62,155 nucleotides of DNA, taken from a virus (taxonomy: Duplodnaviria > Caudoviricetes). Location of the stretch: positions 1 through 62,155 of the IMG/VR virus record IMGVR_UViG_3300037424_001375. One strand, written 5' to 3'. The translations under genes were made by a program, and so were the position numbers. Of this stretch, positions 1-62,155 are shown in pieces. The notes under the pieces are model-generated. The model was not told the DNA's origin and searched no databases. It saw nothing but the letters and a program-made list of their open reading frames with translations. Each line of letters opens with the position of its first letter. Positions within the stretch are counted from its first letter, which is position 1.

Positions 1-127
1 CGCCCCGCGCTCTGGCTCACGAAGCCCGTGCGCCGTCGTCACCCCGAGCGCACCGAGCAAGCGCACATCGTCCGGCTGCTGCGCACGGTCGGCGCCGAGG
101 TGTGGACGCTCGGCACGACGCGCCGCC
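1..127. repeat. Terminal direct repeat, copy 1 (circular assembly overlap)
   Basis: Bases 1-127 match 62029-62155; 127 is a typical assembler k-mer length; a gene reads through the junction. Confidence 0.95.
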
Positions 128-423
128 ATGGGGACTATCAGGGCACGAACCAGGCGCCAGGGCTCCCCGATCTTCTGGCGTTCCTCCCGGTCCCGGACGG
201 CGGGCGCGTGCTCCTCGTCGTCGAAGTCAAGGCGCCCGGCGGCCGGCTCCGTCCCGATCAAGTCCGCTTCCGCGACTGCTGCCTGGCCGCCGGCGTCTCG
301 CACCTCACCGGTGGGCTGGACGTCGTCATCGCCTGGCTCATCGTTCACGGTTACCTCAAGCGTGACCAAGTGGCGTTTCACCGCCTTCCCCTGGAGGATC
401 CCGATGCCGTTTCTCAGCCCTGA
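28..423 (+). CDS. VRR-NUC domain (PD-D/ExK) nuclease; true start probably ATG 62017 across the circular junction
   Basis: PGLPDLL...VEVKAPGGRLRPDQ motif; ATG 62017 overlaps the MTase stop (ATGA) and is in frame across the join. Confidence 0.85.
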   Translation: MRRRHPERTEQAHIVRLLRTVGAEVWTLGTTRRHGDYQGTNQAPGLPDLLAFLPVPDGGRVLLVVEVKAPGGRLRPDQVRFRDCCLAAGVSHLTGGLDVVIAWLIVHGYLKRDQVAFHRLPLEDPDAVSQP

Positions 424-901
424 CCTTCCCGCGCACTTTAAGACCGCCGTGCTCCGCCGTGGCGACACCGGCCAGCCGACGGCCCGCGCGACGTTCGTGA
501 TCGAGCCGCTCGGCTACGGACTCGCCCAGGAACTCGGCGGCGAAGTCGCCGACCACCTCTACGACGACGACCAGCAGATTCGCGACGAGCTGGAGTCGGT
601 GACGCTCCACCCGCACGTCGGGCTGCAGCGAGTCATCGCCCGCGTCGTGCCCGACAGCGACGTCGGCCGCGCGGAGATCGCGCCCGTGTCGCTCGTGCAG
701 CTCAAGGCCACGCGCCTCGAGGACGAGAAGAAGGGCACCCTCTGGATCGCGCTCGCGCTCGTGCTGGAGTTCGATTTGACGACCCGCGCGACGCGCGAGT
801 TCGTCATCGATCGCTTCGACAGCGTCGTGCGGCTGACGTTCGAGGCGTTGCAGGGGGATCTGCTCGACCCATCTGGCGCGCCGGAGCCGGCGACGAAGTA
901 G
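404..901 (+). CDS. Hypothetical phage protein
   Basis: GGAGG before ATG 404 (MPFLSPDL), globular-looking composition. Confidence 0.65.
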   Translation: MPFLSPDLPAHFKTAVLRRGDTGQPTARATFVIEPLGYGLAQELGGEVADHLYDDDQQIRDELESVTLHPHVGLQRVIARVVPDSDVGRAEIAPVSLVQLKATRLEDEKKGTLWIALALVLEFDLTTRATREFVIDRFDSVVRLTFEALQGDLLDPSGAPEPATK

Positions 902-907
902 GGGCCA

Positions 908-1132
908 ATGAGCCAACTCCAATTCGCGTTTGCCGTCGCGCCGTCGCCACCCTGCCGCTTCGGCTGCCAGGCGTGGGATGGTCCGCACCACTGCGCCTCG
1001 TGCGCCGCGGCGGTCGAGGCGGCGTGCCGGCAATTCGACGCAGCCGTGCAGGCCGGGACCTACAACGCGCGCGGCTACAGACAGTCGGAGTGGATCCGCG
1101 CGGGACACCCCGCCGCGACATGGAGGGACTAA
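908..1132 (+). CDS. Small Cys-containing hypothetical protein
   Basis: CxxxC/CxxC motifs, operon packing. Confidence 0.5.
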   Translation: MSQLQFAFAVAPSPPCRFGCQAWDGPHHCASCAAAVEAACRQFDAAVQAGTYNARGYRQSEWIRAGHPAATWRD

Positions 1133-1349
1133 CCATGCCGCGCCGCACCATCCACGACCACCGCCCCGACGAACCACTCATCGTCAGCGCCCGGCGTCGA
1201 GCTGGTGGGCCGGCTGTTCGGACGCCGAGTTCACCGCCCGGGCGCACCGCGAGATCCACCGGATGACGACGGAGAAGTTGCCGGCAAAGCTCGAACAGGG
1301 GCTCAATCGCATGGACGTCGAGCGGCGGCTGAGGCGATTGGAGACGTGA

Positions 1350-2390
1350 ATGAACAAGACCGCGATCTCGTACTGCGACTTCTCGTGGAATCCGATCAGG
1401 GGGTGCGCTCGTGTTTCGCCCGGGTGCCAGTCGTGTTACGCCGAGGCCATCGCCGCGCGGTTCAGCGGTGGGCCGTACGTGTGCGGCGAGCTTGGCGATC
1501 CGACCGCACCCTTCCACGGTATTGCCACGATGACGCCCGCCGGCCCGCGCTGGACGGGCGACGTCCGCCTGATCGAAGCGAAGCTCGACGAGCCCCTGCG
1601 CGCGCGACGGAGCGCCGAGAAGTTCCTCCGCCAGCACGGGCGCAAGCCGATCGTATTCGTGGAGGACATGGGGGATCTGTTCTACGAGCGCGTGCCTGTC
1701 GAGTGGCAGGACCGCGTGTTCGCCGTGATGCGCGAGGCCGACTGGTTCGACTACCTTGTGCTGACGAAGCGCGCTGAAGAGATGGCGGAGTACGTGCTCG
1801 ACGGCGAGCGGTTCGCCTACGTCAACCCATCGGGGTGTGGCTGTCTGTGCCACGAGGGATGCGACAACACCGGCGGCTGCGAACATTGCGAAGATGTTCA
1901 TGTGTGGCCCCTCCCGCACGTCTGGCTTGGCGTGAGCGCGGAGGACCAGCAGCGAGCGGACGAACGGATTCCGCACCTACTGAAACTCGCCGACGCTGGC
2001 TGGCGAACATGGATTTCGGCCGAGCCTTTGCTTGGACCGATCAACCTAGACGGGGTCTGGGGCTATCCTGGCAGTGCTGATGGTGCCCTACTCGCTCGCT
2101 GGCCGGTCCACGCGTTGGCCATCGGCGGCGAGAGCGGACACGGCGCCCGCCCGTGCCAGGTCGAGTGGATCGAATCGCTCGTCAGCCAGGCGCAGGCCGC
2201 CGGGGTGAAGTGCCACGTCAAGCAGCTCGGGTCGAAGCCCCTCATCGATCGTGTGACGGCGCCATTGGGAATCGGGCCTCAGCGCGACTGGTGGGTTAAG
2301 TTGCGCGACGCCCACGGCGCCGACCCCTCGGAGTGGCCCGAGCGCCTGCGCGTCCGGGAGTGGCCCGAGAGTCTGCGAGGCGCGCGGTGA
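1350..2390 (+). CDS. DUF5131 (phage gp37/gp68) radical-SAM-like protein
   Basis: SWNPIRGCARVSPGCQSCYAE, FVEDMGDLF, LTKR, WLGVSAEDQ, SAEPLLGPI, GGESG, KQLG motifs. Confidence 0.92.
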   Translation: MNKTAISYCDFSWNPIRGCARVSPGCQSCYAEAIAARFSGGPYVCGELGDPTAPFHGIATMTPAGPRWTGDVRLIEAKLDEPLRARRSAEKFLRQHGRKPIVFVEDMGDLFYERVPVEWQDRVFAVMREADWFDYLVLTKRAEEMAEYVLDGERFAYVNPSGCGCLCHEGCDNTGGCEHCEDVHVWPLPHVWLGVSAEDQQRADERIPHLLKLADAGWRTWISAEPLLGPINLDGVWGYPGSADGALLARWPVHALAIGGESGHGARPCQVEWIESLVSQAQAAGVKCHVKQLGSKPLIDRVTAPLGIGPQRDWWVKLRDAHGADPSEWPERLRVREWPESLRGAR

Positions 2391-2617
2391 GCCGCACCGA
2401 CGAAGTGCAGCGCGTGCTCGCGGCGCTCATCGACGCGCGCCGGTCCGAGATCGACACGGCTGACGATCTGGCGCGGCTCGAAGTGCAGCTCTACTTCCGG
2501 CCGCAGGCGGTCGGTCCGGTCGATGCCGAAGTGAGCATGAAGCGGAAGCAGCGGTTGGGCGTGCGGCGCGCGGAGGAGCGGTCGGCGTCAGTGGGCCGCC
2601 GGGATGTTGTGCGGTGA
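2387..2617 (+). CDS. Hypothetical protein
   Basis: GTG overlapping the upstream stop. Confidence 0.5.
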   Translation: MSRTDEVQRVLAALIDARRSEIDTADDLARLEVQLYFRPQAVGPVDAEVSMKRKQRLGVRRAEERSASVGRRDVVR

Positions 2618-2656
2618 AAGATCGGGATGTTGTTCAGTAAGGGAGCATAGCCAATC

Positions 2657-3466
2657 ATGGACCTTGAACCTATCGTGCGACTGACGCGGGACGTGAAAGC
2701 GGCGGCGCGGACGCTCTCGAGCGGAGAGGCGCGCTTTCTCGTCGACTACTACTACGCGCTTCAGGAAGACCGGATCCGTTCGGCACACCAAGTGCGCACG
2801 CTGCAAGAAGCGGGCGAACCCAACGACGTTCTCGCGTGGCTCGGCGACAACGCCGGCGTGTTGGAGCGCAACATCAAGAGCGCCCTCGGGGTGTACGCCG
2901 ACGCCGATCCCGTGGGCCAGTGGAGCCAGTCGATTGTCGGCATCGGGCCGATCATCGCGGCCGGGCTGCTCGCGCACATTGACATCGAAAAGGCGCCGAC
3001 CGTCGGGCACATCTGGCGGTTCGCGGGGCTCGACCCGACGATGGCGTGGGAGAAGAAAACCAAACGGCCGTGGAACGCGGCCCTCAAGACGCTCTGCTGG
3101 AAGATCGGGGAGAGCTTCGTCAAGGTGAGCGGAAACGACGCCGCCGTGTACGGCAAGCTCTATCTCGCGCGCAAGGCCATCGAAGTAGCGAAGAACGACG
3201 CGGGCGCGTTCGCGGAGCAGGCGGCGGCCAAGCTGGAGAAGTTCAAGATCGGGAAGACGACCGATGCCTACAAGGCGTACAGCGCGGGCCGATTGCCGCC
3301 GGCACACCTCCACGCGCGGGCGAAACGGTGGGCGGTGAAGCTGTTCCTGGCCCACTGGCACGCCGTGGCGTATCGCGCGAAATTCGGAACCGATGCGCCG
3401 AAGCCGTACGTGCTGAGTCAGCTTCAGCATGGGCACGAGATCGTCTGTCCGAACTGGCCGTTTTAA
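2657..3466 (+). CDS. Nop-domain / IS110 C-terminal-like RNA-binding protein without nuclease domain (TasA-like)
   Basis: SIVGIGPIIAAGLLA..IDIEKAPTVGHIWRFAGL, PWNAALK, YGKLY..RK, HLHARAKR..VKLFL..W; no RuvC or HNH motif seen; array starts at its stop codon. Confidence 0.85.
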   Translation: MDLEPIVRLTRDVKAAARTLSSGEARFLVDYYYALQEDRIRSAHQVRTLQEAGEPNDVLAWLGDNAGVLERNIKSALGVYADADPVGQWSQSIVGIGPIIAAGLLAHIDIEKAPTVGHIWRFAGLDPTMAWEKKTKRPWNAALKTLCWKIGESFVKVSGNDAAVYGKLYLARKAIEVAKNDAGAFAEQAAAKLEKFKIGKTTDAYKAYSAGRLPPAHLHARAKRWAVKLFLAHWHAVAYRAKFGTDAPKPYVLSQLQHGHEIVCPNWPF

Positions 3467-3828
3467 GCCAGCGTAACTGAGAGCACCATGCTGGCTGAGC
3501 GAGCCATAGCCAGAGAGAGTACCAAGTGGCGCGAGCGAGCCAGCCGGAGGGAGAGCACCATGACGGATGAGCGAGCCAAAAAAAGGGAGAGCACCATTGT
3601 CCTAGAGCGAGCCACCCCCCCTGAGAGCACCACCCCCTTTGAGCGAGCCAATGCGGACGAGAGCACCATTACGCGATGAGCGAGCCATCGTACGCGAGAG
3701 CACCAGCAGCAAGGAGCGAGCCACCGCCAATGAGAGCACCGAGAACTTTGAGCGAGCCAAAGTACGTGAGAGTGCCATGAGTACCGAGCGAGCCAACATC
3801 TACGAGAGCACCACTGAACGAGAGCGAG
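3466..3828 (+). ncRNA. TIGR-like tandem interspaced guide RNA array: 10 units of 36 nt with two alternating repeats
   Basis: Unit = AGCCA-N8-GAGAGCACCA-N8-GAGCG; 20 distinct spacers, one of them 9 nt. Confidence 0.9.
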
Positions 3829-3851
3829 AGGGCTCCTGATGTTGCCGCTCG

Positions 3852-3860
3852 TGGTATAGT
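3852..3860 (+). promoter_or_regulatory. Possible extended -10 promoter upstream of the HNH/packaging genes
   Basis: TGgTATAGT in a GC-rich background. Confidence 0.35.
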
Positions 3861-3982
3861 GACGGCGGAACAATCAGGCGCTCACGCTGGCCGAGGGATG
3901 CAGAGCCGGCACCCGCAACGGACACACGTCCTGCGGCGTGCCGGCTTTTGTCGTGTACGGGGCCAGCCAGGAAAGTCCACGG

Positions 3983-4411
3983 ATGCCCGACGCGCCCCTG
4001 CGCCCCTGCCTGGAGCCCGGATGCCCCGTCCTCGTGTCCGGTGGTGGCCGCTGTCCCGCGCACACCCGGCAGTACGATCACCGACGCGGCAGCGCCGCCT
4101 CCCGCGGCTACGATGCCCGCTGGGCCGCCCACCGCGCCCGCTACTTCCACAAGCTGATCGCCCTCGACATCTTGCCCGCGTGCGGCGCGCGGCTCCCTGG
4201 CGCGCCCATGACGGCGGACAGCCGGTGCCAGGCTGAGGGCCGGCTCATCACCGACGGCCTCGAGCGCGACCACATCGTGCCCCACCGCGGCGACGCCGGA
4301 CTGTTCTGGGATCCTCTGAACCTCCAGCTGCTGTGCCGCTCGTGTCACAGCCGGAAGACGATGCAGGAGCAGCAGGGGCGCCGTCCGGAGCCGCCGAAGG
4401 ACATGGACTGA
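3983..4411 (+). CDS. Packaging-associated HNH endonuclease (HK97 gp74-like)
   Basis: PLRPCLEPGCP, RGYDARW, DHIVPHRGD..LFWDPLNLQLLCRSCHSRKT; upstream of terS. Confidence 0.9.
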   Translation: MPDAPLRPCLEPGCPVLVSGGGRCPAHTRQYDHRRGSAASRGYDARWAAHRARYFHKLIALDILPACGARLPGAPMTADSRCQAEGRLITDGLERDHIVPHRGDAGLFWDPLNLQLLCRSCHSRKTMQEQQGRRPEPPKDMD

Positions 4412-4642
4412 ATGGCCACATCTTACGTGTGTTCGACGTGCGGCGGCATGGTGTTCGTTCCAGACCACCAAGTCGTGGACAGTCCCGCGATCATGGCGCG
4501 AAGGCGGGTAGAAGCAGAGAGGCGACGTCAGTTCGCACGCAGACTTGGCGTGTGTAATTGTCCTCGCGACGTCTACGGCCGACCTCCCCGTCCGCGCATC
4601 CCCCGGCCGACGCGCCCAAACCCCAAGGAGAGACGACGGTGA
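4412..4642 (+). CDS. Small zinc-ribbon hypothetical protein
   Basis: CSTCGG and CNC motifs; abuts HNH stop. Confidence 0.45.
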   Translation: MATSYVCSTCGGMVFVPDHQVVDSPAIMARRRVEAERRRQFARRLGVCNCPRDVYGRPPRPRIPRPTRPNPKERRR

Positions 4643-4682
4643 TTCGCGCTCGCGCGGTCCATCAAGGCCGAGCAGTGCCGAC

Positions 4683-4850
4683 CTGTCAACATCTTGACAC
4701 CAACGGGCGCCACAACCGTCAAACGGTTGACAGCAAGGGTATATAGGTCCAAATTTATGGAGAGGTGAGCGGCAAAGAACCGCGTTGGTCGCGATCACGC
4801 TCGCGCGCAAATTCAAAAGTTCAGGAATCTGAATCAAAGGTGTCAAGCTG
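4683..4850. other. Candidate cos/packaging-initiation region
   Basis: AT-richer intergenic gap between HNH and terS with inverted repeats (CTGTCAAC/GTTGACAG) and AACCGCG...CGCGCAAATT; same position as cos in HK97-like phages. Confidence 0.4.
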
Positions 4851-5348
4851 ATGGCGAGAGGCGGGGCGAGGGTCGGCGCCGGGCGGAAACCGCGCGCGGC
4901 TCTCCATGTCGTGACGACACGGCCGCCAGCCGCCACGGGTGCTCCGGCCGGAGACGTAGCGGCCGGCCTCCTGGCCGCACCCGAGAGCCTGCCCGTTGCC
5001 CACCAAGACGTCTGGCGCCTCTATGCCCCGCCCGCGATCGAGGCCGGCACCCTCACGCCGCGGACCGCCGGCGCGTTCGCGCTGCTCTGCAAGCTCATCG
5101 TGATGGAACAGGCCGTGGTCGCGCAGATTGAGGCCGACGGGTGGACCTTCGTGAAGATCACGATCGATGGCGCGGGCCAGGAACACCAGGAACTGAAGTC
5201 GCACCCGCTCTGCTCGCACCATCGGGGCCTCGTGCAGCGCCTCGAGACGCAGATGAAAAACTTCGGCGTGATGCCGTTTGGGAAGCCCATCGTCGACCGG
5301 AAACCGAAAGGGCCGGCGAATCCATGGTCCACCGTCGTCGAGCGGTAG
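4851..5348 (+). CDS. terS: Terminase small subunit (P27-like)
   Basis: RGGARVGAGRKP N-terminus, HPL...FGVMP C-terminus, directly before terL. Confidence 0.85.
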   Translation: MARGGARVGAGRKPRAALHVVTTRPPAATGAPAGDVAAGLLAAPESLPVAHQDVWRLYAPPAIEAGTLTPRTAGAFALLCKLIVMEQAVVAQIEADGWTFVKITIDGAGQEHQELKSHPLCSHHRGLVQRLETQMKNFGVMPFGKPIVDRKPKGPANPWSTVVER

Positions 5349-7162
5349 GGCCCGCACCGCCCGCACCGCCCCCGCGCGCGCGGGACTATCTGCAGATCGC
5401 GCGTCTGTACGAGGACGAGGTTCGCGCGGGTGACGTGCTGGCCTGTCGATGGGTGCGGTTGGCGTGCGACCGGAATGCGCGTGACCGCAAGCGCGCCGGC
5501 AAGCGCGGGTTCCCGTACCGGTTCGAGCCGGGACGGGCGATCGCGATCTGCCAGGCCGTCGAGCTGATGCCGCACACCAAGGGACCGAAAGCCAAACAGC
5601 GGCTCATCGAGGGCGACTGGCGGTGGGCGACGCTGCACCTCGAGCCCTGGCAGATCTGGATCTTGACCACGGTCTTTGGCTGGGTGCGCGACGTCGATAG
5701 CCTCCGGCGGTTCCGAACCGTCCTCATTCTCGTGCCTCGCAAGAATGCGAAGTCGACCATCTCGGCCGCCGTGGGGAACTACCAGTTCGCCGCGGCGCGC
5801 GACAGCGGCGTCGAGGTCTACTCGGCCGCGACGACCCGCGATCAGGCGAAGATCGTGTTTGGCATCGCGCAGGAGATGGCGCGCCGCTCGCCGCAATTCC
5901 GCGAGTTCTTCGGTGTGCATGTCGGCGCGAAGGCGATGACGATCGCGGCGTCGGCCAGTAAGTTCGAACCGCTCTCCTCTGACGCCCACAACCTCGACGG
6001 GTTGAACGTCTCGACCGGCATCATCGACGAGTTGCACGCGCATCGGACCCGCCAGGTCTGGGACGTGATCGAGACGGCCACCGGCGCCCGCCAAGAACCC
6101 CTCATCTGGGCGATCAGCACCGCTGGTGCGGACATCGCGGGGATCTGTTACGAGGTCCTGACCTACCAACGGCGCATCCTCGAGCGCGGGATCCGCGACG
6201 AGACCTTCTTCGGCATCGAGTACACGATCGACGAGGATGACGACTGGAAAGCCGAGGCGAGCTGGCGAAAGGCGAACCCGAACTTCGGCGTCAGTGTCGA
6301 TCCTGGCGATCTCGCCCGCAAGGCGCTGAAGGCTCGCCACTCACCCGCGGCCGTCAACACCTTCCTCACGAAACACCTGAACGTCTGGGTGAAGGGCGAA
6401 ACGAGCTGGATGCCGATGGAGGCGTGGCACCACTGCGCCGCGCCGAAGGCGACCGCGTCGATCCACGCTTGGCTGGCCTTTCCCTGCTGGATTGGCATCG
6501 ACCTCTCGGAGGTGCGAGACATCGCGGCCGTCGTGGCGCTTTTCCGAGCCCCGGGCCGCCGCTACGCCGCGTTCGGTCGGTTCTATCTTCCCGCGGAGAC
6601 GGTCGATCGGTCCCCGATCGCCCAGTATCCCGGGTGGGTGCGTTCCGGTCACCTGATCGCCACGCCCGGCAATGCGACCGACTACACGCGCATCGAAGGG
6701 GACCTCGGCACGTGGTGCGAGACGCTGCCTCACGTTCAGGAGGTCTGCTTTGACCGGGCGCTCGCCGCCCAAATGGGACAGCGTCTCGCGGAACGTCTGG
6801 GCCGCAAACCACCCGTGATCACCGTGAATCAGAGCGTCGACGTCCTCAACCCCGTGCTGCAGGACGTCGAGGCCGCCGTGCTCGAGCGGCGCTTTCAGCA
6901 TCCGAACGACCCCGTCTTGACCTGGGCCGCGAGCAATGTGGTCGTCGCCCGCAACCACAAAGGCGAGATTTTCCCACGCAAGGCGGGCGGGAAAGACTCG
7001 CACAACAAGATCGATCCGATGTCGGCGCTCTTCACGGCGTGGAGCCGGGCCATGGCGATGCCGGAATCGACGCGGCCGCGGGCAACGCGCACGCCGAAGA
7101 TCTGGACGAAAGGCGGCTGGGTGCCCGCGGTGCCGCCGGCCCCAGTGGAGGTGCGGACATGA
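5324..7162 (+). CDS. terL: Terminase large subunit
   Basis: LEPWQ, PRKNAKST Walker A, IIDELHAH Walker B, ISTAG, ANPNFG, GIDLS, KIDPMSA; start codon uncertain. Confidence 0.96.
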   Translation: MVHRRRAVGPAPPAPPPRARDYLQIARLYEDEVRAGDVLACRWVRLACDRNARDRKRAGKRGFPYRFEPGRAIAICQAVELMPHTKGPKAKQRLIEGDWRWATLHLEPWQIWILTTVFGWVRDVDSLRRFRTVLILVPRKNAKSTISAAVGNYQFAAARDSGVEVYSAATTRDQAKIVFGIAQEMARRSPQFREFFGVHVGAKAMTIAASASKFEPLSSDAHNLDGLNVSTGIIDELHAHRTRQVWDVIETATGARQEPLIWAISTAGADIAGICYEVLTYQRRILERGIRDETFFGIEYTIDEDDDWKAEASWRKANPNFGVSVDPGDLARKALKARHSPAAVNTFLTKHLNVWVKGETSWMPMEAWHHCAAPKATASIHAWLAFPCWIGIDLSEVRDIAAVVALFRAPGRRYAAFGRFYLPAETVDRSPIAQYPGWVRSGHLIATPGNATDYTRIEGDLGTWCETLPHVQEVCFDRALAAQMGQRLAERLGRKPPVITVNQSVDVLNPVLQDVEAAVLERRFQHPNDPVLTWAASNVVVARNHKGEIFPRKAGGKDSHNKIDPMSALFTAWSRAMAMPESTRPRATRTPKIWTKGGWVPAVPPAPVEVRT

Positions 7163-7380
7163 CGGCGTTCTGGACGGCCATCCGCGCGGCGCTCGGGGTC
7201 GACGAGCTGATCCTGGTGCTCGCGCTGGTGTTGACGACGGCCGGACTCTGGTCCTGGCTCGGGCCTGGCGCGCTGACCGTGCCGGGCGTGGTGCTCATCT
7301 GGGTGGGCCTGCCGGTCCGACGACCGTTTGTCGGCCGGCCTGGCGCCGAGACTGAGGCGCCCAAGCGGAGGACAGGCTGA
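7159..7380 (+). CDS. Small two-TM membrane protein
   Basis: Hydrophobic helices; usual terL-portal position. Confidence 0.65.
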   Translation: MTAFWTAIRAALGVDELILVLALVLTTAGLWSWLGPGALTVPGVVLIWVGLPVRRPFVGRPGAETEAPKRRTG

Positions 7381-9413
7381 TGGGACTTTTGCAACGGATG
7401 TCATCGGTCACGGCGCCGGCGCGCCTCCAGGCGACCCCGATGGGCGACTATACGCGCGCCTTCTGGGGCGGCGATGGCCTCCCGTCGCTCTGGCTGTCGG
7501 CGCTCTCGACGGCCGGGATCACGATCACGCCGGATCTCGCGATGACGCTCTCGGCGTTCTACTCCGGCGTGTCGATGATCGCCTTCGACCTGGCGACCCT
7601 GCCGTGCCACGTGTTCAAACTCCGCGATGACGGGGGCAAGGACCGGATTCGTGGCGGGGTGTTCTCGGCCGACGGGGGAATCGGCGGGCTCGCCTATCGT
7701 CTGCGCTACCAACCGAATCCCTGGCAGACCGCCGCCGAGTTCATGCTCTCGCTCGTCGCCCAGCTCCTCCTGCGCGAGAACGCGTACGCCGAGATCCGGC
7801 CGGGCCCGTCGAACGCGATCGACCAACTCCTTCCGCGCCATCCCGATCGCGTCCGGCCCGAGCGGTCGCCACTCACCGGCCAACTGCGGTATCGGCTCGA
7901 GGAGTTCAGCGGACCGCCGCGCTACCTCACGCAAAACGAGATGTTCGTCGTTCGGGGCTTGTCGCTCGACGGCGGCCTCGCGGGCACCTCCCGGGTCACG
8001 CAGTGCGCGGACGCCATTGGGAGCGCGGTCGCGGCCGAACACGCGGCCGGGAAGTTCTTCAAATCGGGAATGGCCGCCGCCGCGGTCGCGACCTACAAGG
8101 GCGGCGAGATGGACCAGGAGACCGAGGACCGGCTCCACGCCAGCCTCACGCGGTACGCGACGGGGATCGAGAACTCCTTCGGCCTCATGCTGATCCCGGA
8201 CGACGTGTCGATCGCCACGCTCGCAGTCGAACCCGAGAAAGCCCAGATGATGCAGGCGCGCGAGTGGGGTGCGCGCGAGGTAGCGCGGCTCCTCCGGATC
8301 CCCCCGCACAAGCTCGGGATTACCGGGTCGACGAGTTACAACTCCCAGATCCAGGCGTCGCTCGACTACGTCATCACGTGTCTCCGGCCGCTCGCCGTGC
8401 TCATCGAGCAGGCGATGCAGCGCGATCTCATCCTCGCCAAGGATACGTATCTCGTCGAGTTCCAGCTCGCGGCGCTCCTCCGTGGTGATTTCGACCAGCA
8501 GGCGACCTACCTCGAGAAGCTGATTCGCAACCGCGTCATGCGCCCCTCCGAGGCCCGGCTCATTCTGAATATGAATCCCGATCCCGAGCTCGACCGGCTC
8601 TCCGAGCGGGACTTTCAGCCCGGCCGGCCGTCCGGCAGTCAGACCGCGGCGCCGGATGCCGATCGGGCGCAGGCGACGCCCCTCGCCGCGTACGCGCGCG
8701 GCTCGCTCAAGTCGACGCTCGCGATGCACGACAACGCGCTCCGCTGTCTCCGGCGCGAACGCGTGGCCGTCGAGAAGCTCGCGCGCAAGCACGCCGACGA
8801 CGTCGACGGCTGGCAGGCTGGTCTCCGAAGTTTCTTCGCGGAGCATGCCCAATTCGTCGCGCACGTCATGCGGCTCAACCCCATCGTCGCGCGCGGGTAC
8901 GCGGCGCAGCACGGGACCGAGTGGGAGCTGAAAGGGCTCGCGCTCCTGGGTGAGCACGAGGATGGGCCGGTGCTCTGGGAGCGGTACGAGGCGGACGAAC
9001 TGACGGCGCTCGCGCTCAGCGATGGGCACACGGTCGATGACTGGTTCGATCGGCGCCTCGTCGAGGCGCGGGCGGCGTCAAGGCCCGATACGCACGTGAC
9101 GGTACCGGTGACCATCACCCAACCAGCGATTCACGTCGACGCCGACCCGGCCACCGGTCACGCCCTGATCGGGCCGCGCCCGCTCGTCGCCGCAGTCTCT
9201 CCGCCGTCCCAGGCGCCCACGCTCACCGAGCGGGTGACGACCGTGGAGCGGGATCCCGAGGGACTGATTGCGCGCACGCGGACCAAGGTCCGCGAACTGC
9301 CGACCGAGCGGGTGACCGAGATCGAGCGCGACGAGCAAGGCTTCATCGCGCGGACCCGTACACGACTCCATGAGGCGCCAGTGCCCGAGCAGGACCAAGG
9401 CGTAGGCGAGTAA
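7380..9413 (+). CDS. HK97-family portal protein with long C-terminal extension
   Basis: PNPWQTAAEF, LLLRENAYAEI, HPDRV, EVARLLRIPPHKLG, LLRGD, MRPSEAR. Confidence 0.92.
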   Translation: MGLLQRMSSVTAPARLQATPMGDYTRAFWGGDGLPSLWLSALSTAGITITPDLAMTLSAFYSGVSMIAFDLATLPCHVFKLRDDGGKDRIRGGVFSADGGIGGLAYRLRYQPNPWQTAAEFMLSLVAQLLLRENAYAEIRPGPSNAIDQLLPRHPDRVRPERSPLTGQLRYRLEEFSGPPRYLTQNEMFVVRGLSLDGGLAGTSRVTQCADAIGSAVAAEHAAGKFFKSGMAAAAVATYKGGEMDQETEDRLHASLTRYATGIENSFGLMLIPDDVSIATLAVEPEKAQMMQAREWGAREVARLLRIPPHKLGITGSTSYNSQIQASLDYVITCLRPLAVLIEQAMQRDLILAKDTYLVEFQLAALLRGDFDQQATYLEKLIRNRVMRPSEARLILNMNPDPELDRLSERDFQPGRPSGSQTAAPDADRAQATPLAAYARGSLKSTLAMHDNALRCLRRERVAVEKLARKHADDVDGWQAGLRSFFAEHAQFVAHVMRLNPIVARGYAAQHGTEWELKGLALLGEHEDGPVLWERYEADELTALALSDGHTVDDWFDRRLVEARAASRPDTHVTVPVTITQPAIHVDADPATGHALIGPRPLVAAVSPPSQAPTLTERVTTVERDPEGLIARTRTKVRELPTERVTEIERDEQGFIARTRTRLHEAPVPEQDQGVGE

Positions 9414-9416
9414 CGC

Positions 9417-10481
9417 ATGATCCACTACCGCGCGGCTCTCGATTCGCTGACGGTAACCGGCGGCAATGGTACCGTCCGCGCGCTCGACGACTTCACCGGC
9501 ACCGGCAACCGCTACGAGTTCCGGCCTGACGGCTACGCGCAGCGCGGCTGCCTCCGGTACATCGTGCCGGCGTACGCCGGCGTCGATGGCGAGGCGATCA
9601 AGGGGTTTGCGCTCAGCTCGCGGCGGTTCCGGCCCGTGGCTGGCTGGCCGCTGCCGGGACCGTTCTTCGGCCGGCTCCGGATGCGGATCGCGCCCGGACA
9701 GACCCTCATCCCGGCCGCTGGGGCGCCGGCGGATGGCGAGTTCAAGTTCTTCATCCGGGCCGCGGGCGCCTACGACGGCGACCAGCGCCACATGCTGATG
9801 CTCTTCTCCGGATCAGCCTACGGGTCCGGCCGCCGCGACGAGGACGGGATCCAGGTGTCGTGCCAACGCAACATCAGCCACCAGACCGAGGCGGCGCGGG
9901 GGTTCGTGCCGGCTGACGGCCAGTGGCATCACGTGCAATGGGCGTGGCGGCACGGACCGCAGGGGCAGAGTTTCCTAAAGCTCTGGATCGACACCAACGC
10001 CGTCTCGCGCCCCACCGCTCAGGATCTGGTGCTCGACCAGGTGCCGTCGGTGCCGGGGGGTACTTCAGAGTGGTTCGCGACCTCGGCGGCCTACGACGAC
10101 CAGACCTCGTTCGGGTTCTGTGCGACCACCGGCACCAGGCTCGCGCGCGACTTCGCGATCGACCTGCAAGACCTCGAGGAGGGCGACGCGTTCGATCCCG
10201 CCTGGGCGCCGCTCCCTTGGGAGAACCGTCTTCCGGACACCTATCGCGAGGGCGTGACCGAGGTGGAGGCGCTGCAGGTCCTACCGAATAACGACCCGCT
10301 GGTCCAGGCGTTCTGTCCGGCGGCCGTAGACACCGAGGAGGAGGACCCCGCCTTCCTGGTCGGCGGCGTGCGCGCCGGCCGCTTCGATTGGATCGTGCGC
10401 GACGGCGACGGGAGCTTCCGCGTGGTCCGCCGTGCCGATTTCGACGCCACCTTCACGACGGCCGCGGCTCGGACAGGCTGA
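9417..10481 (+). CDS. Hypothetical beta-rich protein (possible lectin/ConA-like fold)
   Basis: [11 protein letters not shown]...LKLWID resembles LamG/ConA strands. Confidence 0.55.
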
Positions 10482-12445
10482 TGGCGACGATCGGGAACGA
10501 ACTCACCGGCGGCTCGACGAGAGGGTTTACCCTCAACATCAAGGGCTACCCCGTCACCATGCTGGCGACGTGGGAAGCCGGCGTGATCCTCACCGCCGAG
10601 CTCGATGCCGTCAACGGCCAGCCCTACCGCGGGTTCATTATCGACCCGGCCGACGGCACGACCGTGCTCGCCCAGAGCGACGTCCGCACCGATTGCAGTG
10701 GGCACACGCAGTTTGTGTTCAGCGGCGGCACGCTTGCGAGCTTCGCCCCACAGAATGGCGTCACCTACTGGCTGGCGATCGGCACGACCGCTGCCTCGGG
10801 CTCGTTCTACTACGCGACGACGGGCGGGCTATCCAGCACCAACGGGATCACCGATGTCGATCCGCTGATCTGGGGCGCGGCATCAGTCCTCGCCTCTGAC
10901 GCGACGCGCGGCTACAACCTCTTCATGACCGGCACCGAGGCTGGCGGTGGGGTCTCCGCCTCAGCCTCGCTCAGCCCATCCGCGAGCCTCTCGCCGTCCG
11001 TCAGCGCGAGTGCGAGTCTGAGTCCGAGCGCCTCCCTCAGCCCCTCCGCGAGTCTCTCGCCATCGGTATCAGCCTCGGCGTCGGTGAGTCCGTCCGCCAG
11101 TCTGTCGCCCTCGGTGAGCGCCAGCGCCAGCGTCAGCCCGAGCGCCTCTCGGTCGCCTTCTGTCTCGGCGTCCGCGTCGCTCAGTCCCTCCGCGTCCCTC
11201 TCCCCGAGTGCTAGCGTCTCGCCGTCGGTGAGTGCGAGCGCGAGCGTTTCGCCATCGGCCAGCGTGAGTCCGTCGGCGTCGATCTCGCCCTCAGTCAGCG
11301 CCTCCGCGTCCCTCAGTCCCTCGGCGAGTCTGAGTCCCTCGGTGTCCGCCTCGGCGTCGGTCAGCCCGTCAGCCTCGGTCTCGCCGAGTGCGAGCGTGAG
11401 CCCGTCGGCGTCCGCGAGCGCGTCGCTCAGTCCGTCGGCCAGCGTCAGCCCGTCCGCGTCCGTCTCGCCCTCGGTGAGTGCCTCGGCGTCGCTGAGTCCC
11501 TCGGCAAGCCTGAGCCCGAGCGTGTCGGTGTCGGCCTCGGTGAGCCCCTCGGCGTCGCTGTCGCCCAGCGTGTCGGCTTCAGCCTCCCTGAGCCCGTCCG
11601 CCTCGCTGTCGCCCTCCGTCAGCGCGAGCGCCTCAGTGAGTCCGTCGGCGTCACGGTCGCCCTCGGTCAGTGCCTCCGCGTCGGTCTCGCCCAGCGCGAG
11701 CGTCTCGCCCAGTTCTGGTGGAGTCAGCGCCAGCGCGAGCGTCTCGCCCTCGGTGAGCGCCAGCGCCTCCGTCTCGCCGTCGGCCAGCGTGAGCCCCTCA
11801 GCCTCCGTCTCGCCGTCGGTCTCGGCCAGCGCGAGCCTCTCCCCTTCGGGCAGCGCCAGCCCATCGCTCAGCCCGTCGGTCTCTGCGAGCGCCTCGGTCA
11901 GCCCGTCAGGGAGTGCATCGGCGTCGCTCAGCCCCTCGGTGTCGGCCAGTGCGTCGGTGAGTCCCTCTGGATCGATGTCGGCGAGTCTCTCGCCATCGGT
12001 CTCGGCATCCGCGTCGCTGTCGCCGTCGGCGTCGATCTCGCCCAGCGTGTCGGCGAGCGCCTCTCTGAGCCCTTCCGGCTCCGCCAGTCCATCGGTCTCG
12101 CCGTCGGCCTCTCTCTCCCCGAGCGCCAGCGTGTCGCCGTCACCGGAAGCGCCCTCGACGGTCGTCACCTACGGGGATCGCTGGGGTCGGGGCACGTCGA
12201 TCGGCATGCCCCTGCGTTGGCCGTCGCGGTCGCCCTCGACCTCGCGCTCGCCGTCGGAAAGCCTCTCGCCGTCGGTCTCGCACTCGCCGTCACCGTCGCC
12301 CTCGCCGGGATTCTCGGTCTCGCCGTCGATGTCCGCGTCGCCGTCGGCCTCGGTGTCACCGTCACCGGAATCACCGATGGCGGCGCTGCTCCGGGACGAC
12401 GAGGAACTGCTCTTCATGTTGCCGCTTGTCGAGGAGGACCTGTGA
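10481..12445 (+). CDS. Probable virion protein with a very long Ser/Pro/Ala/Val repeat tract
   Basis: ~157-aa beta-rich N-domain, then ~400 aa of SPSAS(V/L/I) repeats and an acidic tail DDEELL. Confidence 0.8.
10952..12369 (+). repeat. SPSAS-type alternating-serine coding repeat (tract 1)
   Basis: Units SPSASx and [10 protein letters not shown]; synonymous codons vary between units. Confidence 0.9.
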
Positions 12446-13434
12446 ACCGGAAGCTCAGCGTGGTCATTCCATCCCGCAACGAACGCTTTCTGCAGGCCAC
12501 AATCGACAGCCTGCTCGCCGGCGCGACCGGAGACATCGAGATCCTCGCCTGCCTGGACGGCTACTGGCCGGACCCGCCGCTCCGTGAAGATCCGCGCGTG
12601 CGCGTGCTGCACTGGAGTGAGCCGAGAGGGATGCGCCCGTCGGAGAATACGGCCATCGCGGTCGCCACCGGGGACTTCCTGATGAAGCTCGACGCCCACT
12701 GTCTCGTTGCGCCCGGCTACGACGAGGCGCTCACCGCCGCCTGCGAGCCCGGGACGCTGGTCGTGCCGACGCGGCACAGCATCGATCCCGATCGCTGGCT
12801 GACCAGCCCAGACCCGACGGCGGGCGTGGAGCGAGGCGGGGCAGTGAAGTGGCGCCACTGGAACTACCACCTCCTGACGTTCCCCTACTCGCAGACCATG
12901 TACGGGTACGGCATGCACGCCGTCACGTTTCCGTGGGACAGCAACAAGCACGTCAACGCGGCGCGCCGCGCCCACGCCGAGATCGACGACCTGATGTCGT
13001 TCCAAGGGTCCTGCTGGGTGCAACGTCGCGCGGACTTCCTCCGACTCGGGCCGCTCGACCACGAGCACTACTACTTCTATCAGGAGGCGCAAGAGGTCGG
13101 GCTTCGCGTGTGGCTGACGGGTGGACGCTGCCTCATTCACAAGGGCATCTGGTACGCGCACCTCCATAAGGGCTCAGGCGAAGGCCGCGGGTTTTATCTC
13201 TCGCTGCACCGCAAGCGCGCGTCCGAGCGATTCGCGGTGGACTTCTGGACCCAGAACCGGTGGCCAGGCCAAACGCGCACCTTCGAGTCGCTCGTCGAGC
13301 AGTTCTGGTCAGAGCTCGAAGCTCTCAGCGAGGCTGAGCCGAAGTATGCCTGGCCGGCGGACTGGCGCGAGTGGGAGAAGCATCGGATCGCCTTTGAGAC
13401 CCGGCCGCCGGACCAGATCCCGGCGCACATCTGA
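12442..13434 (+). CDS. Glycosyltransferase family 2
   Basis: [25 protein letters not shown]. Confidence 0.88.
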
Positions 13435-13444
13435 CGAGGCCCTC

Positions 13445-14134
13445 ATGTCAACGGAGACCCCGATCGAGACGACCACGCTCGCCCGCATCGGTTCCAGGTT
13501 CGGGCTCGACCTGACGCGGCCCTCGCCGATCGAGATAGCCAATATCGGCCGCGATGATCTCGCGCGGCTCTTCGTCGATCTAGGCTTCCGTGTCGGCGTC
13601 GAAGTGGGCGTCGAGCGCGGGCTCTACTCGGAAGTCCTCTGCCGCGCCGGCCTGCAACTGACGTGCATCGACGGCTGGCGGGCCTATCGCGGCTACCGCG
13701 ATCACGTGGACCAGGGGAAGCTCGATCGCTTTTACGAGGAGGCGTACGCGCGGCTCCGCCCGCTGGGCGCCAGGATCATGCGGAAGTTCTCGCTCGAAGC
13801 CGTGCAGGACTTCGCGGACGGCTCGCTCGATGTCGTCTACCTCGACGGGAATCACGATCTGCCGAACGTGATCGCCGACATGCACGCGTGGGGGCGGAAG
13901 GTGCGCGTCGGCGGCATCCTCGCCGGCCACGATTATGTGCGCTACCACTGGCCGAACCAGATCCACGTCGTGCAGGCCGTCAACGCCTACACGGACGCGT
14001 ACGAGATCCACCCGTGGTTTCTCGCCGGCACGAAGGCGAAGACGCCGGGCCAGACGCGCGACACAGCGCGCTCGTGGTTCTGGGTGAAACCGGCACCGCG
14101 CACGAAGACATATCGGGGCATCGTCAAACAGTGA
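13445..14134 (+). CDS. Class I SAM-dependent methyltransferase (Methyltransf_24-like)
   Basis: GVEVGVERG, LDVVYLDGNH, GGILAGHDY. Confidence 0.9.
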   Translation: MSTETPIETTTLARIGSRFGLDLTRPSPIEIANIGRDDLARLFVDLGFRVGVEVGVERGLYSEVLCRAGLQLTCIDGWRAYRGYRDHVDQGKLDRFYEEAYARLRPLGARIMRKFSLEAVQDFADGSLDVVYLDGNHDLPNVIADMHAWGRKVRVGGILAGHDYVRYHWPNQIHVVQAVNAYTDAYEIHPWFLAGTKAKTPGQTRDTARSWFWVKPAPRTKTYRGIVKQ

Positions 14135-14142
14135 GGGACAAA

Positions 14143-14361
14143 ATGGAGAACAGAGAGACGACGGAAGTCACGTGCATCGGGCGACGCCGGATCGTCGTTG
14201 GTCCTTCGGCCGAGCTTGCCGGTGCGCCGCCCGGAGGCCTGGCGCTGCGCATCGATCTCGAACGGACAGGCGGGCGGAAGAACCTCGCCACCCTCGTGCT
14301 CGAGAAGCGCGAGGCGAAGAAGCTCGCGGCGGCGATCACCCGGACGCTCAAGCGCGCGTAG
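14143..14361 (+). CDS. Hypothetical protein
   Basis: GAGG before ATG, fills the gap in the operon. Confidence 0.45.
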   Translation: MENRETTEVTCIGRRRIVVGPSAELAGAPPGGLALRIDLERTGGRKNLATLVLEKREAKKLAAAITRTLKRA

Positions 14362-14369
14362 GGTCACCG

Positions 14370-15035
14370 ATGAAGGTCACCGTCATCTCGGCGAATCTCG
14401 GCCGCTACGACCCTGACGTGCCCTGGGTGCCGCAGATCGTGCCGGCCGGCGTCACGGTCGAGGTGCATCGGCTGACGGACGCGACCTTCCCGCCGCGGCC
14501 GAAGGCGATGACGTCCGCGCTGCAGTGCGGGATTCCCAAGATGTTCGGGTGGGAGCTCTTCCCGGGCGCCGACGTCTACCTCTGGGTCGATGCCTCGCGC
14601 GCGCTCCGTCGGCCGGACACGGTCGCGTGGTTTCTGGAGCAGGCTGGCGACGCTGAGCTGCTTCTGTTTCGCCACCCCCACCGCCGGACGGTGCAGGAGG
14701 AATACGAGTTTGTGAAGGCCAAGCTCGCGGCCGGCAACCGGTATTTGACAAAGCGATACGCGGGCGAGTGGCTCGACGCGCAGGTCCGGGCGATCGTGAA
14801 CGGCGGCCTAGATCCCGCGCGTCTTCCGCTCTACGCGAGCACGGCGTTTCTCTATCGGCCGACGCTCGACGTGTGCGCCATGCTCACCGAATGGTGGCTC
14901 CACAAGTCGCGCTACCTCCTCCACGATCAACTGGCCTTGCCCTACGTCCTGAGCCGGTCCCAGATCCAGGCGAAGGCGATCGACGACGACGTCTACGCCT
15001 GCCCGCATCTGCCAATTGTCAGGGGGAAGCGATGA
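14370..15035 (+). CDS. DUF616-like putative glycosyltransferase
   Basis: SANLGRYD, PKMF, YLWVDAS, FRHPHR, HDQLALPYVL. Confidence 0.78.
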   Translation: MKVTVISANLGRYDPDVPWVPQIVPAGVTVEVHRLTDATFPPRPKAMTSALQCGIPKMFGWELFPGADVYLWVDASRALRRPDTVAWFLEQAGDAELLLFRHPHRRTVQEEYEFVKAKLAAGNRYLTKRYAGEWLDAQVRAIVNGGLDPARLPLYASTAFLYRPTLDVCAMLTEWWLHKSRYLLHDQLALPYVLSRSQIQAKAIDDDVYACPHLPIVRGKR

Positions 15036-15349
15036 GTGAAACCGTGTGGATTCCGACCATCAACGAATCAGCAGGACGGCGGGTCAGGGCGCTAAGGATT
15101 ACACCCGAACTGGTCTTTGGCACGATCCGGGCGTTTTGCGAAGGGCCGCGAACCTTCTCGGCGAGTGGCCTCCCCGCCGATGCAAGATTCGTCAGGGCGT
15201 ACATGGACAACCACCGCTTCATTGTCCTCGAAATTGAAAGCGAGACGTTCGCTGTGGTTCATCCTGGAAACGAACCACCTCAGGCAGAAACCGTGTGTTT
15301 CACTGAGCACTTTCCCGAATCTCCGCACGTTAAGAAGGCGCAAGGATGA
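15032..15349 (+). CDS. Hypothetical protein (lower-GC insert)
   Basis: ATGA overlaps at both ends. Confidence 0.55.
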   Translation: MSETVWIPTINESAGRRVRALRITPELVFGTIRAFCEGPRTFSASGLPADARFVRAYMDNHRFIVLEIESETFAVVHPGNEPPQAETVCFTEHFPESPHVKKAQG

Positions 15350-16071
15350 AGGGCCTCACCCTGCTCTACTACACCGCGAATCGGATCAGCTACGCGTTCA
15401 TGCACATGATCAGGGCTGAGCTTCCATCAACCGTCGTGGTGCAAGACCAGGAGGCACCCGCCGAAGTTGTGGCGTCCTTCCCGCCTATCGTCACCGTCAC
15501 GCAGAAGCCAGATCAATGGGGGCAGAACATCTGCGTCGGCCCCATCGGCGCGTCGATCTACAACTGCTACCGCCAGATTCTCATCGGGGCGCAGGCGGCC
15601 ACGACGCCGTACGTCGCCTGCATCGAAGACGACACACTCTACGTGCCCGAGCACTTTGCGCACCGGCCCACGGCGGATGACGTCATCACGTACAACCGCA
15701 ATCGCTGGGTGCTCTGCGCCGATGGCACGTTCTACTTTCGCGCGCGCACGCAGATGGCCATGTGCCTCGCCCCCCGCGCGCTCCTCATCGAGACGCTTGA
15801 AGAACGGTTTCGGAGGTGGCCCGAGCCAATCACGGACGAAGCCGCGAAAGCCGCAGGCTGGGGCGAGCCCGGGCGCTACGAGCGCCACATGGGGCTGACG
15901 CCGCGGCGGCGGGAGTACTTCACGACGGCGCAGCCCTGCGTGACGGTCAACCATCAGCGCGGCCTGATGGGCGTGCGGAAGGGGCAGCCGACCGATACCG
16001 TCGTCCGCACACTGGAACCATGGGGCGACGGCGCGGCGCTCTGGGCGCGGCTGGTGGGAAAGGATCGCTGA
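15346..16071 (+). CDS. GT-A fold glycosyltransferase-like protein
   Basis: LYYTAN, YRQILIG, VACIEDDTLY, GWGEPG; similar to the C-terminal domain of 18016-19839. Confidence 0.7.
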   Translation: MKGLTLLYYTANRISYAFMHMIRAELPSTVVVQDQEAPAEVVASFPPIVTVTQKPDQWGQNICVGPIGASIYNCYRQILIGAQAATTPYVACIEDDTLYVPEHFAHRPTADDVITYNRNRWVLCADGTFYFRARTQMAMCLAPRALLIETLEERFRRWPEPITDEAAKAAGWGEPGRYERHMGLTPRRREYFTTAQPCVTVNHQRGLMGVRKGQPTDTVVRTLEPWGDGAALWARLVGKDR

Positions 16072-17105
16072 TGGCGTCCTACGACTACCTCATCGTCGGC
16101 GCCGGCTTCGCCGGTGCGGTCTGTGCCGAACGGTTGGCCGCGGCGGGTCGCCGGGTGCTCGTCATCGACCAACGCGCCCATGTCGGCGGGAACGCGTACG
16201 ACGAGGTCAACGCCGTCGGGATCCGCGTGCATCGCTACGGCGCCCATGTCTTTCACGCGAACAACTCGCGGGTCGTGGACTATCTGTCTCGCTTCACGGC
16301 GTGGTGGCCTTACGAGCACCGCGTGCTCGCGACCCTGGAGGATGGTCGGTATGTGCCGGTGCCGATCAACGACACGACGCTCGACGCCTTCGGCGGCGAC
16401 CTGTGTGCGGCGCGTCGGGCGCTGTACGAGCCCTACACGCGGAAACAATGGGGCGAGGCGGCGGCAGAACTCCTCCCGACGGTGCTCGCGCGAGTGGCGC
16501 CGCGCCCTGGTCGTGATGATCGCTACTTCACCGACCGCTTCCAGGCCATGCCGGCGGACGGCTACGCCCGGCTCTTCGAGCGGATCCTGGACCACCCGAA
16601 CATCACCGTCCAGCTCGAAACGCCCTACGCGGTCACCGCCGCATCCCCGACGGCCTTCGGCGCCCTCATCTGGTCGGGCGCGATCGACGTCTTCTTCGAC
16701 CGCTGCCTGGGCCCGCTGCCGTACCGCTCAGCGCAGTTCGTCTTCGACACATTCTTCGGCGAGGCTCGCGTGCAACCCGTCGGCGTCGTGAACTATCCGA
16801 GCGAGAAGCTGGCGTTCACGCGGGCGATCGAGTTCAAGCACCTCACGGGACAGGTGCATCCCGATACGACCGTCGCGCTCGAGTATCCGACCGCCGACGG
16901 CGAGCCCTTCTGGCCGGTCCCGACGGCGGCCAATCTGGCGCGGTGTCGGCAGTACCAGGCCCTCGCGCGTGAGCGGCGGGACGTGCACTTCGTCGGACGG
17001 CTCGGCACCTACAAGTACATCGACATGGACGTGGCGGTGGCGCAAGCTCTGGCGCTCACGCGCACGCTCCTGAAAGGGAACACCCATGACCCCGACAGAC
17101 CATGA
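16071..17105 (+). CDS. glf: UDP-galactopyranose mutase
   Basis: IVGAGFAG, HVGGNAYD, HRYGAHVFH, YTRKQWG, RYFTDRFQAMP, LPYRS, GRLGTYKYIDMD. Confidence 0.95.
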   Translation: MASYDYLIVGAGFAGAVCAERLAAAGRRVLVIDQRAHVGGNAYDEVNAVGIRVHRYGAHVFHANNSRVVDYLSRFTAWWPYEHRVLATLEDGRYVPVPINDTTLDAFGGDLCAARRALYEPYTRKQWGEAAAELLPTVLARVAPRPGRDDRYFTDRFQAMPADGYARLFERILDHPNITVQLETPYAVTAASPTAFGALIWSGAIDVFFDRCLGPLPYRSAQFVFDTFFGEARVQPVGVVNYPSEKLAFTRAIEFKHLTGQVHPDTTVALEYPTADGEPFWPVPTAANLARCRQYQALARERRDVHFVGRLGTYKYIDMDVAVAQALALTRTLLKGNTHDPDRP

Positions 17106-17376
17106 CGACCCGATCGACCGACCCGGACCCACGGCCAGCCCCTCGCTGCCGAAACGCGCCGTCGTCGGCGCGCCGATGGCGCGCGCCTTTCCGCTGGCCA
17201 TTCAGGACGTGATGAATGGCGCGCGCATCTCGCGCGCCGCCTGGGAGGATGACCACATCCAGGTCTTTCTCCTGGACGGCCAGCTCCGGATTCGTAAGGC
17301 CGAAGGCACCGTCCACCCGCTGATCGTCTCGGACGGCGATCTGTACGCGACGGACTGGTTCATCGTCGGCGGGTAG
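17086..17376 (+). CDS. DUF2829 / Tad2-like putative anti-defence sponge protein
   Basis: F..AI..V.NG.RISRAAW ... IVSDGDLYATDW pattern. Confidence 0.6.
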   Translation: MTPTDHDDPIDRPGPTASPSLPKRAVVGAPMARAFPLAIQDVMNGARISRAAWEDDHIQVFLLDGQLRIRKAEGTVHPLIVSDGDLYATDWFIVGG

Positions 17377-17380
17377 CGCG

Positions 17381-18016
17381 ATGCCTCACCCACTCGATGA
17401 TCTGATTCGGCGCCGGTTTCGGGTCCGCCGAGACGACCTGCCGCCCTATCGCGGGTTCGCCTCGGCGAAACGCGAGCAGCTCGTCTCGCTTCTTGCCGAG
17501 GCCGGGCTGACCCGCGGCGTCGAAGTCGGCGTGCTTGACGGCGTTTTCTCCGCGATGCTCTGCGAGGGGATCCGCGGGCTGCATCTCCTCTGCGTCGATC
17601 CCTGGGCCGCCTACGGGAGCGGCTCGATCGAAAAGGCGAGCGCCGTCCAGGCTGAGGCAAGTTACGAGGCCACGCGCCGGCGGCTCGCGCCCTACCTGCG
17701 GCCTCGGCGCCACGCCGGTGCCACGACGGCGGAGCTCGTCCGGCTCCCGAGCGCGTCGGCCGTGACCACCATCCCGCTCGGGACGCTCGACTTCGTCGTG
17801 CTCGACGGCGATCACGAGTTCGACGCGACCATGCTGGCGTTGATCGAGTGGAGCCGCCGCGTGAAGTCCGGCGGCCTGATCGTGGCGCACGATTACGAGG
17901 TGGCGTACCGGGTTGGCGTCATCGAAGCCGTGCACGCCTACACACGCGCGCACGGGATCCGCGACTGGTACGTGACGCGCGACCGCGTGCCGTATGCGTT
18001 CTGGGTGAATCCGTAA
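17381..18016 (+). CDS. Class I SAM-dependent methyltransferase (Methyltransf_24-like)
   Basis: GVEVGVLDG, CVDPW, LDFVVLDGDH, GGLIVAHDY. Confidence 0.88.
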   Translation: MPHPLDDLIRRRFRVRRDDLPPYRGFASAKREQLVSLLAEAGLTRGVEVGVLDGVFSAMLCEGIRGLHLLCVDPWAAYGSGSIEKASAVQAEASYEATRRRLAPYLRPRRHAGATTAELVRLPSASAVTTIPLGTLDFVVLDGDHEFDATMLALIEWSRRVKSGGLIVAHDYEVAYRVGVIEAVHAYTRAHGIRDWYVTRDRVPYAFWVNP

Positions 18017-19839
18017 TGCCTGACCTCTCCGTCCTGATCCCAGCCCGGAACGAGATGTTCCTCGCGCGCACCATCGCCGACGTCGTGGCGAACCTGCGCG
18101 GGGACACGGAGGTGATCGCGGTGTGCGATGGCGGTTGGCCGGATCCGCCGATCGCGGACCATCCGCGCGTGCAGCTCATCTACCTACCGACGCCGATCGG
18201 GCAGCGGGCAGCGACGAACCTCGCCGCCCGCGCGAGCACGGCGCGCTACCTCATGAAGCTCGACGCGCACTGCGCGGTGGCGGAGGGCTTCGACGTCGAG
18301 CTCGTGCGCGCCGGCGACGAGCTCGGGGCAGACGTGACGCAGATTCCGCGCATGTACAACCTGCATGGATTTGATTGGGTCTGTCCCGCGTGCGGTCATC
18401 GGACGTACCAGGGACCGACGCCGGCGCGTTGCGAGAAGTGCGGTCGCGGCGTACCCGTGCGCGAGGTCCTCTGGCGGCCTCGGCTCAACCGTCTCACCGA
18501 CTTCGCGCGGTTTGACGCCGATCTGCACTTCCAGTACTGGGGCAGCTACAAGACGCGTCCCGAGGCCCAGGGCGACATCGCCGACGTGCTCAGTTCGGTC
18601 GGCGCGTGCTTCGTCATGCGCCGTGATCGCTTCTGGCGCCTCGGCGGGATGGACGAACAGCACGGGAGCTGGGGGCAGTTCGGGACGGAGATCGCCTGTA
18701 AGTCCTGGCTCTCTGGTGGACGTCAGGTCGTGAACAAGCGGACCTGGTTCGCGCACATGTTCCGCACGCAGGGCCGGGATTTCGGCTTCCCGTATCCCTT
18801 GAGCGAGCACGCCGTCACGCAGGCGCGGGCGCACTCGCGCGCGCTCTGGATCGGCGGGACCTGGGCGCACACGGTCCGCCCGCTCGCGTGGCTGATCGAG
18901 CAGTTCGCGCCCGTGCCGGACTGGACGCCCGCGGCGATCGAGGCGTGTCGGACGATGCGCACGGGGATGGCGCCGCGCCTCTCCGCGCAGCCGAGCCCGC
19001 CCCGTCCCGTCGCGTCGGAGGCCGCGATCGAGGCCGGACCTCGGCACCCCGCGCGGGCGCCGACGACCGGCCTGGTCTACTACAGCGACCTCCGGATCGA
19101 TCCGACGATCGCCCGCGCCGTTCAGGTGCAGCTTCGGCGAGCCGCTCCGGGTCTGCCGATCGCCGTCGTGACGCTCGGCCCGACCGAGTTTCGCGGCGAC
19201 GTTAATCTGGTGCTCGCGCTCGAGCGCGGCTACCTCACGATGTTTCGGCAGATCCTCGCCGGGCTCGAGGCGCTCGACACGGACCTTGCGTGTCTCGTCG
19301 AGCACGACATTCTCTACCACCCGTCGCACTTCACGTTCGTCCCGCCGACGCGCGACGTGTTCTGGTACAACCGCCACACCTGGAAGGTGGACGCGGCGAC
19401 CGGCCGGGCGCTGCACTATCTGTGCGACCAGACGTCCGGCCTCTGCGCCGACCGCGCGCTGCTCGTCGAGCACTACCGGCGCCGCGTCGCGGCGATCGAA
19501 GCCGAAGGCTACCACCGTAACTTCGGGTTTGAGCCGGGGACGAACCGCTGGTCTCGGGCGCTCGACCCGCACGAGGCTGATCACTGGTTCTCGGCGCAGC
19601 CAAACATCGACATTCGGCACCGCCAGAACCTAACGCCGTCGCGCTGGCGGCAGGATCAGTTCCGCGACCGTCGGACTTGTCAGGGCTGGACCGAGGCCGA
19701 TGAGGTGCCCGGCTGGGGCCGGACGCGCGGGCGGTTCGGCGATCTGTTGGCGACGATTCTCGGCGCGTCCACTGAACCGGCCTCCATCGACGACGTCGGC
19801 TCATCGCACGATCAGGAAGAGGAGCATCCCCATGTCTGA
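18016..19839 (+). CDS. Two-domain glycosyltransferase (GT2 with zinc-ribbon insert + second GT-A-like domain)
   Basis: [26 protein letters not shown] insert, second domain MFRQILAG...VEHDILY. Confidence 0.85.
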   Translation: MPDLSVLIPARNEMFLARTIADVVANLRGDTEVIAVCDGGWPDPPIADHPRVQLIYLPTPIGQRAATNLAARASTARYLMKLDAHCAVAEGFDVELVRAGDELGADVTQIPRMYNLHGFDWVCPACGHRTYQGPTPARCEKCGRGVPVREVLWRPRLNRLTDFARFDADLHFQYWGSYKTRPEAQGDIADVLSSVGACFVMRRDRFWRLGGMDEQHGSWGQFGTEIACKSWLSGGRQVVNKRTWFAHMFRTQGRDFGFPYPLSEHAVTQARAHSRALWIGGTWAHTVRPLAWLIEQFAPVPDWTPAAIEACRTMRTGMAPRLSAQPSPPRPVASEAAIEAGPRHPARAPTTGLVYYSDLRIDPTIARAVQVQLRRAAPGLPIAVVTLGPTEFRGDVNLVLALERGYLTMFRQILAGLEALDTDLACLVEHDILYHPSHFTFVPPTRDVFWYNRHTWKVDAATGRALHYLCDQTSGLCADRALLVEHYRRRVAAIEAEGYHRNFGFEPGTNRWSRALDPHEADHWFSAQPNIDIRHRQNLTPSRWRQDQFRDRRTCQGWTEADEVPGWGRTRGRFGDLLATILGASTEPASIDDVGSSHDQEEEHPHV

Positions 19840-20926
19840 AGTCCATCGCGTCACGCGGTTTGTGCGCACCCACCTCTGGGCGATCCTGCCGGAGAAAATG
19901 GATGCCATCTGCGAGCTGCTCGATCTCCGCGCGCAGGGCGTCACCTTCACCGCCGAAGAGATCCAGGCCAGGTTGGGCGCGGTGCAGCCGCGTGAACCCC
20001 AGCGCGTCGAGACGGTCGCCGTGATTCCGCTTGAGGGCGTCCTCGCGCAGAAGATGACCATGATGACCCGGATGAGCGGCGGGACATCGCTCGAGCAGTT
20101 CATCGGCCAGGTGCGCGCCGCCGTGGACGATGACAGCGTGCGGGCGGTGATCATCGACGCCGACACGCCGGGCGGCACGGTCTCGGGCTGCCTCGAAGCC
20201 GCCACCGCGCTCTTCGGGCTGCGCGGGAAGAAGCCCATCGTCGCGGTCGCGAATCCCCTCCTCGCCTCGGCGGGCTACTGGATCGCCAGCCAGGCCGACG
20301 AGATCGTGGCCTCGCCGAGCGCGTCGGTTGGGAGCATCGGGGTCTTCACGATGCACTCGGACTACTCGGCCATGAACGAGCGCCTGGGCGTCAAACCGAC
20401 GTACGTCTTCAACGGCGCCTACAAAGTGGAGGGCAACCAGGACGAGCCGCTTTCGGACGAGGCCCGCGCGTTCATACAGGCCCGCGTCGACGAGCGCGGG
20501 GAGGACTTCATTAAGGCCGTCGCGCGTGGCCGAGGGGTCTCGCCGGCGAAGGTTCGGGCGGAGTACGGCCAGGGCCGGGTCTACTTCGCGAAGCAGGCGC
20601 TCGAGGTGGGCATGATCGACCGGATCGGCACGCTCGAAGAGACGATCGCCCGCTACGTCGGTCGGCGCGGGGGTGTCGTCGTGACGCGCGTGGAAGCTGC
20701 GGCGGGATCGCCGGAGCTGGCGGCCGAGGCTCCTGAGACGCCGGCGGCGGCCGGGGCAGAGGCGCCCGTCCTGGCCGCGGCGGATCCGGACCCGGAGCCG
20801 GCGCCCGAGACGGCGGCAATCGTTGCGGAATCGGCTCCGGCGGCCGAGCTGCCGGCGGTCGAGACGGCCAGCGAGGCCGACGAGGAAGCCGCCCTCCTGG
20901 CGGCGATCGCGCAATCGGTGGACTGA
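19832..20926 (+). CDS. S49 (SppA-type) prohead protease with acidic Ala/Pro-rich tail
   Basis: DADTPGG, ASAGYWIASQAD, GSIGV, GAYKVEG. Confidence 0.92.
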   Translation: MSEVHRVTRFVRTHLWAILPEKMDAICELLDLRAQGVTFTAEEIQARLGAVQPREPQRVETVAVIPLEGVLAQKMTMMTRMSGGTSLEQFIGQVRAAVDDDSVRAVIIDADTPGGTVSGCLEAATALFGLRGKKPIVAVANPLLASAGYWIASQADEIVASPSASVGSIGVFTMHSDYSAMNERLGVKPTYVFNGAYKVEGNQDEPLSDEARAFIQARVDERGEDFIKAVARGRGVSPAKVRAEYGQGRVYFAKQALEVGMIDRIGTLEETIARYVGRRGGVVVTRVEAAAGSPELAAEAPETPAAAGAEAPVLAAADPDPEPAPETAAIVAESAPAAELPAVETASEADEEAALLAAIAQSVD

Positions 20927-20928
20927 CG

Positions 20929-21141
20929 GTGATGGAGAAGAGGGCACACCGGGGCCGCGGCCGGCCACCGCTCGTGACGAATGAGCCGTCGACTCCGGTG
21001 TGCATCCGCGTGCCCTGTAGCCTGCACGAGGCCTTGTGCCGTCAGGCGGCCGAGCGGCAGATTTCCGTCCCGGAGTTGATTCGACGTAGTATTGAGGGGC
21101 GGGCGCATCGGCCGCTGTTGGCGCCCGACGGTACCTCCTGA
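20929..21141 (+). CDS. Ribbon-helix-helix-like small DNA-binding protein
   Basis: RGRPP, VCIRVPCSLHEAL...ISVPELIR. Confidence 0.65.
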   Translation: MMEKRAHRGRGRPPLVTNEPSTPVCIRVPCSLHEALCRQAAERQISVPELIRRSIEGRAHRPLLAPDGTS

Positions 21142-21542
21142 TGCCTGACGACATCTTTGAGACCGGCGTCGAACAACTGGACGCGACCAGCGCGCACAGG
21201 GCCGACACCGCCTGGGTGTATCGGGATGCGCATGGACACGAACACCGCTGGCATGTCGACGGAAAACCGGCCGACGCGTACGATCCACGAGCCCGCTATG
21301 ACGTCCCCACGCTCGTCTGGGTGAAGGACGGAGAGAGGATCGACGAGGATGGTGAACCCTACGAGGTCGGTCACCTGGAGTGCCGAGAGTGCTGTGCGTC
21401 CGTTAGCCCGGGCTATACGGCGGATGCGTACACGGTGTACGTGCCAGGGCTGCGTTGGTTCCAAATCAATGGCGAGCCCGTGACGGGCGAAGAATTCGCG
21501 CGCCGATGGGCAGCAGCGCACCCGACCGATCCCGCGTCCTAG
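21141..21542 (+). CDS. Hypothetical protein
   Basis: TGATG coupling; CxxC motif. Confidence 0.6.
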   Translation: MPDDIFETGVEQLDATSAHRADTAWVYRDAHGHEHRWHVDGKPADAYDPRARYDVPTLVWVKDGERIDEDGEPYEVGHLECRECCASVSPGYTADAYTVYVPGLRWFQINGEPVTGEEFARRWAAAHPTDPAS

Positions 21543-21771
21543 GGATTTTCGTAATCTAAAATCGCCTTTCTGATTCTCTCTCCCCATACTCTCCTCTAAC
21601 ACACGGCCGGCCGTGCAGACCGCCCCGTAGGGCGCGCGCGCACGGACGGCGCGACAGCTTCACGACCTCCGTTGAGCGTCAGCGGCTGTCCTGAGACCCG
21701 CATCGGCGGGCAGGGCATCGCTGGCGCTTTTGAACGTACGGAGGGCGGACAGCCCACTGAGGAGCGGACAG

Positions 21772-23148
21772 ATGGATCTCAAAGTCATCCGGCAGCGTCA
21801 CGCGGACCTCAAGGCCGACTTGGCCCGCCTGACCAAGGCGCGGGCGGACATCGGCGTCAAGGCCGTCGCCGAGAAGCGTGGGCTGACCGACGAGGAACGC
21901 ACCGCGTTCACGGAGGCCGGTCCGAAGATCGAGGCCACGCAGGCGCAGCTCACCGAAGCCGCCAGCCTGCTCGAGGCCGCCGAAGCGGCCAACGAAGCCG
22001 AGCGCCAGGCGACGCAGGTCACCGGCCTGGATCCCGACGTCGTCGCGGGACAGCGCGCCGCCGCCGGGGGCTCGCACATCGAGGTCACCGATCGCGCGAC
22101 CGAGCAGCCCGGGTTCTGGGGCCGGCAGCTCCAGGCGATTCGGAGCTTCGCCATCAACGGCGGGATGGCGCACACCCCGGCCGCGGATCTGGCCGTGCTC
22201 AAGCCTCTGATGGCCACGGCCACCGGCATGAACACCGACGTGCCGTCCGAAGGCGGCTTCCTGGTGACCCAGCAGCGGTCGAGCCAGGTGATCCAGCGCG
22301 CCTACCAGACGGGCGAGATCCTCCGGCGGCTCACGCCCATGCCCATCGGGCCGGGCTTCAACGGCACGAAGATGCCGGCCATCGACGAAACGAGCCGCGC
22401 CGACAACTCGCGGTACGGCGGGATCGTCTCGGGCTGGCTCGGGCAGGGCAACACCCTGACGAGCGGCAAGCCGAAGTTCCGCGAGATCGATCTGAAGCTC
22501 CGCAAGGTCGGCGCGTTCGTGTACGCGACCGACGAGCTCCTGGCCGACAGCGTGGCGCTCGAGGCGTGGATCAACCGCTACCTGCCGCTCGAACTGCAGT
22601 TCCGGATCGAGGACGCGGTCATCAACGGCCTGGGCGCCACGTCGCCGCTGGGCGTCCTCAACTCGCCGGCCGTGATCACCGTGACCCGCGCGAGCGCGAG
22701 CCACGTCACAGCCGACGACATGCGCGGCATGATCAACCGCCTGTGGGCGCCGCTCCGATCGCGCGCGGCGTTTTTCGTCGATCAGTCGGTCGAGCCGGAG
22801 CTCGACGTCCTGTCGTTCGCGATCGGGACGGCTGGCGTCCTCGACCCGAGCTACAAGCCCGCCGGCGACGGCCGGCCGTACGCGACCTACAAGAACATCC
22901 CGATCATCCCGGTTGAGTACTGCGCGGCGCTCGGCACCACCGGGGACATCATCCTCGTGGCCCTCGACGAGTACCTGTTCATCGACAAGGGCGGCGTGGA
23001 TCAGGCGGTGTCGCTGCACGTGGCCTTCCTGACCGACGAAGCGGTCTACCGGTTCATCGCCCGGGTCGACGGACAGCCGACCTGGAACGCGGCGCTGACG
23101 CCCAAGTCGGGCGGCTCGACGCTCTCGTGCATCGTGGTCCTGAGCTAG
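21772..23148 (+). CDS. HK97-fold major capsid protein
   Basis: Coiled-coil delta domain, EGGFLV, TDELLAD, INGLG..PLGVL, DEAVYRFIARVDGQP. Confidence 0.95.
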   Translation: MDLKVIRQRHADLKADLARLTKARADIGVKAVAEKRGLTDEERTAFTEAGPKIEATQAQLTEAASLLEAAEAANEAERQATQVTGLDPDVVAGQRAAAGGSHIEVTDRATEQPGFWGRQLQAIRSFAINGGMAHTPAADLAVLKPLMATATGMNTDVPSEGGFLVTQQRSSQVIQRAYQTGEILRRLTPMPIGPGFNGTKMPAIDETSRADNSRYGGIVSGWLGQGNTLTSGKPKFREIDLKLRKVGAFVYATDELLADSVALEAWINRYLPLELQFRIEDAVINGLGATSPLGVLNSPAVITVTRASASHVTADDMRGMINRLWAPLRSRAAFFVDQSVEPELDVLSFAIGTAGVLDPSYKPAGDGRPYATYKNIPIIPVEYCAALGTTGDIILVALDEYLFIDKGGVDQAVSLHVAFLTDEAVYRFIARVDGQPTWNAALTPKSGGSTLSCIVVLS

Positions 23149-23187
23149 GAGGGCCGACGCGCCCGCCCGTAGGGGAGAACGACGATC

Positions 23188-23658
23188 ATGCGCATCAGCG
23201 AACGCTTCAGCAGTGTGCCCCTCATCGAGCCGGCGGACTACGGCTCGGCGGGGATCGACTCGGACAGCGTGAACATGGGGCGACTGCATGCCCTGGGCGC
23301 GCTCTTCACCTTCGGCGCCATCACCGGGAACTCGATCCTGAAGGTCTACGCCGGCGCGACGACCGGCGCCAAGACGACCGCCCTGGCCTTCAAGTACCGA
23401 CTCGGCGCGGCCGACTACAAGGTCGCGCTCGCCGATCAGTGGGGAGACTGGACCGCGGTGGCGGCAACCGGGCTGACGCTCACCGCGACGACCTTCGATC
23501 ACCGGCAGGTCGCGGTCGAGATCAACGCGGACCAGGTGACCGACGGCTATGAGTGGCTGACGTTCGAGATCGACTCCACGGCGACCACGATCTTCGTCGC
23601 CGCCCTCGGTCTCGGCGCGCCGCGGTATCCCGGCAGCCTGATCCCGACGGCGATCTAG
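23188..23658 (+). CDS. Virion structural protein (possible capsid decoration)
   Basis: Beta-rich, directly after MCP, good RBS. Confidence 0.6.
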   Translation: MRISERFSSVPLIEPADYGSAGIDSDSVNMGRLHALGALFTFGAITGNSILKVYAGATTGAKTTALAFKYRLGAADYKVALADQWGDWTAVAATGLTLTATTFDHRQVAVEINADQVTDGYEWLTFEIDSTATTIFVAALGLGAPRYPGSLIPTAI

Positions 23659-23667
23659 GCGCCCAGG

Positions 23668-23850
23668 ATGCGGCTCCGCACGACGGCCGGCCGGTATGCC
23701 GGCGAGATTCGGGATTACGCCTTCGGCGCCGGCCGAGCCGCGCTCCAGGTGGGAACCGCCGCCCAGGTCGAGGACGTCGCACAGACGTCCAGCCGTCCGG
23801 CGCCCACCCTGCCCGCGAAGCTGAAGGCCTCGACTCGACGGAAGGGCTGA
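23668..23850 (+). CDS. Small hypothetical protein
   Basis: Typical small ORF after MCP. Confidence 0.5.
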   Translation: MRLRTTAGRYAGEIRDYAFGAGRAALQVGTAAQVEDVAQTSSRPAPTLPAKLKASTRRKG

Positions 23851-23884
23851 CGCGCGCCCAGGAGGCGCGAGGGGAGTCAGGGAC

Positions 23885-24295
23885 ATGACACAGCAGGCAG
23901 TTCGCACGGCGATGGTCATGACTGTGCGTGAGCGCGTGGCCGCCGCGGACGTCAACGCCGGCGCCACGCTCGCCGCCGCCGTCAAGGGCATGGCCCATCG
24001 GCTCGTCGACTTCACGATGATCGCCATTGGCGGCGCGGCTGGGACAACCACGACCGTGGACATCCTCGGCACGCAGAGCGCCGCGTCGGCGAAACTGGCC
24101 GCGGTCGGGATCGCGGCCCTCACCGAGGACGCGATCGTCAAGCCGGATACCGGGAACGTCACGATGCTGGCCGCGGGCGCCTCCTACGTCGCCAACGACG
24201 AGAACACGGCGATCACGATCGGCGTGACCGGTGACGACCTCGACACGGCGACCCACATCGACGTCCTGCTCAGCTACGTGACTGAAGAGGCGTAG
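23885..24295 (+). CDS. Virion structural protein
   Basis: Ala/Thr/Val-rich beta protein in the head module. Confidence 0.6.
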   Translation: MTQQAVRTAMVMTVRERVAAADVNAGATLAAAVKGMAHRLVDFTMIAIGGAAGTTTTVDILGTQSAASAKLAAVGIAALTEDAIVKPDTGNVTMLAAGASYVANDENTAITIGVTGDDLDTATHIDVLLSYVTEEA

Positions 24296-24298
24296 CCG

Positions 24299-25324
24299 AT
24301 GGCTGGGACGATTGTCCAATCGGCCGTGCTGGTCGGGACCGTCCGCCGGCTGACGTTCGCCTGCACGGCGGACGCGGCCGACGGCAGTTTCCCCGCCACC
24401 GAGATCGAGACGAAGTTCGAGGGGTCGCTCCTCAAGCTGGTGACCAACCCCGGGGCCTCCGCGTCGACGTCGCCCTCCGCCTCGATCTCTCCATCCGTGT
24501 CGGCCTCGGCCTCGACGTCGCCGTCGGCGTCCCTGAGTCCCTCGGTGTCGGCGTCGGCGAGCCGGTCGCCCTCCGTCTCCGCGTCGGCGTCCGTGTCTCC
24601 GTCGGCGTCCGTCTCCCCGAGTTCGAGCCGCAGTCCGAGCAAGTCGATCTCGCCGTCGGCGTCGACGAGCCCGTCCGTGTCCAGTTCGGCCTCGCGATCG
24701 CCGAGCGCGTCGCGGTCGCCATCGGCCAGCCTGAGTCCGAGCGTGAGTGCCTCGGTGTCCGCCTCCGCGTCGCTGAGCCCGTCGTCTTCCTACAGCCCGA
24801 GCGCGTCGATCAGCCCGTCAGGCTCGGCGTCGGCGTCGGTGAGCCCGAGCGCCTCGACGAGTCCGAGCGCCTCGCTCAGCCCGTCCGTCTCCGCGTCCGC
24901 GTCCATCTCGCCGTCACGGTCGGCGTCGGCGTCGATCTCGCCGTCGGTCTCCGCGTCGGTGAGCGCCTCGGCCAGCGTTTCGCCGTCGGTGTCCGCCAGC
25001 GCCTCCATCTCACCGTCTGGCTCGGCCTCCGCGTCGGTCTCGCCGTCCGCGTCGACGTCGCCGAGCGCCTCGGTGAGTCCGACCACTGGGGCGCCGACCG
25101 ACAACTACGACATCCGCATCCTCGACCAACACGGCCTCGACGTGCTCCAAGGGGTTGGGGCCAACCGCGACCTGATGGTCTCGGAAGAGGCCGCGATCGT
25201 CTACAGCGGGACGAGTCTCCATCCGCGCGTGGATCTGAGCGACACGCTCACGCTGGCCATCGCCAACAACGTGGTCGCCAGCGCAGTCATCGTGATCGAC
25301 CTGTACTACTCGACCGGCGGGTGA
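24299..25324 (+). CDS. Structural protein split by a ~209-aa SPSAS repeat tract
   Basis: Globular N (..LVTNPG) and C (APTDNYDI..) halves flank the repeat. Confidence 0.8.
24455..25081 (+). repeat. SPSAS-type coding repeat (tract 2)
   Basis: Same units as tract 1. Confidence 0.9.
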
Positions 25325-25336
25325 CGGGGATGCGCA

Positions 25337-26296
25337 ATGAGCTTGACCCTAATCACCGGCCCGGCCCTCGAACCGATCACGCTGGCGGAACTGCGCCGGC
25401 ATCTCCAGCTCAACGACACGGCTGGTGAGCCGGCGCCGACCGCGCCCGCCGTGGCCCTTCCAAGTACGCCGGTTGCGGGCGATTGCGACGCCGGGGCGTG
25501 GCGGATCGGGTTCACGTTCGTCACGGCCGACGGCGAGACCGAGCTTGGTCCGCTGTCCGATGCGGTCACGGTCGCCGACCCGGCGGTCAACGGCCAGATC
25601 AGCGTGACAGCCATCGCGATCGGCGGGTCGGGGGTGACCTCGCGGAAGGCCTACGCCCTGGCGCCCGGGGAGACCGTGGCGAAGTACGCCGCCACGCTCG
25701 CCAACAACACAGCGACGACCTCGACGATCAACGTCGCCGCGTCCGCGCTGGGGGTTGAAGCGCCCTCCGTGAACACGACGCTCGATCCGGAACTCACCGG
25801 GATCATCACGGCCGTGCGCGAACGCTGCGAGATGGCGACCCGCCGGGCGCTCCTGACCCAGACATGGGATCTCGTGCTCGACACCTGGCCGGGGGAGACC
25901 TGGATCGAACTACCGCTCCCGCCACTCCAGAGCGTGACGTCGGTCAAGTACCGCGACACGGGCGGGACGCTCCAGGCGTGGGCGGCGACCAACTACGTCG
26001 TCGAGGCGCCCGCGGGGTCACGCGCCCAACCCGGCCGCGTCTCGCTGGCCTACGCCGTGACCTGGCCCTCGCTCTATGGACAGGCCGGTGACGTCACGGT
26101 GCGCTTCGTCTGCGGCTACGGGGCCGCGGCCTCGAGCGTGCCGGCCATCCTCAAGCGGGCCATGCTCGTCGACGCGGGCGCGCACTACGCCCACCGCGAG
26201 GAGATCATCACCGGGACCATCGTCAACCCGCTGCCTCTGGTGAAGCGGACCTACTGGAGCTACCAGGCCCGACTGGCCCAACGGAGGGCGGCATGA
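25337..26296 (+). CDS. Head-tail connector (gp6-like) with inserted beta domain
   Basis: PALEPITLAELRRHL ... TRRALLTQTW, LPLPPLQSVTSVKY, VPAILK..HYAHRE. Confidence 0.88.
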   Translation: MSLTLITGPALEPITLAELRRHLQLNDTAGEPAPTAPAVALPSTPVAGDCDAGAWRIGFTFVTADGETELGPLSDAVTVADPAVNGQISVTAIAIGGSGVTSRKAYALAPGETVAKYAATLANNTATTSTINVAASALGVEAPSVNTTLDPELTGIITAVRERCEMATRRALLTQTWDLVLDTWPGETWIELPLPPLQSVTSVKYRDTGGTLQAWAATNYVVEAPAGSRAQPGRVSLAYAVTWPSLYGQAGDVTVRFVCGYGAAASSVPAILKRAMLVDAGAHYAHREEIITGTIVNPLPLVKRTYWSYQARLAQRRAA

Positions 26297-26853
26297 ACGC
26301 CCGCCGCGAGCGCCTCGTTGTCCTGACATCCACCCCGGCCGACCTCGCCGTGTCCACGCTGACGCGGTCGGGCGCGGTGGCGACGCTCACGACGGCGGCG
26401 CCGCACGGGTACGCCACGGGCGACTACGCCACGGTCGCCGGCGCGACGCCGGCCGCCTACAACGGCAAGGTCAAGGTCACGGTGACCGGCGATCAGGCGT
26501 GCACGTACGCGATCGCGGGCAGTCCGACGACACCGGCCACGGGAACAATCACGGCGACCTACGCCTCGGACGCGCAAGGGGGCCGAGAGGAGACCTGGCG
26601 GACCGTGGACACGATCGCAGCCGAGCAGGTCGAGATCCGCGCGACCGAACGGTTGCAGCTCCAAGCGGTCTCGGCCCAGGTGGATTACCGGTTCCGCGCC
26701 CGGGTGCGATCGGACCTCACGCCCAAGATGCGGATCTTGTGGACGCCGAGCTGGCCGGCGAGCGCGGCGCGCAAGACGCTCGAGATCCAGGCCGTGCGGC
26801 CCGAGGGGGACGGACGGGGCTGGATGGTGCTCGATGCCGGAGAGGCCGCCTGA
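26293..26853 (+). CDS. Head-closure / head-tail adaptor with inserted FCCH-like beta domain
   Basis: RERLVVL ... DAQGG...W, RSDLTPKMRI; insert HGYATGD. Confidence 0.8.
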   Translation: MNARRERLVVLTSTPADLAVSTLTRSGAVATLTTAAPHGYATGDYATVAGATPAAYNGKVKVTVTGDQACTYAIAGSPTTPATGTITATYASDAQGGREETWRTVDTIAAEQVEIRATERLQLQAVSAQVDYRFRARVRSDLTPKMRILWTPSWPASAARKTLEIQAVRPEGDGRGWMVLDAGEAA

Positions 26854-27272
26854 TGACCGACTCCGCTGCGAGCCCCGTCGCCGAAGCGATCTATGCGCTG
26901 TTCCAGGACGCGGCGCTCCAGGCGGCGACCCCTGGTGGCTGGCACGACGACGTGCCACAGGCCGCGACGCTCCCGGTCGGCTGGATCGAGATCGTGGGCG
27001 AACGCGACGTGCGCGGGTTTGGGACCGGCGGCCTTCCGGAGATGGAAATCCGAACCCATGTCTGGTCTCGGTTCGGCGGGATGGCGGAGGCACAGACGGC
27101 GAATCGGCTCGCCATCGGCCTCCTGAAAGACGCGGCGCTGACCGTCACCGGGTACGCGATGTGCGGGCACGTGTTCTACCGCAACACCGTGGCGTTGCCC
27201 GACGAACTCCTGAGCGGCGTCAAGGTGCACGAGATCGTGTCGCGCTTCGAGCTGTACGTGGAGGAGTCATGA
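26853..27272 (+). CDS. Tail completion/terminator protein (DUF3168-like)
   Basis: AIYALF, WHDDVPQ..LP, HVWS; position. Confidence 0.75.
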   Translation: MTDSAASPVAEAIYALFQDAALQAATPGGWHDDVPQAATLPVGWIEIVGERDVRGFGTGGLPEMEIRTHVWSRFGGMAEAQTANRLAIGLLKDAALTVTGYAMCGHVFYRNTVALPDELLSGVKVHEIVSRFELYVEES

Positions 27273-27466
27273 GTCCGGACGTCCCGTTCAATCCCCTGCC
27301 GCTGGTCGGTCCCAATGGCCAGCCGGCGCGTCCCTCGACCGCGCCGCGTCCGTGTCCGCGCTGTGGCGCGGGCCCCGACCGCCGCGTGGCCTCTTCGGGC
27401 TTCGGCGTCCCGCATCCGGTCTGCGCGCGATGCGGTCACGAGTGGCCCGACGAGCGGATGGAGTAA
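27269..27466 (+). CDS. Small zinc-ribbon protein
   Basis: CPRCG...CARCGHEW; GAGGAG RBS. Confidence 0.55.
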   Translation: MSPDVPFNPLPLVGPNGQPARPSTAPRPCPRCGAGPDRRVASSGFGVPHPVCARCGHEWPDERME

Positions 27467-27469
27467 GCG

Positions 27470-28528
27470 ATGGCCGGCAAATACGGATCGCCCTCGGTGC
27501 TGTTCTTGGTCGACGGCTACAACCTGCTCGCCGCGAAGCTCCAGAACCTGACCTGGAAACACGAGGCGCTGCAGGAGAAGGATGACGGCCTGGGCGACGC
27601 GTGGGAAGCGCACCGCCCGACCGGGATGTCCCGTGTCACCCTCGCTCAGGAGGGCGGGTTCTTCGACACATCCGCGAACAACATTCACGCGGCAATGGCC
27701 AGCAGCGTGCCCGGGTCGCCGCAGGCTACGGCGCGGATCATCTGTCTGGGCTTCGCCGGTCAGGTCCTGGGGAACGCGTTCCTGGGCCTCCAGGCGGCTT
27801 TCAGCGTCGCCTACGAGGTCCTCGGGCAGCTCGGCGCCCTGACCAAGGCGAACGTCCAGTACGTCATTGCTGGCCAGGTCGACCACGGCGTCATCCTGCA
27901 CCCCCTCGCGGCGCACGACTACGACTGGACGGGCGAGACGGTCGATGGCGCGGCGGCCTCCAGTAACGGCGGCGTCGGCTATCTCCAGATGACGGCCGGC
28001 TTCGGGAGCTTCGTCGGGGTCATCCAGCACAGCGCCGACGGCAATAACTGGGACACGCTCCTGACCTTCGACACCCTCTCCGCGCCGACGGCGACCCGGA
28101 AGACCGTCGCGGGCTCTGTGCGCCAGCACCTGCGATTCAATGGCACGGTGTGGGGCGACGTCTCGCCGAGCGCGTCGGTGAGCCCCTCGGCCTCCGTCTC
28201 GCCCTCGTCGAGCCGGTCACCCTCGGTATCCGCGTCGGCGTCGGTCAGCCCGAGCGCGTCGACGTCGCCCTCCGCCTCGGTCAGCCCGAGCGTGTCGGCG
28301 TCGAGTTCGATCAGTCCGTCGTCGAGCGTGAGCCCGTCGGTGAGTACGTCCGCATCGGTGAGCCCCTCGGCGTCGACGTCGCCGTCGGCCTCGGTGTCCC
28401 CGAGCGCCTCGACGTCGCCGTCGGCCAGCCTGTCGCCCTCGGTCTCGGCGTCGAGTTCGGCCTCGCCCTCGGCCGAAGCGGGCGTGGCGGGGCAGGCGAC
28501 GGTGTTCTGCGGCTTTGCGCGGAGCTGA
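27470..28528 (+). CDS. Tail-tube-like protein with extra domain and SPSAS tract
   Basis: MAGKYGS start and GDAWEAHRPTGM shared with 28751-29176. Confidence 0.7.
   Translation: MAGKYGSPSVLFLVDGYNLLAAKLQNLTWKHEALQEKDDGLGDAWEAHRPTGMSRVTLAQEGGFFDTSANNIHAAMASSVPGSPQATARIICLGFAGQVLGNAFLGLQAAFSVAYEVLGQLGALTKANVQYVIAGQVDHGVILHPLAAHDYDWTGETVDGAAASSNGGVGYLQMTAGFGSFVGVIQHSADGNNWDTLLTFDTLSAPTATRKTVAGSVRQHLRFNGTVWGDVSPSASVSPSASVSPSSSRSPSVSASASVSPSASTSPSASVSPSVSASSSISPSSSVSPSVSTSASVSPSASTSPSASVSPSASTSPSASLSPSVSASSSASPSAEAGVAGQATVFCGFARS
28160..28474 (+). repeat. SPSAS-type coding repeat (tract 3)
   Basis: Same units as tracts 1 and 2. Confidence 0.9.
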
Positions 28529-28761
28529 TGATGACGGCGGAAGAGATCGCGCGGGCGCACGGGGCGGCGGCCGACACGGCCCGACGCGCGCGGCAGACGT
28601 GGGAGACGACCACGGATCTCCCCGACAAAGACGCGGCCGGCGTCGTGATGCGCCAGGCCACGGCGCTCGAACGGTCGCTCGAAAGCTGGATCGCCAAGCG
28701 CGCGCTCCGTGCGGCGCTGGCACACGGCGCACACGCAGGAGGAGGATCCGATGGCCGGTAA
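28528..28761 (+). CDS. Hypothetical protein
   Basis: Translational coupling at both ends. Confidence 0.45.
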   Translation: MMTAEEIARAHGAAADTARRARQTWETTTDLPDKDAAGVVMRQATALERSLESWIAKRALRAALAHGAHAGGGSDGR

Positions 28762-29176
28762 GTATGGCAGTCAGTCGATCACCGTCACGCTCGAAGATGC
28801 GCCGGGCGGGACCGCACGCACGATCACCAACTTCATCCTGACGATGGGCGGGATCAAGATCACCGCCCTGACGCAGCCGTCGCACGCCTTCGGGGACTCC
28901 TGGGAGGAGCACACCCCGACGGGGATGAAGAAGGGCGACCCGATCACCCTGACGGGCTTCTGGGACACGACGGCCGACACCGGGCCGCATGTGGTCTTTC
29001 TGTCGCCCGACGACGGGCCCCAGGACGACGGGCGCGAGCTGGTCGTGGGCTACGGCGACTCGAAGATCATGACGATGGACGTCCGGCTCATCAGCTACGC
29101 CGTGCTCGGGAAGAACGGCGCCCTGACCGAGTTCGAGGCCGTCCTGCAGCCCACGGGCGCGCTGACCTGGAGCTAG
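28751..29176 (+). CDS. Major tail tube protein
   Basis: FGDSWEEHTPTGMK, ITLTGFWD, FEAVLQPTG; position before chaperones. Confidence 0.75.
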   Translation: MAGKYGSQSITVTLEDAPGGTARTITNFILTMGGIKITALTQPSHAFGDSWEEHTPTGMKKGDPITLTGFWDTTADTGPHVVFLSPDDGPQDDGRELVVGYGDSKIMTMDVRLISYAVLGKNGALTEFEAVLQPTGALTWS

Positions 29177-29285
29177 ACCCGCCCGCCGCGGCGTCCACGA
29201 AAGGACGCCCAGCGGGAAACGCCGCGGCCGGATCGGGCGCGTCGTCCGATTCCGCCGCCGCCTTTCCACCTGAAGGAGCGAAGGC

Positions 29286-29771
29286 ATGTCCATCTTCACG
29301 TCCCTCGTCGTCGACACGATCCCCGTCCCGGGCGATCCGGGGCAGACCGTCACAATCCGCAAGCTGGCGCCGAAGCATCTGAAAGCGGCGATGACCGCGA
29401 GCCAGCGCGCGGCGCTCCTGGAATTCGTCGAGCTGAAACGGCTGGGCGCCACGGAGATCCTCACGGAGATCCAGGCGCTGCAGGCAGATGGCGCGGCGCT
29501 GGCGGCCGCACGCACGGCCGATCCGCTCCTCCTCTATGACCGCACCGTGCTCCTCCAGAAGGGCATCATCGGGTGGAGCTACGACCGGTCGCACGATGAC
29601 GTCGAGGCGCTCGAAGACCTCGACGACGACGCGAGCGAAGCGATCGCGCGCGCGATCCTCCGGCTGACGAAGCCATCGCTCTTCGCCGCGGCCGACGCGG
29701 GGGCGACCGAGCCTGCGGCGGTCACGGCCGCCACGACGGCGGCGGAGGAGGCGGCGCGAAAAAACGGCTGA
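29286..29771 (+). CDS. Tail assembly chaperone (gpG-like)
   Basis: Between tube and TMP; ends in slippery A AAA AAC. Confidence 0.8.
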   Translation: MSIFTSLVVDTIPVPGDPGQTVTIRKLAPKHLKAAMTASQRAALLEFVELKRLGATEILTEIQALQADGAALAAARTADPLLLYDRTVLLQKGIIGWSYDRSHDDVEALEDLDDDASEAIARAILRLTKPSLFAAADAGATEPAAVTAATTAAEEAARKNG

Positions 29772-30088
29772 CGGCGCTGTATCGCTTTCTCAATGGCGAC
29801 GACGGCGCCGCGATGCCCCAGACTTGGTGGGTCTCTCGGTTGGCCGAGGAGTTCGGCTGTCTCCCCTCGGCCGCGCTCGCGGAGTGGCAGCGGGCCCCGG
29901 CGGGTTTGCTCGAGGAGATCATCGAAATGCGCGCGTTCGCGGCGGCGAAACAGATCGTCGACAGCGCCCAGCGCCGGCAGGACATCCCACGGACGCCCAT
30001 GTGCCAGCTCGTGCAGCGGATCGAGTTCGAGCTCGTCCAGGCCCAGGTCGACGTCGACGCGAAGCGACAGGCGAACGATGGCCGATAA
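29759..30088 (+). CDS. -1 frameshift extension of the tail chaperone (gpT-like)
   Basis: Heptamer AAAAAAC at 29759-29765; -1 frame open through ..LAEEFGCLPS.. to 30088. Confidence 0.8.
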   Translation, partial: KKRLTALYRFLNGDDGAAMPQTWWVSRLAEEFGCLPSAALAEWQRAPAGLLEEIIEMRAFAAAKQIVDSAQRRQDIPRTPMCQLVQRIEFELVQAQVDVDAKRQANDGR

Positions 30089-30491
30089 GCTGACGATCGA
30101 CGTGGACGCGCAGGCCCTGCTCGCTGCGTTCGACGCCCTGGGGGCGGCGGCGGAGTCACTCTGTCGTGAGGCGGCGCACGTCACGGCCCAACGTGTGCAG
30201 GCCGGGGCCCAGGCCCGCGCCCAGTGGGGCGCGACGGGGAAGACGCGCGAGGCCATCACGATCGACGAGGGGCCCGAGCCGCTCGGCGGGTATCGCGTCT
30301 ACGTCGGGCCGACTGTTGACGACGAGGGCTGGCGCCGGCCGGCGAACCTCCCGCTCTGGCTGGAGTTCGGCACGCGGAAGATGGCCCCGCACCCGTTTCT
30401 CTTCGCCGCGGCTCGCGTCGAAGAGGCGCCACACCTCGACCGGATCGGCCGAGCCGTCCAAGCGGCGATTGACGCGCAGGGGTTGGGCTGA
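30078..30491 (+). CDS. HK97 gp10-like tail component
   Basis: TGKTREAI, WLEFGTRKMAPHPFLFAA. Confidence 0.85.
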   Translation: MADKLTIDVDAQALLAAFDALGAAAESLCREAAHVTAQRVQAGAQARAQWGATGKTREAITIDEGPEPLGGYRVYVGPTVDDEGWRRPANLPLWLEFGTRKMAPHPFLFAAARVEEAPHLDRIGRAVQAAIDAQGLG

Positions 30492-33463
30492 TGGCCGCCG
30501 CACCCGTCATGGTCGTCCGGATCGCCGCCAGCTTGGCCGAGTTGAAGAAGAACCTCGCCGAAGGCAAGAACCAAATCGAGACCACGACGCAGGCGATGGC
30601 GAAGCTCGCGACGAGCTTCCAGGGCGACAAGCTCATCCAGCAGGCGCACAACGTCGCGGCGGCGGTCAACCAGATTGGCGGCGCGGCAAAGCTGACCGAA
30701 GCCGAGCAGGCGCGCGTCAACCGGGTCGTGCAGGCGGCCCTCGAAAAGTACGCCGTGCTGGGAAAAGAGGCCCCGGCGGCACTTCGACAGCTCGCCGAGG
30801 CCACGCGACAAGTCGAGGCGCCCACGCAGGGCCTCTTCGGCACATTCAAGACGCTGGTCGCCAGTTGGGTCACGGCGCAGCTCACCCTTGCTGGCCTGCA
30901 ACGCGCGTGGCGACTGCTCACGGATTTTGTCGGCAGCTCGATCAAGGCGTTCGCGGAGGAGGAACTCGCCCAGAAGAAACTCGTACAGGCGCTCACCCAA
31001 CAGGGAAACGCCTCGACCAAGGTCGTCACGCAGTACAAGGCGATGGCCTCCGAGCTGCAATCGCTCACGCGGTACGGGGATGAAGCCACGCTCGAAATGG
31101 CCGCCCTGCTGGTGCAGATTGGCGACGTGGGACCGAAACAGATGCGCGTGGCGATCGAGGCCACGCAGGATCTCGCGGCGGGGCTCGGCATCGATCTGAA
31201 GGCCGCGGCCACGCTCGTCGGCAAGGCGTTCGCCGGAGAGACGGGGACGCTGAGCCGGTACGGCATCATCATCGACCAGGCACGCTACAAGACCGAGGGT
31301 ATCTCCGTCGTGCTCGAGGCGCTCCATGACAAGTTCGGCGGTCAGGCCCAGGCGCAAGCGCAAACGTACGCGGGGCGCATTGAACAACTGGGGAATGCCT
31401 GGGGCGATTTCAAGGAGCGTATCGGCGAGGCGATTGTTCAGAACCCGCTGATCGTCGCCGCCCTCAGTTCCCTCAACGAGATCGTTGGCGCGTTGAATTC
31501 ATCCGTGTCGGCTGGCGTACCGGCTTGGGAAACCTTTTCGCGCCTATGGGTCGGCGAGACCTCGACGCAGATCCTTCGTCTAGTGGGCGCGATGGCTGAG
31601 GCGGACCAAAGCATCCGCAGTCTCGTCCGAGCCGCACAGGCGGCGCCCTCGCCGTTTCAGCGGATGGCCGAGGAGATGGCGAACGGCGGACGCGTGGAAC
31701 AAGAGGCGGCTAAGCAAGTCCGCTTGTTCGTCGCGGAGATTCAACGCGAGATTCAGGTCCGCACGGCCGCCGCCGCCGCCGCCAAGAAAGCCGCGGAAGC
31801 GGCCGCGAAGGCCGCGGAAGCCACCAAACAATACGTCGCCGAACTCATGGCCGGCAAGAACGTGGTCATGAACTACAGGCTGGGCCTCGACCAACTGCCG
31901 GGCACCCTTGAGACCGTGACGACTGGCACGCTGGCGTGGTACGACCAGCAGCAGGCGCTGAGCCGTCTCCTCCAGCAGACGACCGTCGACGAACTCGCGC
32001 GGTTCATCGACCAGCTCATGAAGGTCGGCGAGACCTACGACATCATCGGGATCCACGCGAAAAAGTTCGCCCATGAGGACGCGCCCACGGTCTCCGCTTC
32101 CCTCGACCGCATGTCCGCTGGCTTCGCCCAGCTCGCCCAGATCGGCGGCGGCGCGCTGAAGGGGATTACCGGCTTTGCCGCGCAGCTCACCGGCACGATC
32201 AAGCAGTCGCTCGATGGCGCGAAGAGCCTGTCCGCTGGCTGGAAGCAAGCCGGTCAGGGCGGCGCGCTGAACTTCATTGGCGGCCTCGCGCAGATGATCC
32301 CAGGAGCCGGCGCGATCATCGGTGCCGTCACGGGGCTCTTCGGCAAGCTCTTCGGGAAGAGTGAAGGCCGCAAGCAGTTGGAGGCGGCGAACGCGGAGAT
32401 CGCGAAGCTGAAAGATCAGGTCGTCAGCCTCTACGGCTCGACCGCCGAGGCCGAGGCGATCGCCGCGCGGCTCGGGATCAACTTCCAAGGCATCTGGGGC
32501 AACCAGAACCAAGCGGGCCTCGCCTCCGTGCAGCAGCAGATCGAGGCGCTCGCGAAGGCGCTCGAAGATCAGAAGCGCCTCGCCGACGAGTTGGGCCAGA
32601 CCTTGACGCAGCGGCTCGGGGTCGAGGGCAGCGCCGCGATCCAGCCGATGCTCGACAAGCTCGCCTCGCTCGGCGCGCTGAGCGTGGACGTGCAGGCCGA
32701 GCTCCTCGCAATGGCCGGGCCGGACTTCAAAGCGATGGAGGAGGCGGCGGCCCGGTACGGCCTCGCCCAGGACGCGCTCGGGAATGGCTACTGGCAGGCG
32801 AAGCTCGATAGCCAGTTCCTCCAGGTCGTGAAGGACTTCGAGTTGCTCACGGGTGCGGGCGCTGATGCCGGCGCGGTCATCACCGCGATGGGGCCGCAGG
32901 TCGCCAATCTCGTCGAACAGGCGATGAAGTACGGCACGGAGTTGCCCGCCGGGATGCGTCCGATCGTGGAGTCGATGATCGAGGCCGGCCTGCTCGTCGA
33001 CGAGAACGGCGAGAAGCTGAAGGGGCTCGAAAGCCTGACGTTCGCCGAGACCCTGACGCAGGGGATCGACCGCGTCGTCGAGAAGTTGCAGGAGCTGATC
33101 GACAAGCTGACCGTGGATACGGCCCAGGGCTTCGGTCGGGTCATCGATGCGGCGGAACGCTTCGGCCGCACGAAGATCATGATCCCGGTCGAGTGGGACG
33201 TGTCCGACGTTCCTGGGGCGGGCGGCGAACGGGCCGAAGGCTACGCCACGGGCACCTACGGCTTCCGCGACTTCGGCGCCGGGAAGACCATCCGCGTGCA
33301 TGACCGCGAGGCGATCGTCCGTGAGGACAACCCGGCGCAGCGCGCCGCGGTGGCGCCGGGCGGAGGCGCTGATTTCGGCCGGATCGAACGGTTGCTCCGT
33401 GACCAGCCGCGCGCGATTGCCGTGGCGGTTTCGGACGCGCTGGCGCTGGCGAGGCGACGCTGA
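30491..33463 (+). CDS. Tape measure protein
   Basis: 990-aa Ala/Gln-rich helical protein after the chaperones. Confidence 0.92.
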   Translation: MAAAPVMVVRIAASLAELKKNLAEGKNQIETTTQAMAKLATSFQGDKLIQQAHNVAAAVNQIGGAAKLTEAEQARVNRVVQAALEKYAVLGKEAPAALRQLAEATRQVEAPTQGLFGTFKTLVASWVTAQLTLAGLQRAWRLLTDFVGSSIKAFAEEELAQKKLVQALTQQGNASTKVVTQYKAMASELQSLTRYGDEATLEMAALLVQIGDVGPKQMRVAIEATQDLAAGLGIDLKAAATLVGKAFAGETGTLSRYGIIIDQARYKTEGISVVLEALHDKFGGQAQAQAQTYAGRIEQLGNAWGDFKERIGEAIVQNPLIVAALSSLNEIVGALNSSVSAGVPAWETFSRLWVGETSTQILRLVGAMAEADQSIRSLVRAAQAAPSPFQRMAEEMANGGRVEQEAAKQVRLFVAEIQREIQVRTAAAAAAKKAAEAAAKAAEATKQYVAELMAGKNVVMNYRLGLDQLPGTLETVTTGTLAWYDQQQALSRLLQQTTVDELARFIDQLMKVGETYDIIGIHAKKFAHEDAPTVSASLDRMSAGFAQLAQIGGGALKGITGFAAQLTGTIKQSLDGAKSLSAGWKQAGQGGALNFIGGLAQMIPGAGAIIGAVTGLFGKLFGKSEGRKQLEAANAEIAKLKDQVVSLYGSTAEAEAIAARLGINFQGIWGNQNQAGLASVQQQIEALAKALEDQKRLADELGQTLTQRLGVEGSAAIQPMLDKLASLGALSVDVQAELLAMAGPDFKAMEEAAARYGLAQDALGNGYWQAKLDSQFLQVVKDFELLTGAGADAGAVITAMGPQVANLVEQAMKYGTELPAGMRPIVESMIEAGLLVDENGEKLKGLESLTFAETLTQGIDRVVEKLQELIDKLTVDTAQGFGRVIDAAERFGRTKIMIPVEWDVSDVPGAGGERAEGYATGTYGFRDFGAGKTIRVHDREAIVREDNPAQRAAVAPGGGADFGRIERLLRDQPRAIAVAVSDALALARRR

Positions 33464-35214
33464 TGGTCACGGTCGTCGTGGAGGTGCAGTTGAGCGCGGA
33501 CGTGTGGACCGACCTGTCGGCTGATCTGAACGCCGTCTCGGGCCTCCGCGCGCACTACGGTCTGACGGGGAATCGCCCGCTCGATCTCGTCGCCGGCACG
33601 GGTGAGTGCGAGTTCTGGCTGAAGAACCACGCCGGTAACAGCGCCGCCACCCAAGGCTACTATTCGCCGTTGCACGCGTCGGTCCGCGCGGGGTGGACCG
33701 TCGGCATTCCCTGTCGCGTGCGCTTCGTCGATGGGAGCGACGCCGTGCAGAGCGTGACGGCGCTCACGCGCGCGAGTTCGACCGCCACGGCGACCCTCGT
33801 CGGCCACGGCTACAGCACCGGCGACTACGTGACCATCGCCGGCGCCGACCAGAGCGAGTACACCGGCACGGCGCAGATCGCGGTGACCGACCCGGACACG
33901 TTCACCTACGCGGTGAGCGGCACGCCGGCCACGCCCGCGACAGGGACCATCACGGCCCAGCGATGCTACGTCAAGCACCGCGGGAAGGTGCGGCTCATCG
34001 ATCCCCTCCCGGGTCGGTACGGCCCGCAGCTGGTTCGCGTCGTGAGCTACGACGGGATGCGCGATCTTGGCGAGGCTGACCTGCGGGAGGTCGATCTCCA
34101 GGTGAATCAGGGCGAGGACGATCTCGTCACCGCCGTCCTCGACGCCCTCCCGAGCGCCGCCCAACCCCTGGCCCGCGATCTCGATGCGGGCGTGGACACG
34201 CACCCCTACGCCTTCGACGAGATCGGCCGCGGGACGAAGGCACTGTCCGTCTTGAGCGACATCGCCGCCAGTTCCTTCGCGCTGATCTTCATGAAGGGCG
34301 ACGGCACCCTGCGACTCCAGTCGCGCAATACCCGAGCGGCCGGTGCCAGCGCCTACACGTTCGCGACGGACAGCATGCACGGCCTCGAGGTGCCCGTCGA
34401 CGTGGAGTTGCTCCATAACCTCGTCCGCGTCACGATCCATCCCCGCACGATCGATGCGGCGGCGACGACCGTGGTCTACAGTACGACGGGCACGGTGCCC
34501 TCGGTGGCGGCCGGCGAAACGCTCACGCTCTGGGTCGAGTACCGCACGCCCGATGAAACGCGCGTGCTCATCGGCGCGCTCGACGTCGTCAGTCCGCTGG
34601 TCGCGAGCACGGACTACGCCGGGAACGCCGCGGCCGATGGGTCGGGCGCCGATCTGACCGCCGATCTCGACGTGACGCTGACGCCGTTCGCCTCGACGGC
34701 CAAGATCGAGATCGCGAACACCGGCACGCAGACCGTCTACCTCGTCGACGGATCGGGGAATCCCTTTCTCCAGATTCGCGGGAAGGGCGTCTACGACCTG
34801 GGGCCGCGGACGTTCCAGGCTGAGAGCGTCCAGAACTACGGCCAACGGCCGCTTGACGTCGATCTGCCGTATCAGAGCAACGCGACGATCGCGCAGAGCT
34901 ATGCGATCTATCTCCAGGCGCAATACTCGACGCTCGTCTCGCAGCTCGGGACGCTGGAGTTCCTCGCGAACGACTCGGCGGCCTTCCTGACGCAGGCGCT
35001 CGCGCGGGAACCGGGCGACCTCATCACGCTCAGTGAAACGGTGACGGGGATCGCGGCGGTCGAGGCGGTGATTCACCGCGTCGAGATCGAGCTGCGCCCG
35101 GGGCCGTGGATGGTCTGCCGGTGGCTCCTGGCGCCAGCGGCGCCGTTCAAGGCGTGGCTGCTCGGGGTGGTGGGCCGAAGCGAACTCGGCACGACGACGC
35201 GGCTGGGATTCTGA
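33463..35214 (+). CDS. Minor tail / tail-tip protein with FCCH-like insert
   Basis: Follows TMP; C-terminal WLLG..GRSELGTTTRLGF; HGYSTGD insert. Confidence 0.75.
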   Translation: MVTVVVEVQLSADVWTDLSADLNAVSGLRAHYGLTGNRPLDLVAGTGECEFWLKNHAGNSAATQGYYSPLHASVRAGWTVGIPCRVRFVDGSDAVQSVTALTRASSTATATLVGHGYSTGDYVTIAGADQSEYTGTAQIAVTDPDTFTYAVSGTPATPATGTITAQRCYVKHRGKVRLIDPLPGRYGPQLVRVVSYDGMRDLGEADLREVDLQVNQGEDDLVTAVLDALPSAAQPLARDLDAGVDTHPYAFDEIGRGTKALSVLSDIAASSFALIFMKGDGTLRLQSRNTRAAGASAYTFATDSMHGLEVPVDVELLHNLVRVTIHPRTIDAAATTVVYSTTGTVPSVAAGETLTLWVEYRTPDETRVLIGALDVVSPLVASTDYAGNAAADGSGADLTADLDVTLTPFASTAKIEIANTGTQTVYLVDGSGNPFLQIRGKGVYDLGPRTFQAESVQNYGQRPLDVDLPYQSNATIAQSYAIYLQAQYSTLVSQLGTLEFLANDSAAFLTQALAREPGDLITLSETVTGIAAVEAVIHRVEIELRPGPWMVCRWLLAPAAPFKAWLLGVVGRSELGTTTRLGF

Positions 35215-35217
35215 AGG

Positions 35218-36216
35218 ATGGACCCCATGAACACGAGATGGTTCCGTGGCGTGACACTGGCGGGCCTGATGCTCGCGGTTTCGATCTGGCCTACGACCGC
35301 TCGCGCCCAGAGTTGGACGGCGCCCCGAACCTGGACCACCGGCGAGCTGGTGACCGCCACGATCATGAACAGCGCCGTCCGGGACAACCTAACCGTGCTC
35401 CGCGCGGGCGGGCTGGCGGTGACGTCGCAGGCCATCGGCGATCTGCTGTGCGCGTCGAGTACGACCCAGTTCGCGCGGCTGGCTGACGTGGCGGCCGGGT
35501 CCTACCTCCGCGCGGGTGGCGTCGGCGCGTGCCCGGTCTATTCGACGCTCATTCTGCCGAACGCGGCGACGGCGAATCGGATCGTCTACGCCACCGCGAC
35601 GAACACCTGGGGCGAGAGCGCGGGCCTGACGTTTGACGGGACGACGCTGACGGCGACGGCGGCGTCCAACCTCGCCAAGCTCGCGCTCGACAACACGACG
35701 GCCACCGCCACCAATCGTGGCGCATGGGTGGCGTTTCAAGCCGAGGGCGCATCGACGGGAGGCCTGGGATCGCTGGGCACCATCCTCGGCACCACGGCGA
35801 AGGATCTGGCGTACTTCGCCGAGACCGGGTTGGGCCAGTACTGGTTTGTGAACGCGTCCGGTACCGCGGCGATGGCCTTGACCGCCTCCGGCCTCGGATT
35901 GGGCGGCACGAACCTGACGGACTCCTTCGGCACGGTCGAAATCGCCAGCGGCTTCGGCACGAACCCGAGCATTGCGGGTGAACCGTACGCGTTCACGGTC
36001 ACGATCGGGACAGGCTCAACGTCGGGCGGGGGGATCACGTTCGGGACCGCATTTGCCAATGCGCCGGTGTGTACCGTGACGACGACACACCCCACCCTGC
36101 TTGAGCCGATCTACTTCACCGCGGTCGATACGACCTCGCTGAGTGTGGCCTATCCCGGAGATGCTGGCGGCGCGCTGGCCGGGTACCAGCTGTTCTTCCT
36201 GTGCCGGGGCTACTAA
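35218..36216 (+). CDS. Tail fibre / receptor-binding-like protein with apparent N-terminal signal peptide
   Basis: WTAPRTWTTGELVTATIMN..VRDNL, Thr/Gly-rich body, C-terminal FANAPVC. Confidence 0.65.
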   Translation: MDPMNTRWFRGVTLAGLMLAVSIWPTTARAQSWTAPRTWTTGELVTATIMNSAVRDNLTVLRAGGLAVTSQAIGDLLCASSTTQFARLADVAAGSYLRAGGVGACPVYSTLILPNAATANRIVYATATNTWGESAGLTFDGTTLTATAASNLAKLALDNTTATATNRGAWVAFQAEGASTGGLGSLGTILGTTAKDLAYFAETGLGQYWFVNASGTAAMALTASGLGLGGTNLTDSFGTVEIASGFGTNPSIAGEPYAFTVTIGTGSTSGGGITFGTAFANAPVCTVTTTHPTLLEPIYFTAVDTTSLSVAYPGDAGGALAGYQLFFLCRGY

Positions 36217-36228
36217 AGGAATCCGCGT

Positions 36229-36723
36229 ATGGTCAAACGGCTTAGATTCGCAGTCGCCCTTACGGTCGTCTTGGCAGCCGGTCTTGTCGCGCAGGAACCG
36301 CCGGTCACCGTCTCCGGCGCCAATGTGGCACGTCTCACCCAGGCCGAGCGGAACGACCTCCGCGTCGCGGCGGACATGCCCGACACGGTGCGCGTCTGCA
36401 TCGACGAGGCGATGACGGTGTGCCTCACTGTCGGCGAAATCCGCGCGCTCGCGTACCGCACCGGTGAACTCGGCGCGTTCGACGTGGCGACGCGCACGGC
36501 CATCGATCTCCAGGGCCTTGCCGCCGCGACCGTGGCCGAGCTCGACCAGTGTCGAGGCCAGCTCGGACCGCTCAGGGCGCAGGCGAACCAGCGCGCCGTG
36601 CAGGACCAGTTCGAGGCGTGGATCGCCGACCTCGAAAAGCGCCACCCTGGCTGGGTGTACGACCGGCAGACAGGCACCTTGAAGCCACGAATCGACTCTC
36701 CGAAAGGCGGAGGTCAGCCATGA
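36229..36723 (+). CDS. Exported or membrane-anchored hypothetical protein
   Basis: Signal-like N-terminus, coiled C-half. Confidence 0.6.
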   Translation: MVKRLRFAVALTVVLAAGLVAQEPPVTVSGANVARLTQAERNDLRVAADMPDTVRVCIDEAMTVCLTVGEIRALAYRTGELGAFDVATRTAIDLQGLAAATVAELDQCRGQLGPLRAQANQRAVQDQFEAWIADLEKRHPGWVYDRQTGTLKPRIDSPKGGGQP

Positions 36724-36839
36724 TCGTGCTCTGTGCGCTCGACCGGCCGCGCGTGCGATGGGACGTCGTTGAGATCGGCCTCGTCGTGGCCGCGGCCCTG
36801 TTGCAGGCGTGGTCGCTTGTCTGGGGCGGACGCTGACCG

Positions 36840-37262
36840 ATGGACCACTGGGTGAGCCTTGCGACGTTCGTCGTCATGCTCGTCGTCCTGCTGCTGCAGG
36901 TCGGCAGCCGATACGGCATGGGCGGCTCACGGCTGAAGACGCTCGAGCGCAACCTGGACAAGATCGACCGCGTATTGGCCCCACTCGAAGGCTTTGCGAA
37001 GTGGCAAGCTGACGTTGACCACAAGACGGCGGCGATCAACGGGCTCGGGGAATGGCGGAAGAACGTAGACGCGAACTACGTGGCGCTCTACGCGCGCGTG
37101 GAGCACATCCACCAGGAGCGCAAAAAGGCGTGCGAGTTGGAGGCCGACCAACGCGTGGCCATCGTCGAGCGCAACGATCGGATCTTCGCGCGGGGCGACG
37201 ACCTGCGCCATCTCGCGCGGCGGCTCGAACGACTTGAGGACGCGCGGGGAGGCGGGGCATGA
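36840..37262 (+). CDS. N-terminal TM + coiled-coil protein (lysis region)
   Basis: One TM helix followed by heptad-like sequence. Confidence 0.6.
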   Translation: MDHWVSLATFVVMLVVLLLQVGSRYGMGGSRLKTLERNLDKIDRVLAPLEGFAKWQADVDHKTAAINGLGEWRKNVDANYVALYARVEHIHQERKKACELEADQRVAIVERNDRIFARGDDLRHLARRLERLEDARGGGA

Positions 37263-37304
37263 CTAACTTCGACCTGCGTGAGCGCCTGTATGAGGACCTG
37301 AACC

Positions 37305-37880
37305 ATGAGACTCCCTGATGACGTGTTTGCAAGCGTGGTGGCCGAGCGGGCGCTGTTCGGCGAGGTGCCGACCTCGACCGAGCTGGGCCTGATCCTCAAC
37401 CGGGCCGCGTGGCCCCATCGCAATCACCCGGCTGGGACGTTCGGCGTGTCACACAAGGTCGGCGGCAAAGTGGCCATCTTTCCCGGCGGCGGCACCATCG
37501 GCGAAGACGTGCTGATGTTGCCCGACGGCACGTACTGGGACGTGCTCATCAAGGCCGGCGCGGAGGCGACACCGCACCAGGGCGAGTCGAAGATCATCAC
37601 CGACCCGGATCGGTACTGGGTCGCGCCCGTCGATCCGGGGCCGTTCAAGGAGCCGACCGAACCGACGGACCCGCCCATGCCATCGCCGGAAATCGACCCG
37701 CTCATCGCGCGGATCGAGGGATTGGAAGTCCTGAACCACGATCTGACTCAAGCGGTCGGCGAACTCGCGACGCGCATCCAAACCTTGGAGACGGCTCCCT
37801 CATCCGACCCCTCGCAGTGGGAGGCCGCCGGCAAGATCGGCTGGTGGGGCGTCACGCTGCCCCTTCGGCGGAAAGGGTAG
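37305..37880 (+). CDS. Hypothetical protein, candidate non-canonical lysin
   Basis: Globular domain, Pro linker and coiled coil, directly before the holin-like gene. Confidence 0.5.
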   Translation: MRLPDDVFASVVAERALFGEVPTSTELGLILNRAAWPHRNHPAGTFGVSHKVGGKVAIFPGGGTIGEDVLMLPDGTYWDVLIKAGAEATPHQGESKIITDPDRYWVAPVDPGPFKEPTEPTDPPMPSPEIDPLIARIEGLEVLNHDLTQAVGELATRIQTLETAPSSDPSQWEAAGKIGWWGVTLPLRRKG

Positions 37881-37899
37881 CGAGTCTCGAAAGGATCCT

Positions 37900-38172
37900 A
37901 TGAACGGAGAAGCTATTCTCACCGTGAGCGCGGCGGTCGTCGGACTCGTGTCGCTGGTGAAGTGGGCCGGCCTGCCGACGCGCGCCGCACCGCTCGCCGT
38001 GCTCCTCGCGGCGGCGATCGGCGTGGGGGTCTGGGGGTGGAGCGCCGAGACGTTCGCGCGGACGACGGCCTTCGAGTTCTTCGCCGGCTGGGTCGCGGTC
38101 AGCATGTCCGCAGCCGGCATCTTCGGCTTCACGCGCGCGACGGGCGCGGAAGTGACGGCGCTCCAGAAGTAG
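37900..38172 (+). CDS. Holin-like membrane protein
   Basis: 90 aa with about three hydrophobic helices. Confidence 0.65.
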   Translation: MNGEAILTVSAAVVGLVSLVKWAGLPTRAAPLAVLLAAAIGVGVWGWSAETFARTTAFEFFAGWVAVSMSAAGIFGFTRATGAEVTALQK

Positions 38173-38177
38173 GTTCC

Positions 38178-38642
38178 GTGCGCGACCCGTTTCTCTCCCC
38201 GCTCGTCACGCGCGATGCGGGCGATGGCCGTCACGTCGTGCTGGTGTGGCCGTTTATTTACCTGATGCGCGACGGGCGGATCATCGTGGTGCTACCAGGG
38301 TTCGTGACGGACTATGCCTCGATTCCGCTCCCCTTCCGATGGTTTCTTCCACGCTTCGGCAAGTACAACTTCGCCGCGGTGCTGCACGATCTGGCCTGCC
38401 GCTACGACTCGGTGCCGCTGTTTGCCAGCGTCGAGGAGGCGAATCAGCTCATGAAGGACGCGATGGAAGACTCGCCGTGGCCGCCGAATCGGGTCGTACG
38501 CTGGGTGGTGAATGCCGGCCTCGCCGTGGGCGCGCGGCACTTCTTCCATCAGCATCCGGTCGCGTGGCGGCCGGCCGGTCTGCCGCCGGCGGTGACGCTG
38601 GAGACGCCCATGCGGGCGCATGTGCTTTTGGAGGCTGCCTAA
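38178..38642 (+). CDS. DUF1353 family protein
   Basis: PGFVTDYASIP...AAVLHD...EANQLM..AM. Confidence 0.85.
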   Translation: MRDPFLSPLVTRDAGDGRHVVLVWPFIYLMRDGRIIVVLPGFVTDYASIPLPFRWFLPRFGKYNFAAVLHDLACRYDSVPLFASVEEANQLMKDAMEDSPWPPNRVVRWVVNAGLAVGARHFFHQHPVAWRPAGLPPAVTLETPMRAHVLLEAA

Positions 38643-38643
38643 A

Positions 38644-38907
38644 ATGTTCGACGATGACACCCTGGCGCTGCTGCCCCAAGGCTTCGACCTGCACACGGCC
38701 ACGCGGAAGGCGATCGAATCCAGCGTCGCGCAGATGCTCAAGGAGGGCGAGACGTTCGCGCTCGTCGCTTCGGCTGATCTGAACGGCATGATCCACCTGG
38801 GCGCGGTTGTGCGCATGGGCGACCACGTCGAGCTCCGCGGCGAGCTCGCCGGGCACGTCGGCACGCGAGAGTTCTCGGGCACGGTCGAAGTTAAGATCGC
38901 GGGCTGA
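38644..38907 (+). CDS. Hypothetical protein
   Basis: GGAGG RBS, operon packing. Confidence 0.55.
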   Translation: MFDDDTLALLPQGFDLHTATRKAIESSVAQMLKEGETFALVASADLNGMIHLGAVVRMGDHVELRGELAGHVGTREFSGTVEVKIAG

Positions 38908-38909
38908 CG

Positions 38910-39104
38910 ATGACCGATCAGCCGACCTGCCCACACTGCGACAGCCGGCCTGAAATCGAGTGCCTGCGAGCGCCGACAGGCTCACGGCCGGGGCGGTATC
39001 TCTGCCTCGTCTGTAGCCGCGAGTTCGACTGGCCACCGGTGCTGACCGGGCCGCGGGACGTGGGCGGGTATGTCGGGGGGTCGGACTGCAAGCCGGATCG
39101 GTAA
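38910..39104 (+). CDS. Small zinc-ribbon protein
   Basis: CPHC...CLVC. Confidence 0.55.
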   Translation: MTDQPTCPHCDSRPEIECLRAPTGSRPGRYLCLVCSREFDWPPVLTGPRDVGGYVGGSDCKPDR

Positions 39105-39140
39105 AGGGCGGGCCGAGCAGTGTCAGGCTGCCCGGCCCGG
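39105..39140. terminator. GC-rich hairpin at the end of the late operon (possible terminator)
   Basis: CGGGCCG...CGGCCCG stem; no clear U-tract. Confidence 0.3.
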
Positions 39141-39505
39141 TGGACCTTGTCTTAGGCCCGTGTCGCGCGCGAGCCTATGATGACACGACAGGACTTAGCC
39201 TGACAAGCGTGACGGGGCGGCGACCGTCCAGGCGGCGGTGCTGGGGCCCAGTCCTGCCCCGAACTGGGAATGCGACCCTCGGCCTGGGTGTCGCTGCCCG
39301 TCCACCGCCCAAGCAATATTGAGGCTGACTAGAGGGCCTAGCGCAGCGGGGCGCCGGGAAAGCTACTTGCGGGGGTCGATCTTGCCGCTTGCGTAGGCTT
39401 CAAGCAGATTGAGAATGATCCAGCGGAGGGTGTGGCCTTCGCTGGCTGCGCGCCGTTTGACGCGCAGCCAGAGGTTGTCGGGAATGTTCCGGACGGTGTA
39501 GAACT

Positions 39506-40828
39506 TCACGAATCCGCCTCGACTTCACGGACGAAGTCCAGGACACGCTCCGACCATCCGTCGATGTGGGTCCACGTGCCGTACCCGACGCCATGCTGGT
39601 ACGAGGCCACGTTGATCACGTACCCGATTCCGGCCACGTTTGGCACGCGGTCGTGACTCTGTTCGTCGGTGATGACGATCAGCCGATCGCAGGGGGCGTG
39701 TCTCTGGACCTCCAAGATCGCCGCACCGAGATACGTTCCGCTATGCGGCTGAGAATGGAGGATCGCATCCACCAGCGCCAAGCCACGGTAGGCGGGCACT
39801 TCCACCAAACCCTGCGAGAACGTGAAGACGCGGCACTGCGCGCCAACCTCACGGACAAGGACCGCCAACCCGGCCGCCGCGTCCATGCACTTCATCTCGG
39901 ACTTCGCCGAGAGCGGATCATCCATTGACCCGGACACGTCCACCAGTACGACTGTGCGCCCCAGGAGACGCGGCAGATCGGCAACGGATCGCAGCATCGC
40001 GTCGTTCAGGTCCATCGCGAACGCGGGAGCGTGGCGAACAGCCGCGATGAACCGGAACGGCAAGGCCATGTTGAGTTTGCCGGCGAACCGCTCGCGAATC
40101 AGCCCGGCATCCACGCCCGATTCGATCATGTTCCGCAGGTTTCGGAGAAACGCCAAGGCCCCGAGTTTCTGCTCTCGCAACAGCCGCTCGAAGACCTCGC
40201 GCTTGTTGGCGCCAGCCGACAGCGCCACTTCCCAGGTATCGGGCGTCTCGAGCGTGCGCCCAATAACTTGTTTCCAGAGCTTCGCCTGCTCGATCTCGGC
40301 CGGCTTCGCGTGCGTGACGCGCAAGACGTCGCGCAGTTTCACGCCCGAGTCGCGGTCGTACTTGGCCAACTGATAGGCCGAGAACTTGCGGAAGGCTCGC
40401 GCGAGGCCGCGCTTCGACCCTGCGGACAGCGGTTCCGGCCGGGGCGTGGTAGTGCCGCCGTTCCAGTACATCGCCAAGTACTCGGCGAGTTCGTCCGGGC
40501 GTTGAATGACCCGTTCGAGCGTTGCCGCGACGAGCGACCCATTGCCCTTGATGCGAGCCAACTGCCGCACGAGAAAGAGCGGAACGTGCCGAAGATACAT
40601 CTTCTCGCGGGCTTCAACGGCGAGCGCCGCCACGGCCTCGGCCTTGCACTTCGCCACAAGGTCGATGACGCGCGTCGCCAGTGCGGAACCCTTCTCGTAG
40701 AACGTGTCTTCCCAGAGGAGAGCCGACAGCACGGAGCGCCGGAGTTCCCTGGGCGGCGTCAGGTGGACAGCCGGTGCCCCTTCGTGCGTCTTGATGTTCG
40801 GATGGGTCGCAGCGACGTTCAGCCGCAT
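39506..40828 (-). CDS. Ro60/Rsr-like TROVE + vWA domain RNA-binding protein
   Basis: THEGAPA, LLWEDTFYE, YQLAKY, PDTWEVALS, LRNLRN, LPFRF, vWA DVSGSM and VITDEQ. Confidence 0.95.
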   Translation of the reverse strand: MRLNVAATHPNIKTHEGAPAVHLTPPRELRRSVLSALLWEDTFYEKGSALATRVIDLVAKCKAEAVAALAVEAREKMYLRHVPLFLVRQLARIKGNGSLVAATLERVIQRPDELAEYLAMYWNGGTTTPRPEPLSAGSKRGLARAFRKFSAYQLAKYDRDSGVKLRDVLRVTHAKPAEIEQAKLWKQVIGRTLETPDTWEVALSAGANKREVFERLLREQKLGALAFLRNLRNMIESGVDAGLIRERFAGKLNMALPFRFIAAVRHAPAFAMDLNDAMLRSVADLPRLLGRTVVLVDVSGSMDDPLSAKSEMKCMDAAAGLAVLVREVGAQCRVFTFSQGLVEVPAYRGLALVDAILHSQPHSGTYLGAAILEVQRHAPCDRLIVITDEQSHDRVPNVAGIGYVINVASYQHGVGYGTWTHIDGWSERVLDFVREVEADS

Positions 40829-40846
40829 GGCGTGGCCTCCGAAAAG

Positions 40847-40984
40847 TGCGCCGGGAATGGGCGGAAACGGAACGTTGGCGCTCTAACCAGGCTGAGCTAC
40901 GCTGATCCGAAAACCAGCGGTGGGATTTGAACCCACGACCTCCCCATTAACAGTGGAAGTAACCGTTCCCTACACCACGGCGCA
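40847..40984 (-). ncRNA. Y RNA, YrlA-type tRNA mimic
   Basis: Terminal stem TGCGCCG/CGGCGCA; internal T-arm GTGGG-TTCAAAT-CCCAC, closed acceptor-like stem, then D-arm GCTC-AGCCTGGTTA-GAGC (permuted order); abuts Ro60 gene. Confidence 0.88.
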
Positions 40985-40992
40985 GAACTAAG

Positions 40993-41076
40993 TGCGGCAG
41001 GAAAGGGCGAAGTCGGAACCGGCCTTTCGGCCTCATCTGTCAAGGATGAAGTAACCGACCTCTACACCATGCCGCA
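40993..41076 (-). ncRNA. Second, shorter Y RNA without tRNA-like domain
   Basis: Terminal stem TGCGGCA/TGCCGCA; shares TGGTGTAG..CGGTTACTTC and GTTCCG..GCCC.TTCC with the neighbouring RNA; GGCC-GAAA-GGCC hairpin. Confidence 0.8.
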
Positions 41077-41082
41077 GGAGTG

Positions 41083-41112
41083 ACTATAGATAGGTTGCTT
41101 GGTGATTGTCAA
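41083..41112 (-). promoter_or_regulatory. Sigma70-type promoter for the Y RNA-Ro60 operon
   Basis: TTGACA-18 nt-TATAGT, 6 nt upstream of the first Y RNA stem. Confidence 0.8.
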
Positions 41113-41167
41113 GAGCGAATCACGTTACGCCGGTCCCATTCTGCGTCGAGCAGATCCAGGGCGTGCC

Positions 41168-41662
41168 TCAGCGCACAATCCCGAAGAAGGTCTGGTGCGC
41201 CGAAGGCGAGACGAAGACGCCGTTCTCCCACCGGCCGCCACCAGACCAGCCCTTCACGACGAAGACCTGCGCGCCGACCGGCGGCGGCGTGGGAAACGTG
41301 ATGATGAATCCCGAGAAGGGCGTCACGTTGCAGCCGGGTTGTCCACGGAACGCGTCGGCGACGTCCGGCCGGTAGAGTCCCGCGGTGACCTGGGCGTCCG
41401 CCACGCGGACGAATCCCCCACCGTTCCAGGGCTCATGTGGATCGTAGATCCACACCGAGAGGTCCGGGGGGAAGCCGGTGCAATTGAACGCCCACCCAGC
41501 GATCACGAACGTGCGTTGCACCCACACGATGCCGTCCGGGTTTGGGCCCGGGCGATCGACATGCAGGTAGACCTGGTTGCGGAGGCCCTGCGCCTCCATG
41601 CCTTGCGGACACACGACGCCGGCGAACGCTACGACGACGGCCACGAGGCGTGCGAGTCGCAT
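41168..41662 (-). CDS. Secreted Ig-like protein (moron)
   Basis: Signal peptide; IAGWAF...GLYRPDVADAF...SGF motif; GGAGG RBS. Confidence 0.65.
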   Translation of the reverse strand: MRLARLVAVVVAFAGVVCPQGMEAQGLRNQVYLHVDRPGPNPDGIVWVQRTFVIAGWAFNCTGFPPDLSVWIYDPHEPWNGGGFVRVADAQVTAGLYRPDVADAFRGQPGCNVTPFSGFIITFPTPPPVGAQVFVVKGWSGGGRWENGVFVSPSAHQTFFGIVR

Positions 41663-41745
41663 GGTGGTCCTCCCTGGTGTCATGGGGGTCGCCTCCTCCG
41701 GCTGCGCCGGGATTCTACCACGGGCGGTCGTGGTCAGGCCCGACG

Positions 41746-42002
41746 GGTGCCAGGATTGGTGCCAGGATTTGGCGTCCCTTGCTGTCCCGTTCTGTCCAGT
41801 TCTGGCCGGATTCACGGGTGGGCGTGTGACGCAGATCGCGTCGGGAAATCGAGGCCGATGGGCCGACTTAGCGCCCGAAATCCGGCGCGCGACGGTCGCT
41901 GAGGGTGGCGGAAGCGCCTGGGAGTCGAACCCATGCACTGGAGCCGCTAACCGATGGAGCGCGAGGCAGTTAGTCATTGGTGCCAGGGATTCGTGCCAGG
42001 AT
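41746..42002. mobile_element. attP region with arm-type repeats
   Basis: GTGCCAGGAT-like repeats at 41746-41769 (x2) and 41979-42002 (x2) flank the core, next to the integrase 3' end. Confidence 0.75.
41906..41933 (-). mobile_element. attP core = 3' end of a tRNA-Sec (selC)-like gene
   Basis: TGGGTTCGACTCCCAGGCGCTTCCGCCA: T-arm plus the CTTCCGCCA end typical of tRNA-Sec. Confidence 0.8.
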
Positions 42003-42028
42003 CGCGCGACCATCGGACCACTCACAGT

Positions 42029-43105
42029 CTACACCCCAGCTTTCGTCTTCTTCGCGGCCGGTCCCATGATGGTCTCGCGATCCGCCAGCCAGCCGATCCG
42101 TCCCTCTAACCGCTCGCTCGCGCGTTGCATGCGCGACTCGAGCACGGGCGCGTAGTGCCGCCGCGTCGTGTCCACGCGCGTGTGGCCAAGCACGGCCGAG
42201 ACGTCGGCCAGCTCGGTCCCGCGCTCCAGCGATTCGATGGCCACCGCGTGCCGAAGTTGATACGGCCGGATCGTCGTGGGCCAGCCGGCCGCCTGGAGCG
42301 TGCGCACGTAGGCGCTCGTGCAAAAGGGGCCGAACGCGTCGGCGGCGAGAAACACGCGCCAGGCGAGGAGCATCTCGTCGTTGAGGTACAACCCGCCCGG
42401 CGTGTAGCCGCCCTTGCCGTCGCGGACCACCCAGACGCGGCGGTCGAGATCAACGTCTTCCGGCTGCGCGCGCTTCAGCTCGCTCGGGCGCCGGCCCGTC
42501 GTGGCGAGCACCATGAAGCGCCCGCGGGTCTTCGCCGAGCGGAGCCAGCCCTTCGCCTCGTGCACGCGCAGCTGCGCCTCAACGTGACGGATGAGCGCGA
42601 CGGGCACGACGACCCTCGGCGCGCGCGGGACCGGGAGCGGCGATACCTCGTCGCACGGCGTCAGGGCCCGGCGCCCGTCGAGTGTGCGGTAGAGATGCCG
42701 GAGCGTCTGGAGCCGGTTATTGATCGTCTTCGGCGCGACGCCGGCCTTGAGCCAGTCGCCGAACGCGCGGCGGACGGCGCTCGACGTGAGGCGGCTTCGG
42801 TGGATCCGGCCGAAGCGGGCGACCCACGCGCGGACCTCGGCGCGACGCTCGCTCCAACTCGCGAGGTAGTGGACCTGCCGGAGGTAGCGGGCCGCGTCCG
42901 CAGCAAAGGTGCCGCGCGCGGGGCGGTCGCCCTGGTGCCGGAGGATCTCGCGCTGGCTGTCGCGCCAGCGTTGGAGATCGCGGAGCGGCGTCTCCAGCGG
43001 AAAGCGTTTCTCGACCTGGACCTGGCCGACCTGGATAACGGCGGCGAGGCCGGAGCGGTCGCGGTAGATGCCGCGGGCGAGTCGATCGCGTGGGCCGCGA
43101 GCCAA
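42029..43105 (-). CDS. int: Tyrosine integrase
   Basis: TTGRRPSEL, GKGG, YQLRH, LGHTRVDTTRRHY. Confidence 0.92.
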   Translation of the reverse strand: MARGPRDRLARGIYRDRSGLAAVIQVGQVQVEKRFPLETPLRDLQRWRDSQREILRHQGDRPARGTFAADAARYLRQVHYLASWSERRAEVRAWVARFGRIHRSRLTSSAVRRAFGDWLKAGVAPKTINNRLQTLRHLYRTLDGRRALTPCDEVSPLPVPRAPRVVVPVALIRHVEAQLRVHEAKGWLRSAKTRGRFMVLATTGRRPSELKRAQPEDVDLDRRVWVVRDGKGGYTPGGLYLNDEMLLAWRVFLAADAFGPFCTSAYVRTLQAAGWPTTIRPYQLRHAVAIESLERGTELADVSAVLGHTRVDTTRRHYAPVLESRMQRASERLEGRIGWLADRETIMGPAAKKTKAGV

Positions 43106-43118
43106 GGGTCACCCTACC

Positions 43119-43610
43119 TCAGGGGCGATCGTCCCCTCCGCGCCCCGCCTTCCGCGCGTCCTCGTCCTGGTACTCGATGACCTGCCCGGAGCGTGTCTCG
43201 ACGATGGTCAAGCTGGTGCGGATGATGTCCTTGCCGAGTTCGAAGACTACGGCCTGGGCCTGCCCGTCGGCGTCGGTGTAGCTCACGGTCAGGAAGTGCT
43301 TCCGCTTTTTCGAGAAGAGTGCCAGCGGTGAGACGAAGATGGCCACGCCCACGCGCCGCCCCGCCTTCTGGCCATACTCGAGCCCCGTGATCTGCGCGTA
43401 GGGAATCCGCAGCACGCCCTTCTGTTTGTCCGCCGTGAAGATGAAGGCCTCCTCGTTCCGCGTGTCCACCTGGCCCTCGACCTTTTCCGGAAGGCCCTGG
43501 ATGGTGCCGCCGACGTACTGCGCTTTCTTGCTACCCAGAGCGGCGAGTGGCGCCGCGACGACGACCAGGAGCATTACGACGACGACACGGGTGCGCCAGG
43601 TGATTCGCAT
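43119..43610 (-). CDS. Exported protein co-oriented with cI and int (possible superinfection exclusion)
   Basis: Signal peptide; beta-rich body; lies between repressor and integrase. Confidence 0.65.
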   Translation of the reverse strand: MRITWRTRVVVVMLLVVVAAPLAALGSKKAQYVGGTIQGLPEKVEGQVDTRNEEAFIFTADKQKGVLRIPYAQITGLEYGQKAGRRVGVAIFVSPLALFSKKRKHFLTVSYTDADGQAQAVVFELGKDIIRTSLTIVETRSGQVIEYQDEDARKAGRGGDDRP

Positions 43611-43853
43611 GGCAGACCGTCCTCTTCTCCTCTGGTGTGAGGGCTGAACTGACTGAAGCGCGACGCCGACTCGAAGTGCGGACAATCCCGAGGGTAACAG
43701 CGACGACGCCGACCGCACGTGCAGGGCGCCCAGAACGGGACGTACTCACTCATCAGCAGCAGGCGCGCTGCGCTCGTCGCGGGTAGCGGCTTTATGCCGG
43801 GCCGGCGGCGATTCATCACGGCCCGGCGGAAGCGACCGGGCTCGGTGTGATGC

Positions 43854-44177
43854 CTACGCCCGCCGTCGACCCGCTGCGCGAGGGGACGCGCGGGCCCGTG
43901 CCTTCTCCTCTACTGTCTCCGCCTTGTCGAATTTTCCCGCCCGGATCTGATCGTAGATCGTTTCAACTCCTTTCATGAGTTCGCTTGGCGCAACCTCGAG
44001 GGCCTTTGCGTGTCGCAGGATCGTTGCCAACCGAGGGACACGGCTGGACTGTTCCAGCGTTTGGATATTGCTCGGCTCTTTCAGACCAAGGCGCTGGACA
44101 AACGCCCTCGGGTCGAGACCTAACGCCTCGCGCAGTTTCTGGAAACGCTCGCCGTAAGTGACCATGCCGGGTGTCAT
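43854..44177 (-). CDS. XRE-family HTH repressor (cI-like, no peptidase domain)
   Basis: GERFQKLREALGL...PRLATILRHAKALEV..SELM; divergent from cro-like gene. Confidence 0.8.
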   Translation of the reverse strand: MTPGMVTYGERFQKLREALGLDPRAFVQRLGLKEPSNIQTLEQSSRVPRLATILRHAKALEVAPSELMKGVETIYDQIRAGKFDKAETVEEKARARASPRAAGRRRA

Positions 44178-44261
44178 TCAAGGACAGAAGTCACGTAGCG
44201 TCAATAAGTTACGTAACGTAAATAATTAACGTTGACAGCGCCCGTAGAAACCGTAAAGAAT
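44176..44261. promoter_or_regulatory. Divergent promoter/operator region
   Basis: TTGACA 44232 rightward, TTGACG 44204-44199 leftward; palindrome GTTACGTAAC 44208-44217; imperfect repeats at 44188 and 44206. Confidence 0.65.
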
Positions 44262-44268
44262 GCACGGT

Positions 44269-44481
44269 ATGAAAGTCACGAACCGCCTCCGCGTCCTCCG
44301 GGCGGAAGTCCGCTGGTCACAGATGGAACTCAGCCGGCGGGCTCGCGTCTCGACCAACCGGATCTGGCGGTTCGAGAACGGCTACGCCGAGCCAACCGAC
44401 AGGGAGCTGGCGAGGCTCGCCCGCGCGCTGCGCGTCAGCGTCGAGGAGATCGTTCCGGTTCCGCGCGAGGTCGCGTCATGA
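44269..44481 (+). CDS. Cro-like HTH regulator
   Basis: NRLRVLRAE..WSQMELS...IWRFENG..P. Confidence 0.85.
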   Translation: MKVTNRLRVLRAEVRWSQMELSRRARVSTNRIWRFENGYAEPTDRELARLARALRVSVEEIVPVPREVAS

Positions 44482-44672
44482 CGACGCTCTGCGCGTGGTG
44501 CCGCGATCGTCGCGCCGCCCAGGGCCTCCCGCCGCGCGTCATCCACCGGGACGATCGACCGCCGCGCGAGTTCGTGTCGCACGGGCTCTGCCCTTTGTGC
44601 GAGGCGGAACTGCTGGGCGTGCCGACGGCGCTCCTCGAGACGAGCGACGAGCGCGAGCAGGTGAGGCCATGA
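44478..44672 (+). CDS. Small Cys-motif protein
   Basis: CAWC...SHGLCPLC. Confidence 0.6.
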   Translation: MTTLCAWCRDRRAAQGLPPRVIHRDDRPPREFVSHGLCPLCEAELLGVPTALLETSDEREQVRP

Positions 44673-44944
44673 GCCCCTGCGAGCGCGTCGGCGCCGCGAT
44701 CGTCTGCTCGCGTGCCCCGCGCGTCCGGTTCTGCGCGTACTGCCGCGCGCCCCACGCGAAGCTCTGCGACCACGTCCTGCCGAACGGGCGGACCTGCGAC
44801 AAACCGCTTTGCCTTACGCACGCGCACCACGTCGCGCCCGATCTCGACTACTGCCCCGCGCACAAGGTGTTCCATCTGCCGTCTCCGATCGCGCGATCAG
44901 AGGATACGGCGGCGGGCGGCGGGGGCGGTAGGCAATCCGCTTGA
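44669..44944 (+). CDS. Small zinc-finger protein
   Basis: CAYC, LCD, TCDKPLC..H, YCPAH. Confidence 0.65.
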   Translation: MSPCERVGAAIVCSRAPRVRFCAYCRAPHAKLCDHVLPNGRTCDKPLCLTHAHHVAPDLDYCPAHKVFHLPSPIARSEDTAAGGGGGRQSA

Positions 44945-44966
44945 CCAGCGGGGAAGGGAGGCCCTC

Positions 44967-45335
44967 ATGGTCCTGTTGATGCCCCTGGCGGCGACGGATC
45001 GCGCGTGGGCGGATCGGTTCCTCGCCGCGCTCGACTTTGCGCACATCAGCCAGAAGGCGGCGGCGATCGCGATGGGGATCACCGAGCCGCAACTCACGCG
45101 CGCGCTCAAGGCCGAGCCGGGCGCGAACCTCTTCTTGAAGCGCGTCGAGGCGCTGCCGCCCGCCTTCCATCAAGAGTACGCCGCGCTGCTCGCGGTGGAC
45201 TACGGCCTACCCGAACGGTTCGTGCAGGGCGCCCAGATGGCGCTCATCATCGCCCTCGGCGGCGCGAAGCGCATGGCTTCGATGGTGCTCGACGCCTCGC
45301 CCCGCCTCGCGTCCCGCGAAAGGATCGTGTCATGA
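44967..45335 (+). CDS. CII-like HTH protein
   Basis: ISQKAAAIAMGITEPQLTRAL. Confidence 0.55.
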   Translation: MVLLMPLAATDRAWADRFLAALDFAHISQKAAAIAMGITEPQLTRALKAEPGANLFLKRVEALPPAFHQEYAALLAVDYGLPERFVQGAQMALIIALGGAKRMASMVLDASPRLASRERIVS

Positions 45336-45595
45336 CGCTCATCCACCCGGTGATGCCTGTGACGGCGTGGTCGCTCATGCTCAGCCTCATCCTTCTCTGC
45401 ACGGTGGTCATCTTGCCGCGCCTCTCCGCGCGTGCGCAGCGGCTCCTGGGCGGCGTCAGCGTGGCGGTGGCGCTCGTCATCGCCGGCCTCGCGGCGCGCG
45501 CCGTGAGCGTCTGCGTCGTGCCCTACAACTGCTGTTCGGATCCGTGGTGGCTGTGCGTGATGTTCCTCGTCTGCGAGTGCCCGTGCCCGTACTGA
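45332..45595 (+). CDS. Membrane protein with Cys-rich C-terminus
   Basis: Two TM helices, CVVPYNCC...CECPCPY. Confidence 0.5.
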   Translation: MTLIHPVMPVTAWSLMLSLILLCTVVILPRLSARAQRLLGGVSVAVALVIAGLAARAVSVCVVPYNCCSDPWWLCVMFLVCECPCPY

Positions 45596-45609
45596 ATCGG
45601 GAGGATCAC

Positions 45610-45822
45610 ATGCGCCTCAACGAGATTCGGACGCAGCAGGAGGCGGCGCTCCAGCAGCTCATCGCCGAGCGCCGACAGGTGTGGCCCGAGCCGGACGCGA
45701 GGCCGCCGACGGACGACAGCGACGACCTCCTGACGGCGGCGATCAGCATCGGCGGGTTCGTGCTCGCCGTCCTCGTCGTGCTGGGCGCCATCGCGTGGCG
45801 CCTCTGGGAGATGACGCGATGA
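45610..45822 (+). CDS. Small membrane protein
   Basis: GGAGG RBS, C-terminal TM. Confidence 0.55.
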   Translation: MRLNEIRTQQEAALQQLIAERRQVWPEPDARPPTDDSDDLLTAAISIGGFVLAVLVVLGAIAWRLWEMTR

Positions 45823-46088
45823 CGCTCCCGACCTGGATCGCGGCAACCCTGGTCGGCGGGCTCGTCGGGTGGGCGATCTGGTCGATTCGCCGCGACCGAC
45901 GGTCGCCGCACATGACCGGCGGCTGGCTCGATCGACACGCCGCCAGCGACGCGCGGGCCGGCTGGGAGGGCCCGCGCTGGCGGCTCCCCGCCGAACAACG
46001 GGAGCGCGCGCGCCGGGAACGCTTCGCGCGGATCGCCGAGAGTCGCCGGCAGCTGCGCGACGTCACGCGCAAGGACGGTACGGCATGA
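45819..46088 (+). CDS. Small membrane-anchored protein
   Basis: N-terminal TM, ATGA coupling. Confidence 0.5.
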   Translation: MTLPTWIAATLVGGLVGWAIWSIRRDRRSPHMTGGWLDRHAASDARAGWEGPRWRLPAEQRERARRERFARIAESRRQLRDVTRKDGTA

Positions 46089-46342
46089 CCGGCGATCGCC
46101 AACCCGCCACGCTCGCCGACGCGATCCCGCACGCGCTGACCCTCGACGACGTCGCGCGGTTCCTGAACTGCTCGCCGAAGACGATCGTGCGCCTCCTCGT
46201 GTCGGGCCGCTTGCCGATTCGCGAGTACCCCCGGCTCGGGCGCGTGCGGCGCTTTCGCGGCGATGACCTGCGCGCGTACCTCGACGGGCGCGCGCAACCG
46301 ACCGGACGGACGTACTTCACGCGCGCGCAGCGGTCGGCGTGA
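46085..46342 (+). CDS. Excisionase-like HTH protein
   Basis: LTLDDVARFLNCSPKTIVRLLVSGRLP...RFRGDDLRAYL. Confidence 0.85.
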   Translation: MTGDRQPATLADAIPHALTLDDVARFLNCSPKTIVRLLVSGRLPIREYPRLGRVRRFRGDDLRAYLDGRAQPTGRTYFTRAQRSA

Positions 46343-46357
46343 CCCTGGAGACCGACG

Positions 46358-46567
46358 ATGCACTTGAGCCGCGAGCGGATGACCACGGCGCTGGAGTTGA
46401 GCGAGGACGCCCTTCGCCATCACGGCGAGACCCTCGTGAAGATGCAGCGGTACCACGAGGAGCGGATGGCGGCACTCAAGAGCCACGGCGAGCAGCTCTC
46501 TCTCCATGCCGAGATTCTCAGTCGCGGCTTCTGGGGTCGGTTGCGCTGGCTCCTCCGAGGTCGGTGA
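46358..46567 (+). CDS. Hypothetical protein
   Basis: Helical; ends RGFWGRLRWLL. Confidence 0.55.
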   Translation: MHLSRERMTTALELSEDALRHHGETLVKMQRYHEERMAALKSHGEQLSLHAEILSRGFWGRLRWLLRGR

Positions 46568-46713
46568 CCGAAGTGTGCGGGTCATTGAACGAGGTGGACG
46601 ATGAACAGCCCGCCGGGCGGCTGACTCCCTGGGGGTCATTAGCCGGGCGGCGCGGGCCTGGAGACCCGCCACGGTCCGCGCCGCCACTCGTAGACAGAAA
46701 GGAAACAACTCCC

Positions 46714-47058
46714 ATGCCCCGAGGACAGAAACAGACAGCGCCGCTCGGCGACACGATCAAGGTCGCCTACGTCAGCGGCGAACCCTTCATGGCCATGAAT
46801 GCCGCGGCTATCAAGCTCGTGCTGATGCTCGCCGCGCGCCGGCTGGGGCCGAAACGGGCCATGCGAATGATCACGCCAGTCCTGACCACAACCGCCGAGG
46901 ACGCGATCGCCCAAGACGTCGCCGTGGCGCTCCTGGGTGGACGCGAGGCGTGGGAGCGGGCGCCGAACGTCGTGCGCGTGACGGCGATCCAGATCGGCGA
47001 GCAGGCCGTCGCCCTCGCGAAAGAGACGGGGCTCTGGGCGGCGCGGGTGGGGAGTTAA
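46714..47058 (+). CDS. Hypothetical protein
   Basis: AAGGA RBS. Confidence 0.55.
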   Translation: MPRGQKQTAPLGDTIKVAYVSGEPFMAMNAAAIKLVLMLAARRLGPKRAMRMITPVLTTTAEDAIAQDVAVALLGGREAWERAPNVVRVTAIQIGEQAVALAKETGLWAARVGS

Positions 47059-47111
47059 ACGACGAGAGGCCGGGCGGTGCCACCCGCGCCGGCCTCACTG
47101 GAGGGTCCCAA

Positions 47112-47678
47112 ATGACAATTCCCAAATTAGCACCGAAGCTCACGATGGTCAACCCGGCCGTGCGCGAGATCGTCGCCGAGGACACCTGTGCGGCCTGCGG
47201 TCACCCGATGGCCAACCACTTCCGCCTCGTCGCGCGCGGCAAGACGTGGATCGGCTGCGTCGATCCGCCGCTCACCGACGGCTCGATCCGCGCGGCGATC
47301 GTCGCGCAGCAGGCCGACCAAGCCCATGCCCTGGCCGGCGTCATCGCCGCCCTCACGAGCCGCGTCCCGTTCGAGCGGATGCCCGCCGACGAGCAGCAGC
47401 GACGCACCCGGCAGGCGGCACGCACGCTGCGCGAGTGGGATCTCGCGGCCGAGAAAGTCGCGCGGTTCCGGGCGTCGAACATGTGCGCGGCGCAGATCGA
47501 AGGGCTGCTCTACGGCAGCCGGCGGGCGCTCTCGTCGGGCGAGCGGTACGCGGCGCAGCAGATCAGCGTCGCGAGCGTCAACGCGTACCTGCTCTCGCTC
47601 GAAGGGCTGGCCGACGAGCGGCAGGCGGACCCGGCCTTCGACGCGGGGATCGCCGAGCGGCTCAAGGACGGTGCGTGA
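47112..47678 (+). CDS. Hypothetical protein
   Basis: GGAGG RBS; CAACGH..H motif. Confidence 0.6.
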   Translation: MTIPKLAPKLTMVNPAVREIVAEDTCAACGHPMANHFRLVARGKTWIGCVDPPLTDGSIRAAIVAQQADQAHALAGVIAALTSRVPFERMPADEQQRRTRQAARTLREWDLAAEKVARFRASNMCAAQIEGLLYGSRRALSSGERYAAQQISVASVNAYLLSLEGLADERQADPAFDAGIAERLKDGA

Positions 47679-47887
47679 TGCCGTACTCAGTGTCGGGCCG
47701 GAACGAAGAGGCGCGTCTGCGACTCGGCTACCGTCTCGAGGCGCTCGGCTTCGAGGAACGCATCGCGCACGCCATCGCGAAACGGATGCCCGGCTGGCTG
47801 GCGAAAGAGGCGGCGGAGCAAGCGGCGGAACTGGTCGCCGCGAGGACGGTGGATCTCGAAGTCGAGCGCACGCGCGAAACACACTGA
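47678..47887 (+). CDS. Hypothetical protein
   Basis: TGATG coupling. Confidence 0.5.
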   Translation: MPYSVSGRNEEARLRLGYRLEALGFEERIAHAIAKRMPGWLAKEAAEQAAELVAARTVDLEVERTRETH

Positions 47888-47921
47888 TCACCCCCGGAGA
47901 CGCGCAAGGAGGCGCGGCCCC

Positions 47922-49391
47922 ATGAGCACTCAGAACACGGCGCTGGCGCGGGTCGAACAGACTCAGGCCCTCGTCGGCGAGACGATTCGGAACCCCCAGG
48001 AGCTCGCCACGAAGATCCGCGCGCTCCAGGAACGCGCGCACATCATTTCGCCCGCCCTCGCGATCAGCACGTTCTCAGAGCTGATCGTGGTCAACACGGC
48101 CGTCGTGGTGATCGACCCGAACGGCGACGAGGTCTACTCCGGCAGCTTCCACAAGAAGCGGAAGGTGGGCAGCGAGTACGAAGCCCTCGAGGTCAGCCTC
48201 AAAAAGACGGCGCTCCTGCGGATCTACCGCGCGGCCGGGGTGCGGACGACGCGGTCCGAGCGGACCGACGACGGGAGGACGCCGCGCTATTGGGCATGGA
48301 CGACCGAAGGGGCCGTGATGGACTTTGACGGCTCCGAGCAAACGCTGCCACCCGGCAGCGTCGAGATCGACCTGCGCGACGGCTCGGACCAGATCGGCGG
48401 GTGGACGCCCGCCGCGTGGGCCGAGCGGGTGACGGCGGCGACGGTCACGAGGCAGGCGGCGGAAAAGGCCGGACGCCAGGACGCCTGGAAGCACAAGCCT
48501 GAGCCGATCAACACCTGGACCGAAGAGCGCGTGATGCAACGGCGTCAGGTTGGGGTGCAGATGGCCGAGTCGACGTCGCTGAATCGGCTCATCCGCAACC
48601 TGGGGCTCAAGCCGGTCTACACGAAGACGGAACTCGACAAGCCGTTCGTCATCTTCCGCGCCATGCTCAACACCGAGGACCCCCGCGTGGCCGAGCGCGT
48701 CATCGAGAACCGGCTCGGCGCAACGGGACTGCTCTTCGGCGGCCCCCGTCGCCGCTCGCTTTCGGCCGGCAAGGTCATCGACATGCACGTGTCGTCGCCG
48801 CCGGATCCACTGGCGGATCTCCCAACCGAGGAGGACGAGACCCCGACGGCCCCGCCGTCCGCGCAGCCCCAGCCGACGCGCATCACCTACCTCGCGCGGG
48901 CGAAGGCGGGCGGGTTCGTCATGCGAACCGAGGCCCACGGGGACCAGCGGATCGCCATCGCGGAGGATGAGGCGGCGCTGGCGACGGCGGCGGCCGATGC
49001 GAAACAGACCGGCACGCCCGTCTTCCTCGAAGTGGAAGTCGGCGAGGGCGGTCGGCTGCAACTCCTCGAACTGCGAACCGCGCCGACGGTCTCGGCCGAG
49101 GTCCAAGCCGAGCCAGAGCGGCCGCCGCTCACCGTGACGAATGTTCAGACGAAGAGCGGCACGACCAAGGGCAAGGCGTGGTCGCGCGCCATCATCGCGC
49201 TGAGCGACGGCCGCGAGGTCAGCACGTTCGACACCAGGTTCGCCGCGGAGGCCGAGGCGGCGAAGGCCGAACAGGTGCCTGTGCGGATCGAGGTCGAGGA
49301 GAACGAGCAGTATCACACGCTCGACTTGCGAGCGTTCTCGATCATCGACACGCGGCAGGGCTCGCTGCTGGCCGAGGAGACGAAGCTGTAG
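47922..49391 (+). CDS. Putative single-strand annealing/recombination protein with C-terminal beta domains
   Basis: MAESTSLNRLIRNLGL resembles the Rad52/Sak-type helix motif; near sbcCD. Confidence 0.5.
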   Translation: MSTQNTALARVEQTQALVGETIRNPQELATKIRALQERAHIISPALAISTFSELIVVNTAVVVIDPNGDEVYSGSFHKKRKVGSEYEALEVSLKKTALLRIYRAAGVRTTRSERTDDGRTPRYWAWTTEGAVMDFDGSEQTLPPGSVEIDLRDGSDQIGGWTPAAWAERVTAATVTRQAAEKAGRQDAWKHKPEPINTWTEERVMQRRQVGVQMAESTSLNRLIRNLGLKPVYTKTELDKPFVIFRAMLNTEDPRVAERVIENRLGATGLLFGGPRRRSLSAGKVIDMHVSSPPDPLADLPTEEDETPTAPPSAQPQPTRITYLARAKAGGFVMRTEAHGDQRIAIAEDEAALATAAADAKQTGTPVFLEVEVGEGGRLQLLELRTAPTVSAEVQAEPERPPLTVTNVQTKSGTTKGKAWSRAIIALSDGREVSTFDTRFAAEAEAAKAEQVPVRIEVEENEQYHTLDLRAFSIIDTRQGSLLAEETKL

Positions 49392-49622
49392 CAGGTTCGG
49401 GGCCGCGTGCGCAGTGAAGAGGCTCACCGCGTCCGGAATCAACCGAGCGCGGGTTCGGCGGCGCGGCCCCACGGTTTTCTGATGAGTTGGGCACCAGCTC
49501 CGGCGGTGCTGGGACCACGCGCCCCGCGTGGAAAGTGACGACGGGGCTGGTGCCCGAGAGGTTGCGGCGGCGCGGCAGCGTGGAAGGACATGCGGCACCA
49601 GACGAAACCGAAATGGCGTCCC

Positions 49623-49696
49623 CTTGGTGTAGCTCAGGTCGGTAGAGCACTGGCCTGGATCGCCAGAGGTCGCAGGTTCAAATCCTGTCACCGAGG
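49623..49696 (+). tRNA. Atypical tRNA, anticodon GGA (Ser) with short variable loop and no encoded CCA
   Basis: Acceptor CTTGGTG/CACCGAG, D-arm GCTC/GAGC, anticodon arm CTGGC-CTGGATC-GCCAG, T-arm GCAGG-TTCAAAT-CCTGT. Confidence 0.75.
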
Positions 49697-49748
49697 GAGC
49701 CGGAATCAAGCCCGGCCCGCGCCGCTCGCAACGTGAGATGAGACAGCC

Positions 49749-50048
49749 ATGACGAAAGTTTACGGCGCGTCTGATGACCTGATCGAGTTTGCGGGAGACT
49801 TCGACGGCGAAGTCGGTCACATGTCCGACCGGCCGTGCAAGGTCACGATGAGCGACGGGACCGAGCTGCTGGTCGTCTACGGTAAGCCGGCTCACGGCGG
49901 GGTGTGGTGGATTCGGCTGAAGAAAGCCGGCCCGCTGTTCGACCGGATTGATGAGTGCTTCGACGAAGAAGCTGAGACGTATTCAGACATCGCGTGGTTC
50001 AAGAGCGGCCTGACCGGTGCTCGCTGCAAGGGGAAGGCTGTTTCATGA
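49749..50048 (+). CDS. Hypothetical phage protein
   Basis: VYGASDDLIEF motif; flanked by 23-bp direct repeats. Confidence 0.7.
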   Translation: MTKVYGASDDLIEFAGDFDGEVGHMSDRPCKVTMSDGTELLVVYGKPAHGGVWWIRLKKAGPLFDRIDECFDEEAETYSDIAWFKSGLTGARCKGKAVS

Positions 50049-50095
50049 AGTCCGAATCGCCCGCGCCGCTCGCAACGTGAGGAGAACAGCAGCCC

Positions 50096-51304
50096 ATGAC
50101 GCGCATCGTCTGTATCGGCGACTGTCATTTCGGCCCCGGCCCGCGCAACGTGGACCGCTACGCGGCGCTCGACCAGATCATCGCCAGCGGCCTGGCGCTC
50201 GACGGTCTCGGCGCGTGGGTGCAACTTGGCGACCTCTTCCACGCGAAGAGCACGATCGAAGATCGGAACGCCGTCGCCGAGCGGTTGCAGAAAATGGCCG
50301 CAGCGGCGCCGGTAGTTTTGGCCCGGGGAAACCATGACGCCGACGGCGATCTGGCCATCTTCGGTCGCCTTCACACCGCGTGGCCGATCTCGGTCGTGGA
50401 CCGGCCCGTGGTGCTCTCGGTGCGGCTGGCGACGCACGACATGGCGGCGATTTCGTGCCTCCCGTTTCCGCCCAAGGGCGGGCTTATCGCGGCCGGGACG
50501 ACCGTGGCCGAGACGTTCGAGGCTGGGCGCGAGGCGCTGACCGCCGTCTGCCGGGGTCTCGCGGCGGACCTGGACGCGGAGCGGCAGGCCGGCGCGTGGC
50601 CGCTCTTCATCGCCCACCTGAACATCAGCGGCGCGCAGTCGTCGGCCGGGCAACCGATCGTCGGCCGCGAACTAGAAGCGGACCCCGCGATGCTCCAGAT
50701 GTTCGGCGATGCGCCGAAGATCCTCGGGCACATCCATCTCCCCCAGGCGCTCCACGGTGCTGTCTACGCCGGGTCGATCACGGCGAACGACTGGGCGGAA
50801 ATGGAGGCGAAGCGGTTTCTTGTCGTCGAGTACGACGCCGACGAACCCGGCGGCTGGCGGCTGGTGTCTCACCCGCTCGCCACCCCGCGCGCCTATCACG
50901 TCGAGGGCGCGCTGACGCGCGACGGCTTCTCCTGGCGCGTGACCCGCGAGAGCAACGGAAAGCCGGTTCCCGCCGACGCGCCGGCATCCTTCGCGGGTGA
51001 CGGCGTCCGCGTGAAATTCACCTACCTCCCCGCCGAGAAGGATGCCCTCGACTTCGATCTCGTGAAGACCCCCTTCGCCGGTGCGCGCACCCTCAAGCCC
51101 GTGCCCGTCCCGATTCTCGACCAAGCGATCCGCGCGCCGGCCGTCATCGCGGCGACGACGGTGACCGATCAGGTGCGCGCCTACTGCGCCGAGCAGGGGA
51201 TCGCCGTGACCGACGGGCTACTGGCGAAGCTCGACACGCTCCAGGCGCCGGAGGCGGAGGACGCGGCGCTCAACCGGGCGCTGCCGCTAGAGGTGACGTT
51301 GTGA
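50096..51304 (+). CDS. sbcD: SbcD/Mre11-like metallophosphoesterase nuclease
   Basis: GDCH, LGDLFH, GNHD, AH, LGHIHLPQ, YAGS. Confidence 0.9.
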   Translation: MTRIVCIGDCHFGPGPRNVDRYAALDQIIASGLALDGLGAWVQLGDLFHAKSTIEDRNAVAERLQKMAAAAPVVLARGNHDADGDLAIFGRLHTAWPISVVDRPVVLSVRLATHDMAAISCLPFPPKGGLIAAGTTVAETFEAGREALTAVCRGLAADLDAERQAGAWPLFIAHLNISGAQSSAGQPIVGRELEADPAMLQMFGDAPKILGHIHLPQALHGAVYAGSITANDWAEMEAKRFLVVEYDADEPGGWRLVSHPLATPRAYHVEGALTRDGFSWRVTRESNGKPVPADAPASFAGDGVRVKFTYLPAEKDALDFDLVKTPFAGARTLKPVPVPILDQAIRAPAVIAATTVTDQVRAYCAEQGIAVTDGLLAKLDTLQAPEAEDAALNRALPLEVTL

Positions 51305-51669
51305 CGCGCCTGGAACGGCTCGGGCAAATCGCCGCCGCGTGGGCAGCGGCGCGAACCGAAGAGCAACGGCTTCGCCGCCTCCGCGCGGCCTGCGAGTGCG
51401 AACGGGCACAACCAGAGGGTTTCTACAGCGACGGCGACAAGCCGACCTTGCGCCATTCCTTGATCATGGCCTGCTGGAAGCGGGAAATGTGGGAGTCGGA
51501 CTACACGCCGGCCGTGCCGAAACGGTGGTGCGCGCCGTGCCTGGAACGTCAGCGGCTCCATGTGCTGGTGCTCGCCGCGACCCGTCGGCGCGCGGCGCTA
51601 CAGGCCGGCCTGATGCGCTCGGCGACCGTGCCGCCGGAGATTGCGCGAACGCTGGAGGTGACGTTGTGA
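51301..51669 (+). CDS. Hypothetical Cys-motif protein
   Basis: CEC, CWK, WCAPC; ends LEVTL like sbcD. Confidence 0.55.
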   Translation: MTRLERLGQIAAAWAAARTEEQRLRRLRAACECERAQPEGFYSDGDKPTLRHSLIMACWKREMWESDYTPAVPKRWCAPCLERQRLHVLVLAATRRRAALQAGLMRSATVPPEIARTLEVTL

Positions 51670-51872
51670 AGACCGTTATCGTCAGAGATGGTGACGACTG
51701 GAATGTGTGGGCAATGCTCGATGAAGAAGCGGACGACGGTATGAAACCGTGGCACTCCAACAACAGCCTCATCGTCGGCGTGGGGCAAAGCCGAGACGCT
51801 GCTGTGGCTGACGCTGTGCGCGAATTCGAAGCGGCCGTCGAGCGTCTACAGCAGCCCCCGGAGGTTTTCTAG
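51666..51872 (+). CDS. Hypothetical protein
   Basis: GGAGG RBS, GTGA coupling. Confidence 0.5.
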   Translation: MKTVIVRDGDDWNVWAMLDEEADDGMKPWHSNNSLIVGVGQSRDAAVADAVREFEAAVERLQQPPEVF

Positions 51873-54379
51873 TGAGACTGGAATCGCTCGCCTGCAAAGG
51901 CGTCTTGGCCTTCGACGACGCCGTCACGGTCGACCTGACCGCGCTCGCGCCGGGCAGCGTGGTCGCCGTCACCGGTGCGAACGGCCAGGGAAAGACGACG
52001 CTGGTCGAAACCCCCATCGGCGCGACCTACCGGACGATGCCCTTCCGCGACAAGCCGCTCGTGGACTACGCGCTCGGCCGCGAGAGCTACCTTGAGGCCG
52101 TCTGGCGCGTCGATACGTCCACGATCCGCACGCGCGTGAACCTCGACGGGGTCCGGCGGACGACCGAAGCCGTGGTTGAAGTGGACGGCGCCGCCGTCAC
52201 GGACGGCAAGGTCACGACCTTCGACGCCGAGATCGCGCGACGGTTCCCACCGCTCGCCGTCGTCTTGGCGTCCGCCTTCGCCGCCCAGAACCGGCGGGGG
52301 AGCTTCGTCAGTCTCGACCGGAAGGGGCGGAAGGAGCTCTTCGCGACGCTGCTCGGACTCGACCAGTTCGAGCGGTGGGCGGGCGCGGCGCGGGGCGCGG
52401 TCGCGACGCTGGAGGCCCGGCGGGCCGTCCAGCAGGCCCGCCACGACGCGATCGCCGGGCTGGCCGGCTCTGACGTTGAGGTCAGTCTCCGGACGCGCGC
52501 AGACGCCCTCCAGGTGGCCGTGGGCGACCTCGAAGTGCGCCGGGCGACCGTGACGCGGGCGCGCGCCGTGCTCGCCGCTGAGCGGCCGGGGGTGGTGGCC
52601 GACGCCGAGCGGCACGCCCAGGCGGAAGCGCAGTTGGCCGAGCTCGCCGCCGACCTCCGCGCGAATGAAGCCGAGCGCACCCGGCTCGTTCAGGCGCGCC
52701 GGGATCTCGTTGAGGGCACCGACCGGGAGGCGACCAAACTCGGGGCCGGGCTGCGGGACACCTTCGCGCGGCTCGTGCGGCGCGGCCGGCGGGCCGAGCA
52801 GGAACGGGACGACGTCCAGGCCGCCAGCGCGGCGCGATGCGAAGCTGCCAAGCAGGACCGGACGGAGCGGATCGCCAACAACCGGGCGCTGCTGGCCGGC
52901 GCCGAGACCCTCCGGGCGCAGGCGGCCGAGGCCGGCGTGCTCGAGGGCCACCTCGTCACCCTGCGCGCGGCCCGCGACGCGGCCGATCAGGACGTGCAGG
53001 TCAAGGATCGGGAGGCTCGCGCGCGCGCCCAGACGGTCCAGCGGCTCTCCGACGCGTCCGGCGCGCTCGCGCGGGCCGAGCAGGACGCCGCGCTCCTCGC
53101 CTCCGTGCCGTGCGGCGGGACGGGCCCGTACGCCGCGTGCTCGTTCCTCCAGCGCGCGTCCGTTGCGGCCGCCCAACTCTCCGACCTGCGGGCCGACCTG
53201 GACACCTATCAGGAGGCGGCCGCCCAGCGGGACGACGCCGAGCAGGCGGTTCTCGCGGCCCAGGCCGCGCGCACGGTCGCCGCCCGTGCGGTCACGGCCG
53301 ACGAGCAGGCGCTTGCCGCGCTGAACGGGGCCACGAAGCAGATCGCCGCGCTCGACGTGGCCGAGGCCAAGATCGCCGAGCACGAGCGGGCCATCCAGGA
53401 AGCGGCCGACGCGCACCAGCGGGCGTTCGCCGAGACCGTGATCCGCTTCGAGCAGGCGATCAACCTCCTCGGCGGCGAGACGTGGGAGGCGCGTGCTACC
53501 TACGACGTCGCGCTCGACGCCGCCAGGCAGCACGCGCAGGCGGAGGACGCGCGGATCGACGGGGCGCTCGAGGGGCTCGCCCGCACCCACGCGAGCCTCG
53601 ACCACGAGCGCGACGTCGCCGCGACTATCGCCGCGGACACGGCGCTGGCCGCCGCGCGTCTCACGCACCTCGACGCTGAGGACGCCGTCCACGCCCGCGC
53701 GTGGGCCGAGACCGAAGCGACCCGAGGCCGGCTCGAGGCCGAACAGGCGGCGCTCGAGGCGGCGCGCGAAGCGTTCCTTGCGCACCGGACCGACCTCGCG
53801 CGCCTCGACCGGACGCTCCGCGCGCTCGCGCAGGACCTCGTCGAGTGGCAGGCGCTCGCGCGCATCTTCCACCGCGACGGGTTGCCGACGCTGCTGATCG
53901 CTGCGGCCGGGCCCGAAGTCGCCGAGCTGACGAACGACCTCGCGAGCGCCAGCTTCGGCGACCGCTTCCGCGTCGAGCTCGTCACGCAGGAGGCGAAGGT
54001 CAGCGGCAAGGGGCTCAAGGAAACGTTCGAGCTCCGCGTCTGGGACGGCGAGCGCGGCGGGGAGCGGGACCTCTCGGACCTCAGCGGCGGGGAGCAGGTC
54101 ATCATCGACGAGTGCCTCAAGGCGGGTTTGGCGCTGTATGCGAAGCGCCACGCGCAGATGCCCATCGAGACCTGTTGGCGGGACGAAACCTGCGGCGCAT
54201 TGGATGAGGAGAACCGCGCGCGCTACGTGCCGATGCTCCGCCGGTTGCAGCAACTCGGCGGCTTCTCAACGCTTCTGTTTGTAACGCACGACGCGGAGAT
54301 TGCCGCGCAGGCGGACGCGCAGATCCAGGTGGGCGGCGGGACGGCGCGGCTCGTCCTCGCCAGCGAGGTAACGCCATGA
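51872..54379 (+). CDS. sbcC: SbcC/Rad50-like SMC ATPase
   Basis: GANGQGKTT Walker A, long coiled coil with central Cys pair, LSGGE, WRDE..GALD, VTH. Confidence 0.92.
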   Translation: MRLESLACKGVLAFDDAVTVDLTALAPGSVVAVTGANGQGKTTLVETPIGATYRTMPFRDKPLVDYALGRESYLEAVWRVDTSTIRTRVNLDGVRRTTEAVVEVDGAAVTDGKVTTFDAEIARRFPPLAVVLASAFAAQNRRGSFVSLDRKGRKELFATLLGLDQFERWAGAARGAVATLEARRAVQQARHDAIAGLAGSDVEVSLRTRADALQVAVGDLEVRRATVTRARAVLAAERPGVVADAERHAQAEAQLAELAADLRANEAERTRLVQARRDLVEGTDREATKLGAGLRDTFARLVRRGRRAEQERDDVQAASAARCEAAKQDRTERIANNRALLAGAETLRAQAAEAGVLEGHLVTLRAARDAADQDVQVKDREARARAQTVQRLSDASGALARAEQDAALLASVPCGGTGPYAACSFLQRASVAAAQLSDLRADLDTYQEAAAQRDDAEQAVLAAQAARTVAARAVTADEQALAALNGATKQIAALDVAEAKIAEHERAIQEAADAHQRAFAETVIRFEQAINLLGGETWEARATYDVALDAARQHAQAEDARIDGALEGLARTHASLDHERDVAATIAADTALAAARLTHLDAEDAVHARAWAETEATRGRLEAEQAALEAAREAFLAHRTDLARLDRTLRALAQDLVEWQALARIFHRDGLPTLLIAAAGPEVAELTNDLASASFGDRFRVELVTQEAKVSGKGLKETFELRVWDGERGGERDLSDLSGGEQVIIDECLKAGLALYAKRHAQMPIETCWRDETCGALDEENRARYVPMLRRLQQLGGFSTLLFVTHDAEIAAQADAQIQVGGGTARLVLASEVTP

Positions 54380-54513
54380 AGCGGTTGTGGACGGCTCTGG
54401 ACAAGAAGGGCCGCGTGTTGGCGGTCAGTCAGAAGCCGGAAGAGCTGATCACGTTCGTGCGCCGGCTGAGCGCGTGGGCGTATCGGCGGCTGCTGGCGAT
54501 TCACGGGGAGTGA
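54376..54513 (+). CDS. Small hypothetical protein
   Basis: GAGG RBS, ATGA coupling. Confidence 0.4.
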   Translation: MKRLWTALDKKGRVLAVSQKPEELITFVRRLSAWAYRRLLAIHGE

Positions 54514-54522
54514 GACAGGAAT

Positions 54523-55368
54523 ATGTTGCGTATTCTCTCGCTGGGTGCCGGTGTACAGAGCACGACGCTAGCACTCATGGCCGCACGAGGTGACGTGGAG
54601 CCGATCGACGCGGCGATCTTCGCGGACACGCAGTCCGAGCCGGCAGGCGTCTATCGCCACCTGGAGCGGCTGATGGCTCCGGGCGTGCTGCCGTTTCCGG
54701 TGCATGTCGTGACCAAAGGATCACTCCGGCAGGAACTCCTCGAAGCCGCAGCCGGCAAGAACGGCGCGTGGGGACGACCGCCGTTGTATCTCCTCAACCC
54801 GGACGGCACACACGGGCAGACGCGGCGGCAATGCACGCAAGACTACAAGCTCGACGTGATCTACCGGAAGGTGCGCGAACTCGCGGGCATCAAGCGCGGC
54901 TCGCACGGGCCGAAGGCTGTCGTGGTTGAGCAGGTCATCGGCATCAGCCGTGACGAGGCCCACCGGCAGAAGGACGCGCGGTTTCGGTGGATTCGGAACA
55001 TCTATCCGCTTGTCGAACGAGGCATCACGCGCGAGGACTGTCAGCGGTTGTTGCAGGAGTGGGGGTGGCGCGACGTTCCGCGCTCGGCCTGCACGTTTTG
55101 CCCCTACCGATCCGACGAGGAATGGTTGCGAATGCAGCGCGAGGACCCTGCGTCCTTCGAGGATGCCGCAAGGATCGACGATGTGCTGCGAAGCGGCTTA
55201 CACCATCAGCTGCGCGGCGAACCCTACCTCCATCGCGCGCTGATTCCCCTGCGCCTCGTGGACTTCGAAGCGCGGATCCAAGCGAAGAAGGCCCGACGCA
55301 AGCCCGGATCGCCCTGGGTGGCAGGCGACCTCTTTGGTCAGGAATGCGAGGGCATGTGCGGAGTGTAA
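54523..55368 (+). CDS. PAPS-reductase-like / adenine nucleotide alpha hydrolase (PP-loop) protein
   Basis: LSLGAGVQST, FADTQSE, RQCT.DYK, IGIS.DE, YPL, RSACTFCPY, CEGMCGV. Confidence 0.85.
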   Translation: MLRILSLGAGVQSTTLALMAARGDVEPIDAAIFADTQSEPAGVYRHLERLMAPGVLPFPVHVVTKGSLRQELLEAAAGKNGAWGRPPLYLLNPDGTHGQTRRQCTQDYKLDVIYRKVRELAGIKRGSHGPKAVVVEQVIGISRDEAHRQKDARFRWIRNIYPLVERGITREDCQRLLQEWGWRDVPRSACTFCPYRSDEEWLRMQREDPASFEDAARIDDVLRSGLHHQLRGEPYLHRALIPLRLVDFEARIQAKKARRKPGSPWVAGDLFGQECEGMCGV

Positions 55369-55396
55369 GGCTGCTGGCGATTCACGGGGAGGGGTC

Positions 55397-55702
55397 ATGA
55401 GCGAGCCGATGGTGAAAAAGCTGTCTCTTTCTGAACTGATTCGGCGCGTCGGGGACGATGTCGTGGTTCTCCAGAACCTCATCGACAACACGACCAGCGT
55501 CCAACTCGTAAAGGGCGGGCGCGAGGCGAAGGTGACCTTCCTCACTGGCCCGCAGTTCATCACGCCGAACGCCGTCATAGACTTCGGCGCTGCGGAGTAC
55601 GTTGGGCTCGTGATCTGGCTACCGCGCGAGCGAGAAGAACAGGTTGTCCGCGAGTTCGACGCAGAGGCCGCCCTCGCCCTGACCAAGAAAGGCGGCGCGT
55701 AA
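55397..55702 (+). CDS. Hypothetical protein
   Basis: GGAGG RBS. Confidence 0.55.
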   Translation: MSEPMVKKLSLSELIRRVGDDVVVLQNLIDNTTSVQLVKGGREAKVTFLTGPQFITPNAVIDFGAAEYVGLVIWLPREREEQVVREFDAEAALALTKKGGA

Positions 55703-55944
55703 TGCTGCCTTTCTCCGGTATGCCCGTCATCGAGAGCGTCTACTTGACCAAGACTGTCTCGCGCGAGGTCCGCCTGTTGTGGCGACAGCGCCTCTGGTCG
55801 TGGCCGTGGCGCCCGTGGCGGCGGACCCGCATGGAGCAGTTCCAGGAGCCGGGCGACATCCTGCAAGTCGGCAACGTGTTCTACGTGCACCCGGCGACGG
55901 CTGCAACCCTTCGCGCCCTGACCCGCGAGAAGGGCGGCGCGTGA
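55702..55944 (+). CDS. Hypothetical protein
   Basis: TAATG coupling; RLWSWPWRPW. Confidence 0.55.
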   Translation: MLPFSGMPVIESVYLTKTVSREVRLLWRQRLWSWPWRPWRRTRMEQFQEPGDILQVGNVFYVHPATAATLRALTREKGGA

Positions 55945-56135
55945 TGAAGGCCCGCGTCTGGATCGTCGAAATGTGGACTGGCGGTCGGTGGGAGACCACG
56001 GTGGGCGCGGCCCTGAGTCGGGCGGAGGCGCGCTTGGAGCGCCAGCAGTGGTGTCAGGACAACCCGGGCAGCCGCTTCCGCGTGCGTCTGTATGTGCCAG
56101 CCGAGCGCGAGAAGGACGGGGCGTCCGGAGGGTAA
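55944..56135 (+). CDS. Hypothetical protein
   Basis: TGATG coupling. Confidence 0.5.
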   Translation: MKARVWIVEMWTGGRWETTVGAALSRAEARLERQQWCQDNPGSRFRVRLYVPAEREKDGASGG

Positions 56136-56139
56136 CTAG

Positions 56140-56415
56140 ATGGGATGCGATTACCAAGGTTACGAATTCGGCGCCGGGAGCTATCCCGACTCCGTCTGCG
56201 TCGATGGGTTCTTGTTCGATGCTGACAACTGTGACGGCAACTGCAATCTCTACGAGCCGATAGAAGAAATCCCGTGTCCGATCTGCCAGCGCGCTGCGGC
56301 GATTGAATGGTGGACCGGACGGAATCAGTGTAGTGGTATCAGCCGAAAAGCGGCCGAGAAAGCTGCGCGTAGCCTCGTCAGGGATATTCGACAGCGCAGA
56401 GGACTAATCCGCTAG
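56140..56415 (+). CDS. Cys-rich hypothetical protein
   Basis: GGAGG RBS; YPDSVCVDG...PCPIC. Confidence 0.6.
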   Translation: MGCDYQGYEFGAGSYPDSVCVDGFLFDADNCDGNCNLYEPIEEIPCPICQRAAAIEWWTGRNQCSGISRKAAEKAARSLVRDIRQRRGLIR

Positions 56416-56506
56416 GAGAGTGTGATGCCAGGACCTGTCAGCGAATCGTCCAAAGACCCGCGAGAAGGTTCGAACACGCGGCCGAGGCCATCGAGCGAGC
56501 GGAGGA

Positions 56507-56773
56507 GTGATGGACTGGGCAGGCTTTGAGAAACTTCGGCCGGGTCGGATTCACCTGTGTTGCCCGCGCTGTGGGCGCAAGCAATCGAACACCCCACGCA
56601 ATCCGTACGATCCGCCGCAAGCCGAACTTGTGCGCATTCACTGTGACAAATGCGGCCAGGGCGACAAGGATTGCTCGCAGGAATTCTTCAACGCGCACGG
56701 AAGAATCATCGGATGGGTCGAGATAGAGCGCGCCCACAAAGCGGCGGATCGGAAGCTGCGAGCGGAGGAGTGA
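56507..56773 (+). CDS. Zinc-ribbon hypothetical protein
   Basis: CPRCG...CDKCG. Confidence 0.55.
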   Translation: MMDWAGFEKLRPGRIHLCCPRCGRKQSNTPRNPYDPPQAELVRIHCDKCGQGDKDCSQEFFNAHGRIIGWVEIERAHKAADRKLRAEE

Positions 56774-56921
56774 GCCATGATCAGCGAATGGCGGTACCTA
56801 CATCCGCCGAAATGCCGAACGTGCGGGCACACGATCTGCCCAAACGTGTGGGCCTGCACGAACCCGCGTTGTCCGCGGTACCTACGTCCAAAGAACCAGC
56901 CTCGTAAAAAGGGGGTGCGCC

Positions 56922-57140
56922 GTGGCTGACAACCTCACGGCCCGCGCGCATCACATCGTTCAGCACCTAGCATCAATGCCCGGATTGGCCCATGCTGTTG
57001 TTACACGAAAGGAAGCTAGGCACATTATCCAGTCCTGTGACGGACAGATGATGCTTGCCGGGTATCTGTACGAGGTTTTCACGCGGCCTGCCGGTGCTGG
57101 ACTTTTTCGTATTTCGACAAGGCGGTGGAAGCATGAGTGA
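56922..57140 (+). CDS. Hypothetical protein
   Basis: Purine-rich RBS, operon packing. Confidence 0.5.
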   Translation: MADNLTARAHHIVQHLASMPGLAHAVVTRKEARHIIQSCDGQMMLAGYLYEVFTRPAGAGLFRISTRRWKHE

Positions 57141-57345
57141 CGACCTGAGGCCGAAGCGGATGCGGATGACGGCAAAGGAAATTGCGGCCGTAGAGAACGC
57201 CATAGCGAACGCGCGGCACCGGGTGCGCGAGGCGATGCTCGCCGAATCCACCGTATTTCGAGACGGGATCGACCGGCTTGTGCTCGCCCTGTACGCAGCG
57301 GAGGAGGAGATCGAGCGGCTGCGAAAGGAGCGGCACCGTGGCTAA
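57133..57345 (+). CDS. Hypothetical protein
   Basis: Overlapping start and stop. Confidence 0.5.
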   Translation: MSDDLRPKRMRMTAKEIAAVENAIANARHRVREAMLAESTVFRDGIDRLVLALYAAEEEIERLRKERHRG

Positions 57346-57826
57346 CGACCTGACGCCCTGTGAGCATGTCCTGAGCTTCGACGGTCCGTGGCAAGTGCGA
57401 TGCTCGGTCTGCGGCCGAGTCTGGGCGCAGGCCCAGCCGGTGAGAGAACATAACGACCTGACGGCGGCGGTGGCGCGGCTGCGAGGGCGCTTTGCTCCTA
57501 ATCCACAAGCCTCCACACGAAGCAGGGATTGTCGTGATGTGGCTCTGGTCCTTGCTGCGCTGGAGCAGGCGAAGCATGACCGCAAAGAACAGCACATCGC
57601 GTGGGACCGCGAGAATGAGCTGCGGCGCGATGCTGAAGAGCGATTGTCCGAGGCGCAGCAGGAGAACGCGCGGCTGCGCGCCGCCCTCTGCCCCGATGGT
57701 AGCGTGGCGGACCTCGCAGCTCTGGAGGCCCTGGCAGCGGCACTGCATCAGGATTCAGCCACCGTGGACGCGAGCGAAGATGTCGCCCTCGGCCCGCACG
57801 CTGGCGCGGGCGCTGGCGGATGCTGA
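57338..57826 (+). CDS. Hypothetical coiled-coil protein
   Basis: AAGGAG RBS. Confidence 0.5.
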   Translation: MANDLTPCEHVLSFDGPWQVRCSVCGRVWAQAQPVREHNDLTAAVARLRGRFAPNPQASTRSRDCRDVALVLAALEQAKHDRKEQHIAWDRENELRRDAEERLSEAQQENARLRAALCPDGSVADLAALEALAAALHQDSATVDASEDVALGPHAGAGAGGC

Positions 57827-57936
57827 TGGTGGCTACGAAGCCGAACTAAGGCGCCAGGCAACACTGGCTCTCGGCGCCGTCCAGGCGCTCCTCGACTCAT
57901 CCGATTCGTCACCCGTCAACGCAGAAGGAGATCCGA

Positions 57937-58104
57937 ATGCCGACCAGAACCCCGAAACCGAAGGACGCTGAAGTCACGGCGATGCAGACCATCGCGCTGG
58001 TCCTCGCCCCGCTCACCCAGGTCGAGAAGGACCGCGTCGTGCGCTGGGCGTACGACCGCTACATCGCACCGGTTGGGCCGACCGCGATGCCGGTGAGCGT
58101 GTAG
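57937..58104 (+). CDS. Small hypothetical protein
   Basis: AAGGAG RBS; 55 aa, below the ORF-track cutoff. Confidence 0.45.
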   Translation: MPTRTPKPKDAEVTAMQTIALVLAPLTQVEKDRVVRWAYDRYIAPVGPTAMPVSV

Positions 58105-58187
58105 TCGGGAGGCTTGGAGCCGCGCCAGCAGAAGAGCGCGGCTCCACTTCGAGACGAGATGGCAAAAAGTCGGAAATAGAGTGTTCC

Positions 58188-58736
58188 ATGTCAGCACCAG
58201 CCCCAACCTTGCCCTGGGATGACGAGCCGCCGCGACCGCTCGTGCGCCGTCTCACTCGTGCAACAGTGGCGGCACGGGTCGGCGCACCCTGGCAGGGCCG
58301 GACGCCCCAAAGCGCGCACGCGAGCCTCGAGGGGGCCCGGGTGGTGATGCGTGACCAGGCGATCGACCAAGCCTCGCGCTATTGGCGGCTCTTGCGCGAT
58401 CGGGGCGCGAACGGCGCGACGGACTGGGAAGCGAGTCAGACGCTCACGATTCAGCGGTCGAGCATCAACGCCCGCCGCGCCGAGCTCACCGCGCACGGGC
58501 TCGCCATTCATCCGGCCGGCTTTCGCCGCGGGCCGACCGGCGTCAAAAACACGGTGTGGGTGCTCGACCGCCCGCACCCCCAGGTTGCGCCGGCCGCGGA
58601 CCCTACGTGTCCGGCGAGCCGGGCGTCGGTGCCGGCCCCGGAAACCCTGACGCGCTCAGGGCCTCCACACGAGCCGACCCGCGCGCCGGCGCAATGCGAG
58701 GACGAACGACATCGGAGCAGGAGCGGGAGCCAGTAG
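58188..58736 (+). CDS. Winged-HTH-like hypothetical protein
   Basis: GATDWEAS..L...SSINARRAEL. Confidence 0.55.
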   Translation: MSAPAPTLPWDDEPPRPLVRRLTRATVAARVGAPWQGRTPQSAHASLEGARVVMRDQAIDQASRYWRLLRDRGANGATDWEASQTLTIQRSSINARRAELTAHGLAIHPAGFRRGPTGVKNTVWVLDRPHPQVAPAADPTCPASRASVPAPETLTRSGPPHEPTRAPAQCEDERHRSRSGSQ

Positions 58737-59468
58737 ATGGCGAGAATTAGAACCATTAAGCCTGAGTTCTTCGACGACCCTGACATCGGCCGGCTGTCTC
58801 CCCTCGCGGCCTTGTTCTTCATCGGGCTCTGGACACAAGCGGATCGGGCGGGCCGACTCATCGAGGAACCCTCCCGGCTCAAGCACCGACTCTGCCCCTA
58901 CTGGCCATCCGACGCCGGGCCGCTCATTGACGAGCTCGTGGAGGGCGGTTTCGTGATTCGTTACCGCGACGGCGATGGTCGCAACCTTTTGCAAATACGG
59001 TGTTTCGAGAAGCATCAGCGGCCGCACCCGAAAGAGGCAAACAGTGAATTTCCAGAACCAGCCGTGAAAAAACACGGCAAGCCGCGGAAAAACATTCTCA
59101 GCAAGGTGGATCTGGGAAGGGAAGGAGATCTTGGATCTGGGAATGGATCACCTACGGTGCCGGCGAAAAATCCGCCGGACCCGAGGGTGAAGGCCTTCCT
59201 GACCTGGTTCCAAGCCGAATACAAGACCCGTCGGAACGGCGCGGAGTACTTCGTCCGATGGCCGAAGGACGCGCCAGTCGTGAAACGGCTGTTGACGACC
59301 TACCCGCCGGAGCGGTTGCAACGGCACGCGAAGATCCTACTGACGACCGACGATGGCTGGATCGATGGCACGGATCGGGGCGTGGGGATTCTGGCAGCGA
59401 AGATCAACTGGCTCGAAGAAAGGCTGGCGACGTGGGAAGCGAAGCAAGCCGCCAAGGCCTCGGCGTAG
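58737..59468 (+). CDS. Phage replication initiator / replisome organiser
   Basis: MARIRTIKPEFF, LFFIGLWTQADRAGR, FEKHQRP. Confidence 0.85.
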   Translation: MARIRTIKPEFFDDPDIGRLSPLAALFFIGLWTQADRAGRLIEEPSRLKHRLCPYWPSDAGPLIDELVEGGFVIRYRDGDGRNLLQIRCFEKHQRPHPKEANSEFPEPAVKKHGKPRKNILSKVDLGREGDLGSGNGSPTVPAKNPPDPRVKAFLTWFQAEYKTRRNGAEYFVRWPKDAPVVKRLLTTYPPERLQRHAKILLTTDDGWIDGTDRGVGILAAKINWLEERLATWEAKQAAKASA

Positions 59469-59670
59469 CGGTCGAGGCGGCGCTCGGCGGGTCGGTCGAG
59501 GCGCAGGGCGATCCGGCGTTCGAGCAGAGCTGCCACGCGTACGGCCATGTGCCGGCGTGCTCGACGTGGATCGCGCATCTGCGGCGGCTGGATCGTGAGC
59601 GCACGGCGGCCGGCGGGGAAGCCGAACTGAAGGCGGCGTGCGGCTACTGGAGCCGGGTGAGCGCGCAGCG

Positions 59671-60069
59671 ATGAGCCCTTGGGAACACGCCAAGCTCGGC
59701 GGGGAAACCTGCGGCCACTGCGGCGCACGCATCCCCGAAGCGTCGCCGCTCCTCGCGCGCTACGTCGCCGACGCGACGATCCGCAAGGTGCGCTGTCCGG
59801 CGTGTGCCAGGGTGCCGGTGAACCAGGCCGAGCTCGACGCCGCGCCCGCGCGTCCACCGGACCCGCCGCCGCAAGACTGGGATCTCACGATGCGGCGCCG
59901 GCGGCCGGTTGAGCGCGTGTCGCCCTTACGCCCACCGGTGCCGCTCGCGGACATCGCGAAGGATCTCCCCTTCGACGGGCGCATGGCGGCGGCGGGGAAA
60001 GACGACGACTGGCTCGGCTCGCGCGCGTGGACGCCGGGCGAGCGGGAGCCTGGATGCGACGATGAGTGA
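59671..60069 (+). CDS. Hypothetical zinc-binding protein
   Basis: CGHCG...CPAC; DGRMAAAG. Confidence 0.55.
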   Translation: MSPWEHAKLGGETCGHCGARIPEASPLLARYVADATIRKVRCPACARVPVNQAELDAAPARPPDPPPQDWDLTMRRRRPVERVSPLRPPVPLADIAKDLPFDGRMAAAGKDDDWLGSRAWTPGEREPGCDDE

Positions 60070-62020
60070 CAGCCTCAGCGGTGGTCGCGTGAAGCGCCCG
60101 GTCGAGCAGTGGGCGGGCTGCTACGACGGCGGCTGGGCCGGGCTGATCACGGCCGAGTCGTTCTCGCATCCGGCCAAAGCGGCGCGCGGGCTGTTGGTGC
60201 GGATCTTCGACGAGCTGTTCGCGATGGGCGCCCTCGAGCGCGGCGACCTCGTGTGCGATCCGTTCGGCGGCATCGGGACGACGGCTGTGATTGGGGCGAG
60301 TCGTGGCGTGAAAGTTATCAGTTGTGAATTAGAGGAGAAGTTCTGTATACTAACTCGCAGGAACCTGTTACTACAGGCGAAGGGTTGGTGTACCTGTGGA
60401 GAAGATGGCGCGGCGTATCTGCGATGGTTGCGGCTCGGTCTACCGGATGAGGCCAGCACACGTTCGAGCGAAGATTCGGGCCGGAATGAAACGCTGGTTT
60501 TGTTCGAGGGCATGTTGGACGAGAAGCTTGAATCAGACCAGGCGCGGAGAGGCCAACCCAAACTGGAAAGGCGGCCGATACATCAGGCAGGACGGGTACG
60601 TCGAGATTCGAGTAGCCGGGAAGAGGAAGATGGAACACATTCATGCGATGGAGGTCCATCTTGGCCGCAGGATGAGAGAGAAGGAGGTTGTTCACCACAA
60701 GAACGGGGATCGTCAGGACAACCGTCTCTGCAATCTCGAAGTGATGCTGCTGTCAGATCACATGAGGCATCACCATCCGAACGGGGTGATTCGACGAGTC
60801 CGATCTGCGCGATGCCGGATCTGTCGGCGGTCCTTTACAACGGCGGCGGTGAATCAGCAGACGTGCGGCCGAGTGTCGTGCCGCCGGGAGAAGATGCGCC
60901 AGTATTGTGCGAAGTACCGAGCGAAAAAGGGGCCGGCGGCGTTGGTGGATGTGACGTGCCGCATCTGCGGCCGAACCTTTCGCGGGAAGAAGCGATCGAG
61001 CGTGAGCGGGCGGACCTGCTCAGCCGAGTGCTACAAGGCGTACCAACGCGAATATCTGCGGGCCTATCGTGCCCATCTTGTTGCCTCCCGGTAGTTCCAT
61101 TTCCGCTTCCATTTCAGGGTGACAGCCGGCGGCTGCGCGCGTGCATCGGGCCGGCGCTGGCGGAAGCTGTCGTGAGCAGCCCGCCATTTCAGGCGTCGTT
61201 GAACAGCGGCGAAACGGCGGCCGACATGAAGGCGCGCTGGCCAAACGCACGACTAGGGGGCTCAGGGGGGCAAGAGTACGGCACCACCCCCGGCCAGCTC
61301 GGCGCGATGAAGGCGGGCGACGTCGCAGCCGTCGTGTCAAGTCCGCCGTACTCCGGCATCGCCTCCGGCGCGGGCGGGTTGAACACGCAGCCGCCGAAGC
61401 ACGCCGGCCAGCAGGGCGGGCGGTCAGCCGAGAGCGCGAGCCAGGCGACCGATCAGCGGTACGGCGAGAGCGCCGGCCAACTGGCGCGGCTGCCGGAGGG
61501 CGCGGTCGCCGATGCCCTCGTGAGTAGCCCACCGTACGAAGGGTGCCCGGTTGTTGACGCGCCTCGTTGCGGGATCGGTCCCGCATTCAAGGCAGGATTA
61601 CGCCCTAAAGGGGCTTCCTTAAACAGCGATGGGACACCACGCGATGGTTACGGCGAGACAAGTGGGCAACTTGGATATACACGCGGCGAGACGTTCTGGT
61701 CGGCCGCTGCCGAGATCGTCCGCGAGTCCCACGCCATCCTCAAGCCCGGCGGCTCCGCCGTCTGGATCGTCAAGTCGTTCGTCCGCAACAAGGCCATCGT
61801 GGACTTCCCCGGCGACTGGCGGCGACTCTGCGAGGCGTGCGGCTTCGAGCTGGTCAAGGAAGTCCACGCCATGCTCGTGGCCGAGGAGCGCGTGTCGCAC
61901 CTGTGGGACGGCGAGCGCGTGACGAAGCGCGAGCGCAAGAGCTTCTTTCGCCGGCTGGCTGAGTCGAAGGGCAGTCCACGGATCGACTTCGAAACCGTGC
62001 TGTTCATGGTGAAACGATGA
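60062..62020 (+). CDS. Amino (N4-C/N6-A) DNA methyltransferase-like protein with a large insertion and three SPP(Y/F) motifs
   Basis: HPAK, DPFGGIGTT, CELE, GDSR, SSPPF/SSPPY/SSPPY, ILKPGG. Confidence 0.85.
   Translation: MSDSLSGGRVKRPVEQWAGCYDGGWAGLITAESFSHPAKAARGLLVRIFDELFAMGALERGDLVCDPFGGIGTTAVIGASRGVKVISCELEEKFCILTRRNLLLQAKGWCTCGEDGAAYLRWLRLGLPDEASTRSSEDSGRNETLVLFEGMLDEKLESDQARRGQPKLERRPIHQAGRVRRDSSSREEEDGTHSCDGGPSWPQDEREGGCSPQERGSSGQPSLQSRSDAAVRSHEASPSERGDSTSPICAMPDLSAVLYNGGGESADVRPSVVPPGEDAPVLCEVPSEKGAGGVGGCDVPHLRPNLSREEAIERERADLLSRVLQGVPTRISAGLSCPSCCLPVVPFPLPFQGDSRRLRACIGPALAEAVVSSPPFQASLNSGETAADMKARWPNARLGGSGGQEYGTTPGQLGAMKAGDVAAVVSSPPYSGIASGAGGLNTQPPKHAGQQGGRSAESASQATDQRYGESAGQLARLPEGAVADALVSSPPYEGCPVVDAPRCGIGPAFKAGLRPKGASLNSDGTPRDGYGETSGQLGYTRGETFWSAAAEIVRESHAILKPGGSAVWIVKSFVRNKAIVDFPGDWRRLCEACGFELVKEVHAMLVAEERVSHLWDGERVTKRERKSFFRRLAESKGSPRIDFETVLFMVKR
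60405..61094 (+). CDS. HNH homing-type endonuclease with Cys motifs, nested in another frame within the MTase
   Basis: NPNWKGG, DGY, EH..ME..LGR..EVVHHKNGDRQDNRLCNL; several CxxC..CS..C motifs; GGAG before ATG 60405. Confidence 0.88.
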   Translation: MARRICDGCGSVYRMRPAHVRAKIRAGMKRWFCSRACWTRSLNQTRRGEANPNWKGGRYIRQDGYVEIRVAGKRKMEHIHAMEVHLGRRMREKEVVHHKNGDRQDNRLCNLEVMLLSDHMRHHHPNGVIRRVRSARCRICRRSFTTAAVNQQTCGRVSCRREKMRQYCAKYRAKKGPAALVDVTCRICGRTFRGKKRSSVSGRTCSAECYKAYQREYLRAYRAHLVASR

Positions 62021-62028
62021 CCCGCCGC

Positions 62029-62155
62029 CGCCCCGCGCTCTGGCTCACGAAGCCCGTGCGCCGTCGTCACCCCGAGCGCACCGAGCAAGCGCACATCGTC
62101 CGGCTGCTGCGCACGGTCGGCGCCGAGGTGTGGACGCTCGGCACGACGCGCCGCC
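62029..62155. repeat. Terminal direct repeat, copy 2 (circular assembly overlap)
   Basis: Matches 1-127. Confidence 0.95.

Follow-up and report, generated by a model that had tools for sequence, protein, structure and literature searches.

The window (the whole stretch of 62,155 nucleotides of viral DNA that was analysed) contains an open reading frame (ORF) for a putative DNA methyltransferase (MTase), within which a second ORF for an HNH endonuclease is nested (Table 1). The first ATG of the MTase ORF overlaps the stop codon of the ORF located upstream. Residues 36–96 of the deduced protein matched the Pfam family N6_N4_Mtase (PF01555; 2.1e-9; 38.1 bits vs. a cut-off of 26.7); motif I (DPFGGIG) lies near the N-terminus and is followed by three SPP(F/Y) modules. 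With the SAM-binding motif I and the (S/D)PP(Y/F) motif IV, the protein has the characteristics of an N6/N4 amino DNA methyltransferase. A protein search yielded 1411 homologues at E ≤ 0.001, and tblastn with the MTase gave no match in a collection of 50,697 phage records. Foldseek against the PDB returned only weak matches to methyltransferase folds (best E = 5.6e-3, none ≤ 0.001).

Table 1. Features of the MTase locus and of the nested HNH gene (positions refer to the window).
Feature	Position	Strand	Remarks
DNA methyltransferase ORF, 652 aa	60062..62020	+	ATG 60062 to stop 62020; stop-free throughout, insert included
Recoded, probably co-converted 5' flank, MTase residues 75–113	60284..60400	+	GC3 0.49; rare codons TTA, ATA, CTA
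Sigma-70-like promoter candidate TTGTGA-18 nt-TATACT	60322..60351	+	within the MTase coding sequence, ~45 nt upstream of the HNH start
Shine-Dalgarno-like AAGGGTTGGTG, then conserved HNH GTG start (60396–60398)	60380..60398	+	conservation across loci
Host-frame CxC, C110-T-C112	60389..60397	+	replaces W-[E/A]-A-M-G of insert-free relatives
Nested HNH endonuclease ORF, 232 aa	60396..61094	+	GTG 60396 to TAG 61094; +1 frame of the MTase
Insert relative to insert-free homologues, ~228 codons	60401..61084	+	protein alignment; borders uncertain by a few codons
Disordered part of the insert, MTase frame	60485..60955	+	AlphaFold2, residues 142–298, pLDDT below 50
HNH_3 catalytic core	60636..60764	+	HNH residues 81–123; HH...N...N...H..H present; Pfam and HNH-frame alignment
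Host-frame CPSCC, C337-P-S-C340-C	61070..61084	+	knuckle-like CxxC shortly before the end of the insert
3' flank LPVVPFPLPF	61085..61114	+	runs into the conserved QGDSR strand; unlike RPQPVMV of insert-free relatives
HNH stop codon TAG	61092..61094	+	parts of Pro-Val when read in the MTase frame

According to the original prediction, the MTase frame has no stop over a lower-GC insertion of about 230 codons in front of GDSR, and the ORF is indeed open over its full length. Alignment to insertion-free homologues delimited the insert as listed in Table 1, and in the alignment with the proteins P0004, P0011, P0034 and P0025 it is located between WxxxG and the P.P..QGDSR strand. The GC content drops from 0.71–0.75 to 0.53–0.59 over approximately 60275 to 60800, and the GC3 value, which is 0.92 in MTase residues 1–74, amounts to 0.49 in residues 75–113 and to 0.51 in the insert. 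When the insert was used in the host frame as a protein query, its sole match was itself, and no Pfam family was detected at E ≤ 1.

The prediction of a clear HNH nuclease in the +1 frame over nearly the same interval was confirmed by a complete ORF, which matched the Pfam family HNH_3 (3.7e-9; 36.5 bits vs. a curated cut-off of 24.8) and possesses CxxC zinc-finger-like motifs at both the N- and the C-terminus. Among metagenome contigs, 3 of 123 candidate stretches were confirmed as loci with relatives of this HNH (L062, L063 and L064; one of them is partial, and the window and L063 represent close lineages). The identity to the HNH of the window is only 56% in L062 and 40% in L064, and the HNH of L064 has a C-terminus different from the others; HH..N..N..H..H is kept in the HNHs of the window, L062 and L064. 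The start common to the relatives is the GTG at 60396 rather than the ATG at 60405, and in L062 no ATG occurs close to this conserved start. Fusion of the MTase N-terminus to the HNH by frameshifting was discarded as an explanation, as stops occur in the HNH frame 9–17 codons upstream of the GTG.

The best phage matches of the window HNH among the 50,697 records were hidden HNHs under genes annotated as 'DNA methylase' of Bipolar, ShiLan and other phages (tblastn, 45% identity over residues 8–128, E = 8e-21 to 3e-20). In ShiLan, the match lies at 44602–44940 inside gp65 (45% identity, E = 3e-20). A hidden out-of-frame HNH in the mycobacteriophage DNA methylase gp65 has been described as the ShiLan domain (PMC9957025, Gosselin et al. 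2023; PMC11855218, Arsenault, Gosselin and Gogarten 2025). For ShiLan, the target sequence was described as being duplicated where the insert begins; in the window, no such duplication was evident from our protein alignment.

The open MTase frame is not a product of chance; stops in this frame are selected against in three diverged loci. When the synonymous codons of the window HNH ORF were permuted 20,000 times, 6.3 stops on average were expected in the MTase frame and none is observed (P(0) = 1e-4 or 3.5e-4 in two runs); shuffling of the codon order gave a mean of 8.5 stops (P = 5e-5). For the window, L062 and L064, 0 stops stand against 6.3–7.6 expected (P(0) = 3.5e-4, 2e-4 and 0 in 20,000 permutations, respectively); the diverged L062 and L064 show the same behaviour as the window. 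None of the 38 HNH codons ending in T precedes AA, AG or GA, though 52 following codons begin in this way. The third frame of the HNH ORF interval is full of stops, and 9–11 stops were counted in the other alternative frame. Since the insert DNA is stop-free in the MTase frame, the MTase would be read straight through the insert.

An open frame could also be an accident of high GC in a dead MTase gene, and many long spurious ORFs are found in high-GC DNA, as in the ORF list of the window. This explanation is hardly credible, because the insert has a GC content of only 60%, no stop is present vs. 6–8 expected in each of three diverged loci, the other alternative frame of the same DNA does contain stops, and the core MTase and catalytic motifs are invariant in the six insert-bearing proteins compared.

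The original prediction had seen neither intein ends nor an obvious intron core, which agrees with our searches. An Rfam scan of 59800–61500 (E ≤ 10) detected no intron, its sole match being a chance one to a lncRNA, and the host-frame insert showed no Hint domain (Pfam, E ≤ 1), no terminal His-Asn and no invariant Cys, Ser or Thr behind it. It ends with ...SCPSCC/LPVV, and the end residues vary among the relatives. Outside the HNH ORF, only ~17 nt before and ~1–4 nt after it belong to the insert, and there is no space for a ribozyme core, because the HNH ORF fills the insert. The insert thus has the hallmarks of neither an intein nor a group I or group II intron. DNA contigs aligned on the stretch revealed no joint across the insert, which as DNA data is silent on RNA splicing.

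Removal of the insert by an unrecognised self-splicing RNA, by non-canonical protein splicing or by proteolysis would be conceivable, as the insert begins Cys-rich and lies in a conserved gene, like inteins, and HNH genes are often carried by group I introns (PMC11855218, introduction). We regard such a removal as very improbable: besides the negative Rfam and Hint searches, the missing intein ends and the lack of room for a ribozyme, selection acts here against stops in the host frame, which in the case of an intron would not have to be open, and the middle of the insert was modelled by AlphaFold2 as disordered. The same negative result was reported for ShiLan in sections 3.1, 3.2 and 3.5 of PMC11855218.

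The HNH is probably expressed from signals of its own, namely an embedded promoter-like box, a Shine-Dalgarno (SD)-like box and the GTG start, as judged from their conservation. A promoter scan, which considered the match to the consensus only, found 1 site vs. 0.3 expected, and TATACT and GAATTAGA are invariant in 4/4 loci. The block AAAGGnTGGTGTACyTGTGGnGAA, which comprises the SD-like box and the GTG, is likewise conserved in 4/4 loci. The SD-like box of the HNH is AAGG/GGTG at 60380–60390 and not the GGAG located 3 nt in front of the ATG.

The AlphaFold2 models of P0001 and P0129 both showed confident ends of the insert, beta bridges beside both Cys motifs and a disordered middle (residues 154–237 in P0129). 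The two Cys motifs, CTC and CPSCC, were found where they had been predicted (Table 1). The 5' CxC is present in 15/16 insert-bearing proteins (6/6 in a smaller alignment), with P0128 lacking it at the usual place, and the 3' CxxC in 16/16 and additionally in L064. In 64 insert-free rows, Cys is not among the six commonest residues at position 110 and occurs in 4/64 at position 112. The pLDDT values are 93–97 for the 5' pair and 80 for the block of the 3' pair in P0001, and 95 and 94 in P0129. The motif CPxCG presumably resembles a rubredoxin-type knuckle. These alignments and models suggest that the four element-specific cysteines (CxC...CxxC) probably bind zinc and hold the ends of the loop together.

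The cysteines could alternatively be by-products, at the 5' end of the HNH start signals and at the 3' end of a constraint on the HNH tail or the DNA, with the surface loop simply being tolerated. The 5' CxC may reflect a constraint at the nucleotide level, because it overlaps the SD-like box and the GTG start, the latter being built from C112 and G113, and both 5' cysteines are encoded by TGT in 4/4 loci; TGG TGT ACy TGT GGn is conserved there including synonymous sites. The first 3' Cys overlies a conserved R-A of the HNH frame, P0128 has no canonical 5' pair, and in our own reading of the published ShiLan and Cr-LKS3 inserts no Cys bracket is visible in the host frame. However, P0107 and P0125 keep the CxC although the next residue is His instead of Gly, and hence the start context is altered. 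The second 3' Cys is invariant (16/16 and L064) over HNH residues which vary between the loci (L-V, S-A, R-A), and L064 retains the 3' CxxC despite its different HNH C-terminus. Both motifs are confidently modelled, each near the beta bridges of the other. A by-product origin is therefore rather unlikely, though it has to be taken seriously.

With regard to the zinc clasp, the original prediction was thus supported insofar as the cysteines are element-specific, nearly invariant and confidently modelled; the overlap of the 5' pair with the SD-like box and GTG and its absence from P0128 weaken it. A native Cys-rich domain as ancestor of the clasp was dropped as a candidate, as the other Cys-rich inserts of the family lie earlier, inside the preceding helix. 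Three mentions of cysteine in PMC11855218 refer to intein residues and to the HNH zinc fingers and not to a host-frame clasp, and the words 'cysteine' and 'zinc' do not occur in PMC9957025.

The distribution of the element was examined by a regular-expression census of 232 stored family members, of which 185 possess both landmark motifs; the remaining 47 were unclassified (19 without a recognisable motif I, 28 without a recognisable GDSR landmark). Sixteen open-frame insert-bearing proteins were found, all with the insert at the same loop, and 147 of the 185 have the short landmark spacing of insert-free proteins; proteins with a spacing of 100–110 residues were counted but not individually inspected. 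As gene-caller products, the 16 proteins are open by construction, and split forms would be missed; an insensitive search with query residues 60–230 gave no shorter or possibly split forms among 213 candidates. Full-length alignment to IMG/VR viral contigs yielded 58 loci with 22 family-level matches, and in none of these 22 was a nested HNH detected when tblastn was run over 60 stored loci. In one locus (L015), an HNH-like match lies upstream of the MTase. Searches of viral contigs with the HNH protein, the 5' and 3' junction patterns and a second alignment remained without matches, as did those of genome contigs with the second alignment and the 3' junction pattern.

The closest relative of the window MTase, P0011, is insert-free, with 89% and 92% identity over the cores. 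In residues 75–113, the identity to P0011 is 41%, vs. 56–64% to four of five insert-bearing relatives and 38% to P0107. Within this flank, Ile96 occurs in 5/6 insert-bearing rows, with A, E, D, G, L and N as the commonest residues at this position in 64 insert-free rows. The element is thus patchily distributed, with closest relatives without insert, a mosaic flank and no nested HNH in the 22 IMG/VR loci. The mosaic flank and the insert-free closest relative fit homing with co-conversion.

The HNH may also not, or no longer, be a homing enzyme and may instead act as a working partner of the methylase, for example by cutting unmethylated DNA of the host or of competitors while methylation shields the phage, with the nesting ensuring co-inheritance. 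HNH and methylase form a plausible functional pair, the element is old in the family, as the HNHs are only 40–56% identical, and co-option was raised as a possibility in section 4.2 of PMC11855218. Such a partnership is nevertheless improbable in view of the patchy distribution (147/185 short-spaced proteins and 22 IMG/VR family loci without nested HNH), the insert-free closest relative and the low-GC mosaic flank, which resembles a co-conversion tract. For the ShiLan-bearing methylases, a single clade was rejected in PMC9957025.

We therefore favour, with a probability of about 0.75, a ShiLan-type hidden HNH homing element in a phage MTase gene that would be read through without splicing. An insert of ~0.7 kb, with a length that is a multiple of three, resides in a surface loop between the post-motif-I helix and the QGDSR strand. 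One frame of the insert encodes the complete HNH_3 endonuclease, probably expressed from the embedded promoter-like box, the SD-like box and the GTG, and the MTase would be translated straight through the stop-free insert with neither RNA nor protein splicing, presumably as an active methylase. The middle ~160 residues would form a disordered loop and the two ends a short structured stalk, the base of which would bear the four element-borne cysteines (CxC...CxxC) that probably coordinate zinc and keep the two ends in contact. Alleles without the insert are the most likely target of the nuclease, and repair would copy the element together with ~100 nt of the recoded 5' flank. The idea of a homing HNH tolerated unspliced, with the MTase looping out the passenger peptide, is upheld as far as sequence comparison carries, by the selection against stops, the 16 proteins with the same loop, the lack of intron and Hint matches and the disordered middle.

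It is a more tentative proposal, with somewhat less than an even chance, that the element carries a portable kit for tolerance and expression. This kit would consist of a zinc-binding clasp with short helices, which pins the ends of the ~230-residue loop to the surface of the MTase, and of the recoded exon, which provides promoter, SD box and start, and it would be an evolved, element-encoded alternative to splicing. If so, this HNH lineage would be capable of re-evolving stop-free overprinting wherever it lands, because the ShiLan-type HNH occurs in a different family, site and frame.

Introns and inteins are the textbook location of homing endonuclease genes. The 'third strategy' besides these, as the arrangement had been presented, is not new: the ShiLan papers proposed a third way, in which the host protein is read straight through the element (PMC9957025, PMC11855218). 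The layout was already published in 2023–2025, and the window holds a new lineage of a known kind. The ShiLan proposal is founded on a single methylase family, where the expected number of stops is low in any case; the lineage of the window provides a much stronger statistical case for selection on the host frame, and overprinting by the same HNH lineage here involves an unrelated methylase and a different frame. The host-frame cysteine clasp and the signals in recoded host codons are testable adaptations for which no description was found in the two papers; this methylase family may, however, already be included in the supplements or the GitHub survey that belong to PMC11855218. As gene callers report the methylase only, hidden nucleases of this kind go unannotated.

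The element in the window shares with the ShiLan domain an in-frame insert free of stops within the DNA methylase of a phage, a complete, homologous HNH that is flanked by zinc fingers and nested on the same strand in a different frame, an HNH that starts with GTG a few codons into the insert and stops at its very end, the lack of intron or intein signatures, a patchy distribution and an insert predicted to loop out (PMC9957025, PMC11855218). It is a variant rather than the same element, because methylase family, insertion site and frame offset differ. In ShiLan gp65 and Cr-LKS3 g59, DPPY comes first and the insertion site is unlike that of the window MTase, in which FxGxG comes first and SPPY is repeated. 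The HNH is at +2 of the host in ShiLan and at +1 here; with the ShiLan offset only 1.3–1.8 stops are expected (P(0) = 0.035–0.19), vs. 6–8 here. No host-frame cysteine bracket is visible in ShiLan and Cr-LKS3, whereas four conserved cysteines occur here. The authors of PMC11855218 saw no ribosome-binding site in ShiLan and proposed leaderless initiation; here SD-like and promoter-like boxes are conserved. A second hidden nuclease, in the divergent helicase-methylase gp60 of Pacc40 (PMC11855218, section 3.6), is similar in that the layout recurs in unrelated methylases at other sites, but by its description it belongs to another nuclease lineage (AP2/HNH-like, 160 aa).

Inteins bearing homing endonucleases are likewise located in frame at a conserved host site, translated with the host and mobile by homing. 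They differ from the element in the window, which lacks a Hint domain as well as a terminal His-Asn with Cys, Ser or Thr after it, and for which splicing is neither needed nor predicted; because the nuclease of the window is encoded in another frame, it does not, unlike that of inteins, belong to the host polypeptide. Group I introns that carry HNH ORFs, such as those of I-HmuI and I-PfoP3I, resemble the element in that a phage gene is interrupted by an HNH homing endonuclease and the flanking exon is co-converted, but here a ribozyme core and the room for it are lacking, and the host frame is selected to stay open, which introns do not need. In Aeh1 nrdA/mobE, a free-standing homing endonuclease gene reportedly splits the host gene; as here, a self-expressed nuclease gene would lie in a coding gene without intron or intein, but the host is said to be broken into two polypeptides there, whereas in the window it retains a single open frame.

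The window corresponds to one complete IMG/VR record of a virus (62,155 bases, GC content 68%) and has direct terminal repeats; the methyltransferase (MTase) gene lies near its right end. Residues 36–96 of the MTase match Pfam N6_N4_Mtase (2.1e-9); the motif DPFGGIG is located close to the N-terminal end, with three SPP(F/Y) modules downstream of it. The number of these modules varies widely among homologues, from two to roughly ten or more (e.g. in P0012, a homologue of 939 aa). The second low-GC patch of the gene is situated within the variable loop of the third module and suggests further mosaicism within the gene. The stop of the small ORF directly upstream overlaps the first ATG of the MTase; its product possesses two CxxC pairs and gave weak zinc-ribbon Pfam matches below the cut-off (E = 0.01–0.03). 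The next ORF overlaps the MTase stop (ATGA) and continues past the end of the record. Because the record has terminal repeats, this ORF may resume at the start of the window.

Features in and around the methyltransferase gene of the window
Feature	Start	End	Strand or frame	Product	Remarks
Upstream ORF	59638	60069		143 aa	
MTase ORF	60062 (ATG)	62020 (stop)	+	652 aa	
Promoter-like site	60322	60351			TTGTGA-18-TATACT
Nested HNH ORF	60396 (GTG)	61094 (TAG)	+1 frame of MTase	232 aa	Pfam HNH_3 (3.7e-9)
Tandem modules	61169	61680			VSSPP(F/Y), variable loop, YGxxxGQLG
Second low-GC patch	61550	61700			GC 0.58, about 0.70–0.76 around
Next ORF	62017	62155 (record end)			

Alignment of the MTase proteins placed an insert of about 230 codons between the helix after motif I and the conserved QGDSR strand; these codons are absent from the insert-free homologues P0004, P0011, P0034 and P0025. 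The ORF map and the HNH_3 match confirmed the original prediction that the MTase frame crosses this insert without a stop while an HNH endonuclease is encoded in the +1 frame. The cysteine motifs are positioned exactly as predicted, and the expected drop in GC was measured across the 5' half of the insert region (from >0.70 to 0.53–0.59). The third frame of the nested interval is full of stops. Conservation of the host-frame (MTase-frame) peptide in the middle of the insert is only apparent and merely mirrors the HNH frame; L-E-[RG]-[RG], for example, corresponds to N-W-K-G-G read one base earlier.

A protein search yielded 1411 members of the MTase family at E ≤ 0.001, and 5 of 13 fetched members carry the insert at the same place with the frame open. 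Screening 1.84 billion representatives with a profile added further members. In a regex census of 232 stored family proteins, 185 contained both landmark motifs: 147 with the short insert-free spacing, 16 with an HNH-type insert and 12 with inserts of other kinds close by, most of them rich in Cys. As the output of gene callers, all these proteins have open frames by construction. DNA searches requiring only one junction motif revealed three metagenomic loci (L062, L063 and L064), each with an HNH_3 ORF in the +1 frame (56%, 84% and 40% identity to the HNH of the window, respectively; L063 is partial, and the C-terminus of the L064 HNH differs). Other DNA scans with protein, junction-pattern and alignment queries gave no nested-HNH relatives, and IMG/VR yielded 22 family loci, all of them lacking a nested HNH. 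Short, split MTase forms were not found by a protein search, which was insensitive to them.

Ten homologues (P0139, P0161, P0179, P0187, P0195, P0202, P0208, P0225, P0226 and P0231) possess a different Cys-rich insert of 60–130 residues with the motifs CxCxG...WCPxC or ICPxC...PH[RH][YF]xGN. It is placed slightly earlier, within the helix after ELE.KF, and looks like a native zinc domain rather than an HNH shadow. Yet another insert occurs in this helix in P0132 and P0193.

The open MTase frame is not due to chance. When synonymous codons of the window HNH ORF were permuted in 20,000 trials, with protein sequence and codon usage kept, 6.3 MTase-frame stops were expected on average, and the actual sequence has none; only 1e-4 to 3.5e-4 of the trials were stop-free. 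Shuffling the codon order of the HNH ORF gave a mean of 8.5 stops (P = 5e-5), and the 38 HNH codons ending in T are never followed by AA, AG or GA. Stops in homologous inserts would have spoken against the original prediction, but both complete loci, L062 and L064, are free of host-frame stops (6.4 and 7.6 expected; P(0) = 2e-4 and 0 in 20,000). In the published inserts of the ShiLan type, stop-free methylase insertions that hide an out-of-frame HNH, the same test expected just 1.3–1.8 host-frame stops (P(0) = 0.035–0.19). Therefore, the evidence for host-frame selection is much stronger in the lineage of the window.

Removal of the insert as an intron or intein was also considered. An Rfam scan of 59800–61500 by E-value gave a chance lncRNA match only, and the HNH ORF occupies the insert except for about 17 nt before and about 1–4 nt after it. 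The host-frame insert peptide has no Pfam family match at E ≤ 1 and no intein termini, and its middle is disordered in AlphaFold2 models. These results agree with the predicted lack of intein ends and intron core, and the interpretation as a non-spliced, homing-type element that is read through is largely supported.

Directly upstream of the insert the MTase is a mosaic. Its identity to the closest insert-free relative, P0011, is 89% over residues 1–74 and 92% over residues 540–652 but 41% over residues 75–113. The latter stretch shows 56–64% identity to four of five insert-bearing proteins and 38% to the fifth, P0107. Its GC3 is 0.49 in comparison to 0.92 upstream, and it contains the codons TTA, ATA and CTA, which are rare across 34 other long phage ORFs (0.6%, 1.0% and 2.1% of the Leu or Ile codons, respectively). 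Residues 75–113 look like a co-conversion tract from a donor of lower GC. One weak hint of recent spread of the insert comes from 151-nt contigs matching its 3' half in two runs of other studies (X2 and X3; soil and freshwater metagenomes), which possibly stem from different organisms. The match shows 0 differences over 60857–61007 in X2 and 2 differences over 60936–61083 in X3; an X2 contig from just outside the insert (61128–61189) shows 6 differences and 2 gaps.

The recoded flank appears to carry the expression signals of the nuclease. In a DNA alignment of the window with L062, L063 and L064, GAATTAGA and TATACT are invariant within the flank. TATACT is the -10 hexamer of the sole promoter-like site in the scan (0.3 expected), which probably drives expression. 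The ATA codon of Ile96 lies within this hexamer; Ile96 occurs in 5 of 6 insert-bearing rows, and A, E, D, G, L and N are the commonest residues at this position in 64 insert-free rows. Also invariant is AAAGGnTGGTGTACyTGTGGnGAA, a block that includes both the GTG start and a Shine-Dalgarno-like AAGG/GGTG. With no ATG close by in L062, this GTG is the HNH start common to the loci.

That cysteine motifs bracket the insert was borne out: the 3' CxxC is present in all 16 insert-bearing proteins and in L064, and the 5' CxC in 15 of the 16, where insert-free proteins have W-[E/A]-A-M-G. The exception, P0128, has C-L-C eight residues later. Over the second 3' cysteine the HNH frame varies (L-V, S-A or R-A in three loci), so that conservation at this position is a property of the host frame. 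The first 3' cysteine overlaps an R-A conserved in the HNH frame. The 5' CxC shares nucleotides with the Shine-Dalgarno-like box as well as with the GTG start, and its Cys codons are TGT in all four loci. Nucleotide constraint from the HNH start signals is therefore a live alternative explanation for this pair, although P0107 and P0125 keep the CxC despite a different following residue. The AlphaFold2 model of the window MTase (70 aligned sequences) is confident around C110/C112 (pLDDT 93–97), C337/C340 (80) and just after (94–95), and falls below 50 in residues 142–298. The model of the homologue P0129 (59 sequences, 16 insert-bearing) reaches 95 and 94 around the 5' and 3' pairs; in this model, residues 102, 244 and 251 form beta bridges, 109–146 a long helix, and 154–237 are disordered. 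The predicted zinc clasp of these cysteines is probable, with somewhat better than even odds of being real.

The idea of a third strategy besides introns and inteins is not new in principle. According to the article text of Gosselin et al. 2023 (PMC9957025) and Arsenault, Gosselin and Gogarten 2025 (PMC11855218), the methylase gp65 of mycobacteriophage ShiLan contains a stop-free insert, named the ShiLan domain, that hides an out-of-frame HNH, with a GTG start 18 bp in and a stop within the last four bases. It is described there as free of intron or intein features, predicted to form a loop and patchily distributed; Pacc40 gp60 is a second case. The text of the later article reports no detected ribosome-binding site for ShiLan, and host-frame cysteines are unmentioned in both articles, supplements and repository aside. 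In phage ShiLan, gp64 (L002:331-687), directly upstream of gp65, is additionally annotated as a free-standing HNH endonuclease. In the IMG/VR relative L015, an HNH-like match (L015:1320-1580; 34% identity to the HNH of the window, E = 7e-7) about 1.4 kb upstream of an insert-free MTase homologue recalls the free-standing HNH beside the methylases of the phages Sashimi and Tiff81 (PMC11855218).

Among 50,697 phage records, the best matches of the window HNH are hidden HNHs of the ShiLan type (45% identity, E about 1e-20), and another match falls within the methylase of a Cylindrospermopsis phage; the window MTase itself had no tblastn match in this collection. For the window element, it is predicted that the MTase is translated through the insert, methylates DNA and binds zinc and that the nuclease acts in homing; the recoded flank is apparently co-converted. 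In ShiLan gp65 and Cr-LKS3 g59, DPPY comes first, the insert occupies another site and the HNH lies in the +2 frame, in contrast to +1 in the window. In the window, this HNH lineage is overprinted in another family of methylases, at another site and in another frame than in ShiLan, with clear selection for read-through of the host frame.
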